Of a stretch of 64,000 nt of DNA, positions 1 through 64,000 are shown piece after piece. This stretch comes from an uncultured Megasphaera sp. (GTDB lineage Bacteria > Bacillota > Negativicutes > Veillonellales > Megasphaeraceae): contig UQHB01000001.1 in NCBI GenBank assembly GCA_900540735.1, forward strand, positions 6,791 through 70,790. The letters are read 5' to 3'. A model generated the notes under the pieces. It saw only the letters and a list, made by a program, of their open reading frames with translations. It did no database searches and had not been told where the DNA came from. Made by a program: the position numbers and the translations under genes. The number at the start of each line of letters is the position of its first letter. Within the stretch, counting starts at the first letter, position 1.

Positions 1-568
1 CGCAGCCAACAGTGCAAGTCGGTTTGCCGCAGCCCCGTTCCGGCCCTAAATCGTAGTAAATTTCGCTGTCCGGACCACATGGGCCTTCGCCGATTTCCCA
101 AAAGTTGTCATCCATCGGGAAAATGCGTTCATCAGCAAGACCAATCATATTGTGCCAGTAATCATAAGCTTCTTTATCATCTGGGTAAATCGTAACGTAT
201 AATTTATCCTTATCCAGTTCGAGGACTTCTGTGAGAAATTCCCAGGCCCAGGAAATAGCTTCCTTCTTGAAATAATCGCCAAAGGAGAAATTCCCCAACA
301 TTTCAAAGAACGTATGATGCCGCGCTGTCCGTCCGACGTTATCAATATCGCCGGTACGGATACACTTCTGGCTCGTCGTTACACGGTGCGACGGCGGTAC
401 GAGCTTGCCTGTAAAATACGGTTTAAGCGGAGCCATGCCGGCACCGATTAAGAGCAAGCTCGGGTCGTTATGCGGAATCAAGGGGAAACTATGGAGAATT
501 AAATGTTCCTTGCTTTTGAAAAACTGTAAGTAGGCAGTGCGAATTTCATTGCCTGTCATGTATCTCAT
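1..568 (-). CDS. alaS: alanyl-tRNA synthetase, N-terminal part (runs off window)
   Basis: Manual minus-strand translation from ATG 568 (or 559) gives [27 protein letters not shown]...[17 protein letters not shown], the AlaRS class II core; RBS AGAGGAG 8 nt upstream; absent from ORF track because there is no stop in window. Confidence 0.85.
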
Positions 569-602
569 CTAAAACACTCCTCTATGCTTTCTATATGGGA
601 AA

Positions 603-632
603 ATTATACGCCTTTTTACGCCTTTTAGGCAA
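603..632 (-). promoter_or_regulatory. sigma70-like promoter for alaS (TTGCCT-N18-TATAAT)
   Basis: Hexamers read directly on minus strand; leader only ~35 nt, no T-box. Confidence 0.5.
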
Positions 633-671
633 TAGTTTTATCGTATTTCCCATAGCTTTTCTGTATAAGGA

Positions 672-720
672 ATGGCTAGTAAGGAGTACGCAGTGAACCA
701 GGCACTGCTCACTCCCTACT
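672..720 (-). terminator. 14-bp inverted repeat downstream of P60 gene (no clear U-tract)
   Basis: ggctagtaaggagt...actccctactagcc with 1 mismatch. Confidence 0.3.
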
Positions 721-730
721 AGCCACGTGA

Positions 731-1516
731 TTACTTATGAACGCGCGCTGCGCCTACATACCGGGGACCCCAATAGGAGCTGTCCAGGCTGTCTACGCGA
801 ATACCGCCGCTGCTCGTTGCACTAATGAAATTGTTATTGCCGACATAAATCCCTGTATGGGAAATACCCGGTTCATACGTCGTAAAGAAGACTAAGTCGC
901 CAGGAACTAATTCGCTCCGTTTGACCTTATCACCAAATTCGTACTGTTCATCAGCCATACGCGGCAATTCAATGCCATTATGAGAAAAAACATATTTCGT
1001 AAAGCCGGAGCAGTCAAAACCATCTGGTGTATTGCCGCCAAAGACATAGGGCACGCCTAAATATTCATAGGCAGACGAAACGACGCTTTGGCCAAACTTT
1101 GCATTGTTGCCAGAAAATTGTTTCCACTTCGAAACCTTTCCTGTAGAGCCTTTATAATCACGGCCGCCGTTGTCGATGTTGGCATACTTACTCTTACTAC
1201 TAGCAGCCGTTGAGGCTTTGTCATTCTGCGTGAGCATTGTGCGCTTACCGGTTAATAAATAGTATGTCCAGCCACCTACTCTACCGCTGACTTCGATTTT
1301 TTTATCTTTTTGGTATTGCGATACCGCATCGGCTGTGTCTTTCGTGTACACGCCGTTTGTGTTGACATCATAGCCTAATTTCCGAAGCTGCTTCTGAATG
1401 GCTTTGACGTCATCGCCTTTACTCCCAACGGTATAATACGAAGCTGCACTTACTGGTAAGCTGGCTGCTGCTGCCAGAGCTACAACCATACAAACTTTAC
1501 TTAATTTCTTCCACAT
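731..1516 (-). CDS. secreted NlpC/P60 cell-wall hydrolase with PG-binding domain
   Basis: Signal peptide, PG_binding_1-like segment, C-terminal NlpC/P60 motif DCSGF...H. Confidence 0.85.
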   Translation of the reverse strand: MWKKLSKVCMVVALAAAASLPVSAASYYTVGSKGDDVKAIQKQLRKLGYDVNTNGVYTKDTADAVSQYQKDKKIEVSGRVGGWTYYLLTGKRTMLTQNDKASTAASSKSKYANIDNGGRDYKGSTGKVSKWKQFSGNNAKFGQSVVSSAYEYLGVPYVFGGNTPDGFDCSGFTKYVFSHNGIELPRMADEQYEFGDKVKRSELVPGDLVFFTTYEPGISHTGIYVGNNNFISATSSGGIRVDSLDSSYWGPRYVGAARVHK

Positions 1517-1527
1517 AAAGACTCCTC

Positions 1528-1645
1528 TCTGTCTCCGAGGTTAACTGACGGGTTAGGCTTGAAGGCCGCCTCCGCAAATGCTTCCTAAAACACGTGCGAT
1601 TCACCCCAATGAATTTGATTCCCCCGTACCTTATACAAGGATTCG
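1528..1645 (-). ncRNA. candidate ydaO/kimA-type (c-di-AMP) riboswitch in P60 leader
   Basis: Minus-strand leader carries ACGGGGGAAUC ... GGGGUGAAUC ... CAGUUAACCUCGGAG, resembling the pseudo-symmetric ydaO core; ends at RBS GAGAGGAG. Confidence 0.55.
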
Positions 1646-1669
1646 ACACAACTTTATGGCTTCATACCT

Positions 1670-2632
1670 TTATTTCTTATCTTGTCCGAGTTCAGCCCGC
1701 AGCCAATATAACGGCCGCTGCTTCACTTCTTCAAAAATCCTCCCAATATACTCACCAATAATGCCTAAAAAGATGAGCTGGAGCCCGCCGAATAAGCAGG
1801 CGATAATAATCGTCGTCGTCCAGCCTGGTACGGCTTCTCCGACAAGATGGCAATACAAGGCATGAAGTATCATAATTACACTAAAAAAACCACTACATAC
1901 GCCGGCATAAAAAGCCATGCGCAACGGTATCTTAGAATATGCCGTAATGCCGTCTAAGGCAAAATTGAACATTTTCCGCAAAGAAAACTTAGATTTCCCT
2001 GCGTACCGTTTGGGTGCCACAAAATCGAGGGACGTTTGCTTATAGCCAATATCCCCAATCATGCCGCGGATAAACCGGTCATGTTCCCGGAATAATTTAA
2101 ATGTAGAAAGCACTTTCTTATCAATTAAGCGAAAATCAGAGCCGCCTGGTGTAATATGGACAGGGGACATAGCATTGATAATGATGTAATACCATTTCGA
2201 TGTCAGATTCTTGAAGAAGCTCGCATCAGCCGTAGCGTCGCGAATGGTCTGAACTACGTCATATCCTTCACGCCATTTGGCTACGAGCTCTGGAATCATA
2301 GTCGGCGGATGCTGCAAATCGCCATCCATGGTAATAATGGCATCGCCACGGGCATGGTTCATGCCACACGTAATAGCTAATTGATGCCCAAAATTGCGCG
2401 CTAAAATCAAAGCCCGCACATGGGCATCTTCGTCTGTCAGCCGACTCAGTAAGAGTGGCGTTTTATCTTTTGAGCCATCGTCTACAAAAATAATTTCGTA
2501 GTTCATATCCAAGGTTTGGACGGCTTTTGTCGTTTCTTCGTAAAATTTTTTGATGTTTAATTCTTCATTATATACAGGAACGACAATAGACAACATCTGC
2601 TGTTCTTTCCCCTGTGCTGTGCTTCCTATCAT
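1670..2632 (-). CDS. GT2 polyprenyl-phosphate glycosyltransferase (GtrB/ArnC-like) with C-terminal TM helices
   Basis: VVPVYNEE...FVDDGS...DGDLQHPP GT-A motifs; two C-terminal hydrophobic helices. Confidence 0.8.
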   Translation of the reverse strand: MIGSTAQGKEQQMLSIVVPVYNEELNIKKFYEETTKAVQTLDMNYEIIFVDDGSKDKTPLLLSRLTDEDAHVRALILARNFGHQLAITCGMNHARGDAIITMDGDLQHPPTMIPELVAKWREGYDVVQTIRDATADASFFKNLTSKWYYIIINAMSPVHITPGGSDFRLIDKKVLSTFKLFREHDRFIRGMIGDIGYKQTSLDFVAPKRYAGKSKFSLRKMFNFALDGITAYSKIPLRMAFYAGVCSGFFSVIMILHALYCHLVGEAVPGWTTTIIIACLFGGLQLIFLGIIGEYIGRIFEEVKQRPLYWLRAELGQDKK

Positions 2633-2679
2633 TATTATACCATCCCAACATTTTTACTATCAAAACAGGCTGCCATTTC

Positions 2680-3021
2680 CTATGCCTGCACCGGATTTTT
2701 TAGTAATGCCGTCAACAGCTTTACAATTTCGTCCTGCGAGGCAGTGCCAATAATACGTTTCACAGGCTTTCCTCCTTGAAAGAATAGGAGCGTCGGCACG
2801 GCGACAATATCGTACTTCTTGGCTACATTTTTTAGGGCATCGACATTGACTTGTAGAACGCGGACTTGACCAGCAAATTTTGCTGCAGCAGCAGTAATTT
2901 CCGAGCCAATCGTCTTGCACGGCTCGCACCAGGGTGCCGAAAAATAGGCGATTACAATACCGGTCTTACGCATGACCTGTAACGAAAAATCGCCTTCCTT
3001 GTCGATGGAAATACATACCAT
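2680..3021 (-). CDS. thioredoxin
   Basis: WCEPCK active site, ~110 aa. Confidence 0.85.
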   Translation of the reverse strand: MVCISIDKEGDFSLQVMRKTGIVIAYFSAPWCEPCKTIGSEITAAAAKFAGQVRVLQVNVDALKNVAKKYDIVAVPTLLFFQGGKPVKRIIGTASQDEIVKLLTALLKNPVQA

Positions 3022-3061
3022 TGTCTATACCTCCTGTGTCCGCTTACAATACACCGCGTCT

Positions 3062-3090
3062 ATTATAACAAAAATAGGGGCAAAGGGCAA
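3062..3090 (-). promoter_or_regulatory. promoter for thioredoxin (TTGCCC-N17-TGtTATAAT)
   Basis: Read directly; RBS AGGAGG before ATG. Confidence 0.5.
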
Positions 3091-3117
3091 ATCTAAAAGA
3101 GAATCCAAGCCATTTAC

Positions 3118-3163
3118 CAAGAGAAAAGAGCTAGCACGCCGGGTCAGCACCGGTGTGCTAGCC
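3118..3163 (-). terminator. intrinsic terminator of the 68-aa ORF
   Basis: 13-bp stem gctagcacgccgg/ccggtgtgctagc with 7-nt loop, followed on minus strand by cuuuucucuu. Confidence 0.65.
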
Positions 3164-3194
3164 GTCTCTACTCGTTATTGCCAAATCACTTTCA

Positions 3195-3401
3195 TTATGT
3201 CTTTGTATGTGTCCTGTAAGTGCGTAATAAGGACATCAACATCGTATAAATCATATCGCCGTCTGCTTCGCCATCACGGCATAAGATACACATATTCAAA
3301 ATCAGATTGCCTTCATCGTCTGTATAATATTTAAATGATTTAAATACAGTAATGTCCTTTTCCTTTAAGTATTGCTGAAATACTTCTGCTTTTGCATTCA
3401 T
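3195..3401 (-). CDS. small hypothetical protein (68 aa), monocistronic
   Basis: RBS AGGAG 9 nt upstream; own terminator; no recognisable motif. Confidence 0.4.
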   Translation of the reverse strand: MNAKAEVFQQYLKEKDITVFKSFKYYTDDEGNLILNMCILCRDGEADGDMIYTMLMSLLRTYRTHTKT

Positions 3402-3420
3402 TATACATACTCCTAACCAA

Positions 3421-3460
3421 AGAGGTTCTGTACCGCCTCTAGGAAGACGGTACAGCCTCT
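3421..3460 (-). terminator. hairpin downstream of reconstructed tpsA stop, and 5' UTR of the small ORF
   Basis: gaggctgtaccg...cggtacagaacctc followed by uuugguu. Confidence 0.35.
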
Positions 3461-3467
3461 ACATATA

Positions 3468-6400
3468 TTTATTCTATTACAATATCCTTTTCTAACGCAT
3501 GGGAAGGCATTGCTCCCTCACCGGTGATTAAGCCGTACCGGTCATGGTAAGAAATTTCTGGCTGGTAGTACTTTCCATAGAAATCGTATCTATCGTGGTC
3601 ACTGAGGACGCGCATCCAATCCGCTGCTGTATGGCGTTTGCTGATATAGTTTTCATCTTTATCGGCATCGTACCACGTATACTTTCGTCGCCACTGTCAC
3701 CATAAAGATTGATATTGCGCACGCTCTTGCCAGTAGCGGTCTTGCCCAGGGTGACATGATTATTCTGCTGAATCGTATTATTCAACTTAGGTTTTGCTAC
3801 GGCGAGAGCTGTCTTATTATACGCTTCAGACTCGACAGTCAAGCCGAGCTTGACATCCTTGTCCTTACCGGCATAAAGATTGATGTCATTCATGCTGTAT
3901 AAGGAGCCGTCAACGGCAATCGCGTTGTTTCGGTTCAGTGTATTCTTAGCATGAGATGATGCGCCGCCAACAGCACCGCCTTGCGTATCGGCGACTGCCG
4001 TGACGGTAATGTCCATATTGTCCATAGCAGCTAAGGTAATATCACCAGTACTGCCGGCAGTCTGTAAGGATCCGCCTGAACCGACGAGGACGTTATTATT
4101 CGACGTAACCTGATTATCTACGTCAACCCACGTGGCACCAGCACCGGCTGCTTTAATATAGCCGCCAGCTGTTATATCGCCAATGGATTTCGCTTCAAAA
4201 GATTGCTTGCCATACGACAGGAGCGACCCGTTACCGACGTTGACCGCTGCCTTCGACGGCATAGTTTTCCCTATCGCCGACAGTGACCGTATTCGTCGCG
4301 CCTACAGCAACGGTACCGGCACTGACAAGGTGTAAGGCATTGAGATCGACAACAGTCGAACCTGTCATCGTGTTCTCTGCTTTCGTGACGCTCATACCGA
4401 TAGCTGTCGCTTTCAGGGCATCGGCATTGAGATTCGCCGTATCCTTTTGGGCTGCCTGAATAGAAACATCGCCATTGACGATGACACTGCCGCCGATAAT
4501 CGCTTTGGCATCTGCTGTCATCGTATTTTTGACATGTGCCGCCAGGTCTGTGCTAATCAAGGTGCCGCCACTGCCATCTGCCGTGACGAAATTATCACCA
4601 GCACCGGAAGTGCTAATTTGCAGGCTGCCGAGCCGCGTGTCTACGGTGCCAGCCTGATAGGATACAGTCGTATCAGACGTGTTTTCTGTAATGGCCAGAT
4701 TATTACCGCTCGCAAATACGCCGCCTACGACGATGCCCCGCGCGTCTGCCGCGGTTTGCGTGCTATTCTCGCCCTGGATGCGCAGGGCAGTCAAGCCTGT
4801 AGTGACTTCTTTTGTTTCTTCCTGCTTATTACCGTATTCATCCCACGTCGTTTTTACAACGGTAGTCGTCGTTTTTTCTTTGCCCTTAATGGCGCCGACC
4901 GTAGCATGGACATCTAAATCGGTCGTTGCAGTTGCCCCGTTGTGGCTCGCATTGACACCGCCGACACCGCTATTTTCTTCGACATAGACTGCGGTATTTT
5001 TCTTGTTTTCCTGCGCATAGGCGTCAGCCTTGATATTCGCTTCGTCAACGTTCAGGTAATTACCGTCGTGTACGGTCACGTCGACGCTGCCTGTCGTCTT
5101 GGCCGTAGCCGTCGCGCTAGCGCCGCCAACCAAGAGGGACGCAGCAATACTATCTGCTACGGCTTTCACAGCCGGGCTGGCAACTGCCGAAAGGGTCAGC
5201 TTCTGCCCAACCAAGATATTGCTCTTGATGTCGACTTTCGTATGACTCTGGTTAGTCGCTTCTGCTTCAATGACGCCAGCGGCTACTAAGCCGGCCGTAA
5301 TACCCAGAGTATTCGCTTCTGTCTGGCTATTATCTTGTGCCAGCACCTCGATGTCCTGCCCAGACAAGGTCGTGTTGCCAATGGTAATGACACTGTTCCC
5401 ACCAGTCTTTGCTTCGCCGAGGGCCGCGTTTACGCCTAAGAGGCCCGCACTGCCCTGATATACATTCATCGTCGCCTTGCTCGTAACGTCTGTCCCTAAG
5501 GCAATCTTCTCACCGCTAAGGGCTGTCCTGCCGGAGAGATTGACAGCGACATTGCGGTTCACATCTAGTTTACCGACACCGGCATTGACCGCTACTGCGC
5601 CAAGAGAGCCGCCGCCTAAGGTCATCTGGATGTCGCCTTTTTCTGTTGCGTCAGCACCGACGTTTTTCCCCGCTTGAATAGTACTACTATCTACATTGAC
5701 CGTAATTTGTGAGCCTTTGCCACCGCTTTCGGCATCAATAGACGGCTTCGCTGTATCGGCGCTGGAACCGGATTTCTGCATTGCCCCAGACACGACACCG
5801 TCAGCCAAGAGATTCTCTGCGCCATACGCACCGTTTGCTGTCTCAATAGAAGCGAGAGCATCTGTATCCTCCACTTTCTTGCCTACTGTGGTAATAGCAA
5901 TATTGGCACCTAAGGCACTGATGCCGACTTGGGCATTCGTCGCTAGTTGTTCAATATTCCGTGTTTCCACAGCATTGAGGTCAATATCTCCGCCTGCAGT
6001 CAGTGTACTGCCAGTAACATTCGTCTGTACCGTACTATCAATGGTATTGACCGAAACGGACGCGCCGATACCGCCAGCACCAGCGGCGTTGCTACCGAGG
6101 TATGAATCCATCGTAAAGGTGTTTTCTGCGTTGACGTCAATGCCCTGTTTCTCCGCCGTTAGTTTCGCATTGATAACGTTTACCTTGACAGTACTGTTCA
6201 TGTTGTTGACAGAGATAGTGCCGCCTACGCCAGTGCCAGCTATGCCGATGCCGTTTGCCACAAGCCAGAGCTTCGTCACCGTTTCGTTAGCCGCCGTTAC
6301 CGTAATATATTTGTCCGCAACGACCTCTGTCTTGTCTTTCGTCTGGCCAATAGTCGCTTCTGTTGTCGACTCGTCTTTGACGATATCAACAGACGCGCCG

Positions 6401-9400
6401 ACACCGGTGCCTATACCTGCACCGCCAACACTAAAGCCCCCAGCATTGACAATGCCCTTGTGGTTGGCTTTCACAGCGACAGCATCAGCCTGCACGGTGC
6501 TATCGACAATAGCCGCTTTCGTCGCGTTATCGAGCTTCGTCACGGCGACGACATCGGCTACGCCAGCACCTTGACCACCGACAGCCGCGCCAATGGTATA
6601 GCTGGAAACGCCTTGCCGCGAGTCTGCGTCTACAGCGAGTTCCTTTGCTGTAACATCACTTGCTTCGACAGTACGGCTAATGGTATTCGTATCACTGCCA
6701 AGACCAATCCCCGCGCCCTGACCGGCTACGCCGACAGTACTGACAAAGCCTGAACTATTGGCATAATCTGCCGCCGTCACCGTTACATCTCTGCCAGTAA
6801 GGGCGGCGTTGGTGACCTTCGCCGTCGTATTGCCGCCAAGGGTATTGACATTAACCGTCGGAGCCACGCCGACACCTTGTCCGGCTATAGCAGCATTGGC
6901 TAGGAAAGACTTCGTCGTATGCGTCGACGATAATGCCGTTGCGCGTTTCATCAGTCCGTTTAATCTTAGCGTTAATGTCAATGGTATCCCTAGAAATGAG
7001 GGTATCGTTGATTTCACTATCCGTTACGGCAGTGTTCGTCTTCAGCCCCTCACCATTGCCTTTGGCCTTGACTTTCGTTTTATTGTCATTCGCGTCTCCT
7101 ACACTGGCCTGCGTAGAGCCCGTGATTTCATTGACGCTGACAGAAATCCCGACACCGGCCCCCTGGCCTGCTACGTTCAGCGTGCCGACATAGTTAGAAA
7201 TGACGTCATCACTTGTCGCGATGATACCGACATTGCGATTTGCCGTGATGTTTGCGCCGTGGCCAATATGAGCCGTCACGTCATTATCAATGTATTGACA
7301 GCGACGTTACAGACACAATCTGCAATTCATTGTCTGCCTGCACGGTCACAGCGACGCCTTGGTTCTTATCTTTAGCCACTATGTCCGTCCCTTTAATATA
7401 AGCACCAGTCTGGTTTTCCAAGCCATGATAAGCCAGAGCCATGCCGACAGCAGTCTTACCAGCACTGACCTGCCCGGTTACATTAACACCAAGGACATCA
7501 TTCGTAGCAGCCGCAGAAACCGTATTAGCCGTAAGCTTAGACGAATTAATATTCGCCTTCGCCGCGCTATCTACCATTTGCCAACTCACAGAACCGACAC
7601 CGCCAAACTTTTTGCTTCCTGCGGCACCAGCGGCAACACCGACGAGGACCGTATCCGTATTGGCATCGCTTTTCACTGTATCTGCCGTAATGTTGGTATG
7701 GGAAATAGTGGACGTAAGAGTATTTTTAATATTTTCAATGGCGACAGCTGCGCCTACGCCGCCTTTACCGCCGCTTCCGGCTACTGACAAAGTACCGGTG
7801 ACAATCGTATTGCCGCCGTCTTTATCTTTTTTTGCCATAGCTTCTTCTAATTTGGTGTAATAATCGGTCGTATCGTCCAGCTTACCATCAACCTCTTCGT
7901 CTCGCTCGCCATAGGCTACAGCCTCCTTATAGCTGGCACCGGTCGCATCTAAGCCACGGTCTGTAATGTAAGTTTCATGTTTATTTACGGAATTCGTATC
8001 ATAAGCTTCGGCGCTGACTGTACCTGAAGCCGTAATCGTTGCGCCGTCAATCCGGGCATGAGCTATATTATCCAGCTCATTATAGATTCCGACACCTTGA
8101 AACGCGCCGCCGGAATCGCTCGTTGAGACAGCCAGGCCAAGGTCGGCACCAATTTGCTTCGTTCCTAAGACAGCGTCATTTTCAATGGATGCCATGTTCT
8201 GATACGTACCGCCCAGGATACCGCTTTCGACATCATTTTTCAGCGTACCGATGATAATGGAACCGCCTGCGCCATAGCCGCTCTTACCGCTGGCCGCAAT
8301 AGACGCGCTAATACCGCCTGTTACTTGGACATCACTATTAGCGGCACTGTTCGTCAGCGTCGTCTGGGCGTGATTATCCGTTTGAGCCTGAGTATCAATG
8401 AGAAGGGCATGGACATCGCTATCGCTGTGATTATACGAAACACCGACATTATCTGCTACATTCGTGCCGGAGCTTTCGCCGCTGGCCTTACTGAGCGTCA
8501 GTCCCAATCCTGCCGCTACGAGAGTGCCTTCTTTTATCGCGCTATTGGTAATACTACCGGCATTGGTCAGAGACATATTGCAGATGACAGAGACCACATC
8601 ACGGTTAATATCATTAGCCGCCGCAACGCCGCTAATACCGACAGAGGTCTTAGCATTGTTTTTGGCCGTAACCCAGTTAATGGCGGCCGCGCCACCCCAG
8701 GCACCGATGAAGACATCATCAGCAGCTGTAGACGTAAAGGAACCCTTTTCTTGTTTGTCTGCATCGGCAACGAGGGTAATCTTCGCGCCATCCGTTAAAG
8801 CACTGGTCTGGCCATTGACGATATTGACAGCCACCGAACCGGCGCCGCTGACATTGACAGATGACTTAGTGCTTTCTTCTCCCTGGCCTACAGGGCTGTT
8901 GTTCGTCGCGCCCTGGCTGGCATCGCCGCTGTTCATAGCATCACGTATAGGTTTTCCCGATACAGCACTATCTAATTTGTCGAACCCCTTATTAAGGGGC
9001 GTCGTAATTTTTTGCTGTAACCCATTAAAAATTTTTTACCTAAGCGGTCAAAGAATCCTTCTTCACCGGAATCATCACTCTTGGAAACAGCACCAGCTAC
9101 AGCGACGCTGTTGATGGTCCCTGTGGCAGTGGAATGAATATCCACGGTATGAGCCGTAATCTGGCCGTCCTTCTTCGTCTGGCCATCGCCTAAATAGGCT
9201 TTCTTTTCGTCATCGGTCAGCCCCAATACATCATCAGCTAACTGTTGCGCCTTTTTAATGGTATTGTCGCTTTCGTCACGAAGAGACAGGTCCCCTGTTT
9301 TCACGGTCGTATCGACATCAGCATCGGTATCGGCAATCCCGGCAAGGGTATTCGTATCGTACAAGTTGACTGCCGCACCGGCACCAATGGCAACGGCTTC

Positions 9401-12400
9401 AGATTGCATAAAGCCGCCGGCTACATTGGTCAACACCGTGTCATTAGAAGCAGTAATTTCGACCTTGCCTTCACTCTGGCCATCAGTATCTTTTTGAGCT
9501 TCTACGACGGCTTCATCATCTACGAGGGTAAGAGCGTTGCTGTCACCGGTCATCATATCGACCATACCGCTCAGGCCATTTTCTCCAGCTGTTCCTGCGG
9601 AGAAGACAATGCCTGTCCGGTTCAGGGAATTGGTGGCATCAATGGCCGCATCAGCACCGCGGACGACAACTCCTTCAGCGATGATAGTGACACTTTTGCC
9701 ACCAAATTACTCAAAAGCCACGCTGGCACCGCCGCCATTGCTATTAGCTTTGCCCGGCAGGAGGAATGACGACGCATTCCCTGTAAAGCTTACCGATTCG
9801 CCAGTTGTAGAGGAGGCGATGTCCGCTTTTTTCGTTGCCGCAATGACAGCATTTTTTCCGATTAGGACGTTACTGTTATTGACGACGCTGTTGATGTTTA
9901 CAGAGCCTGCCGCAGTGAGCTTCGTCTGCTTGTCATCACCATCTTTAGCCATCGTGCGGACATAGAAATTAGCGTACTGATCCGTCCCGGTAAATTGAGC
10001 TGCTTTTTGTAATACCGCTACAGGTAGCAGAATAGCATCAGGCACTTGGGAGCCATCCACAGCGATAAGAGACGCAAAATTACCAACACTAATTGCTAAA
10101 TTGGCGAAAGCGTTGCCCAAGGCCGTAAGTTTATCCTGAATCTCGCCTTCACTGCTGACACTGTCAAAATCCTTCGACGCAGCTTCTATAGCGACAATCG
10201 CGTCTTGATAGTCCTTGCTTTCTGAGAAGGGCTTACCCCGATAATATTCTTTTACAGCCTGAACCGCTTCATGCAGCTCTTTCTTGAGTTTGGCTACACG
10301 GTTGTAAGGCATTGTCGTCGTTGCCGTAACAGCTACGTTCGCGCCGGAAATATCCGTATGCTGTGTATCGGAGCCGCCTTCGATGACGACAGCGCTCGTA
10401 TTTTCCATATCGGAATAGAGGACAGCCGCGCTGACAGCACCTTTGATTTCTGAATCTTTTTGATGGTTCTGGGTCTCGCTGACGACAGTCATATGCGTAT
10501 CCTGAATATCCGTCTTCGCCGCAATAGTTGCGTTACTGCCTGCTTTTAAGGGGACGGCACCAATGGTGACTTTCGACGTATTCTGTTCGTCTACATACTG
10601 GACAGCGCCGCCAATACTGACAGTCTTACCGATTTCTTCGAGTTTGCCAATTTCTGTCGGGGACTGCATGGCATTCTGTATTTTTGAGCCTACCTTGCCT
10701 AACTTTCCTATGTCATTTTCCAACATCGTAATAAAGCTCTTCGGATTATTCCCGTTAAATAATTGATTATACGTCTGAGAGTTCATGATTTTACCGGTCA
10801 GAGCTGTCTGCAGAGCCGTACTGCCAATGGCGTTATTCGTCGTCACTGTATTTTTTTCAACAATAGTATCTGCCGTAATGGACAGGTCTTTTCCTGCCGT
10901 GACGCCGACCTATACCTTCGTTTGGGCATCACTTTCGTACTTCGTAATATTGACAGCTGTCGCAATGGCAGACGTATCCTTAGCCGACGTATGAGCCGTA
11001 GCCGTCAGGCTGTTCGTCGCCGTACTGGCAATATGAACATTACCGTTGAGGCCTTCTTGGAGCTTTGCGTCCTGACCAATCGTCACATGAGACGTATTTT
11101 TCCCATCGACCAAGAGTAAGGCCACATTAACTAAATTCGGATTGCCTTTAAAGGTCGTCGTCGTTGTCGAAGCGTCGGCTACAATTTCCGACTTGGCATC
11201 GGCGCTGATTGCCGTGCTATCTGCCGATTTAATAGTGCCATTGACCGTCGTGGACGCGTCATTTTCCGTTTTGACATAGGACACTGCCGCAGCGGGGACA
11301 GCATCGGTATGCGCTACATTTGCCAGCTTAAAGGATGATGTTTTCGCGCCAATCTGCGTACCGACGGTACTATCATCATGAATCTGTACCGCTTTTTGCG
11401 TAATATTTCCGGCTTCGTCTTTAACATCGGCACCTGTCGCCTGCACTACGCTGTCTTTATGAATATTAACTGTGGCCTGTCCCTTTAGTACCGCATAATC
11501 AGGTTCTAAATTGACAGCACCCATACCGAGGATTTCTAAAGGAATATTTTTTGCCAAATTATCCCATTTGCCGTCGTCTTCAAAGACATTTTTTGCCGTT
11601 GCGGAAATATGGACAGTCTTCCCGGTAATATTGCCATTAATGTCGATTTGCGAAACCGTCTGGGCTACGCGCTGTTTCTCGCTGGAAGCCTTCGTCGCCA
11701 AGACGACATCGCCAGTAGTAGTAATCGTACCACTTTGGGTAATCTTCGCTTCCACTGTATTATTATCCGTAATGCCAAAACCATTGGCCATGGTCGTATT
11801 AAACGTTTCATCTTTGGCGTTCATAGCTAACGCGTCAACAGCTAAGATAATATCGCCGCTGTCTTTAGCCTGTACAGCTTTTAAATCGCTAACGACGACT
11901 TTCCCTTGTCCGTCTGTAATATTGACCATCTTACCGAATTGGGCAAAATCGGTTACGCCGGACTGGAACTTCCCTGTTTTGGTAATATCAATCGTATAGC
12001 CCGCGCGAAGGTTCATGCCATTCGTCGTATACAGCGCGCCTTCGACAGTAAGCGTCCCCGATGGATTCAGAGCCACGCTGGATGGATTCGCAACCATAGC
12101 CGTAATTATGCTTTCATTACCGGGTTGCATGTACTCGTCCATCGTACCCGTTTTGAGCGTTAAGACCGTAAGAGTGCCAGCATTGATGACACCGCTGCTT
12201 GTAACGGCCATGCCATCACTACTGAGGAAGAAGAGATTACCGTCAATTTTATTCTGTTTAATGGCGTTTACTGTACCGCCAATATTGATTTTCGAACCTA
12301 CGAGATTGACCAAGTTATCGGCATAGATAGCTTGGTCTTTTTGATTGAAATACATATTGGCAATATCATTGGCCGACACATCAAATTTAGAAAATTTGTT

Positions 12401-23163: not shown

Positions 23164-25590
23164 CTAGCGCAATTTGCACTGGTACGACGTTGTCAATTCG
23201 TTGATGACTGCATCGATAACAGGCTGTACGTCTGCATCGGTCAAGGTACCTTCGTCGGAATAGAAGACTAAGGAATAACCAAGGCTCTTGAATCCTTTGG
23301 CAACTTGTTTGCCTTGATACATATCGAAGAGATGAACTGCTTCGAGGTACGGTCCGCCGTTCTTCTGGATAACGGCTAAAATGTCCGCATTCTTCGTATC
23401 TTGCGGTACTTCAAAGGCAAGGTCACGGCTAATAGCCGGGAATTTAGCTACTTTATGGTAATCCGGAATGAGGTTGATGAGCGGCAAGAGTTTCGTCAAG
23501 TTGATTTCAAAGACGAAGACCGGACCGGCTACATCGTAGTTAGCAATAGCTTTCGGGTGGAGTTCGCCTAATTGAGCCAGCACTTCACCGTCTTTGACGT
23601 ATTTTGCAGCGACGCCCGGATGGAGCGGTGCATAGTCAGAGACTTCAATGTCAGCGTGAATGCCGAGGTTATCGAGGAGTCCTTCCACAATGCCTTTGAC
23701 ATCATAGAAGTCGTAGTTTGCAGCTTGGTTCGGCCAATCTGCAGCAACCCGTTTGCCGTATAAGAGACCAGCTACGTGATATTCTTCGTCTGGAAGTTCT
23801 GTAATCGGCAAGGCTTTCGGTAAGTAGACCGGAGCGACTTCGTAAATGCCGACAGACGGATTTTTTACAGCCTGGTTATGAACGAATACTTCCATTAAGG
23901 ACGGCAAGAGAATGGTCCGCATGAGCGGGAATTCTTCTGTAATAGGGTTCAAAATGGGAACGGCTTTGTAAACGTCGTCTGTTTTCGGGAATAAGAGTTT
24001 TTCTAAAGACCCTTCGTTCATGAAGCTGAACGTAACCGTTTCATTGAGGCCGCAGCTAGAAAGGTATGCCGAAATACGTTCGTTAATTTCATGATGGTAT
24101 CCTTCTTCGCCTTTGGAGAGGTTACTCCACGGACGAGTGGACGGAATGTTTTCATAGCCATAAATACGTGCTACTTCTTCGGCAATATCCGGCATTTCCG
24201 TGCAGTCACCACGGTACGACGGGACGACAGCTGTAATCTGGTCGCCGTCTTTTTCGATGCCAAACTGCAAAGTTTCCAAAATGGAAATCATTTTGTCTTC
24301 CGCAATGTCTGTGCCTAAGAAGGCATTGACCTGAGTTGCTGTGAAGGGAATCTTCGTCGTTGCTTGAGGATGAGGATAGACATCGACAATGCCTTGCGCC
24401 ACATCGCACGCGCCCATTTGCTGCAGAAGCTGTGCTGTCCGGTCTAAAGAACGAAGGCAGCTGTCTGCATCGAGGCCACGTTCAAAACGGCCAGAAGCTT
24501 CGGAGCGCAGGCCCAACGTACGGCCTGTGTGGCGGATATTCGAGCCTTTGAAGGAAGCGCATTCAAGGATAACTGTCGTCGTATCGGTTGTAACTTCCGA
24601 ATCAAAACCGCCCATAATACCGGCAATACACGACGGTCTTTCTTCATCGGCAATGACGAGCATGTTATTCGTCAACGTACGGTCGTTGCCATCGAGAGTT
24701 TTAATAGTTTCGCCTTCGTGTGCGCGGCGAGCGATGAGGTGATGACCGGCAACTTTATCGTAGTCATAAGCATGCAGAGGAATACCGAGTTCAATCATGA
24801 CGTAGTTCGTCACGTCGACGACGTTGTTAATAGGACGAACGCCGGATTTACGGAGACGCTGCTGCATCCAGAGAGGCGATTTGCCGATTTTAACGTTGAG
24901 CAAGAGACGGGCAGCATAGCGCGTGCACAGTTCTTCGTCTTCAATGGAGACTTTTACTTTGCCGCTAATGGACGTTTCGCATTCATCGACGGAAATTTCC
25001 GGATATCTTGCTTGTTTGTTGCTAAGTACTGCAAATTCACGGGATAAGCCGACCATAGAGAAGCAGTCTGCCCGGTTCGGTGTCAATTCATATTCGTAGA
25101 CTACGTCTTTGGCCTGCAAGTATTCAATAGCATCGATACCAACAGGTGTGTCTGCCGGTAAAATCCAAATGCCATTTCGTTCTTCCGGGAGAAGGACGCT
25201 GTCATCAAAGCCCAGTTCATGAGCCGAGCAGAACATGCCATGCGACGGTACGCCGCGGAGTTTCGATTTTTTAATCTTCACACCGCCAGGGAGGTGTGCG
25301 CCGTGGACAGCTACAGGAACGACCTGACCTTCGCGGACGTTTGTTGCAGCCGTGACGATTTGCAACGTTTCGTCGCCCATATCAACTTGGCAGACGACTA
25401 ATTTATCAGCGTCCGGATGTTTTTCGATTTTTAAAATTTTCCCTGTTTTGATCTTGCTAATTTCGTTGCCCCAATATTCCACGTGTTCTACAGGAATACC
25501 GGCAATGGTCAATGTATCGGCAAAATGCTGCAAGTCCTGATTCATGTCGACATCGACATAGTCTTGCATCCATTGTAATGAACTTTTCAT
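23164..25590 (-). CDS. pheT: phenylalanyl-tRNA synthetase beta subunit
   Basis: 808 aa, tRNA-binding N-term, B3/4, B5, FDX-ACB domains. Confidence 0.95.
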   Translation of the reverse strand: MKSSLQWMQDYVDVDMNQDLQHFADTLTIAGIPVEHVEYWGNEISKIKTGKILKIEKHPDADKLVVCQVDMGDETLQIVTAATNVREGQVVPVAVHGAHLPGGVKIKKSKLRGVPSHGMFCSAHELGFDDSVLLPEERNGIWILPADTPVGIDAIEYLQAKDVVYEYELTPNRADCFSMVGLSREFAVLSNKQARYPEISVDECETSISGKVKVSIEDEELCTRYAARLLLNVKIGKSPLWMQQRLRKSGVRPINNVVDVTNYVMIELGIPLHAYDYDKVAGHHLIARRAHEGETIKTLDGNDRTLTNNMLVIADEERPSCIAGIMGGFDSEVTTDTTTVILECASFKGSNIRHTGRTLGLRSEASGRFERGLDADSCLRSLDRTAQLLQQMGACDVAQGIVDVYPHPQATTKIPFTATQVNAFLGTDIAEDKMISILETLQFGIEKDGDQITAVVPSYRGDCTEMPDIAEEVARIYGYENIPSTRPWSNLSKGEEGYHHEINERISAYLSSCGLNETVTFSFMNEGSLEKLLFPKTDDVYKAVPILNPITEEFPLMRTILLPSLMEVFVHNQAVKNPSVGIYEVAPVYLPKALPITELPDEEYHVAGLLYGKRVAADWPNQAANYDFYDVKGIVEGLLDNLGIHADIEVSDYAPLHPGVAAKYVKDGEVLAQLGELHPKAIANYDVAGPVFVFEINLTKLLPLINLIPDYHKVAKFPAISRDLAFEVPQDTKNADILAVIQKNGGPYLEAVHLFDMYQGKQVAKGFKSLGYSLVFYSDEGTLTDADVQPVIDAVINELTTSYQCKLR

Positions 25591-25605
25591 CTCGTTATGT
25601 ACCTC

Positions 25606-26631
25606 CTAGAATTGTTTCAAGAACCGCATATCGTTTTCGTAGAACAAGCGTAAATCGTCAATGCCGTATTTGAGCATGGCAATGCGTTCAACGCCCATAC
25701 CAAAGGCAAAGCCCGAGACGACGTTCGGGTCATAGCCGTTCATGCGCAAGACGTTCGGATTGACCATGCCGCAGCCGAGGATTTCAAGCCAGCCCGTATG
25801 GGAGCAAACACGGCAGCCTTTCCCACCGCACATGACGCAGGAAATATCGACTTCTGCACTCGGTTCTGTGAAGGGGAAGTAACTAGCACGGAAGCGGACT
25901 TTCGTTTCGGGCCCGAAAATATTCCGTAAGAAGTCTTCGAGCATGCCTTTTAAGTCGGAGAAACGAATGCCTTTGTCGACGATCATACCTTCCATCTGAT
26001 GGAAAACTGGCGAGTGCGTTGCATCATAGTCGCAGCGGTATACTTTCCCAGGAGCAATAATTTTAATCGGTTCGTTTGGTTTATGAGACTGGAGCGTCCG
26101 TGCCTGCATAGGCGATGTATGGGTACGGAGCAAAATATTTTCCGTTACATACATGGAGTCCTGCATGTCCCGTGCCGGATGGTCTTCTGGTAAGTTCAAA
26201 CACTGGAAGTTGTAGTAATCCGATTCGATATCCGGCCCTTCGACGATAGAAAAGCCCATGTTGAGGAAGGCTTGTTCCATGAGACGGCGCGTAATATGTA
26301 AAGGATGTTCATGGCCCAACTGAGGTTTACGGCCCGGCAAGGTAATATCTATTTTTTCAGACTGTAATTTCTGGGCTAAGGCTTGTTCTTTCAATTCGTC
26401 CATTTTCGTTTTTAAATGGTCTTCAATGATGCCTCGTGCCGTGTTGACGAGTTGTCCTACTTTGGGGCGTTCTTCTTTTGACAGGGTCTTCAGCTCTTTC
26501 ATAATCGCTGTCAGTTCCCCTTTTTTGCCCAAGTATTTAACGCGAATATCTTGGACTTCTTGGAGCGCGCTGGTTTGGGCCAGTTGTGCATCCACAGCGG
26601 CCTTGATGGCTTCAATCTTATCACTAATCAT
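25606..26631 (-). CDS. pheS: phenylalanyl-tRNA synthetase alpha subunit
   Basis: 341 aa class II core motifs. Confidence 0.95.
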
Positions 26632-26639
26632 GGATTTTC

Positions 26640-26883
26640 ATTCCTCCTACAAATAAAAAATAGACTTCCACCCCGTAAGGGGCGAAAGTCTGATTCGCGG
26701 TACCACCCTAATTTGTACTCTTCATCCTGTAACGGGAACACCCGTCTTGCCTACTCTCTTCAGCAAGAAGCTCCAAAGTGAACGCAAGAAACGACCGGTT
26801 ACGCAACTCTCAGTCTTAGGCTGCCTATTCCTGTTCCGGGGCAAGTTCCTTGCTCTCTTTGTCATTGCCATAGTAAATATAAC
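26640..26883 (-). ncRNA. T-box leader (Phe, inferred) controlling pheST
   Basis: Exact T-box AAUUAGGGUGGUACCGCG (plus 26695-26712 reverse complement), then terminator gacuuucgcccc uuac gggguggaaguc + uauuuuuuauuu; stem I AGAGA; candidate UUC specifier. Confidence 0.85.
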
Positions 26884-26889
26884 AGCTAT

Positions 26890-26918
26890 ATTGTATCAGT
26901 ATAAAGTTTTATTTGCAA
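26890..26918 (-). promoter_or_regulatory. promoter for T-box/pheST (TTGCAA-N17-TGaTACAAT) overlapping acd stop
   Basis: Read directly. Confidence 0.5.
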
Positions 26919-28035
26919 TAACTAAACGCTGAATTTGGTTTGTCCCTTCGTAAATCTGCATGATTTTCGCATCGCGCATGTATTTTTCGACAGGGTATTC
27001 TTTGATGTAGCCGTACCCGCCCATAACCTGCACAGCATCAGTCGTGACTTTCATCGCTACGTCAGACGCATTACATTTAGCAATAGCAGCTTCGCGGCTG
27101 AAATCTTTGCCCTGATCTTTTAACCAGCAAGCACGCTGTACGAGGAGACGAGCACCATCTACAGCCATGGCCATATCGGCAATCATAGCCTGAATCATCT
27201 GGAACGACGCAATGGGCTGGCCGAACTGTTTCCGTACTTTTGCATATTCGCAGCATGCATCAAAGGCAGCTTGGGCAATGCCGACAGATACAGCACCGAC
27301 GAAAGGACGAGCTGCGTCGAGAGTGTTCATGGCAATACGGAAGCCTTGACCTTCGCGGCCGAGACGGTCTTCCATAGGTACATAGCAATCCTGGAAAATG
27401 AGTTCTGTCGTGTTCGATGCACGGATACCCATTTTATCTTCTTTTTTACCAATCGTAAAGCCCGGTGTACCTTTTTTTACCATAAAGGCCGTTAAGCCAC
27501 GGACACCGCCGCTTTTACGGGTGTTCGCAAAAACCGTAAAGACATCGGCAAGGCCGCCGTTCGTAATGAAGCATTTCGAACCATTGAGAATATAGCCTTT
27601 ACCGTCTTCTGTTTTGACAGCTCGTGTAGAAACGGAGCCTGCATCAGAGCCAGTGCCCGGTTCAGTGAGAGCAAATGCGGCGAGCTTGTCTTCTGTAATG
27701 ATGTCGAAAAAGCGTTTTTTCTGGTCATCGTTACCAGCTAAAATAACAGGATACGAAGCGAGGGCATTAGCAGCAACAGTCGTCGCAACGCCGGCGCAGC
27801 CTTTACCTAATTCTTCGTATAACGCAGCAATCGTAACGGCATCGAGGCCGGCACCGCCAAATTCTTCCGGAATGGCAACGCTGAGAAGCCCTTGAGCTGC
27901 TAATTTGTCGAGGAGACCTTCGTGGAGTACGCCGGTTCTATCCATTTCACCAGCATGCGGTTTAATTTCTTTTTCTACTAAATCGCGTACGACTTTGATA
28001 ATATCCTGCTGTTCGCTATTATACGCAAAATCCAT
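26896..28035 (-). CDS. short-chain acyl-CoA dehydrogenase (butyryl-CoA dehydrogenase-like)
   Basis: 379 aa, ACAD fold motifs (GSDAGS, catalytic Glu near C-term YEGTNQIQRLVIA). Confidence 0.9.
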   Translation of the reverse strand: MDFAYNSEQQDIIKVVRDLVEKEIKPHAGEMDRTGVLHEGLLDKLAAQGLLSVAIPEEFGGAGLDAVTIAALYEELGKGCAGVATTVAANALASYPVILAGNDDQKKRFFDIITEDKLAAFALTEPGTGSDAGSVSTRAVKTEDGKGYILNGSKCFITNGGLADVFTVFANTRKSGGVRGLTAFMVKKGTPGFTIGKKEDKMGIRASNTTELIFQDCYVPMEDRLGREGQGFRIAMNTLDAARPFVGAVSVGIAQAAFDACCEYAKVRKQFGQPIASFQMIQAMIADMAMAVDGARLLVQRACWLKDQGKDFSREAAIAKCNASDVAMKVTTDAVQVMGGYGYIKEYPVEKYMRDAKIMQIYEGTNQIQRLVIANKTLY

Positions 28036-28073
28036 TTCTACTAACCAACCTTCCCGCTGAAATTTACAGTATG

Positions 28074-28517
28074 TTAATCTAATTTCCCAATAATGTAAAA
28101 GGACGACCGCCCTTTTACGATAACCTTACCGTCTTTGTCAAAAAATTCACATTCTACAACAATCGTCTTGCCGCCGTGATGCACGACTTGACCGACACCG
28201 ACAATATCTTCTTCTGCACGCACTTGGCGGACATAGTTCATATTGATTTCGAGGGTCGTCACGCGATACCCCAAGGTCCGGCTGGCCATCCCCATGAGGG
28301 TGTCGCAAAAGGCTGCTAAGACACCGCCTGAGGCAATGCCGCGGCGATTGCAAAACTGCGGCGCAATGTGAAAGCTTAGGCGTACCCAGCCCGTATCCAA
28401 ATCTTGGACCTCAAAGGGGAGCTGTTTAAAATACGGTGTTTGCCGCCGTACACTCTGGCAGACCGCCAGGAGTCGTTCTTTGTTGCTCACTGGCTCTTGT
28501 CTTGTATCCATCAGCAT
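28074..28517 (-). CDS. hotdog-fold thioesterase (PaaI/4HBT-like), copy 2
   Basis: 147 aa; 7-nt overlap with upstream paralogue. Confidence 0.7.
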   Translation of the reverse strand: MLMDTRQEPVSNKERLLAVCQSVRRQTPYFKQLPFEVQDLDTGWVRLSFHIAPQFCNRRGIASGGVLAAFCDTLMGMASRTLGYRVTTLEINMNYVRQVRAEEDIVGVGQVVHHGGKTIVVECEFFDKDGKVIVKGRSSFYIIGKLD

Positions 28518-28936
28518 TCCTCCTCTAGCACAAAGGAGCCGGTCACGTAGAACGTGCCTTTGCCATGGGCTAAATACCGTTTTTGATTGTCGTAGAGGTC
28601 ACACAAGACAACCATCGTCGTCCGGCCATTATGAATGACCTTGGCCCGTGCTTCAATGGTCGTATCCCGAAAGGCAGGGCGCAAATAATTCATCCCTAAA
28701 TCGAGAGTGAGTACATCTTTACCAAGGACTGCACAAGCCGCTTCCATAGCCGATGCTGCCTGCGCATAGAGCACACCACCATAGAGTGTGCCGTTTGGAT
28801 TATCCCAAGTCGTACCGGCATTATCAAAGACCAGTGTAATGCCGTCTGCATCTGCTTGGACGACTGTAAACTGCATAAACGCATCAAAGGGATTTTCCTG
28901 CAGTGCCTTGTTTAACTGGCGTACTGTCTCATCCAT
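28511..28936 (-). CDS. hotdog-fold thioesterase (PaaI/4HBT-like), copy 1
   Basis: Start moved to ATG 28936 (RBS GAAGG); ORF-track TTG start 29008 lies inside promoter P2. Confidence 0.65.
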   Translation of the reverse strand: MDETVRQLNKALQENPFDAFMQFTVVQADADGITLVFDNAGTTWDNPNGTLYGGVLYAQAASAMEAACAVLGKDVLTLDLGMNYLRPAFRDTTIEARAKVIHNGRTTMVVLCDLYDNQKRYLAHGKGTFYVTGSFVLEEEC

Positions 28937-28979
28937 CAGGCCTTCACTCCTCTCGTGCAATGAATGTAAATACTTTATT

Positions 28980-29008
28980 ATTTTACTATATACGTAGTCA
29001 TTCGTCAA
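28980..29008 (-). promoter_or_regulatory. promoter P2 for thioesterase-acd operon (TTGACG-N17-TAAAAT)
   Basis: Read directly, just downstream of sRNA terminator. Confidence 0.5.
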
Positions 29009-29020
29009 ACGAAAGGAACG

Positions 29021-29257
29021 GAAAAAAAGAAGCTGTGCAATGCACAGCTTCTGATATGCCTGACCTGGTTTTTACCCCCACACTCGCCTGCTGGAAGGTT
29101 CGCTCTTAGATGGTCTGCATCCCCCACTACTACTTCTCTCGCTTTTTGCGGCAGGTCTTACGTCTAGGCCGCACTATGATCAGCACCGCTTTGGGTGCCT
29201 TACGTGGATCCCTTTGCCTGCGACTGGCTTGGACTTGCAACCACAGCGCATATCAGT
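29021..29257 (-). ncRNA. candidate stand-alone structured sRNA (~235 nt); identity unknown, 6S-like rod possible
   Basis: Consensus promoter TTGACA-N18-TATAAT (29262-29291); 5' CUGAUAUGC pairs 3' GCAUAUCAG and extends; perfect 10-bp GC-rich hairpin + U7 at 29021-29052; only a 23-codon leaderless-type ORF inside. Confidence 0.55.
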
Positions 29258-29261
29258 ACAC

Positions 29262-29291
29262 ATTATACGCAAGGAATACTTATCCTGTCAA
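29262..29291 (-). promoter_or_regulatory. consensus sigma70 promoter TTGACA-N18-TATAAT driving the sRNA
   Basis: Both hexamers perfect. Confidence 0.7.
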
Positions 29292-29296
29292 CAAAA

Positions 29297-29330
29297 AAAC
29301 GGCATTCTCTCTGAGAAATACCGTTTTTGC
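29297..29330 (-). terminator. omp intrinsic terminator
   Basis: aacgguauuucuc agag agaaugccguu + uuuuuug. Confidence 0.7.
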
Positions 29331-29334
29331 ATAC

Positions 29335-29916
29335 TTAGAACTTGTAGCCCATGCCGACTTGCCAGCCGTTGACACTGTCATCGTAGTTGTCCACATCAAT
29401 ATCACTGTCGCGATATTTAATGTGGGCATCCCATTCCGGTGTAATGTCGTAGCCTACACCGATTTCATAGGTATTGACGTCGTCACCGACACCGACAGAC
29501 GCAAAGCCTTGCCACCGTTCCGCTAAAGGCAGCTGGCCTTTGAGGCCTACTTGATAGCCGTAGGATTTCGTGTGGTTGTACGTTTCTGTATTGACATAGG
29601 AACCACCGGCATAAGCCGAGACGTACGGCGTTAAGCGATAATTACCGACCAGGTAATGTTCGTTAATGCGGTTGCCGTTGTTCCCTTTTGTCTTGTTATT
29701 AACGTACTGCAAATCTAAATTATCATTCAAGACATAAGTTACATCACCGCCTGTAAAGCGGCTGTCTGCACTGCGGCCCCCTTCTTCTTGGTCGAAGCCA
29801 TAGTTAATGTTGGCCTTTAAGTCACCAGCTTGGGGATACTTAATCGGTGCTGCAAAGGCTACAGCACTGACACTCACCAAGGCAGTAACAGCCAAGGTTA
29901 AGCCAATTTTTTTCAT
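29335..29916 (-). CDS. small outer-membrane beta-barrel protein (OmpW/OmpA-like)
   Basis: Signal peptide, alternating amphipathic strands, C-terminal ...YKF. Confidence 0.75.
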   Translation of the reverse strand: MKKIGLTLAVTALVSVSAVAFAAPIKYPQAGDLKANINYGFDQEEGGRSADSRFTGGDVTYVLNDNLDLQYVNNKTKGNNGNRINEHYLVGNYRLTPYVSAYAGGSYVNTETYNHTKSYGYQVGLKGQLPLAERWQGFASVGVGDDVNTYEIGVGYDITPEWDAHIKYRDSDIDVDNYDDSVNGWQVGMGYKF

Positions 29917-29952
29917 AGGTCATACACCTCCATTAAAACACACTATGTGTAT

Positions 29953-29981
29953 ATTATACCGTATACGAGGAAAAAAGGCAA
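29953..29981 (-). promoter_or_regulatory. omp promoter TTGCCT-N17-TATAAT
   Basis: Read directly. Confidence 0.55.
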
Positions 29982-29983
29982 AG

Positions 29984-31036
29984 TCAGTCCTTTTTCGTGC
30001 CATATTTATGCAGAATTTCTTCTGCTGCTTCGATGACATGGCCTTGAGAAATGACAGAAATACCTTCGTACTTTCCTTCTTTAATGATTTGCTTCATGCT
30101 CTTGCCGATTTCGTAGTGGTCTGTCGACTCGAGGACAATGGCTTTATCCGTATAGGGACCATAAAATTTCGGATTACTTGGGCCATAGAGGGCGACAATG
30201 GGCACGTGCTGGCTCACAGCAATATGCATAGGGCCGCTATCATTCGTAATAAAGAGAGAACAACGGCGAATGGCTGCAGTCAATTCACCAATAGAAAATT
30301 CACCAGTACCAATGATAGCTTTATGATGCATTGCCGTCGTCGCGTCACGGACCATTTCTTCATCCATAGTGCCGCCAAAGAAGACGGCTTTATAGCCTCG
30401 TGTCGAAAAATAATCGGCTACAGCAGCAAAGCGTTTCGGCGGCCACCGTTTTTGCGGCACTGCACTGCCGATATTAAAGCCAATGAGTTTATCACTGGGG
30501 AGGACACCATGAGCTGTATAGAACTTCGCTGCTCGTTCATCCCAAGCCGGGCATGTTTCAATCTGCAATCCTTCGTTACGGTAATCATTGATGCCGAGCT
30601 GGTCTAAGACATTGATGTACATGTCGGCTGCATGTACATGGATACGGTCGAGCTTCGTATACCGGTCCATAAAGGGACGGAACAAGAAATGGCTCATGCC
30701 GTCAAATTCTTTAGCATGAATGACCGTCGCTAGGAAGGATGTCCGTTCGTTAGGATGAAGATTAATCAGCAAATCATAGTGGTTGCGATGGAGTTCCCTG
30801 CCAATACGCCAAAGCGCGCCAATAGAGTTGTCTTTCCCTTTTTTGTCGACCGTTACGAGATGGTCAATATTGGGGTTATAGCGCACGACATCAGCTACTT
30901 TTTCATCGACTACAAGCGTAATCTCCGAGCCTAAGGCATGGCGGCGCAAGACTTGTAAAAACGGCGTAATCAAGACTAAATCGCCAAGGTGCATGAGATA
31001 CGTGACAATAATTTTTTTTTGCCGTAAATTAATCAT
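29984..31036 (-). CDS. ADP-heptose:LPS heptosyltransferase (GT9, WaaC/WaaF-like)
   Basis: GT9 motifs (LGDLVLITP...; GPMHIA...). Confidence 0.8.
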   Translation of the reverse strand: MINLRQKKIIVTYLMHLGDLVLITPFLQVLRRHALGSEITLVVDEKVADVVRYNPNIDHLVTVDKKGKDNSIGALWRIGRELHRNHYDLLINLHPNERTSFLATVIHAKEFDGMSHFLFRPFMDRYTKLDRIHVHAADMYINVLDQLGINDYRNEGLQIETCPAWDERAAKFYTAHGVLPSDKLIGFNIGSAVPQKRWPPKRFAAVADYFSTRGYKAVFFGGTMDEEMVRDATTAMHHKAIIGTGEFSIGELTAAIRRCSLFITNDSGPMHIAVSQHVPIVALYGPSNPKFYGPYTDKAIVLESTDHYEIGKSMKQIIKEGKYEGISVISQGHVIEAAEEILHKYGTKKD

Positions 31037-32063
31037 GTCGTACCTCCTGGATAATGTGTTGATACGTCTGCCAAACCGTATCGACTGTCAGTTGTTTCAT
31101 ACATTCCGGGTCATCTACTAAAGGATGTTCCGGTGTAGCTTTTGCCGTTGGCGACGTAAGGATATGAATATACGTACTCTGAGGGCCACCGTACGGGCCT
31201 GTACGAGCCGGACTGGTCGGTCCAAAGAGGGCCATTAATTCTTTTTTTAAGGCATTGGCAATATGGAGCGGCCCCGTATCGGCACTAATATAGACAGTTG
31301 CCATGGCAATAGCTGCCATCAATTCTTTGAGCGTCGTCTTCCCTGTATAGTCATAGACGAGCTGTGAAGACCCGCCGTCTGTAACAGCCTTCCCTTTCGG
31401 TACATCATCACCGCTGCCGAGCAAGACAACAGGCATACCAGTGGCGACAATCCGAGTAATGAGCTGCTGCCAGTACGGTATAGGCCATTCTTTGACATCC
31501 CAACGCGCACCAGGAACAATCGCTATATACGAGCCAGTCAAGCCGTCTGCAGCAAAGCGTTTGGTCAGTGTTTCTTTTTCAGCTGCAATAGAAGGCAAGG
31601 GAAATTCAACCCCAGCAACAGTGCCGTCAAGGACGCGAACTGTATCTAAATACCGTTCAATGACGTGGTCTTGTTTATGCGGTCCTACGAGGCCTTTGCT
31701 GACTAAGAAACTGCCTTCACGCATTTCCCAATAGCCATAATGCTTTTTGGCACCACTCAAGAGAGCGACAATGGCACTTTTCGCGAGCCCTTGCAAATCT
31801 AAGCACATATCGAAATGATAGGCATGCAAGGTGCGGCGCAACTCGCACCAATAAGACGGAGATTTTAGCCGCTTTTTGTCAATCAAAACTACGTCATCAA
31901 TATAAGGCTTACCTGGCAGGACGGTTGCAAACTGTGGATGAACGGCCCAAATGATACGGGCATGCGGGCAATTTTGCCGCAACGCATAGAGCGTTGGCAA
32001 GGCATGGATAACATCGCCTAGAGAACTCATTTTAATGATGAGGATGTTCTTATACGCCTCCAT
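31029..32063 (-). CDS. ADP-heptose:LPS heptosyltransferase (GT9), second copy
   Basis: Start set at MEAYKNILIIKMSSLGDV (ATG 32063); ORF-track N-extension overlaps gmhB. Confidence 0.8.
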   Translation of the reverse strand: MEAYKNILIIKMSSLGDVIHALPTLYALRQNCPHARIIWAVHPQFATVLPGKPYIDDVVLIDKKRLKSPSYWCELRRTLHAYHFDMCLDLQGLAKSAIVALLSGAKKHYGYWEMREGSFLVSKGLVGPHKQDHVIERYLDTVRVLDGTVAGVEFPLPSIAAEKETLTKRFAADGLTGSYIAIVPGARWDVKEWPIPYWQQLITRIVATGMPVVLLGSGDDVPKGKAVTDGGSSQLVYDYTGKTTLKELMAAIAMATVYISADTGPLHIANALKKELMALFGPTSPARTGPYGGPQSTYIHILTSPTAKATPEHPLVDDPECMKQLTVDTVWQTYQHIIQEVRHD

Positions 32064-32571
32064 GACCGTTCCTTTCTGCGAGAATTTCATCGACAAAATC
32101 CGCAAAATTCCCACCTGTAAATAAGTAGCCCTGTACACCAGCCTTTTCACCGCAGTCTATATCCCGTTGTTTGTCGCCAATAAGAAAGGACTGCGTAGTG
32201 TCAATATCATACTCCTTCATAGCCGCTAAGACCATACCGGGCTTGGGTTTACGCCAATCGCTATCAAGGTCGTACGGCTTGACAGTCGCACCGGGCAAGA
32301 ACGGACAATAGTAGCACGCCGTAATAGGCGCACCATGTGCAGTTGCTTCGTCGCACATCCAATCATGGAGATGCTGTACGTCCTCTTCCGTGTAATAGCC
32401 GCGACCTACACCGCTCTGATTCGTCACGACAATAAGCAAATACCCTGCATCATGGAGGCGTTTCAAGCCGTCTAAGACACCGGGAATCCATTCAAAATCA
32501 TCGACTTTATACAGGTATCCTTTGTCCACATTGAGCGTGCCGTCGCGGTCCAAAAAGACAGCTTTATTCAT
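32050..32571 (-). CDS. gmhB: D,D-heptose 1,7-bisphosphate phosphatase
   Basis: HAD motif FLDRDGTLN; start at MNKAVFLDRDG with ATGAATAA-type overlap of hldD stop. Confidence 0.8.
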   Translation of the reverse strand: MNKAVFLDRDGTLNVDKGYLYKVDDFEWIPGVLDGLKRLHDAGYLLIVVTNQSGVGRGYYTEEDVQHLHDWMCDEATAHGAPITACYYCPFLPGATVKPYDLDSDWRKPKPGMVLAAMKEYDIDTTQSFLIGDKQRDIDCGEKAGVQGYLFTGGNFADFVDEILAERNGHGGV

Positions 32572-33529
32572 AGTATCCGCCACTCTTATCGAGGATGGAG
32601 CAATATTCTTTGACTGCTTCTGGTAAGAGTGTAAAGCCCCGGTCATACCCGGCTTGCATCAGTTTGGTCGTATCTGCCTGCGTATAGCTCTGGTATTTCC
32701 CTTTAAGGATTTCCGGGAACGGTACGTATTCAATATGGCCTTTGCCGCAGTAGTCAATGACACCTTGGACAAATTCGTTGAACGAATGGCCTTCGCCAGT
32801 ACCGCAGTTGTAAATGCCCGATAATTCCTGATGTTCCCAGAAATAGAAAATGACGTTGACTACGTCTTTCACGTAAATGAAGTCCCGGATTTGCCCGCCA
32901 TTTTCGTAGCCTGCTGTCCCTTCAAAGAGCGTAATTTTTCCCGTTTTCTGGAGTTCGTTATATTTCTGGTAGATTAAGGATGCCATTTTGTCTTTGTGGT
33001 TTTCTTGAGGCCCAAAGACATTGAAATAACGGAAGCCAACAATTTGGCTCTTAGCAATCGGGAAAATACGGCGCACAAAACGGTCGAACTGTAATTTCGA
33101 GTACGCATAGGGATTGAGGGCTTGTTCGCAAGACGGGTCTTCACGGAAACCATTTTTACCGCTGCCGTACGTCGAAGCAGACGATGCATAGAGGAACGGA
33201 ATTTTCCGGTCTGTGCAATAACGCAAGAGATTTTTCGAGCCTTCGTAGTTATTTTTCATCATGTAGCGGCCGTCGTAATTCATCGTATCCGAGCAAGCCC
33301 CTTCATGGAAGACTACATCAATATAGCCATAGTCAAAGGAATCATCAGCCATGGCGTCATCAAAGTCTTCATAATCGATGTAATCATAGAAATCAAGGCC
33401 TTGTAAATTGCGGCATTTACGGCCATCTGTTAAATCGTCGACGATAAGAATATCGTTAATGCCTCGTTCATTCAAGGCTTTGACAATGTTACTGCCAATA
33501 AAACCGGCACCACCTGTTACAATTTTCAT
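32564..33529 (-). CDS. hldD: ADP-L-glycero-D-manno-heptose 6-epimerase
   Basis: GGAGFIGSN Rossmann, SDR extended family, 321 aa. Confidence 0.85.
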   Translation of the reverse strand: MKIVTGGAGFIGSNIVKALNERGINDILIVDDLTDGRKCRNLQGLDFYDYIDYEDFDDAMADDSFDYGYIDVVFHEGACSDTMNYDGRYMMKNNYEGSKNLLRYCTDRKIPFLYASSASTYGSGKNGFREDPSCEQALNPYAYSKLQFDRFVRRIFPIAKSQIVGFRYFNVFGPQENHKDKMASLIYQKYNELQKTGKITLFEGTAGYENGGQIRDFIYVKDVVNVIFYFWEHQELSGIYNCGTGEGHSFNEFVQGVIDYCGKGHIEYVPFPEILKGKYQSYTQADTTKLMQAGYDRGFTLLPEAVKEYCSILDKSGGYYE

Positions 33530-35007
33530 AGTTTCCCCTTCTTTACTAATGTTGCAATTTTATCAATAATACCAGTCGTCGAATAGCCTTCTTCAAAAGA
33601 AATGATTTCGACGCGCTTTACAAATTCTTTGCCAATGACTTCGTCGGGCTTGTAGTCGCCGCCTTTGACGAGAATATCCGGCCGCAAGACAGCAAGCAAT
33701 TCTTTCGGCGTATCTTCCGTAAAGATAACGACTTCATCCACACAGCCTAATGCCGAGAGCAAGACAGCTCTATCTTCTTCGTGGACAATAGGTCGCGTTT
33801 CGCCTTTTAAACGCCGTACAGACGCATCGGAATTGAGGCCAATGACGAGATGCTGCCCGAGCATAGCCGCTTGCTGTAAATATAAGACGTGGCCGCGGTG
33901 CAAAATATCGAAGCAGCCGTTCGTAAAGACGACAGTATCACCGTTTTTCTGCCACTGTCTGATTTTTTTTGCCGTATCTTCCCACGTCAGTGGTTTGTAT
34001 GGAGCCCAACGTGCAGGCTGCCATTCACTCCAGACTTTCAATAATTCACTGCGGTGAATGGGATACGTCCCGACTTTAGTGACGACAATACCAGCCGCTT
34101 CGTTGGCAATTTGCAGACTCGTACGGATAGATAATTTTCCGGCAATAGCGGCCAAGAACGACGCAGCTACTGTATCTCCAGCACCGGAAACATCAAAGAC
34201 TTCCCGGGCTACAGCCGGATTATTCCAGACCTTGCCATCGTTGCCGATGACCGTAATTCCCTTTTCGGAGCGCGTCACCATGAGGTGGGCAAAGTCATAC
34301 TGCGTGTGCAAGACCTTGGCTGCTGCCACGACGGCATCGCCTTCGTTCGGAATGGCCCGGCCTACGCAATCGCTTAATTCTTTCATATTAGGTGTCACAA
34401 AGTCAGCACCATTGTACTTCGTCCAGTCACTGCCCTTCGGGTCGACTAAGACCGGTATGCCTGATTCTTTGGCCGCATGAATGACGGCCCGTGCGGCATC
34501 CTCTGTGAGTGCGCCTTTTTTATAATCGGACAAAATAATGCCGTCTAAGCCCTGAGCAATGCATGCTTGGAGCCACGTGACGAGCTGAGCCGTTTCGTCT
34601 TCACGGAGGGGCGTAATTTCTTCAAAATCGAGCCGTACCATTTGTTGGCGCGCACCGAGGACGCGCATTTTCGTCGTCGTCGCATGCCCGTTGCGTACAA
34701 TGAGGCCTGTATGGTCAATATGGGCATCGTCTAATAAGTTACGCAATAACCTGCCGTTATCATCGTCACCAATGAGGCCGGAAATGAAGACATGGCAGTC
34801 TAAATTAGCTAAATTAGCAGCCACATTGGCAGCACCGCCAAGGACAGACGAAATGTGGTTTACCTTATTGACCGGCACCGGTGCTTCCGGCGAAATCCGT
34901 TCGACTTTGCCAAAGACATAGCGGTCGACCATCATATCGCCAATGACGGCAATGCGCAGCTTGGGCAGGACATCATTTAAAAAGTGGTCAATGTAATGAT
35001 CTGTCAT
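33526..35007 (-). CDS. hldE: bifunctional heptose 7-phosphate kinase / heptose 1-phosphate adenylyltransferase
   Basis: 493 aa; N-terminal PfkB-type kinase, C-terminal cytidylyltransferase HxGH (FDILHRGH). Confidence 0.9.
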   Translation of the reverse strand: MTDHYIDHFLNDVLPKLRIAVIGDMMVDRYVFGKVERISPEAPVPVNKVNHISSVLGGAANVAANLANLDCHVFISGLIGDDDNGRLLRNLLDDAHIDHTGLIVRNGHATTTKMRVLGARQQMVRLDFEEITPLREDETAQLVTWLQACIAQGLDGIILSDYKKGALTEDAARAVIHAAKESGIPVLVDPKGSDWTKYNGADFVTPNMKELSDCVGRAIPNEGDAVVAAAKVLHTQYDFAHLMVTRSEKGITVIGNDGKVWNNPAVAREVFDVSGAGDTVAASFLAAIAGKLSIRTSLQIANEAAGIVVTKVGTYPIHRSELLKVWSEWQPARWAPYKPLTWEDTAKKIRQWQKNGDTVVFTNGCFDILHRGHVLYLQQAAMLGQHLVIGLNSDASVRRLKGETRPIVHEEDRAVLLSALGCVDEVVIFTEDTPKELLAVLRPDILVKGGDYKPDEVIGKEFVKRVEIISFEEGYSTTGIIDKIATLVKKGKL

Positions 35008-35014
35008 AGAAAGG

Positions 35015-35494
35015 TTATTCTCCCATCTTTTTCTGTTGTTCCTTATGGCCCATTAGGTACTTTAATTCAGCCATAAAACTGTCTAAATCGGCAAACTGGC
35101 GATAGACGGACGCAAAGCGGATGTACGCCACTTCATCGACATCGCGCAATTCATCTAAGACGAGTTCGCCAATCCGTTCACTCAACACTTCAGGCAATAA
35201 GGTATTACGGATTTTCCGTTCTACATTTTCGACCATGTCATCGAGCTGATGGCGCGTGACCATCCGTTTATTGCACGCTCGGAGCAGGCCGTTTAAGATT
35301 TTATTACGATCAAACAATTCCCGGCTTCCATCGCGCTTGACAACGACAAGAGGCACTTCTTCTACCATTTCGTACGTCGTAAAGCGGCGGCCGCAATGCT
35401 GGCATTCCCGGCGGCGGCGAATGGCTTTGCCGTCGTCTGTGGCCCGCGAATCTGTGACCTTCGTGTCCGGGCTTTTACAAAAGGGACATCTCAT
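35015..35494 (-). CDS. nrdR: transcriptional repressor NrdR
   Basis: MRCPFC...zinc ribbon + ATP-cone, 159 aa. Confidence 0.9.
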   Translation of the reverse strand: MRCPFCKSPDTKVTDSRATDDGKAIRRRRECQHCGRRFTTYEMVEEVPLVVVKRDGSRELFDRNKILNGLLRACNKRMVTRHQLDDMVENVERKIRNTLLPEVLSERIGELVLDELRDVDEVAYIRFASVYRQFADLDSFMAELKYLMGHKEQQKKMGE

Positions 35495-35526
35495 GAACCG
35501 TTCCTCCTCTGGAAGTCTTCGTAAGG

Positions 35527-35560
35527 AATTCCTTTAAAAAAAAGCGGGTCCTTGGGAGGA
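35527..35560 (-). terminator. ftsZ terminator
   Basis: agcgggucc uugggag ggauccgcu + uuuuuuuu. Confidence 0.6.
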
Positions 35561-35579
35561 TCCGCTTTATATGTGTTAC

Positions 35580-36617
35580 TTATCTCATCCAAGTCGGGAT
35601 TTCTACACCGCTTGTATCTTTCGTATCCGTAGCTGCTTTCGTGCTGCCGCTCTGGCCAAAGGCCGGGATCGAAGACGGTTCTTTGCCAAAACCTGTAGCC
35701 ACAACAGTAATGCGGATAGAATCTTCCATATCCGGGTCAATAACAGAACCGAAGATGATGTTTGCATCAGGGTCAACAGCTTCTGCTACTTTTTCAGCAG
35801 CTTCGTTGATTTCGTACAAGCTAATATCCGGGCCGCCTGTTACGTTGAGCAAAATGCTCTGTGCGCCGTCAATGCTCGTTTCGAGGAGCGGGCTGTGGAT
35901 AGCCTGTTCCACAGCGTCTGTAGCGCGGCTTTCGCCGGAACCTGTACCGATGCCCATGATAGCTTCGCCTTGGTCAGACATGATCGTTTTAACGTCTGCA
36001 AAATCAAGGTTGATTAAGCCAGTCGTCGTAATCAAGTCGGAAATGCCTTGTACGCCCTGACGGAGTACGTCATCGGCAACGACGAATGCATCTTTGAGCG
36101 GTGTCTTTTTGTCGATGATTTGGAGCAATTTATCGTTCGGAATCGTAATGATTGTATCGACTTTTTCTTTTAAGTATGCTGCACCTTTTTCAGCCTGTTC
36201 TTTACGGCGTTTGCCTTCAAAAGCAAAGGGTTTCGTCACAACAGCAACAGTCAATGCGCCGAGTTCTTTCGCACATTCTGCAACGACCGGAGCCGCACCT
36301 GTACCTGTACCGCCGCCCATACCGGCTGTAACGAAGACCATGTCTGCGCCTTGGAGAGCTTTAATGATTTCTTCTTTGCTTTCAAGAGCTGCTTGTTCCC
36401 CAATGGAAGGGTTCGCACCAGCACCGAGGCCGCGTGTCAATTTTTCGCCAATCTGAATTTTAGCGTCTGCTTTGGAAACTTCTAATACTTGGTCTTCTGT
36501 ATTGATGGAAATAAACTGTACCCCTTGGAGACCGCTTTCTATCATACGGTTGACAGCATTGTTACCGCCACCACCGACACCAATTACTTTTATATTCGCA
36601 TTTTCTGCCATATCCAT
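35580..36617 (-). CDS. ftsZ: cell-division GTPase FtsZ (short linker, 345 aa)
   Basis: [13 protein letters not shown] tubulin signature; C-terminal ...EIPTWMR. Confidence 0.95.
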
Positions 36618-36758
36618 GTTCCTCCTTAGAAATCGTTAACACTTGTGTGCACATAGGATTCTATCTTATTTTACACTATCTTCTAAAAATTATCCACTCA
36701 TTTTTGAAAATCTTTACAGCCACGACAAAGAGGCTGCCACACGGCAACCTATATTTGT

Positions 36759-37667
36759 CTATTTTTCTTTTACCAGCGGTGCCCGCACATTTGTATCAAT
36801 ATACTGCACGTCGAGCTGACGGTCTTTGATCTGAGCTAATAATTCAGCCGTAATCGCTGCCCGTTCTGCTGCATCATCGCCTGCACCTAAATGAATCGGC
36901 AAAGAATCGGTCGTATAAGCAATGAGGTTATCCTTGTTGCCTACATTAATTTCTGCAATTAGCGGTGCCACATCCGGCGATAACTGCTGTAAATATTTAA
37001 GCGATGCATGAATAGCCAGGTCATTGAGCTGTTCCCCTAAGAGCAGCGTATCGACGCGCTTGCCCGTTAAAATCGGCACAGACACGCCTTTGATTTGCGG
37101 CTGTATATCCATGACTTTGCCCGTATTATCGACATAGGCAAAACCGTACATCGTCGCAATAACGACAGCAGGCTTCCGTTCGACAATGCGAATGTGAATG
37201 GTTGCCGGGAACTGCCGCGTCACGGTGACACTGGCAACGCGCAAATCTTCAGATAAGCGGTGCTGTATTTCATCTGGCGATAGCTGGACGACATTGACGT
37301 AACTATAAACGCCGCTCGAATGGTACACGTCGTCAGCCGTCATATTTTCTGTCCCATCGACAACGAGATTGCCAAAGGAAATCGGTGCCAGCCGCAAGAC
37401 CAGCCACGCTGCAAAGACAGCCAAGACGACGAAAATAGCACCTAAGCGGCGACGGCGACGACGCAGTTGTTGCTGTCGTTTGGGATTGATACGCCGCCGT
37501 TTATGCCGCACGACGCGGCGCGGTGTGCTTGGCTCTTCTGCCTGTTCTTGCGGTATATCTCCTTGAGGCGGAAAAGTGTCGCCTAAGGGGTCGTGTTCCA
37601 AATGGGGCGGCACGAATACGTCCCGTGCGCCATGGCTTTCCCACTGGTTTATATGGTCTCTCTTCAT
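36759..37667 (-). CDS. ftsQ: cell-division protein FtsQ/DivIB
   Basis: Basic N-terminal tail, single TM, POTRA + FtsQ domain. Confidence 0.8.
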   Translation of the reverse strand: MKRDHINQWESHGARDVFVPPHLEHDPLGDTFPPQGDIPQEQAEEPSTPRRVVRHKRRRINPKRQQQLRRRRRRLGAIFVVLAVFAAWLVLRLAPISFGNLVVDGTENMTADDVYHSSGVYSYVNVVQLSPDEIQHRLSEDLRVASVTVTRQFPATIHIRIVERKPAVVIATMYGFAYVDNTGKVMDIQPQIKGVSVPILTGKRVDTLLLGEQLNDLAIHASLKYLQQLSPDVAPLIAEINVGNKDNLIAYTTDSLPIHLGAGDDAAERAAITAELLAQIKDRQLDVQYIDTNVRAPLVKEK

Positions 37668-37685
37668 GGCTCGTCCCCTATACGC

Positions 37686-38624
37686 TTAAAATTTACCAAT
37701 CGAAGCTTCGAGCAAGATTTTTTCACATAAGTCTTCAAAGGATACACCCATTGCCCGCGCTGCATCCGGCACGAGGCTTGTAGCGGTCATGCCCGGAACG
37801 GTGTTGATTTCAAGGACGAAAGGATTGCCTGCTTTATCGGTCATTAAGTCGACGCGAGCTACGCCGTTGCAGTGGCATAAATGGAAGACTTTCATGGACA
37901 AATCCTGCATTTTTTCTGTTAATTCTTTTGAAATCGGAGCAGGGCATAAATGTTTCGATACGCCTGGTGTGTATTTAGAATAGTAATCGTATTTACCAGT
38001 ACTGGAAACGATTTGGATTACTGGGAAGGCTACATCGTCCATGACGGCAACGGTAAATTCATCACCGTCAATGAACGCTTCGGCAATAATGGATTTGCCA
38101 TATTTAAAAGCTTCTTCCAAGGCCTGACGGATTTCTTCAGGCGATGTGACGATGACCGTACCAATACTGGAGCCTTGGCCTGCTGACTTGATGACGACAG
38201 GTAAAGAGAAACGGCCTAAAATGTCTTTCATAATCGTATCGAGCCCTTGGGAGGCAAAGTAGTAGGCAAAAGGAGCCGTTGCAATGCCTGCCCCTTGGAA
38301 GGCGCATTTACTCATGACTTTGTTCATGCCTACAGCACTGGCCATAACGCCCGGGCCTGTATAGGGAATGCCCATCATTTCGCATAACCCCTGGATGACA
38401 CCGTCTTCGCCATAACGGCCATGGAGCGCATTAAAGACGACATCAATATGCTGTTCTTGTAATTCTTTAGCTAACTCTTGCGGTACTAATTCAATCGTTA
38501 CGGTCTGGTAGCCTTTTTTCTGTAAGGCTTCTGCAATGGCTGCACCAGTACGGCGCGATACTTCTGCTTCTGTAGACGGGCCGCCGACGACGACAGCGAT
38601 TTTTTTATCTTTCATGTCTTCCAT
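37686..38624 (-). CDS. ddl: D-alanine--D-alanine ligase
   Basis: 312 aa ATP-grasp. Confidence 0.9.
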   Translation of the reverse strand: MEDMKDKKIAVVVGGPSTEAEVSRRTGAAIAEALQKKGYQTVTIELVPQELAKELQEQHIDVVFNALHGRYGEDGVIQGLCEMMGIPYTGPGVMASAVGMNKVMSKCAFQGAGIATAPFAYYFASQGLDTIMKDILGRFSLPVVIKSAGQGSSIGTVIVTSPEEIRQALEEAFKYGKSIIAEAFIDGDEFTVAVMDDVAFPVIQIVSSTGKYDYYSKYTPGVSKHLCPAPISKELTEKMQDLSMKVFHLCHCNGVARVDLMTDKAGNPFVLEINTVPGMTATSLVPDAARAMGVSFEDLCEKILLEASIGKF

Positions 38625-38625
38625 C

Positions 38626-40029
38626 TTAGTCTTCCCTTTCCTTTGCCTGTGCTAAATATGCTTCACCAACGCGATAAATATCACCAGCCCCCATGGTAAT
38701 GACTAAATCAAAGGGACGAGTAGTCTTTTCTAAATAAGGCACTAAATCTTCCATTTTTTCGATGTATGTTACGTCTTGGCCTGTTGTTTCCTTTACCTTG
38801 TCAGCAATAAGCTTGCCGTTAATGCCGGGAATCGGGTCTTCACCGGCACTATAGACATCAGTAATGATGAGTTTATCTGCTTGTTTAAAAGCACTGCCGT
38901 ATGAATCAAGGAGCAGCTTCGTCCGCGTATAGCGGTGCGGCTGGAAAATGCAGACCACGCGGTGCGTCCCCATATCCCGAGCTGCTGTCAAGGTAGCGTT
39001 TATTTCCGTCGGATGATGGGCATAATCATCGACGACCCAAACGTCGTTGACGAAGCCCTTCGTCTGGAAACGCCGTTTGGCACCGTGGAAATGGCTCATA
39101 GCCGTGACAATCGTGTCAAATGGAATACCGCAAGTCAAAGCAACAACTGTCGTTGCTAAGGCGTTGAGTGCATTGTGACGACCCGGTACGTTGAGAACCA
39201 TTTCCCCTAGTTCTTCACCATGATGGCAGACCGTAAAATGCAGTTTCCCTTGGACATAGTGCAAATTCTGGGCCACATAGTCGGCTCCTTCGTAATTGAC
39301 CCCATAAGAAACGTATTTCCGACCAACCTCAGGTGCTAAGTTACGAATCCGTTCGTTATCAAAGCAAAGGACAGCTAAGCCCTTTTCAGGGTCGAGCTTT
39401 TGAATAAATTCTTTAAATGCTTCAATGACGTTTGCTAAGGAACCGTAATGGTCCATGTGGTCTGCATCGACGTTAGTGACCACAGCAATATAAGGATGCT
39501 GCTTGAGGAAGGTGCCATCGCTTTCATCAGCTTCAGCAATGACATATTCCCCTTTCCCTAAAATCGAATTGCTGTGGAGATAATCGACTTCGCCGCCAAT
39601 GACTAAGGTCGGGTCTAATTTCGCTTCTTCAAAGACTTGGCCCAGCATGGACGATGTCGTCGTTTTACCGTGCGCACCGGCTACGGAAATCCCTTTGCCC
39701 CAGCTCATGATATGGACGAGCACGTCCGAGCGATGGATGACGGGAATGCCCCGTTCCTTTGCCGCGACGACTTCCGGGTTTGTCGGCCGAATGGCACTCG
39801 ACACGACGACGACTTCTGCGTCTTGCAAATTTTCTGCTTTCTGGCCAATACAGATGCGTGCCCCTTGGGCTGCAAAGTGGTCCGTCACAGCAGACCGTTT
39901 AATATCAGACCCAGAAACGGCATAGCCTTTTTCTATGAAAATGTTGGCAATAGCCCGCATACCTGCGCCGGCAATGCCTACAAAATGTACGTGTTTAACA
40001 GTATCTAAATTAATCACCAATGTACACAC
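38626..40029 (-). CDS. murC: UDP-N-acetylmuramate--L-alanine ligase
   Basis: 467 aa Mur ligase, GTHGKTTT. Confidence 0.9.
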   Translation of the reverse strand: MCTLVINLDTVKHVHFVGIAGAGMRAIANIFIEKGYAVSGSDIKRSAVTDHFAAQGARICIGQKAENLQDAEVVVVSSAIRPTNPEVVAAKERGIPVIHRSDVLVHIMSWGKGISVAGAHGKTTTSSMLGQVFEEAKLDPTLVIGGEVDYLHSNSILGKGEYVIAEADESDGTFLKQHPYIAVVTNVDADHMDHYGSLANVIEAFKEFIQKLDPEKGLAVLCFDNERIRNLAPEVGRKYVSYGVNYEGADYVAQNLHYVQGKLHFTVCHHGEELGEMVLNVPGRHNALNALATTVVALTCGIPFDTIVTAMSHFHGAKRRFQTKGFVNDVWVVDDYAHHPTEINATLTAARDMGTHRVVCIFQPHRYTRTKLLLDSYGSAFKQADKLIITDVYSAGEDPIPGINGKLIADKVKETTGQDVTYIEKMEDLVPYLEKTTRPFDLVITMGAGDIYRVGEAYLAQAKERED

Positions 40030-40050
40030 CCTTCTGCGTGTCTATGACTA

Positions 40051-41163
40051 TTATTGTTTGGCAATCGATAAGGCTAATTTAGCAATATCCATTGCTGCTT
40101 CAGGCTTACCTAAGGCCCGGCTCGCTTCGGCCATAGACTGGAGCACAGCCGGTTCATTTTTCAAATGAATGATCTCATCGAGTAAATCTTTCCCTGTGAG
40201 CATTTTGTCGAGAATCATCTTCGCTGCACCGCACATGACGAGAGCCTGTGCGTTATACCGCTGATGGTCTTCAGCTGCATAGGGATAAGGAATCAAAATG
40301 GACGGTACGCCGCGAACGGTCAGTTCCGCAAGACCGACTGCACCAGCCCGATAGACGGCCAAATCAGCTGCAGCCAAGGCTTCAGGCATGGTGTGAAGGT
40401 AAGGAATAATCCGGCTCCCTTCACCATAGCGGCCTTTGCCGTCAATGCCGTCTAATTGTTTTACGACGCGGTCGTATTCATGATCCCCTGTTATATGGAG
40501 AATCTGAATCGAATCGTCGTGTTTGAAATATTTATGGACATCAATCATGGCCGTATTGATGCTCCGTGCGCCGCGGCTGCCGCCAGCGACGAGGAGGGTA
40601 AACTTATTCGGGTCTAAGTCGAGGAGCTTGCGCCCTTCTTCTTTCGATACGGTTAAGACATCTTTACGGACCGGATTGCCTGTATACACGAGAATATCAT
40701 GCCGTTTAAAGCGGCCTGCTGCTTCGCGGTAGCCTAAGGCAATTTTATTGACAAAACGGCTTAAAATCTGATTCGTTACGCCAGGAATGACATTTTGTTC
40801 CTGAATCAGCGTAGGAATCCCGGAAAGACTGGCCGCTAAGAGCACAGGGCCGCAAACGAAACCGCCTGTACCGATGACCACATCCGGTTTAAATTTCCGA
40901 ATAATCATTTCGGCTTTGACAAGACTGCCTGCGGTCTTGGCTAAGGTGACGAAATTCCGTACAGACAGTTTTCGTTCTAGTCCCCGTACATCTAAGGTCA
41001 CAAAAGGCAGTCCTTCTTTGGGGATTAACGTATTTTCCAGGCCGATTTTTGAGCCTACATAAAGGAATTCAGTCGGTTCTAGTTCGGCAATGGCCCGGGC
41101 AATGGTAATGGCCGGATAAATATGGCCGCCTGTGCCGCCGCCGGAAATAATGACTCGACGCAT
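40051..41163 (-). CDS. murG: UDP-GlcNAc:lipid I N-acetylglucosaminyltransferase MurG
   Basis: GGTGGHIYPA motif; start at MRRVIISGG. Confidence 0.9.
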   Translation of the reverse strand: MRRVIISGGGTGGHIYPAITIARAIAELEPTEFLYVGSKIGLENTLIPKEGLPFVTLDVRGLERKLSVRNFVTLAKTAGSLVKAEMIIRKFKPDVVIGTGGFVCGPVLLAASLSGIPTLIQEQNVIPGVTNQILSRFVNKIALGYREAAGRFKRHDILVYTGNPVRKDVLTVSKEEGRKLLDLDPNKFTLLVAGGSRGARSINTAMIDVHKYFKHDDSIQILHITGDHEYDRVVKQLDGIDGKGRYGEGSRIIPYLHTMPEALAAADLAVYRAGAVGLAELTVRGVPSILIPYPYAAEDHQRYNAQALVMCGAAKMILDKMLTGKDLLDEIIHLKNEPAVLQSMAEASRALGKPEAAMDIAKLALSIAKQ

Positions 41164-41192
41164 GTGTTCCTGCCTCCTCACAAGATTACAAT

Positions 41193-42566
41193 CTATATGG
41201 CATTGACAATGCCTTTGAACACACGTCCCCGTTGTTCATAATTATCATACATATCAAAACTAGAGCAAGCCGGTGATAAGACGACGACTTGCGGTTCTTT
41301 AGCAATACTACGGGCTAAGAAAATAGCTCGTTCCATGCTGTAGCCAACTTTGCGGATATCTGTCAGGCCTTCTTTCTTAGCCGCTTCTTCAAAGCGGTCT
41401 GCAGCATCGCCTAAGAGAATGAGCGTATCTACTTTTTCTTTGGCTAAAGCCATAAATTCATCGAGAGGCGTCTTTTTATCATAGCCGCCGGCAATGAGGA
41501 TGACATGGCCTTTAAACGCTTCTAAGGCCTTAATAGACGCATCGACGTTTGTGCCTTTCGAGTCGTTGTAATAGGTTACACCATGGATGGTGCGGACTTT
41601 TTCTAAGCGATGTTCGACCCCTTTAAAGGATTTTAGCGTGGCCCGAATGACGTCCAGAGACGCACCGGCCACATAAGCCATGAGGGATGCAGCCAAGCAA
41701 TTTTGAATATTGTGCTTGCCAAAGAGATGCATATCCGATTCGTGGCAAATGACCGTATCCACACCATCCATGCGCAAGACAAGTTCTCCATCGTTATAGA
41801 ACGCACCGACAGGTACTTCGCCGTGCGTTGAGAAATAGACGACAATGCCGGTCATGTCATCAGCCATGGCACGGACTCGTTCATCATCGTAATTGAGGAC
41901 GGCAAAGTCGCTTTTGTCTTGATTGCGGAAAATGCGTTCTTTCGCAGCAGCGTACGCTTCCATCGTGTGATGGCGGTCTAAATGGTCTGGTGTAATATTT
42001 AAAATCGTCGCCGCTTTCGCTTTCATGGTGTTCGTAAATTCGAGCTGGAAACTCGACAATTCTGCAACGACTACATCGCCTGCTGGCAAATCTTCTGCTT
42101 GCAGTGCCAAACCATAGCCAATATTACCGCCGACGACAGTATGACGGCCTGTAGCATTCATAATTTCTCCTAAAAGGGTCGTCGTCGTCGTTTTACCATT
42201 CGTCCCGGTGACGCCTAAGATATCCGCATCGGTCACACGACTGGCCACTTCGACTTCGCTCCAAATAGGCAGACCTAAGCGAATGGCTTCTTTCATAATA
42301 GGAATTTCCGGGGAAATAACCGGCGACGGTACAACCACATCTACCCCTTGTAAGAGAGCAGTATCTTGCTTGCCAAAGAGAAGCTGTACGCCTGCAGCGG
42401 CCAGTTCCGGCCACGGTGCCACTGTCGTATCGATGGCTTTCATGTCATTTAAGATGACACTGCCACCATGTTTCACTAAGGCCAGTGACGCAGAACGTCC
42501 GCTAATACCGGCACCAATAACTAAGAAATGTGTTCCCGAAAAATCCTGTATGCTCATGACCAACAC
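41193..42566 (-). CDS. murD: UDP-MurNAc-L-Ala--D-Glu ligase
   Basis: 457 aa, GTNGKTTTT. Confidence 0.9.
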   Translation of the reverse strand: MLVMSIQDFSGTHFLVIGAGISGRSASLALVKHGGSVILNDMKAIDTTVAPWPELAAAGVQLLFGKQDTALLQGVDVVVPSPVISPEIPIMKEAIRLGLPIWSEVEVASRVTDADILGVTGTNGKTTTTTLLGEIMNATGRHTVVGGNIGYGLALQAEDLPAGDVVVAELSSFQLEFTNTMKAKAATILNITPDHLDRHHTMEAYAAAKERIFRNQDKSDFAVLNYDDERVRAMADDMTGIVVYFSTHGEVPVGAFYNDGELVLRMDGVDTVICHESDMHLFGKHNIQNCLAASLMAYVAGASLDVIRATLKSFKGVEHRLEKVRTIHGVTYYNDSKGTNVDASIKALEAFKGHVILIAGGYDKKTPLDEFMALAKEKVDTLILLGDAADRFEEAAKKEGLTDIRKVGYSMERAIFLARSIAKEPQVVVLSPACSSFDMYDNYEQRGRVFKGIVNAI

Positions 42567-42597
42567 CTGCTTTTATATAAATGAAAGAATTGACAAT

Positions 42598-43569
42598 TTA
42601 TTTCGTCCACAAGACGAGGATAATAGCCAGAATGGCCATGACTGCGGAAAAGCTCCAGAAGACAGTCACGACTTTTACTTCACTCCAGCCAGATAATTCA
42701 AAATGATGATGAATGGGGCTCATCTTAAAGACCCGGACACCTCTCGTTTTAAAGGAAACGACTTGAATAATAACAGACAAGGCTTCTACAACATAGAGGG
42801 CACCGGCAATGATGAGCAGTAATTCTGTCTTTGTCAAAATGGCCATAGCCGCGAGGGCACCGCCTAAAGCAAGCGACCCTGTATCGCCCATGAACATCTT
42901 CGCCGGATGCTGGTTATAGAATAAAAAGCCTAAGCACGCACCAGTCAAAGCGGCACTAAAGACGGCGAAATTGACATAGCCCAGAGCGACGGCAATGACC
43001 ACATAAGCTACGGACGTAATGGCACAAGACCCGGCAGCAAGGCCGTCGAGGCCGTCTGTTAAGTTGACGGCGTTGCTCGTACCGACAATTATGACAAAGA
43101 CAAAGAGATAATAGAAATAGCCTAAATCAATATTCAGCGACGTAAAGGGAATCCATAACGTCGTTGGGAACTGCAAAAATCTATCGAGGATAAAGCAAAA
43201 TACAGCAGCCATAACAAACTGACCGGCTAACTTTTGTTTCGCTGTAAGCCCTAAGTTACGATGTTTAATCGCTTTGATGCTATCGTCTAAGAAGCCAATA
43301 ACACCATGACCTAATGTCAAGAACAAGGCCAACCCTTTCCGCAATTCGCCCGGATTAAAGACGAGGCACGACACAACGAGAGCCGTCAAAATGAGGATGC
43401 CCCCCATAGTCGGCGTACCGGCTTTATATTTATGGCTCTGCGGCCCTTCTTCTCGTTCTGATTGGCGAGCGTGAAATTTCTTTAACTGTTTGATGACAAA
43501 AGGCCCTAAGACCAGGGCAATAATTAAGCTGACAAGAAAGCCAAAAATCAGCGTGTTCAACATGTACAT
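42598..43569 (-). CDS. mraY: phospho-MurNAc-pentapeptide translocase
   Basis: 323 aa polytopic, DGLDGLA motif. Confidence 0.95.
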   Translation of the reverse strand: MYMLNTLIFGFLVSLIIALVLGPFVIKQLKKFHARQSEREEGPQSHKYKAGTPTMGGILILTALVVSCLVFNPGELRKGLALFLTLGHGVIGFLDDSIKAIKHRNLGLTAKQKLAGQFVMAAVFCFILDRFLQFPTTLWIPFTSLNIDLGYFYYLFVFVIIVGTSNAVNLTDGLDGLAAGSCAITSVAYVVIAVALGYVNFAVFSAALTGACLGFLFYNQHPAKMFMGDTGSLALGGALAAMAILTKTELLLIIAGALYVVEALSVIIQVVSFKTRGVRVFKMSPIHHHFELSGWSEVKVVTVFWSFSAVMAILAIILVLWTK

Positions 43570-44942
43570 TACTTCCTTTCAAAATATGGCAGTATTTTTT
43601 CCATGGCAAAGCCTCGCGAGGCTTTTAATAAAATCGTATCACCAGGCTTGATAATGTCCGTGAGAATGTCAGCCACACCGGCATGATCACTAGCCGTATA
43701 TACATCTTCCATGCCAGCTGCTTTGGCAGCACTGGCAATGTACCCGGCTAATTCGCCCATGGCGATTAAGACATCAATATGTTCCTTCGCAATTTCTGTG
43801 CCAATCGCTTCGTGTTCTTTTTGCGCCCAATCACCGAGTTCGAGCATGCCGCCGAGGACGGCGATTTTCCGCCCTTTCGTCAAATGGGCCAAGGTGTGAA
43901 TAGACGTTACCATAGATGCAGGATTGGCATTATACGCATCGTTAATAAAGGTATAATTCCCCATGCGGATAATTTCTTCGCGCATGGGTACGCCTTTATA
44001 TTCGGCCAGGCCTTTCGTCACTTGATGTTCCGATAAGCCGACAACACGGCCTACAGCCACAGCAGCCAAGGCATTGTACACGTTGTGCAGGCCAATGACC
44101 GGGACATTGACATCAAATACTTGGTCGAATGAATGGCACGTGAAGTGAATGCCCTTTTCACTGGCCGCAATGCGGTCTGCCCGAATGGGTGCGTTACTTT
44201 CAATGCCGTAGCCCACGACTTTTCCCTTGCAACGGTCGGCCATAGAGGCAACGAAATGATCGTCTTGATTTAAAATCGCTATGCCTTGTTCATCTAAGGC
44301 ATCAACGAGTTCGCATTTCGCTTTGGCAATATTTTCTTGAGACCCTAATAATTCAATATGGCTTTTGCCGACGTTTGTGACGACGCCAATGGTCGGTTCG
44401 GCGATGGCTGCTAATTCTGCAATTTGCCCGAGGCCGCGCATGCCCATTTCGACGACACACGCTTCGTGTTGTGGCGTTAATTGCAAGAGCGTCTTCGGCA
44501 AGCCAATTTCATTATTAAAATTCTTTTCTGTCTGTAAAACGTTTAATTTTTGAGCTAAGACGGTGGCAATCATATTCCGCGTCGTCGTCTTGCCAACAGA
44601 GCCGGTTACGGCAACGATAGGAATGTGGAAACGCCGACGGTGGAACCGTGCTAAGTCTTGATAGGCTTTGAGTGTATCAGAGACAACGTAAATCGGCACG
44701 CCAGCATCTTTGTATTCATCTCGTACTTCCGATACGATAGCACCGGCAGCACCTTTTTGGATGGCGTCCAGCACAAAGGCATGGCCGTCAAAAGATTCTC
44801 CTTTAAAGGCTACGAATACGCAGTCTTTCGTAATCATTCGTGTATCTGTATCGACTGATGTAAAGCATACATCAGCGCGCACAGGCGTGAGCCAGGAACC
44901 GGCTGTAGCCCGTGCGACTTCTTGGGTCGTAAAAGATGCCAT
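43569..44942 (-). CDS. murF: UDP-MurNAc-tripeptide--D-Ala-D-Ala ligase
   Basis: Start at MASFTTQEV; GSVGKTTT. Confidence 0.9.
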   Translation of the reverse strand: MASFTTQEVARATAGSWLTPVRADVCFTSVDTDTRMITKDCVFVAFKGESFDGHAFVLDAIQKGAAGAIVSEVRDEYKDAGVPIYVVSDTLKAYQDLARFHRRRFHIPIVAVTGSVGKTTTRNMIATVLAQKLNVLQTEKNFNNEIGLPKTLLQLTPQHEACVVEMGMRGLGQIAELAAIAEPTIGVVTNVGKSHIELLGSQENIAKAKCELVDALDEQGIAILNQDDHFVASMADRCKGKVVGYGIESNAPIRADRIAASEKGIHFTCHSFDQVFDVNVPVIGLHNVYNALAAVAVGRVVGLSEHQVTKGLAEYKGVPMREEIIRMGNYTFINDAYNANPASMVTSIHTLAHLTKGRKIAVLGGMLELGDWAQKEHEAIGTEIAKEHIDVLIAMGELAGYIASAAKAAGMEDVYTASDHAGVADILTDIIKPGDTILLKASRGFAMEKILPYFERK

Positions 44943-44943
44943 C

Positions 44944-46440
44944 TTATTTCTCCTGTAATGCAACAACTGCTTTGCGAGCTTCTTCTCTATCGTCGAAGTG
45001 AATCGTGCCTGTATTTAAAATCTGGTACGTTTCGTGGCCTTTCCCGGCAATGAGGATAATATCACCGGTCTGAGCAATTTCGACAGCTCTGTTAATGGCT
45101 GTCCGGCGGTCGACGATGACTTCGTGATGCTGACCCGGTTTGAGCCCTTCTTTGACGCCAGCTTCAACTTCGGCTACAATGGTGTCCGGATTTTCAGAGC
45201 GCGGATTATCAGACGTAACAATAGGAATATCTGCTTCTTCTGCAGCGATTTTCCCCATAATAGGCCGTTTCGTTTTATCGCGGTCGCCACCGCAGCCAAA
45301 GACACAAATAATCCGGTTCGGATGCAATGCCCGTGCTGTCGTCAAGGCTTTTTCCAAGCTGTCCGGCGTATGGGAGTAATCAACAACAATAGCAAAATCC
45401 TGGCCTGCTTCGACCAGTTCAAACCGGCCCGGTACGGAGTGGAACGTCTGAATCGCTTTATCGATGGTCTGCGTATCTACGCCTTCGGCATAGGCTGCTG
45501 CTACAGCTGCGAGGGTGTTGTAGACATTGAAGAGACCTGTAATATTCATATTCAAGTGGACGCTGCCGAACGGTCCCGTTACGTCAAAGGACGATTTCTT
45601 TAATTCTACTTTTAAGTTCGCCCCTTTGAAGTCTGCGTCTTTTTCTACGCCGTATGTAAGCACTTTGCAGTGACATGCAGCGAGGATGTTATCGGACCAA
45701 TCGTCGTCTACATTGACGATAGCCGTTTTATTATCTTTCACCGGTTCGCCAGCTGTTAAGCTCTGGAATAACTTAGCTTTCGCAGCGACGTAATTTTCCA
45801 TAGTTTTATGGAAATCGAGGTGGTCCTGCGTGAGGTTTGTAAAGACAGCCGTGTCAAATTCGATGCCAGCAACGCGATTCAGTGCCAGGGCGTGGCTCGA
45901 TACTTCCATGACAACGTGAGTCATGCCCTTTTCGTACATAAGGGCTAAGAAATGCTGTAATTCCACGACATCCGGTGTCGTATTGTGAATTGGTAATTCT
46001 TCGTCATCAATGAGAGCGTGAATCGTGCCAAGGACACCGACATGATGGCCGGTAGCACGCAAAATATGAGCAATAATATGGGTCGTCGTCGTTTTACCAT
46101 TCGTCCCAGTAACGCCAATCATGCGCATTTTTTTACCAGGATAATCGTAGAAGTACGGCACCATATCTTCTAAAGCATGATGAATATCGGGCACCATGAT
46201 TTGGACTGCATCTTTTGGTAAGTCTAAGTGTTTCGTCGTAAGGACCGCTACAGCACCTTTTTCGACGGCTTGTGCCGCATAGGCCGCGCCATTGACGTGG
46301 ACACCAGCAATGCAAACGAATAAATATCCTGGTTCAATGTGGCGGGAATCAGACGAAATGCCTTTGATTTCGACACTCCCATTGCCATCAATATTATATA
46401 CACCTTTGATTTGTTGACAAAGTTCAATGACTGTTTTCAT
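44944..46440 (-). CDS. murE: UDP-MurNAc-L-Ala-D-Glu--2,6-diaminopimelate ligase
   Basis: 498 aa; GTNGKTTTT; DNPR motif suggests meso-DAP. Confidence 0.9.
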   Translation of the reverse strand: MKTVIELCQQIKGVYNIDGNGSVEIKGISSDSRHIEPGYLFVCIAGVHVNGAAYAAQAVEKGAVAVLTTKHLDLPKDAVQIMVPDIHHALEDMVPYFYDYPGKKMRMIGVTGTNGKTTTTHIIAHILRATGHHVGVLGTIHALIDDEELPIHNTTPDVVELQHFLALMYEKGMTHVVMEVSSHALALNRVAGIEFDTAVFTNLTQDHLDFHKTMENYVAAKAKLFQSLTAGEPVKDNKTAIVNVDDDWSDNILAACHCKVLTYGVEKDADFKGANLKVELKKSSFDVTGPFGSVHLNMNITGLFNVYNTLAAVAAAYAEGVDTQTIDKAIQTFHSVPGRFELVEAGQDFAIVVDYSHTPDSLEKALTTARALHPNRIICVFGCGGDRDKTKRPIMGKIAAEEADIPIVTSDNPRSENPDTIVAEVEAGVKEGLKPGQHHEVIVDRRTAINRAVEIAQTGDIILIAGKGHETYQILNTGTIHFDDREEARKAVVALQEK

Positions 46441-46525
46441 GTAACATCCTCCTTGCTAAGGAAATCGTGTATTGTATGAAGTAAACAACAATAGCAGCCC
46501 TTGCTCAAGGCTGCTGCGCTGTAGT

Positions 46526-46909
46526 TTATGGATTCATCCGGTCGACCGCAGCCTGTTGGCGGGACGAACTATAAAGCGTGTACGACGGCTCGACCATCCC
46601 TAAGTCTTTCGTCGCAATCGAATAGACCCGTTCCGGTGTCTCAAGCGTCGCAATACGCACGCGGAGCGCGTCGTTATCCCGTTGGAGCTGGCGGACTTGC
46701 TGTTTTTTCTGACTCAGCGTGTAGCTGTAATTGTTTTTCATCGACGTCAGGGCAATCCCGGAAAGAAGGAACACGCAGAATAACATGACCAAAAAGACAA
46801 CACGCATGACGACCGTCCCAAAACGGCGTTCAACCCGGTTAGTCTCGCCAGACGCAGCGGTCTTATGGCTTGTTGCATAGTGCATATATCCTACTTTTCT
46901 AGCCAGCAT
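46526..46909 (-). CDS. ftsL: cell-division protein FtsL
   Basis: 127 aa, single TM + coiled coil, between rsmH and murE. Confidence 0.7.
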   Translation of the reverse strand: MLARKVGYMHYATSHKTAASGETNRVERRFGTVVMRVVFLVMLFCVFLLSGIALTSMKNNYSYTLSQKKQQVRQLQRDNDALRVRIATLETPERVYSIATKDLGMVEPSYTLYSSSRQQAAVDRMNP

Positions 46910-46947
46910 ATTATATCACATCCCATTCTCTTAGGAAATTGTCTCCC

Positions 46948-47880
46948 TTATTTATGAATGCCTACGCGAAGCTTAGCACTGCGGGCCCGTGGATTTTGTT
47001 CTAATTCCTCCGGACTCGGTACGAACAAGAGCCGTTTAGCTTCTAAAATGGCATGATGATGACACGTGCACACGGGCATATCAGGCGGACAAATGCAGTC
47101 CGTCGCCATGAGCTTAAAGGTCTGTTTCGTAATCCTGTCTTCTAAGGACTGGAACGTAATGACACAGATTTTCCCGCCTGGTTTCAGGCGCTGCGCAGCA
47201 TGTTCAAAGGAAGCCTTTAAAATCCCTAATTCATCATTCACTTCAATACGAATGGCTTGGAATGTGCGTTTCGCCGGGTGCGGACCATCTCGTCTGGCCC
47301 CGGCTGGAATGGCCTTTTTAATGATACTGACCAATTCCCCTGTTCGTTCAATCGGTTTTCCCTTACGGCTTTCGACGATAAACGATGCAATCCGCTTCGC
47401 CCATCGTTCTTCGCCGTAATCTTTAATGACGCGGTACAACTCTTCCATGCTGTACGTATTGACAATATCATAGGCACTTTTGCTTTGACGCTGATCCATG
47501 CGCATATCTAAGGGGCCATCCTGCATGTACGAAAAGCCCCGTTCCGGCGTATCAAGCTGATAACTGGACACACCTAAATCAAACATGACCCCATCGATTT
47601 GCTCAATCCCTAAGGAATCTAAGATTTCTTCTAAATGACTAAAATTCCGCTGAATGAGTATGTGGCGGCACGGCGTTTGCGAAAGCCGTGCAGTCGCTGC
47701 CACAATGGCATCTTTATCTTGGTCCAGGCCAATGAGCGTCGCATCGGGAGCAAGTTTAGCAGCCAGTGCTGACGCGTGACCGCCACCGCCTAAAGTGCAG
47801 TCCACATAAATGCCATGACGGTCACCTAATATATTTTCAATCGTCTCGTTCCGAAGAACACTGACGTGATGAAATTCCAT
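46948..47880 (-). CDS. rsmH: 16S rRNA m4C1402 methyltransferase RsmH (MraW)
   Basis: 310 aa, VDCTLGGGGH SAM motif. Confidence 0.9.
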   Translation of the reverse strand: MEFHHVSVLRNETIENILGDRHGIYVDCTLGGGGHASALAAKLAPDATLIGLDQDKDAIVAATARLSQTPCRHILIQRNFSHLEEILDSLGIEQIDGVMFDLGVSSYQLDTPERGFSYMQDGPLDMRMDQRQSKSAYDIVNTYSMEELYRVIKDYGEERWAKRIASFIVESRKGKPIERTGELVSIIKKAIPAGARRDGPHPAKRTFQAIRIEVNDELGILKASFEHAAQRLKPGGKICVITFQSLEDRITKQTFKLMATDCICPPDMPVCTCHHHAILEAKRLLFVPSPEELEQNPRARSAKLRVGIHK

Positions 47881-47889
47881 TACATCCTC

Positions 47890-48330
47890 CTAAAACTCGA
47901 TATCTAAGGTTTCATTGAGACTTTCCGCAATTGCTTCCATATCCGGCACAATCTTGGCGGCATAGGCTTCGTATGCGTCTTTATCCCATAATTCGATTTT
48001 ATCGCCTGTACCGAGTATCGTTACGTCTTTCGACAGCTTGGCATAGTCCCGCAGCGTAGCAGGAATCAAAATGCGCCCTTGTTTATCGAACTCCACTTCA
48101 GCAGCACTGCCAAAGAGAAAGCGTTTAAAGGCGCGGACATTTTCTTTCGATGCTTTTAATTTGTTCATGCTCTTTGCAATCGTCAGCCAAGCGTCCATAG
48201 TGTAGACAGACAAACAGCCTTCGAGTCCTCGTGTGACCACGAACTGAGAGCCCAGTTCATCACGGAATTTAGCCGGTAAAATAAGCCGACCTTTCGCGTC
48301 GATAGAATGTGAATATTCTCCCATAAACAT
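47890..48330 (-). CDS. mraZ: transcriptional regulator MraZ
   Basis: Two DxxxR-type MraZ repeats; start at MFMGEY. Confidence 0.85.
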   Translation of the reverse strand: MFMGEYSHSIDAKGRLILPAKFRDELGSQFVVTRGLEGCLSVYTMDAWLTIAKSMNKLKASKENVRAFKRFLFGSAAEVEFDKQGRILIPATLRDYAKLSKDVTILGTGDKIELWDKDAYEAYAAKIVPDMEAIAESLNETLDIEF

Positions 48331-48378
48331 GTGGCTGTCACCTCTCTTCACTATTCACCACATTTTACCATATTTCCA

Positions 48379-48408
48379 CACTTTATGACAACAAATATTG
48401 GTCACGAA
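48379..48408 (-). promoter_or_regulatory. dcw-cluster promoter Pmra (TTGTCA-N18-TGgTAAAAT) with overlapping TGG direct repeats
   Basis: Read directly; GTGTGG / TGG / TGTGG repeats at ~10-bp phase. Confidence 0.5.
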
Positions 48409-48419
48409 TCGCAAATAGC

Positions 48420-48452
48420 AAAAAAATCATCGCCCGAAGGCGATGATTTTCT
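48420..48452. terminator. bidirectional terminator after gluQ
   Basis: aaaaaaa ucaucgcc cgaa ggcgauga uuuu. Confidence 0.7.
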
Positions 48453-48464
48453 GTATAGTTCTTA

Positions 48465-49421
48465 TTATTTTAGTTGAAACGAGCGAATTTCGTTGACCAC
48501 ATCAGCATGAATGCAAATGTTCTGCTGACGCAGTGCTCCTAAGGCTGCATGCTGTACCAGTTCGTCTAAGGTATAGCAGCGTCTTTCCGGTACTAAACCA
48601 CCCACATAGGCCAAGTATGAAAGGATAGCCTCGCGGGTGAGCCCTGCTTCGCGGAGCTGACGGATTTCAATACCGTGCTGCCGTTTCGATAAACGATGTC
48701 CTTCTGCATCCATGAGCATGGGCACGTGCGTATACTGCGGCACAGGATAGCCCAAAAAGCGAATGAGCCATTGCTGTTGTGCCGTCGAGGACAAGAGGTC
48801 ACAGCCGCGCAAGATGTGGGTAATGCCCATCATACCGTCATCGACAGAAACGGCCAGTTGGTATGCATAAAGGCCGTCAGCCCGGCGGACAACGAAATCA
48901 CCGCAATAGGTTGGCAAAAAGGCCTTTTGCAGGCCATACACGCCGTCTGTAAAGGTAATCGTCTCGGCCGGTACGTGCACGCGCCACGATGGGCGTTTCG
49001 TCTGGTTAGCCTGCTCGGCGTCGCTCAAGTGGTAGCAGTGCCCATCATAGACGATATGCTCCCCTTCGTGCGGTGCGCCAATGGCGGCGAGGCGCGCACG
49101 GGAACAATAGCACGGATAGAGTAAGCCTTGCTCCCGTAATGAAGCCAAGGCCTGCTCATACAAGTCATACCGCTGTTGCTGTACATAGAGACCAACAGGG
49201 CCGCCTACATCTGGCCCTTCATCCCACGTCAGGCCCAGCCACGTTAAGTCTTCTAACAGGCCTTGCACGAAGACGGGCTTCGACCGTTGTTCATCAATAT
49301 CTTCGATGCGCAACACCAACGTTCCCTGGGCCTGCCGCACTTGGAGCCACACGAGTAAGGCTGTCCAAGCATTGCCAAGATGCATATACCCTGTCGGGCT
49401 CGGCGCAAATCGTCCGCGCAT
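48465..49421 (-). CDS. gluQ: glutamyl-Q tRNA(Asp) synthetase
   Basis: 318 aa truncated GluRS catalytic domain, HLGN motif, no anticodon-binding domain. Confidence 0.8.
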   Translation of the reverse strand: MRGRFAPSPTGYMHLGNAWTALLVWLQVRQAQGTLVLRIEDIDEQRSKPVFVQGLLEDLTWLGLTWDEGPDVGGPVGLYVQQQRYDLYEQALASLREQGLLYPCYCSRARLAAIGAPHEGEHIVYDGHCYHLSDAEQANQTKRPSWRVHVPAETITFTDGVYGLQKAFLPTYCGDFVVRRADGLYAYQLAVSVDDGMMGITHILRGCDLLSSTAQQQWLIRFLGYPVPQYTHVPMLMDAEGHRLSKRQHGIEIRQLREAGLTREAILSYLAYVGGLVPERRCYTLDELVQHAALGALRQQNICIHADVVNEIRSFQLK

Positions 49422-49430
49422 ACGAGCCTC

Positions 49431-52352
49431 CTAGTGCTGTAACGAAATGATATTGGAGAATATCTTGCCGTCGTCACGGATTTTTGCTTCACTGCCTATG
49501 ACGCAGAGATTATTATCATCCATAAGGGCGCGAACCATCTGAGCCAGTGCGCGAATATCGGCAGCTGTCGTCTGCAAGAGCTGGTTACGCCGCTGCTGCA
49601 AGACATCGATAGACGAATTAGCAAAATAGCGGCTCAACGCTCTATCACCACGCATAGACGGCGTTAAAGGTACATCAATACGGCTCAACGTACCGATGAC
49701 GTACTTCGTCATTTCCCGGTCAGACACGTCAAATGTTTCTAAGTAGTCTGCTAAATCATTATAGGCATCGACCGTAGACTGCAAGTTCGGGTCCCGATAA
49801 GAGCAGAAGACTGTATCGCCGTTCGCAGCAAATTTAGCAAAGGCCCCATAGGCCCCACCTTGGACACGGACTTTCGTCCACAAGTAGCCATACTGTAAAA
49901 TCGTTTCTAAGACGGATAAAGCTCCAGTATATTCATAGCCATGATCTACGAAGTTGCCGCCTTTAGCGACGTACTGTACTTTACCGCTCGTCATGATGCC
50001 TTCATTTTTCTTACGCAGTGCGAACTGGCAACGCCGATTCGTTTTCTCGCCTTTCTTCATGTCGTCTGTCCATTTTGGCAAGGCCGAGAGAACTGCTTTT
50101 TTATCGTCGTCACTGCCTGTAATCCCTAAGGTAAAGGCCTTTTTCGTAAAAATACGTTTCGCGATTGTCTTCAACCGTTTCGCAATGACTTCTGGGTCCT
50201 TGCGGATAACAGCGGCAAGATTACTAATAAATTCATAGTACGACAATTCACCGGCATCGAGGAAGGCTTCAATAGGCGACTGGTACGACAAGACGCGATG
50301 CATAGTCAAGAGATGGGCCCGCGTAAAGACATCCATATCCCATTTGGCTTTCGTTTCTTCAATGAGTTCGATTAAGCGCGTATGGTTCGTAAATTTCGTA
50401 TGGAGCGTAATATCTGCTAAGAGTTTTACTAAGTGTGGTACGTTTTGGTTCAACGCCTTGGCTTTCACACGGAAGAGGGGCAAGTAATTGCCCGGTTCGC
50501 CACGCCGTTCACTAGCAACGACCGTAAAGTCCATACCGCCTGTATATAAGTCAGTCAAGTTGGCTAAGTCTTGGTACGTATGATGTTTCGTATCCATATC
50601 GCCTAAAATATCACTCAGCAAATACACATACGAAATGTCATCAGCAGCCATGCCGTGGAGGTCAAAGTTTGCACTCAAATAAGTAATGCCATTCGTAAAG
50701 GTCGGCACATGGCAAATATGAATGCCAGCTGCGTCTTCTTGGTTCATGTCAATGATTTCAATATTTTTTTCTAAATCTTCCCGGCCTAAGACAGGAATGG
50801 TCTGCAATGCTTCTGGCGAATCAGGCGTAGCCTGTCGTTTCTGGAGGGCCGCTGTGGCTTTGACGATATCGTCAATTTCTTCTTTGGACAAAGTCGCTTT
50901 ATAAGCTGCTAATTTGTCTGCTAAGGCTTTGTCGTGTTTTTCTGTAAGGCCTGGTTCCGGCAAGAGCGAAACGAGAGCGTAGTAGTCGTTATCTAAGATA
51001 TATTTCTGAATAATATCTTCGTAATACGACGTATCTAAGCCTTTACGCAGCGTTTTTAAGGCATCTTCATACTGGAGCGACGCCAACGGATCTTGGTCAT
51101 AGAGCCATGTATCCATGCAGCGAATGCCGTAAATAAGACCTTTAGGACGACCGACGAAGTCTGCTTCACGCAAGGTAAATTCAATGCGGTTCAACGCACC
51201 AGTGAGTAACTTTTTGTCGATACCCTGTTTTACCATCTTGGCCAAGGTATTGCGCACAATCTTTAAAATTTCGTCACTCTTATCGGGGTCGGAACCGTTA
51301 ATCGAAATATTCCACATCGGCTGCAAAATGCCGTCTTGGAAGTCACCAGACACGTCTTTACCAATACCGGCATCGACGAGAGCCTTTTTCAACGGTGCTG
51401 CTGGCGATACTAAGAGGACATACGTCAACACTTTAAAGGCCAAGCCCAGCGTCGGGTCTAAGGCATCATCAATGACGTAATTCAAGCTATATAAGGTCTT
51501 ATGGTCTGTACTTTCATCAGAGCCAACACCATACGGATAGGATGTAATAATACTACCTGTCGGTGCTTGACGGCCAATAGCCGAATCGATTGGTTCTGCT
51601 GTGAATTTGCTCAAGTATTCATCATTAATGAAGGCTAACGTGCTGTCAATATCCATATCGCCATAAAGGAAAATATAACTATTGGACGGATGGTAATATT
51701 TCTGGTGGAACGCGACGAACGCCTCTTGAGTCAGTGTCGGAATATCATCTGGGTCACCGCCCGATTCAACGCCATACGTCGTGTCTGGGAAGAGATTTTC
51801 CATGACATGCCGTTCAAGCTGTGCATCAGGCGACGAAAAGACACCCTTCATTTCGTTGTAGACGACGCCGCGGTACGTCAAAGGGTCTTCTGCTTTATCG
51901 AGATGGTAATGCCACCCTTCTTGCATGAGTACTTCTTTATCTTTGAGCATATTCGGGAAAAAGACCGCATCTAAATAGACGTCCATGAGATTTTTAAAAT
52001 CTAAGGCATTCCGGCTCGCTACAGGATACATAGTCTTATCGGGGAACGTCATAGCATTTAAAAAGGTATTTAAAGACCCTTTGACGAGTTCGACGAACGG
52101 TTCTTTTAAAGGGAATTTCCGGGAACCGCAGAGCGTAGAATGTTCGCAAATATGAGGGACGCCCGTGCTGTCAGACGGAGTCGTTCGGAACGAAATAGAA
52201 AACACTTTGTTATCATCATCATTTTGGATATATAACAATTTTGCGCCAGACTGTTCGTGATGTATTTCATAAGCCTGACTATTTAATTCTTTGACATATA
52301 CGGAGCGGTCTACATGGAATCCATATACAACCTGACCTTCTGTTAATTTCAT
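49431..52352 (-). CDS. M16-family zinc metallopeptidase (pitrilysin/PreP-like, 973 aa)
   Basis: Inverted zinc motif HICEH; ~970 aa. Confidence 0.8.
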   Translation of the reverse strand: MKLTEGQVVYGFHVDRSVYVKELNSQAYEIHHEQSGAKLLYIQNDDDNKVFSISFRTTPSDSTGVPHICEHSTLCGSRKFPLKEPFVELVKGSLNTFLNAMTFPDKTMYPVASRNALDFKNLMDVYLDAVFFPNMLKDKEVLMQEGWHYHLDKAEDPLTYRGVVYNEMKGVFSSPDAQLERHVMENLFPDTTYGVESGGDPDDIPTLTQEAFVAFHQKYYHPSNSYIFLYGDMDIDSTLAFINDEYLSKFTAEPIDSAIGRQAPTGSIITSYPYGVGSDESTDHKTLYSLNYVIDDALDPTLGLAFKVLTYVLLVSPAAPLKKALVDAGIGKDVSGDFQDGILQPMWNISINGSDPDKSDEILKIVRNTLAKMVKQGIDKKLLTGALNRIEFTLREADFVGRPKGLIYGIRCMDTWLYDQDPLASLQYEDALKTLRKGLDTSYYEDIIQKYILDNDYYALVSLLPEPGLTEKHDKALADKLAAYKATLSKEEIDDIVKATAALQKRQATPDSPEALQTIPVLGREDLEKNIEIIDMNQEDAAGIHICHVPTFTNGITYLSANFDLHGMAADDISYVYLLSDILGDMDTKHHTYQDLANLTDLYTGGMDFTVVASERRGEPGNYLPLFRVKAKALNQNVPHLVKLLADITLHTKFTNHTRLIELIEETKAKWDMDVFTRAHLLTMHRVLSYQSPIEAFLDAGELSYYEFISNLAAVIRKDPEVIAKRLKTIAKRIFTKKAFTLGITGSDDDKKAVLSALPKWTDDMKKGEKTNRRCQFALRKKNEGIMTSGKVQYVAKGGNFVDHGYEYTGALSVLETILQYGYLWTKVRVQGGAYGAFAKFAANGDTVFCSYRDPNLQSTVDAYNDLADYLETFDVSDREMTKYVIGTLSRIDVPLTPSMRGDRALSRYFANSSIDVLQQRRNQLLQTTAADIRALAQMVRALMDDNNLCVIGSEAKIRDDGKIFSNIISLQH

Positions 52353-52373
52353 CTATATTCCTCTTTTCTCTAT

Positions 52374-53027
52374 CTATTTTACGCTCGGCAATAAAAGCTG
52401 CCGCAGTGCGTCTACAGTAGGTGCATAAAAATCAGGCGGAAAGGCCTTACGTTCCTCTTCATTACCATAGCCAAAGCCGACGGCAATGACGGGCACTCCT
52501 ATTTCCCTAGCACCGATGACGTCAAATTTGCGGTCTCCTACCATGACGGCTTCGCCTGGATTATACGTACCGATTTGGCTTAAAATACGGCGCATAATAT
52601 CAGCCTTTGTATCCGTACCGCCTACAGCCGGTCCGGCAATAGCTTCGACATAAGGCGCAATGCCAAACTTTTCGCAAATGGCAATAGCATGGACTTGGGG
52701 CTTAGACGTAGCTACGAAAGAACGAATCCCAGCAGCTTGCATATCCCGCAAGAGCGGCACAATGCCGTCAAAGGCTCTATTTTCGAATTTACCAATGCTG
52801 TTGTATCGTTCCTGAAAATAAGCATATACTTGCTTTGCCTTTTCCGGACTAAAGCCATAAGTTTGTTCGAACGTCGTCAATAACGGTGGTCCAACGACAA
52901 CATGCTGGTCCAACCGACCTTCTGTAGACTCTCCCATTTGAATGAGTCCATATTCGACAGACTTGATGATGCCTTCTTTTGAATCTGTTAAGGTCCCATC
53001 TAAGTCGAATAAGACATATTTGTACAT
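52374..53027 (-). CDS. HAD-superfamily hydrolase (phosphoglycolate phosphatase-like)
   Basis: FDLDGTLTDS motif I. Confidence 0.8.
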   Translation of the reverse strand: MYKYVLFDLDGTLTDSKEGIIKSVEYGLIQMGESTEGRLDQHVVVGPPLLTTFEQTYGFSPEKAKQVYAYFQERYNSIGKFENRAFDGIVPLLRDMQAAGIRSFVATSKPQVHAIAICEKFGIAPYVEAIAGPAVGGTDTKADIMRRILSQIGTYNPGEAVMVGDRKFDVIGAREIGVPVIAVGFGYGNEEERKAFPPDFYAPTVDALRQLLLPSVK

Positions 53028-53172
53028 ATCCTTCCTCCTCTATAGGCTGTCAGAATTACAATACTAATCATATCATGTTTACCCGTCATGGGCTAGAGAG
53101 AAATGAGAAGTCATATAAAAAAGGCCTGCTCCCATCCTTTGGAAACAGACCTTTTCGTTAGGTAATAACAAT

Positions 53173-54297
53173 TTATTTTATGGTAATCAATTCATACTGA
53201 CGCGTACCTAAGCCAATTTTTTCGCTGTGTACGAGCGTTGCTTCCCAGTTAACACGGGGATTGCTATCCAAGAAATTATCATGATGGTGGTGCCAGTCAG
53301 GTTTGGCCAAATTATCCGACAACTGGCTGTTAGCCATCGGTTTGGCCTTAAGACAGGCATCGACACAAGCTTGGTCCAAGGCAACAGGGTCAAAGGACGC
53401 AAACATACCAATATTTGGCAAAATAGGCACGTCATTTTCACCATGACAGTCGCAGTTCGGCGAAATATCCATGACTAAATTGATGTGGAAACAAGGGCGG
53501 TCTTCACAAACAGCTTGAGCATATTCAGCCATTTTGTAATCTAAGAGTTCGCTTGCATCCCACTGTACTGTACGGATAGCATCGAAGGCGCAAGCACCAA
53601 TGCAGCGGCCGCAGCCTTTACACAAATCTTCGTGAATATGTGCTTTCCCATCTTCATAGGTAATAGCATCAGAGCCGCATTCCTTTGCACAGCGATGACA
53701 GTCACGACACTTCGATTCATCGACGACAGGTTTGCTAGACGAATGCTGTTCCATTTTGCCTGCACGGCTGCCGCAGCCCATGCCGATATTCTTAATGGCA
53801 CCGCCAAAGCCCGTCATTTCATGGCCTTTAAAATGGGCTAAACTAATGAATACGTCTGCATCCATGACGGCGCGGCCAATCTTCGCATTCTGGACGTATT
53901 CGCCATTTTTAACAGGCACTTCTACTTCATCAGTGCCACGCAAGCCATCGCCAATAATAATCTGACAGCCCGTCGTAATCGTGTTGTAGCCGTTGAGGTT
54001 AGCGCAATCCATGTGTTCCAGCGCATGCTTACGGCTGCCCGGATAGAGCGTATTACAGTCCGTCAAGAAGGGATTTCCGCCTAATTCTTTGACCAAGTCG
54101 GCTACGGCTTTAACATACTGCGGACGAATCGATGCGAGACAGCCTAATTCACCAAAATGCATCTTAATCGCTACGAATTTGCCATCGAAGTCGATGTTTT
54201 CAATACCTGCACGTCTGCAGAGACGCTGTAACTTTCTGAGGTTATTCGTACCGACTTTGCAACGAAAATCGGTAAAATATACTTTTGCTTTTTCCAT
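53173..54297 (-). CDS. DUF362 protein with 2x[4Fe-4S] ferredoxin domain
   Basis: CRDCHRCAKEC and CKGCGRCIGAC cysteine clusters. Confidence 0.7.
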   Translation of the reverse strand: MEKAKVYFTDFRCKVGTNNLRKLQRLCRRAGIENIDFDGKFVAIKMHFGELGCLASIRPQYVKAVADLVKELGGNPFLTDCNTLYPGSRKHALEHMDCANLNGYNTITTGCQIIIGDGLRGTDEVEVPVKNGEYVQNAKIGRAVMDADVFISLAHFKGHEMTGFGGAIKNIGMGCGSRAGKMEQHSSSKPVVDESKCRDCHRCAKECGSDAITYEDGKAHIHEDLCKGCGRCIGACAFDAIRTVQWDASELLDYKMAEYAQAVCEDRPCFHINLVMDISPNCDCHGENDVPILPNIGMFASFDPVALDQACVDACLKAKPMANSQLSDNLAKPDWHHHHDNFLDSNPRVNWEATLVHSEKIGLGTRQYELITIK

Positions 54298-54366
54298 GTC
54301 TATGCCTCCCTAGGGGATAAAAATATAAACACTAGTATTGTAGCACATAGAGTGCGCTCAAAGTCA

Positions 54367-64000: not shown

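Follow-up and report, generated by a model that had tools for sequence, protein, structure and literature searches.

We found that the minus strand of the window, by which we mean the whole 64-kb stretch of DNA that was analysed, carries with high probability (roughly 0.9) a raiA motif RNA (ModT) gene, one copy in these 64 kb, from what is probably a diderm, Negativicutes-like gut bacterium of the phylum Bacillota. The element belongs to an already described family, raiA motif RNA / ModT (Rfam RF03072), and is no new kind of RNA. An earlier sequence-only reading of the region had proposed a stand-alone, structured noncoding RNA gene with its own promoter and terminator, and this proposal is supported by the Rfam match, by threading of the RNA onto the published structure, by covariation and by the locus in related genomes. 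Such a stand-alone gene also agrees with experiments on the family, in which independent transcription and action in trans were observed (PMC10861870, PMC11706538). The covariance-model match is accompanied by the sequence signs of an independent transcription unit, a SigA-type promoter and a terminator, both of which are kept in relatives. As to the probable host, the gene content of the window, with an ADP-heptose/heptosyltransferase LPS cluster, an outer-membrane beta-barrel protein (OMP) and a c-di-AMP riboswitch, points to a diderm member of the Bacillota (Negativicutes).

Identification of the raiA motif RNA

The complete 64-kb window was scanned against Rfam 15 at gathering thresholds. 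The 206 nt at 29256-29051 (minus strand) matched RF03072, the raiA motif RNA, over its full length (model positions 1-209 of 209, not truncated), at 184.1 bits (gathering threshold 101.3) and with an E-value of 6.2e-47, and this was the one raiA RNA copy that the scan returned in the 64 kb. Since raiA RNAs of other Negativicutes, namely Veillonella, Acidaminococcus, Phascolarctobacterium, Dialister, Sporomusa and a Selenomonadales MAG, score between 184 and 202 bits, the window copy can be regarded as an ordinary family member. Its closest raiA sequences among the matches listed came from Acidaminococcus and Veillonella, and its core shares 73-81% nucleotide identity with the raiA RNAs of Veillonella, Acidaminococcus, Phascolarctobacterium and Dialister. 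The G+C content of the RNA is 55%, compared to 47.5% for the window.

The region was also rescanned permissively (E <= 10), and nothing besides raiA, 6S RNA included, rose above noise. An Infernal/Rfam search had been suggested together with the sequence-only reading, with 6S RNA (RF00013) as the candidate that was named: the search gave a family match, to RF03072, and none to RF00013. The accompanying statement that the RNA is none of the common riboswitches was correct.

Secondary structure and covariation

In the following, RNA nucleotide n corresponds to window position 29257-n, so that nt 1 is position 29256, and all structural elements lie on the minus strand. Because the Rfam model goes back to the paper that described the discovery in 2017, the RNA was threaded onto the model as updated by Soares et al. 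2024 (PMC10861870) and by the cryo-EM structures (PMC12968392). With this published model (P1a/b/c, P3a/b, P4-P8, PK1 and PK2), 60/60 pairs are Watson-Crick or G-U in the window RNA, which is of the subtype lacking P2 and having P7 and P8. The 206-nt core (29051..29256) is supported by the RF03072 match, by the threading and by covariation. Beyond the P1 arm, the bent P3a/P3b hairpin, P4 and the two pseudoknots make up the core of the fold, and P5, P6, P7 and P8 are peripheral, P7 and P8 being optional in the family.

The core is closed by P1, whose 5' strands (29239..29256) comprise P1a (nt 1-9), a bulged G10, P1b (nt 11-13) and P1c (nt 14-18), and whose 3' strands (29051..29070) comprise P1c (nt 187-191), a GGU bulge (nt 192-194), P1b (nt 195-197) and P1a (nt 198-206). 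P1a has 9 bp, P1b pairs CUG with CAG, and P1c pairs UGGUU with AACCA and is followed by a GCAA turn. Next comes the bent P3a/P3b hairpin (29208..29234, nt 23-49), which matches the description in PMC12968392: P3a (nt 23-26/46-49, GUCC/GGAU) and P3b (nt 29-31/39-41, GCC/GGC) are separated by an asymmetric internal loop, AA versus AAAG. The apical loop of P3b (29219-29224, nt 33-38) is the 5' strand of PK1 and pairs with UGCGGC at 29168..29173 (nt 84-89). P4 is formed by CCACG (29203..29207, nt 50-54) and UGUGG (29078-29082, nt 175-179), P5 is a hairpin at 29182..29199 (nt 58-75), and the two UA strands of PK2 lie at 29175..29176 (nt 81-82) and 29073-29074 (nt 183-184). A single-stranded linker, CUAGACGUAA, runs from PK1 to P6 (29158..29167, nt 90-99) and leads into the three-way-junction domain of P6, P7 and P8 (29087..29155, nt 102-170), with P6 at nt 102-106/166-170, P7 at nt 107-109/115-117 and P8 at nt 121-163. 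Within P8, UAGUA (nt 125-129) faces GAA (nt 156-158) in an E-loop. Rfam has an alternative 3-bp helix (nt 27-29/175-177), which contains one A-G mismatch in the window; the cryo-EM pairing of P3b and P4, which is 99.6-100% paired, was used instead.

The folding energy of the whole RNA as a single sequence is ordinary for its composition (z = -1.38), and the support for the structure is therefore the covariance-model match and the covariation, not thermodynamics. The minimum-free-energy (MFE) fold gives P1, P5, PK1 as a nested helix and the terminator; it cannot represent the pseudoknotted core. The pairing of the 5' with the 3' end that had been noticed in the sequence was recovered: CUGAUAUGCGCUGUGGUU and AACCAGGUCAGGCAUAUCAG are paired in both the MFE and the centroid fold and correspond to P1a/P1b/P1c.

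For the covariation analysis, reference genomes were scanned with a pattern of two conserved blocks, which yielded at least 120 raiA loci from Clostridia, Negativicutes, Acidimicrobiia and other groups, and the window RNA was aligned with 49 distinct P2-less homologues (n = 50), with both pseudoknots included in the pair count. Paired cells amount to 96.1% of 2966, compared to 31-44% in slid controls, which have the 3' partners displaced by 1-3 columns; changes on both sides occur in 35/60 pairs, and 0/500 shuffles attain the observed pairing values. As the structure was derived partly from the window sequence, it is favoured over the slid controls, and the count of double changes is far beyond what this bias could contribute. 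The expectation of the sequence-only reading that a genuine structured RNA should covary and be conserved in relatives was thus borne out, both among the 50 homologues and within the closer clade described below.

The signal extends over the individual helices. In P1a, 9 pairs covary. The 50 sequences are identical in P1b, in the GGU bulge and in P1c, except that one of the five P1c pairs is either U-A or U-G. P3a and P3b (99.6-100% paired) show compensatory changes, P4 is 99.6% paired, and P5, P6, P7 and P8 are all present and covarying, P5 with both-side changes in 6/6 pairs. The 6 pairs of PK1 are 100% paired, 3 of them with double changes. The 2 pairs of PK2 are 97% paired and both covary (U-A/C-G; G-C/A-U/U-A): the window has UA/UA against the family consensus UG/CA, a compensatory replacement of G-C by A-U that is common to its clade, and in several Negativicutes the consensus U-A is replaced by C-G. 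Of the linker, UAGA.GUAA is invariant in the 50 sequences, the family form being UUAGA(C/A)GUAA and the window form CUAGACGUAA.

Two positions in P1 set the window RNA apart. The bulge between P1a and P1b is GU in 48/50 aligned sequences and a single G in the window, in 19/19 relatives of its clade and, as the sole such case among the 49 homologues, in a Pseudoramibacter RNA (L043). The window RNA keeps the G which takes part in a base triple in the solved structures, and P1 geometry could differ slightly with the GU bulge cut to G. The final pair of P1a, G-C in 46/50 homologues, is C-G in the window RNA and either U-G or C-G in its clade.

A conserved, predicted transcription unit

The predicted RNA gene is preceded by a sigma70/SigA-type promoter (29262..29291, minus strand), in which a -35 hexamer TTGACA (29291-29286) is separated by an 18-nt spacer from a -10 hexamer TATAAT (29267-29262). 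This is a 12/12 match to the consensus, and TTGACA-N18-TATAAT occurs as one exact match in the 64-kb window, where 0.01 are expected from dinucleotide shuffles. The RNA would start at 29257-29255 (minus strand), at the first base of P1a, and its sequence opens with CUGAUAUGCGCUGUGGUU, 5 nt past the -10 hexamer. Its 3' part closes with AACCAGGUCAGGCAUAUCAG, which is followed by the intrinsic terminator (29021..29052), AGAAGCUGUGC-AUU-GCACAGCUUCU plus U7. The terminator consists of an 11-bp stem (6 G-C; 29052..29028) with a 3-nt loop and a T7 tract at 29027..29021, and its hairpin by itself has a folding energy of -15.5 kcal/mol; the first 2 nt of the stem are the last nt of P1a, an overlap of 2 nt. 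The predicted transcript is about 230-236 nt long; counted from ~29256 through the last U of the tract at 29021, it has 236 nt. Where the window raiA RNA starts and ends, and how abundant it is, are predictions.

On the upstream side, the OMP gene ends in an intrinsic terminator of its own (29293..29323, minus strand; -16.5 kcal/mol, z = -3.6, followed by U7), which sets the raiA RNA gene apart from upstream transcription. Downstream, a promoter-like site, TTGACG-17-TAAAAT (28980..29008, minus strand; 10/12), precedes the ATG of a thioesterase gene at 28936; it is a feature of the neighbouring gene and lies outside the RNA. As judged from these predicted signals, the RNA gene is separated from transcription on both sides. 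Sense-strand ORFs inside the RNA reach only 30-40 aa and begin with GTG or TTG.

Most of this arrangement had been described in the sequence-only reading, and it held up on re-examination: the perfect promoter at 29291-29262 was confirmed and is the sole exact copy in 64 kb, the hairpin with U7 at 29052-29021 was found again, with a stem that we count as 11 bp, and the transcript length given there, ~235 nt, corresponds to our 236 nt. The absence of a sizeable ORF likewise stands for the sense strand, and the separate promoter assigned to the downstream operon (called P2 there) is the 10/12 site at 29008..28980.

A metagenome scan with the downstream thioesterase retrieved 41 loci, many of them labelled human gut metagenome, whose proteins share 65-89% identity with their counterparts in the window. 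The conserved order is two heptosyltransferase genes, the OMP beta-barrel gene, the raiA RNA, two 4HBT thioesterase genes, an acyl-CoA dehydrogenase gene and pheS. The raiA RNA is present in 32/41 loci, with 82-86% nucleotide identity to the window; 9/41 gave no raiA match and, with the exception of one locus (L138), mostly hold too little sequence upstream of the thioesterase gene. Among the 32 copies there are 19 distinct sequences, and these were aligned with the window RNA. In this clade, 98.2% of the structure cells are paired, compared to 30-41% in the slid controls, and 8 pairs have changed on both sides.

The -35 and -10 hexamers are invariant in the window and the 19 relatives, and the spacer, diverged in sequence, is 18 nt long in 18/19 relatives and 19 nt in the remaining one (L163). 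An intrinsic terminator, with a hairpin of -18 to -28 kcal/mol and T5-7, follows a few nt past P1 in 19/19 relatives, and the hairpin sequences are unrelated between groups of relatives. The invariant hexamers, the kept spacer length and the presence of terminators in all 19 relatives despite their unlike sequences indicate that promoter, RNA and terminator are conserved as a unit.

Genomic context

The neighbours of the raiA RNA in the window are the OMP beta-barrel gene and two 4HBT thioesterase genes, and not the canonical comFC neighbourhood. Typically, raiA motif RNA lies downstream of comFC in 74% and upstream of raiA/hpf in 66% of genomes (PMC10861870). Searches of the 64-kb window with Veillonella and Acidaminococcaceae queries (tblastn) retrieved no homologues of comFC, RecD2, HD-GYP or SBP, and none of the at least 120 reference raiA loci listed, among which the species of the window itself does not figure, shares flanking genes with the window. 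Since the family occurs in varied gene contexts (PMC10861870), these atypical neighbours leave the family membership of the window RNA intact.

Other Negativicutes illustrate this variety. A divergent HD-GYP-type gene (Pfam HD_5) adjoins raiA in 10/14 of their loci, most of these HD-GYP-flanked loci have an amino-acid ABC transporter gene (SBP_bac_3) downstream, and the Veillonella loci have recD2-comFC upstream. A strong sigma70-type promoter (10-12/12) lies directly upstream of raiA in 10/11 other Negativicutes loci examined, and many raiA orthologues are without a terminator. That the flanking genes are wholly different between lineages argues against a cis-acting role. The single-G bulge and the unusual context of the window copy are clade-level variation within a known family and do not define a new kind of element.

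Possible function

In C. acetobutylicum and C. difficile, raiA RNA is abundant, very stable and trans-acting, with trans complementation demonstrated in two species; deletion of raiA/ModT leads to later entry into stationary phase, less sporulation and aggregation and, in C. difficile, increased c-di-GMP (PMC10861870, PMC11706538). The C. difficile ModT occurs as a core form and as a 3'-extended, terminator-bearing form, of which the extended one is more stable (PMC11706538). According to cryo-EM, the raiA fold is a rigid, compact pyramid with a P1 arm of conserved length, in which the GU bulge is described as highly conserved; an exposed, conserved 10-nt linker is the proposed binding site of KhpA-KhpB, which binds four different raiA RNAs at ~2 uM (PMC12968392). 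The phenotypes in the model organisms centre on sporulation, and since many gut Negativicutes do not sporulate, the physiological read-out in the window host may differ.

The housekeeping promoter of the window locus is placed such that transcription would begin with the first base of P1, the closing helix. By analogy with these orthologues, the RNA would be abundant and very stable and would act in trans, as in C. acetobutylicum and C. difficile, and not on its neighbour genes. The terminator hairpin would probably remain attached and protect the 3' end, as it does in the long form ModT(L), and the rigid fold could be a scaffold on which the exposed linker CUAGACGUAA and the P1 arm of fixed length are offered to a partner. 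Here the KH-domain proteins KhpA/KhpB come into consideration, as the only partners with biochemical support. The link to KhpA/KhpB is weak, with micromolar affinity and heterogeneous complexes, and earlier KhpB analyses detected no ModT binding, as the authors of PMC11706538 state. For raiA RNA as a scaffold or regulator in a ribonucleoprotein complex, we would put the odds at about even.

As the main alternative to a protein-binding scaffold, raiA RNA might be a ribozyme that works in trans, or it might be the receptor of a small molecule, for example a cyclic dinucleotide. We consider this possible, if somewhat unlikely. About 25% of the raiA RNA positions are >=97% conserved, and Breaker and colleagues argue that bacterial RNAs which are both large and conserved mostly turn out to be ribozymes, and propose a connection with cyclic-dinucleotide signalling (PMC10861870); modT deletion in C. 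difficile raises c-di-GMP, the in vivo DMS reactivity of the RNA shifts with growth phase (PMC11706538), and HD-GYP-type genes stand beside raiA in the 10/14 Negativicutes loci mentioned above. However, neither self-processing nor small-molecule binding of raiA RNA was observed in vitro (PMC5737381, PMC10861870), its fold is unlike known c-di-GMP riboswitches (PMC12968392), and the window locus is without an HD-GYP neighbour.

Two further readings involve, wholly or in part, a role in cis. According to the first, raiA moved in this clade from a comFC/HD-GYP/ABC-transporter context, became fixed with a conserved terminator ahead of the thioesterase/acyl-CoA dehydrogenase operon and lost the otherwise near-universal U of its bulge; regulated read-through of the terminator might then couple RNA folding or occupancy to expression of this operon of acyl-CoA metabolism as a secondary cis role, or the altered bulge might change the geometry of the P1 arm. 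We regard this scenario as speculative and quite improbable. The second reading, in which the RNA would be a cis-regulatory leader, that is, a riboswitch-like attenuator of the thioesterase/acyl-CoA dehydrogenase operon with the terminator as expression platform, has the Rfam label of RF03072 ('Cis-reg; riboswitch') and the 2 nt shared by the terminator stem and the end of P1a in its favour, and a slim residual chance is left to it because the arrangement of RNA and thioesterase genes is conserved within the genus-level clade. Yet the overlap of terminator and P1 is a mere 2 nt with no antiterminator pairing evident, a separate promoter-like site lies past the terminator, and elsewhere the downstream genes are unrelated (genes for ABC-transporter binding proteins; typically raiA/hpf in PMC10861870). 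The trans complementation in two species (PMC10861870, PMC11706538) and the many orthologues without a terminator likewise speak against a leader.

An analogy to 6S-like rods had been drawn in the sequence-only reading. There is next to no chance that the RNA is such a rod, which would mimic an open promoter and sequester RNA polymerase: a long 5'/3' closing helix, a size of ~200 nt and a strong housekeeping promoter would suit 6S RNA, but RF00013 remained unmatched at its gathering score and at E <= 10, the covariation-supported fold is multi-branched with two pseudoknots and no central bubble, and the solved raiA structures are compact pyramids (PMC12968392).

A protein-coding function of the region is of similarly negligible probability. 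It would rest on a 138-aa ORF on the opposite strand (29110..29526, plus strand), which is annotated as a gene on 5/6 metagenome contigs examined, but this ORF has no Pfam match, lies antisense to the raiA RNA and its promoter and also to the terminator and the 3'-terminal part of the OMP gene, and the substitutions in relatives are compensatory base-pair changes and not codon-like, so that we reject it as a gene-caller artefact. In annotations, we recommend the label raiA/ModT ncRNA for the locus and removal of the overlying antisense ORF.

Earlier publications already cover the raiA family and its structure, as well as its occurrence in Negativicutes and its transcription as a stand-alone gene, and no new class of element is described here. 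As the family is among the most widespread structured bacterial RNAs without a known biochemical function, well-delimited raiA copies are of some use. The window copy, which comes from an apparently diderm lineage of the gut, offers a cleanly bounded, conserved transcription unit, a naturally occurring variant of the P1 bulge and a non-canonical context.

Comparison with known systems

The raiA RNA of C. acetobutylicum (Ca-raiA; 204 nt, RF03072, solved by cryo-EM) is of the same subtype as the window RNA, with no P2, a short P7 and an E-loop in P8. Both have P1a/b/c, a GNAA-type turn past P1c, a bent P3a/P3b with an AAAG loop, P4, P5, PK1, PK2 and the UAGA(C/A)GUAA linker. The window RNA differs from Ca-raiA in the bulge between P1a and P1b, which is a single G instead of GU, in the last P1a pair (C-G, not G-C) and in PK2 (UA/UA, not UG/CA). 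An intrinsic terminator follows directly past P1 in the window, whereas none is reported for Ca-raiA, and the window RNA is flanked by OMP and thioesterase genes, Ca-raiA by comFC and gntR.

ModT of C. difficile, with isoforms of 215 and 260 nt, resembles the window locus in its single SigA-type promoter, in an intrinsic terminator downstream of the core and in a G+C content above the genome average. The terminator of ModT yields the 3'-extended form, and the predicted window transcript of ~230-236 nt is comparable to ModT(L); unlike in ModT, the window terminator abuts P1, with the 2-nt overlap, and would add just ~30 nt. The phenotypes observed in C. difficile may not transfer directly to the window host, which by its gene content appears to be a diderm, Negativicutes-like bacterium.

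Among the Negativicutes, the raiA RNAs of Veillonella, Acidaminococcus, Phascolarctobacterium and Dialister keep the GU bulge, while the window has the single G. The HD-GYP, ABC transporter or recD2-comFC neighbours of other Negativicutes raiA loci have no counterpart in the window.

Finally, 6S RNA is, like raiA RNA, an abundant, stable, housekeeping-type noncoding RNA of ~200 nt with paired ends. 6S RNA imitates open promoter DNA by an elongated, rod-like shape with a central bubble, whereas the window RNA would adopt the branched, doubly pseudoknotted globular fold of the raiA family.

Genomic surroundings of the raiA RNA gene

Upstream of the raiA RNA gene, a small gene for an outer-membrane beta-barrel protein (29335..29916) precedes a cluster for LPS inner-core and ADP-heptose biosynthesis (29984..35007, minus strand), which comprises two GT9 heptosyltransferases, a HAD phosphatase, an epimerase and a bifunctional PfkB kinase/cytidylyltransferase-like protein, and which is followed by nrdR and ftsZ. 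Judged from this gene content, the cluster and the outer-membrane protein gene mark the host as a probable diderm, Negativicutes-like member of the Bacillota.

On the downstream side, two tandem 4HBT/PaaI-type thioesterase paralogues (mutual identity ~30-37% by tblastn) and an acyl-CoA dehydrogenase (26896..28936, minus strand) lie between the raiA RNA gene and pheS-pheT, and this block is kept in related gut metagenome loci. A T-box leader is possibly to be expected ahead of pheST in Bacillota; in the 264-nt intergenic region that precedes pheS (26632..26895, minus strand) we found neither a T-box leader nor any Rfam match at gathering thresholds.

A 138-aa ORF on the plus strand (29110..29526) runs antisense to the raiA RNA together with its promoter, and extends into the outer-membrane protein gene at that gene's 3' end. 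It is annotated as a gene in five of six metagenome contigs with the raiA locus and has no Pfam match. This ORF is almost certainly a gene-caller artefact, which masks an unannotated non-coding RNA gene.

Two further RNA elements were detected in the window, both on the minus strand: a c-di-AMP riboswitch (ydaO/yuaA leader, 1515..1658; RF00379, 70.9 bits against a gathering threshold of 38) directly 5' of an ORF at 731..1516 (minus strand), and a tRNA gene (63117..63197, 81 nt; RF00005, 51.7 bits) whose variable arm is long.

A single-G bulge in the closing stem

The bulge between P1a and P1b has been described as a 'highly conserved GU' in raiA RNAs (PMC12968392). In our alignments it is a single G (G10, window position 29247) in the window RNA and all 19 clade relatives, and the Pseudoramibacter sequence L043 has independently arrived at the same state, which shows that the bulge U is dispensable in nature.

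HD-GYP-type genes beside raiA

Cyclic-dinucleotide signalling genes have already been mentioned among the neighbours of raiA RNA by Soares et al. (PMC10861870). Among the matches listed, 10 of 14 other Negativicutes loci (L031, L062, L065, L094, L103, L110, L114, L116, L118 and L123, from Veillonella, Acidaminococcaceae and Phascolarctobacterium) carry a divergent HD-GYP-type gene (Pfam HD_5, motif HHExWDGSGYP) on the opposite strand, 116-499 nt upstream of raiA, and eight of these ten also have an SBP_bac_3 ABC-transporter gene downstream. Since HD-GYP proteins are c-di-GMP phosphodiesterases, this neighbourhood fits the reported link between ModT, as raiA RNA is also called, and c-di-GMP.
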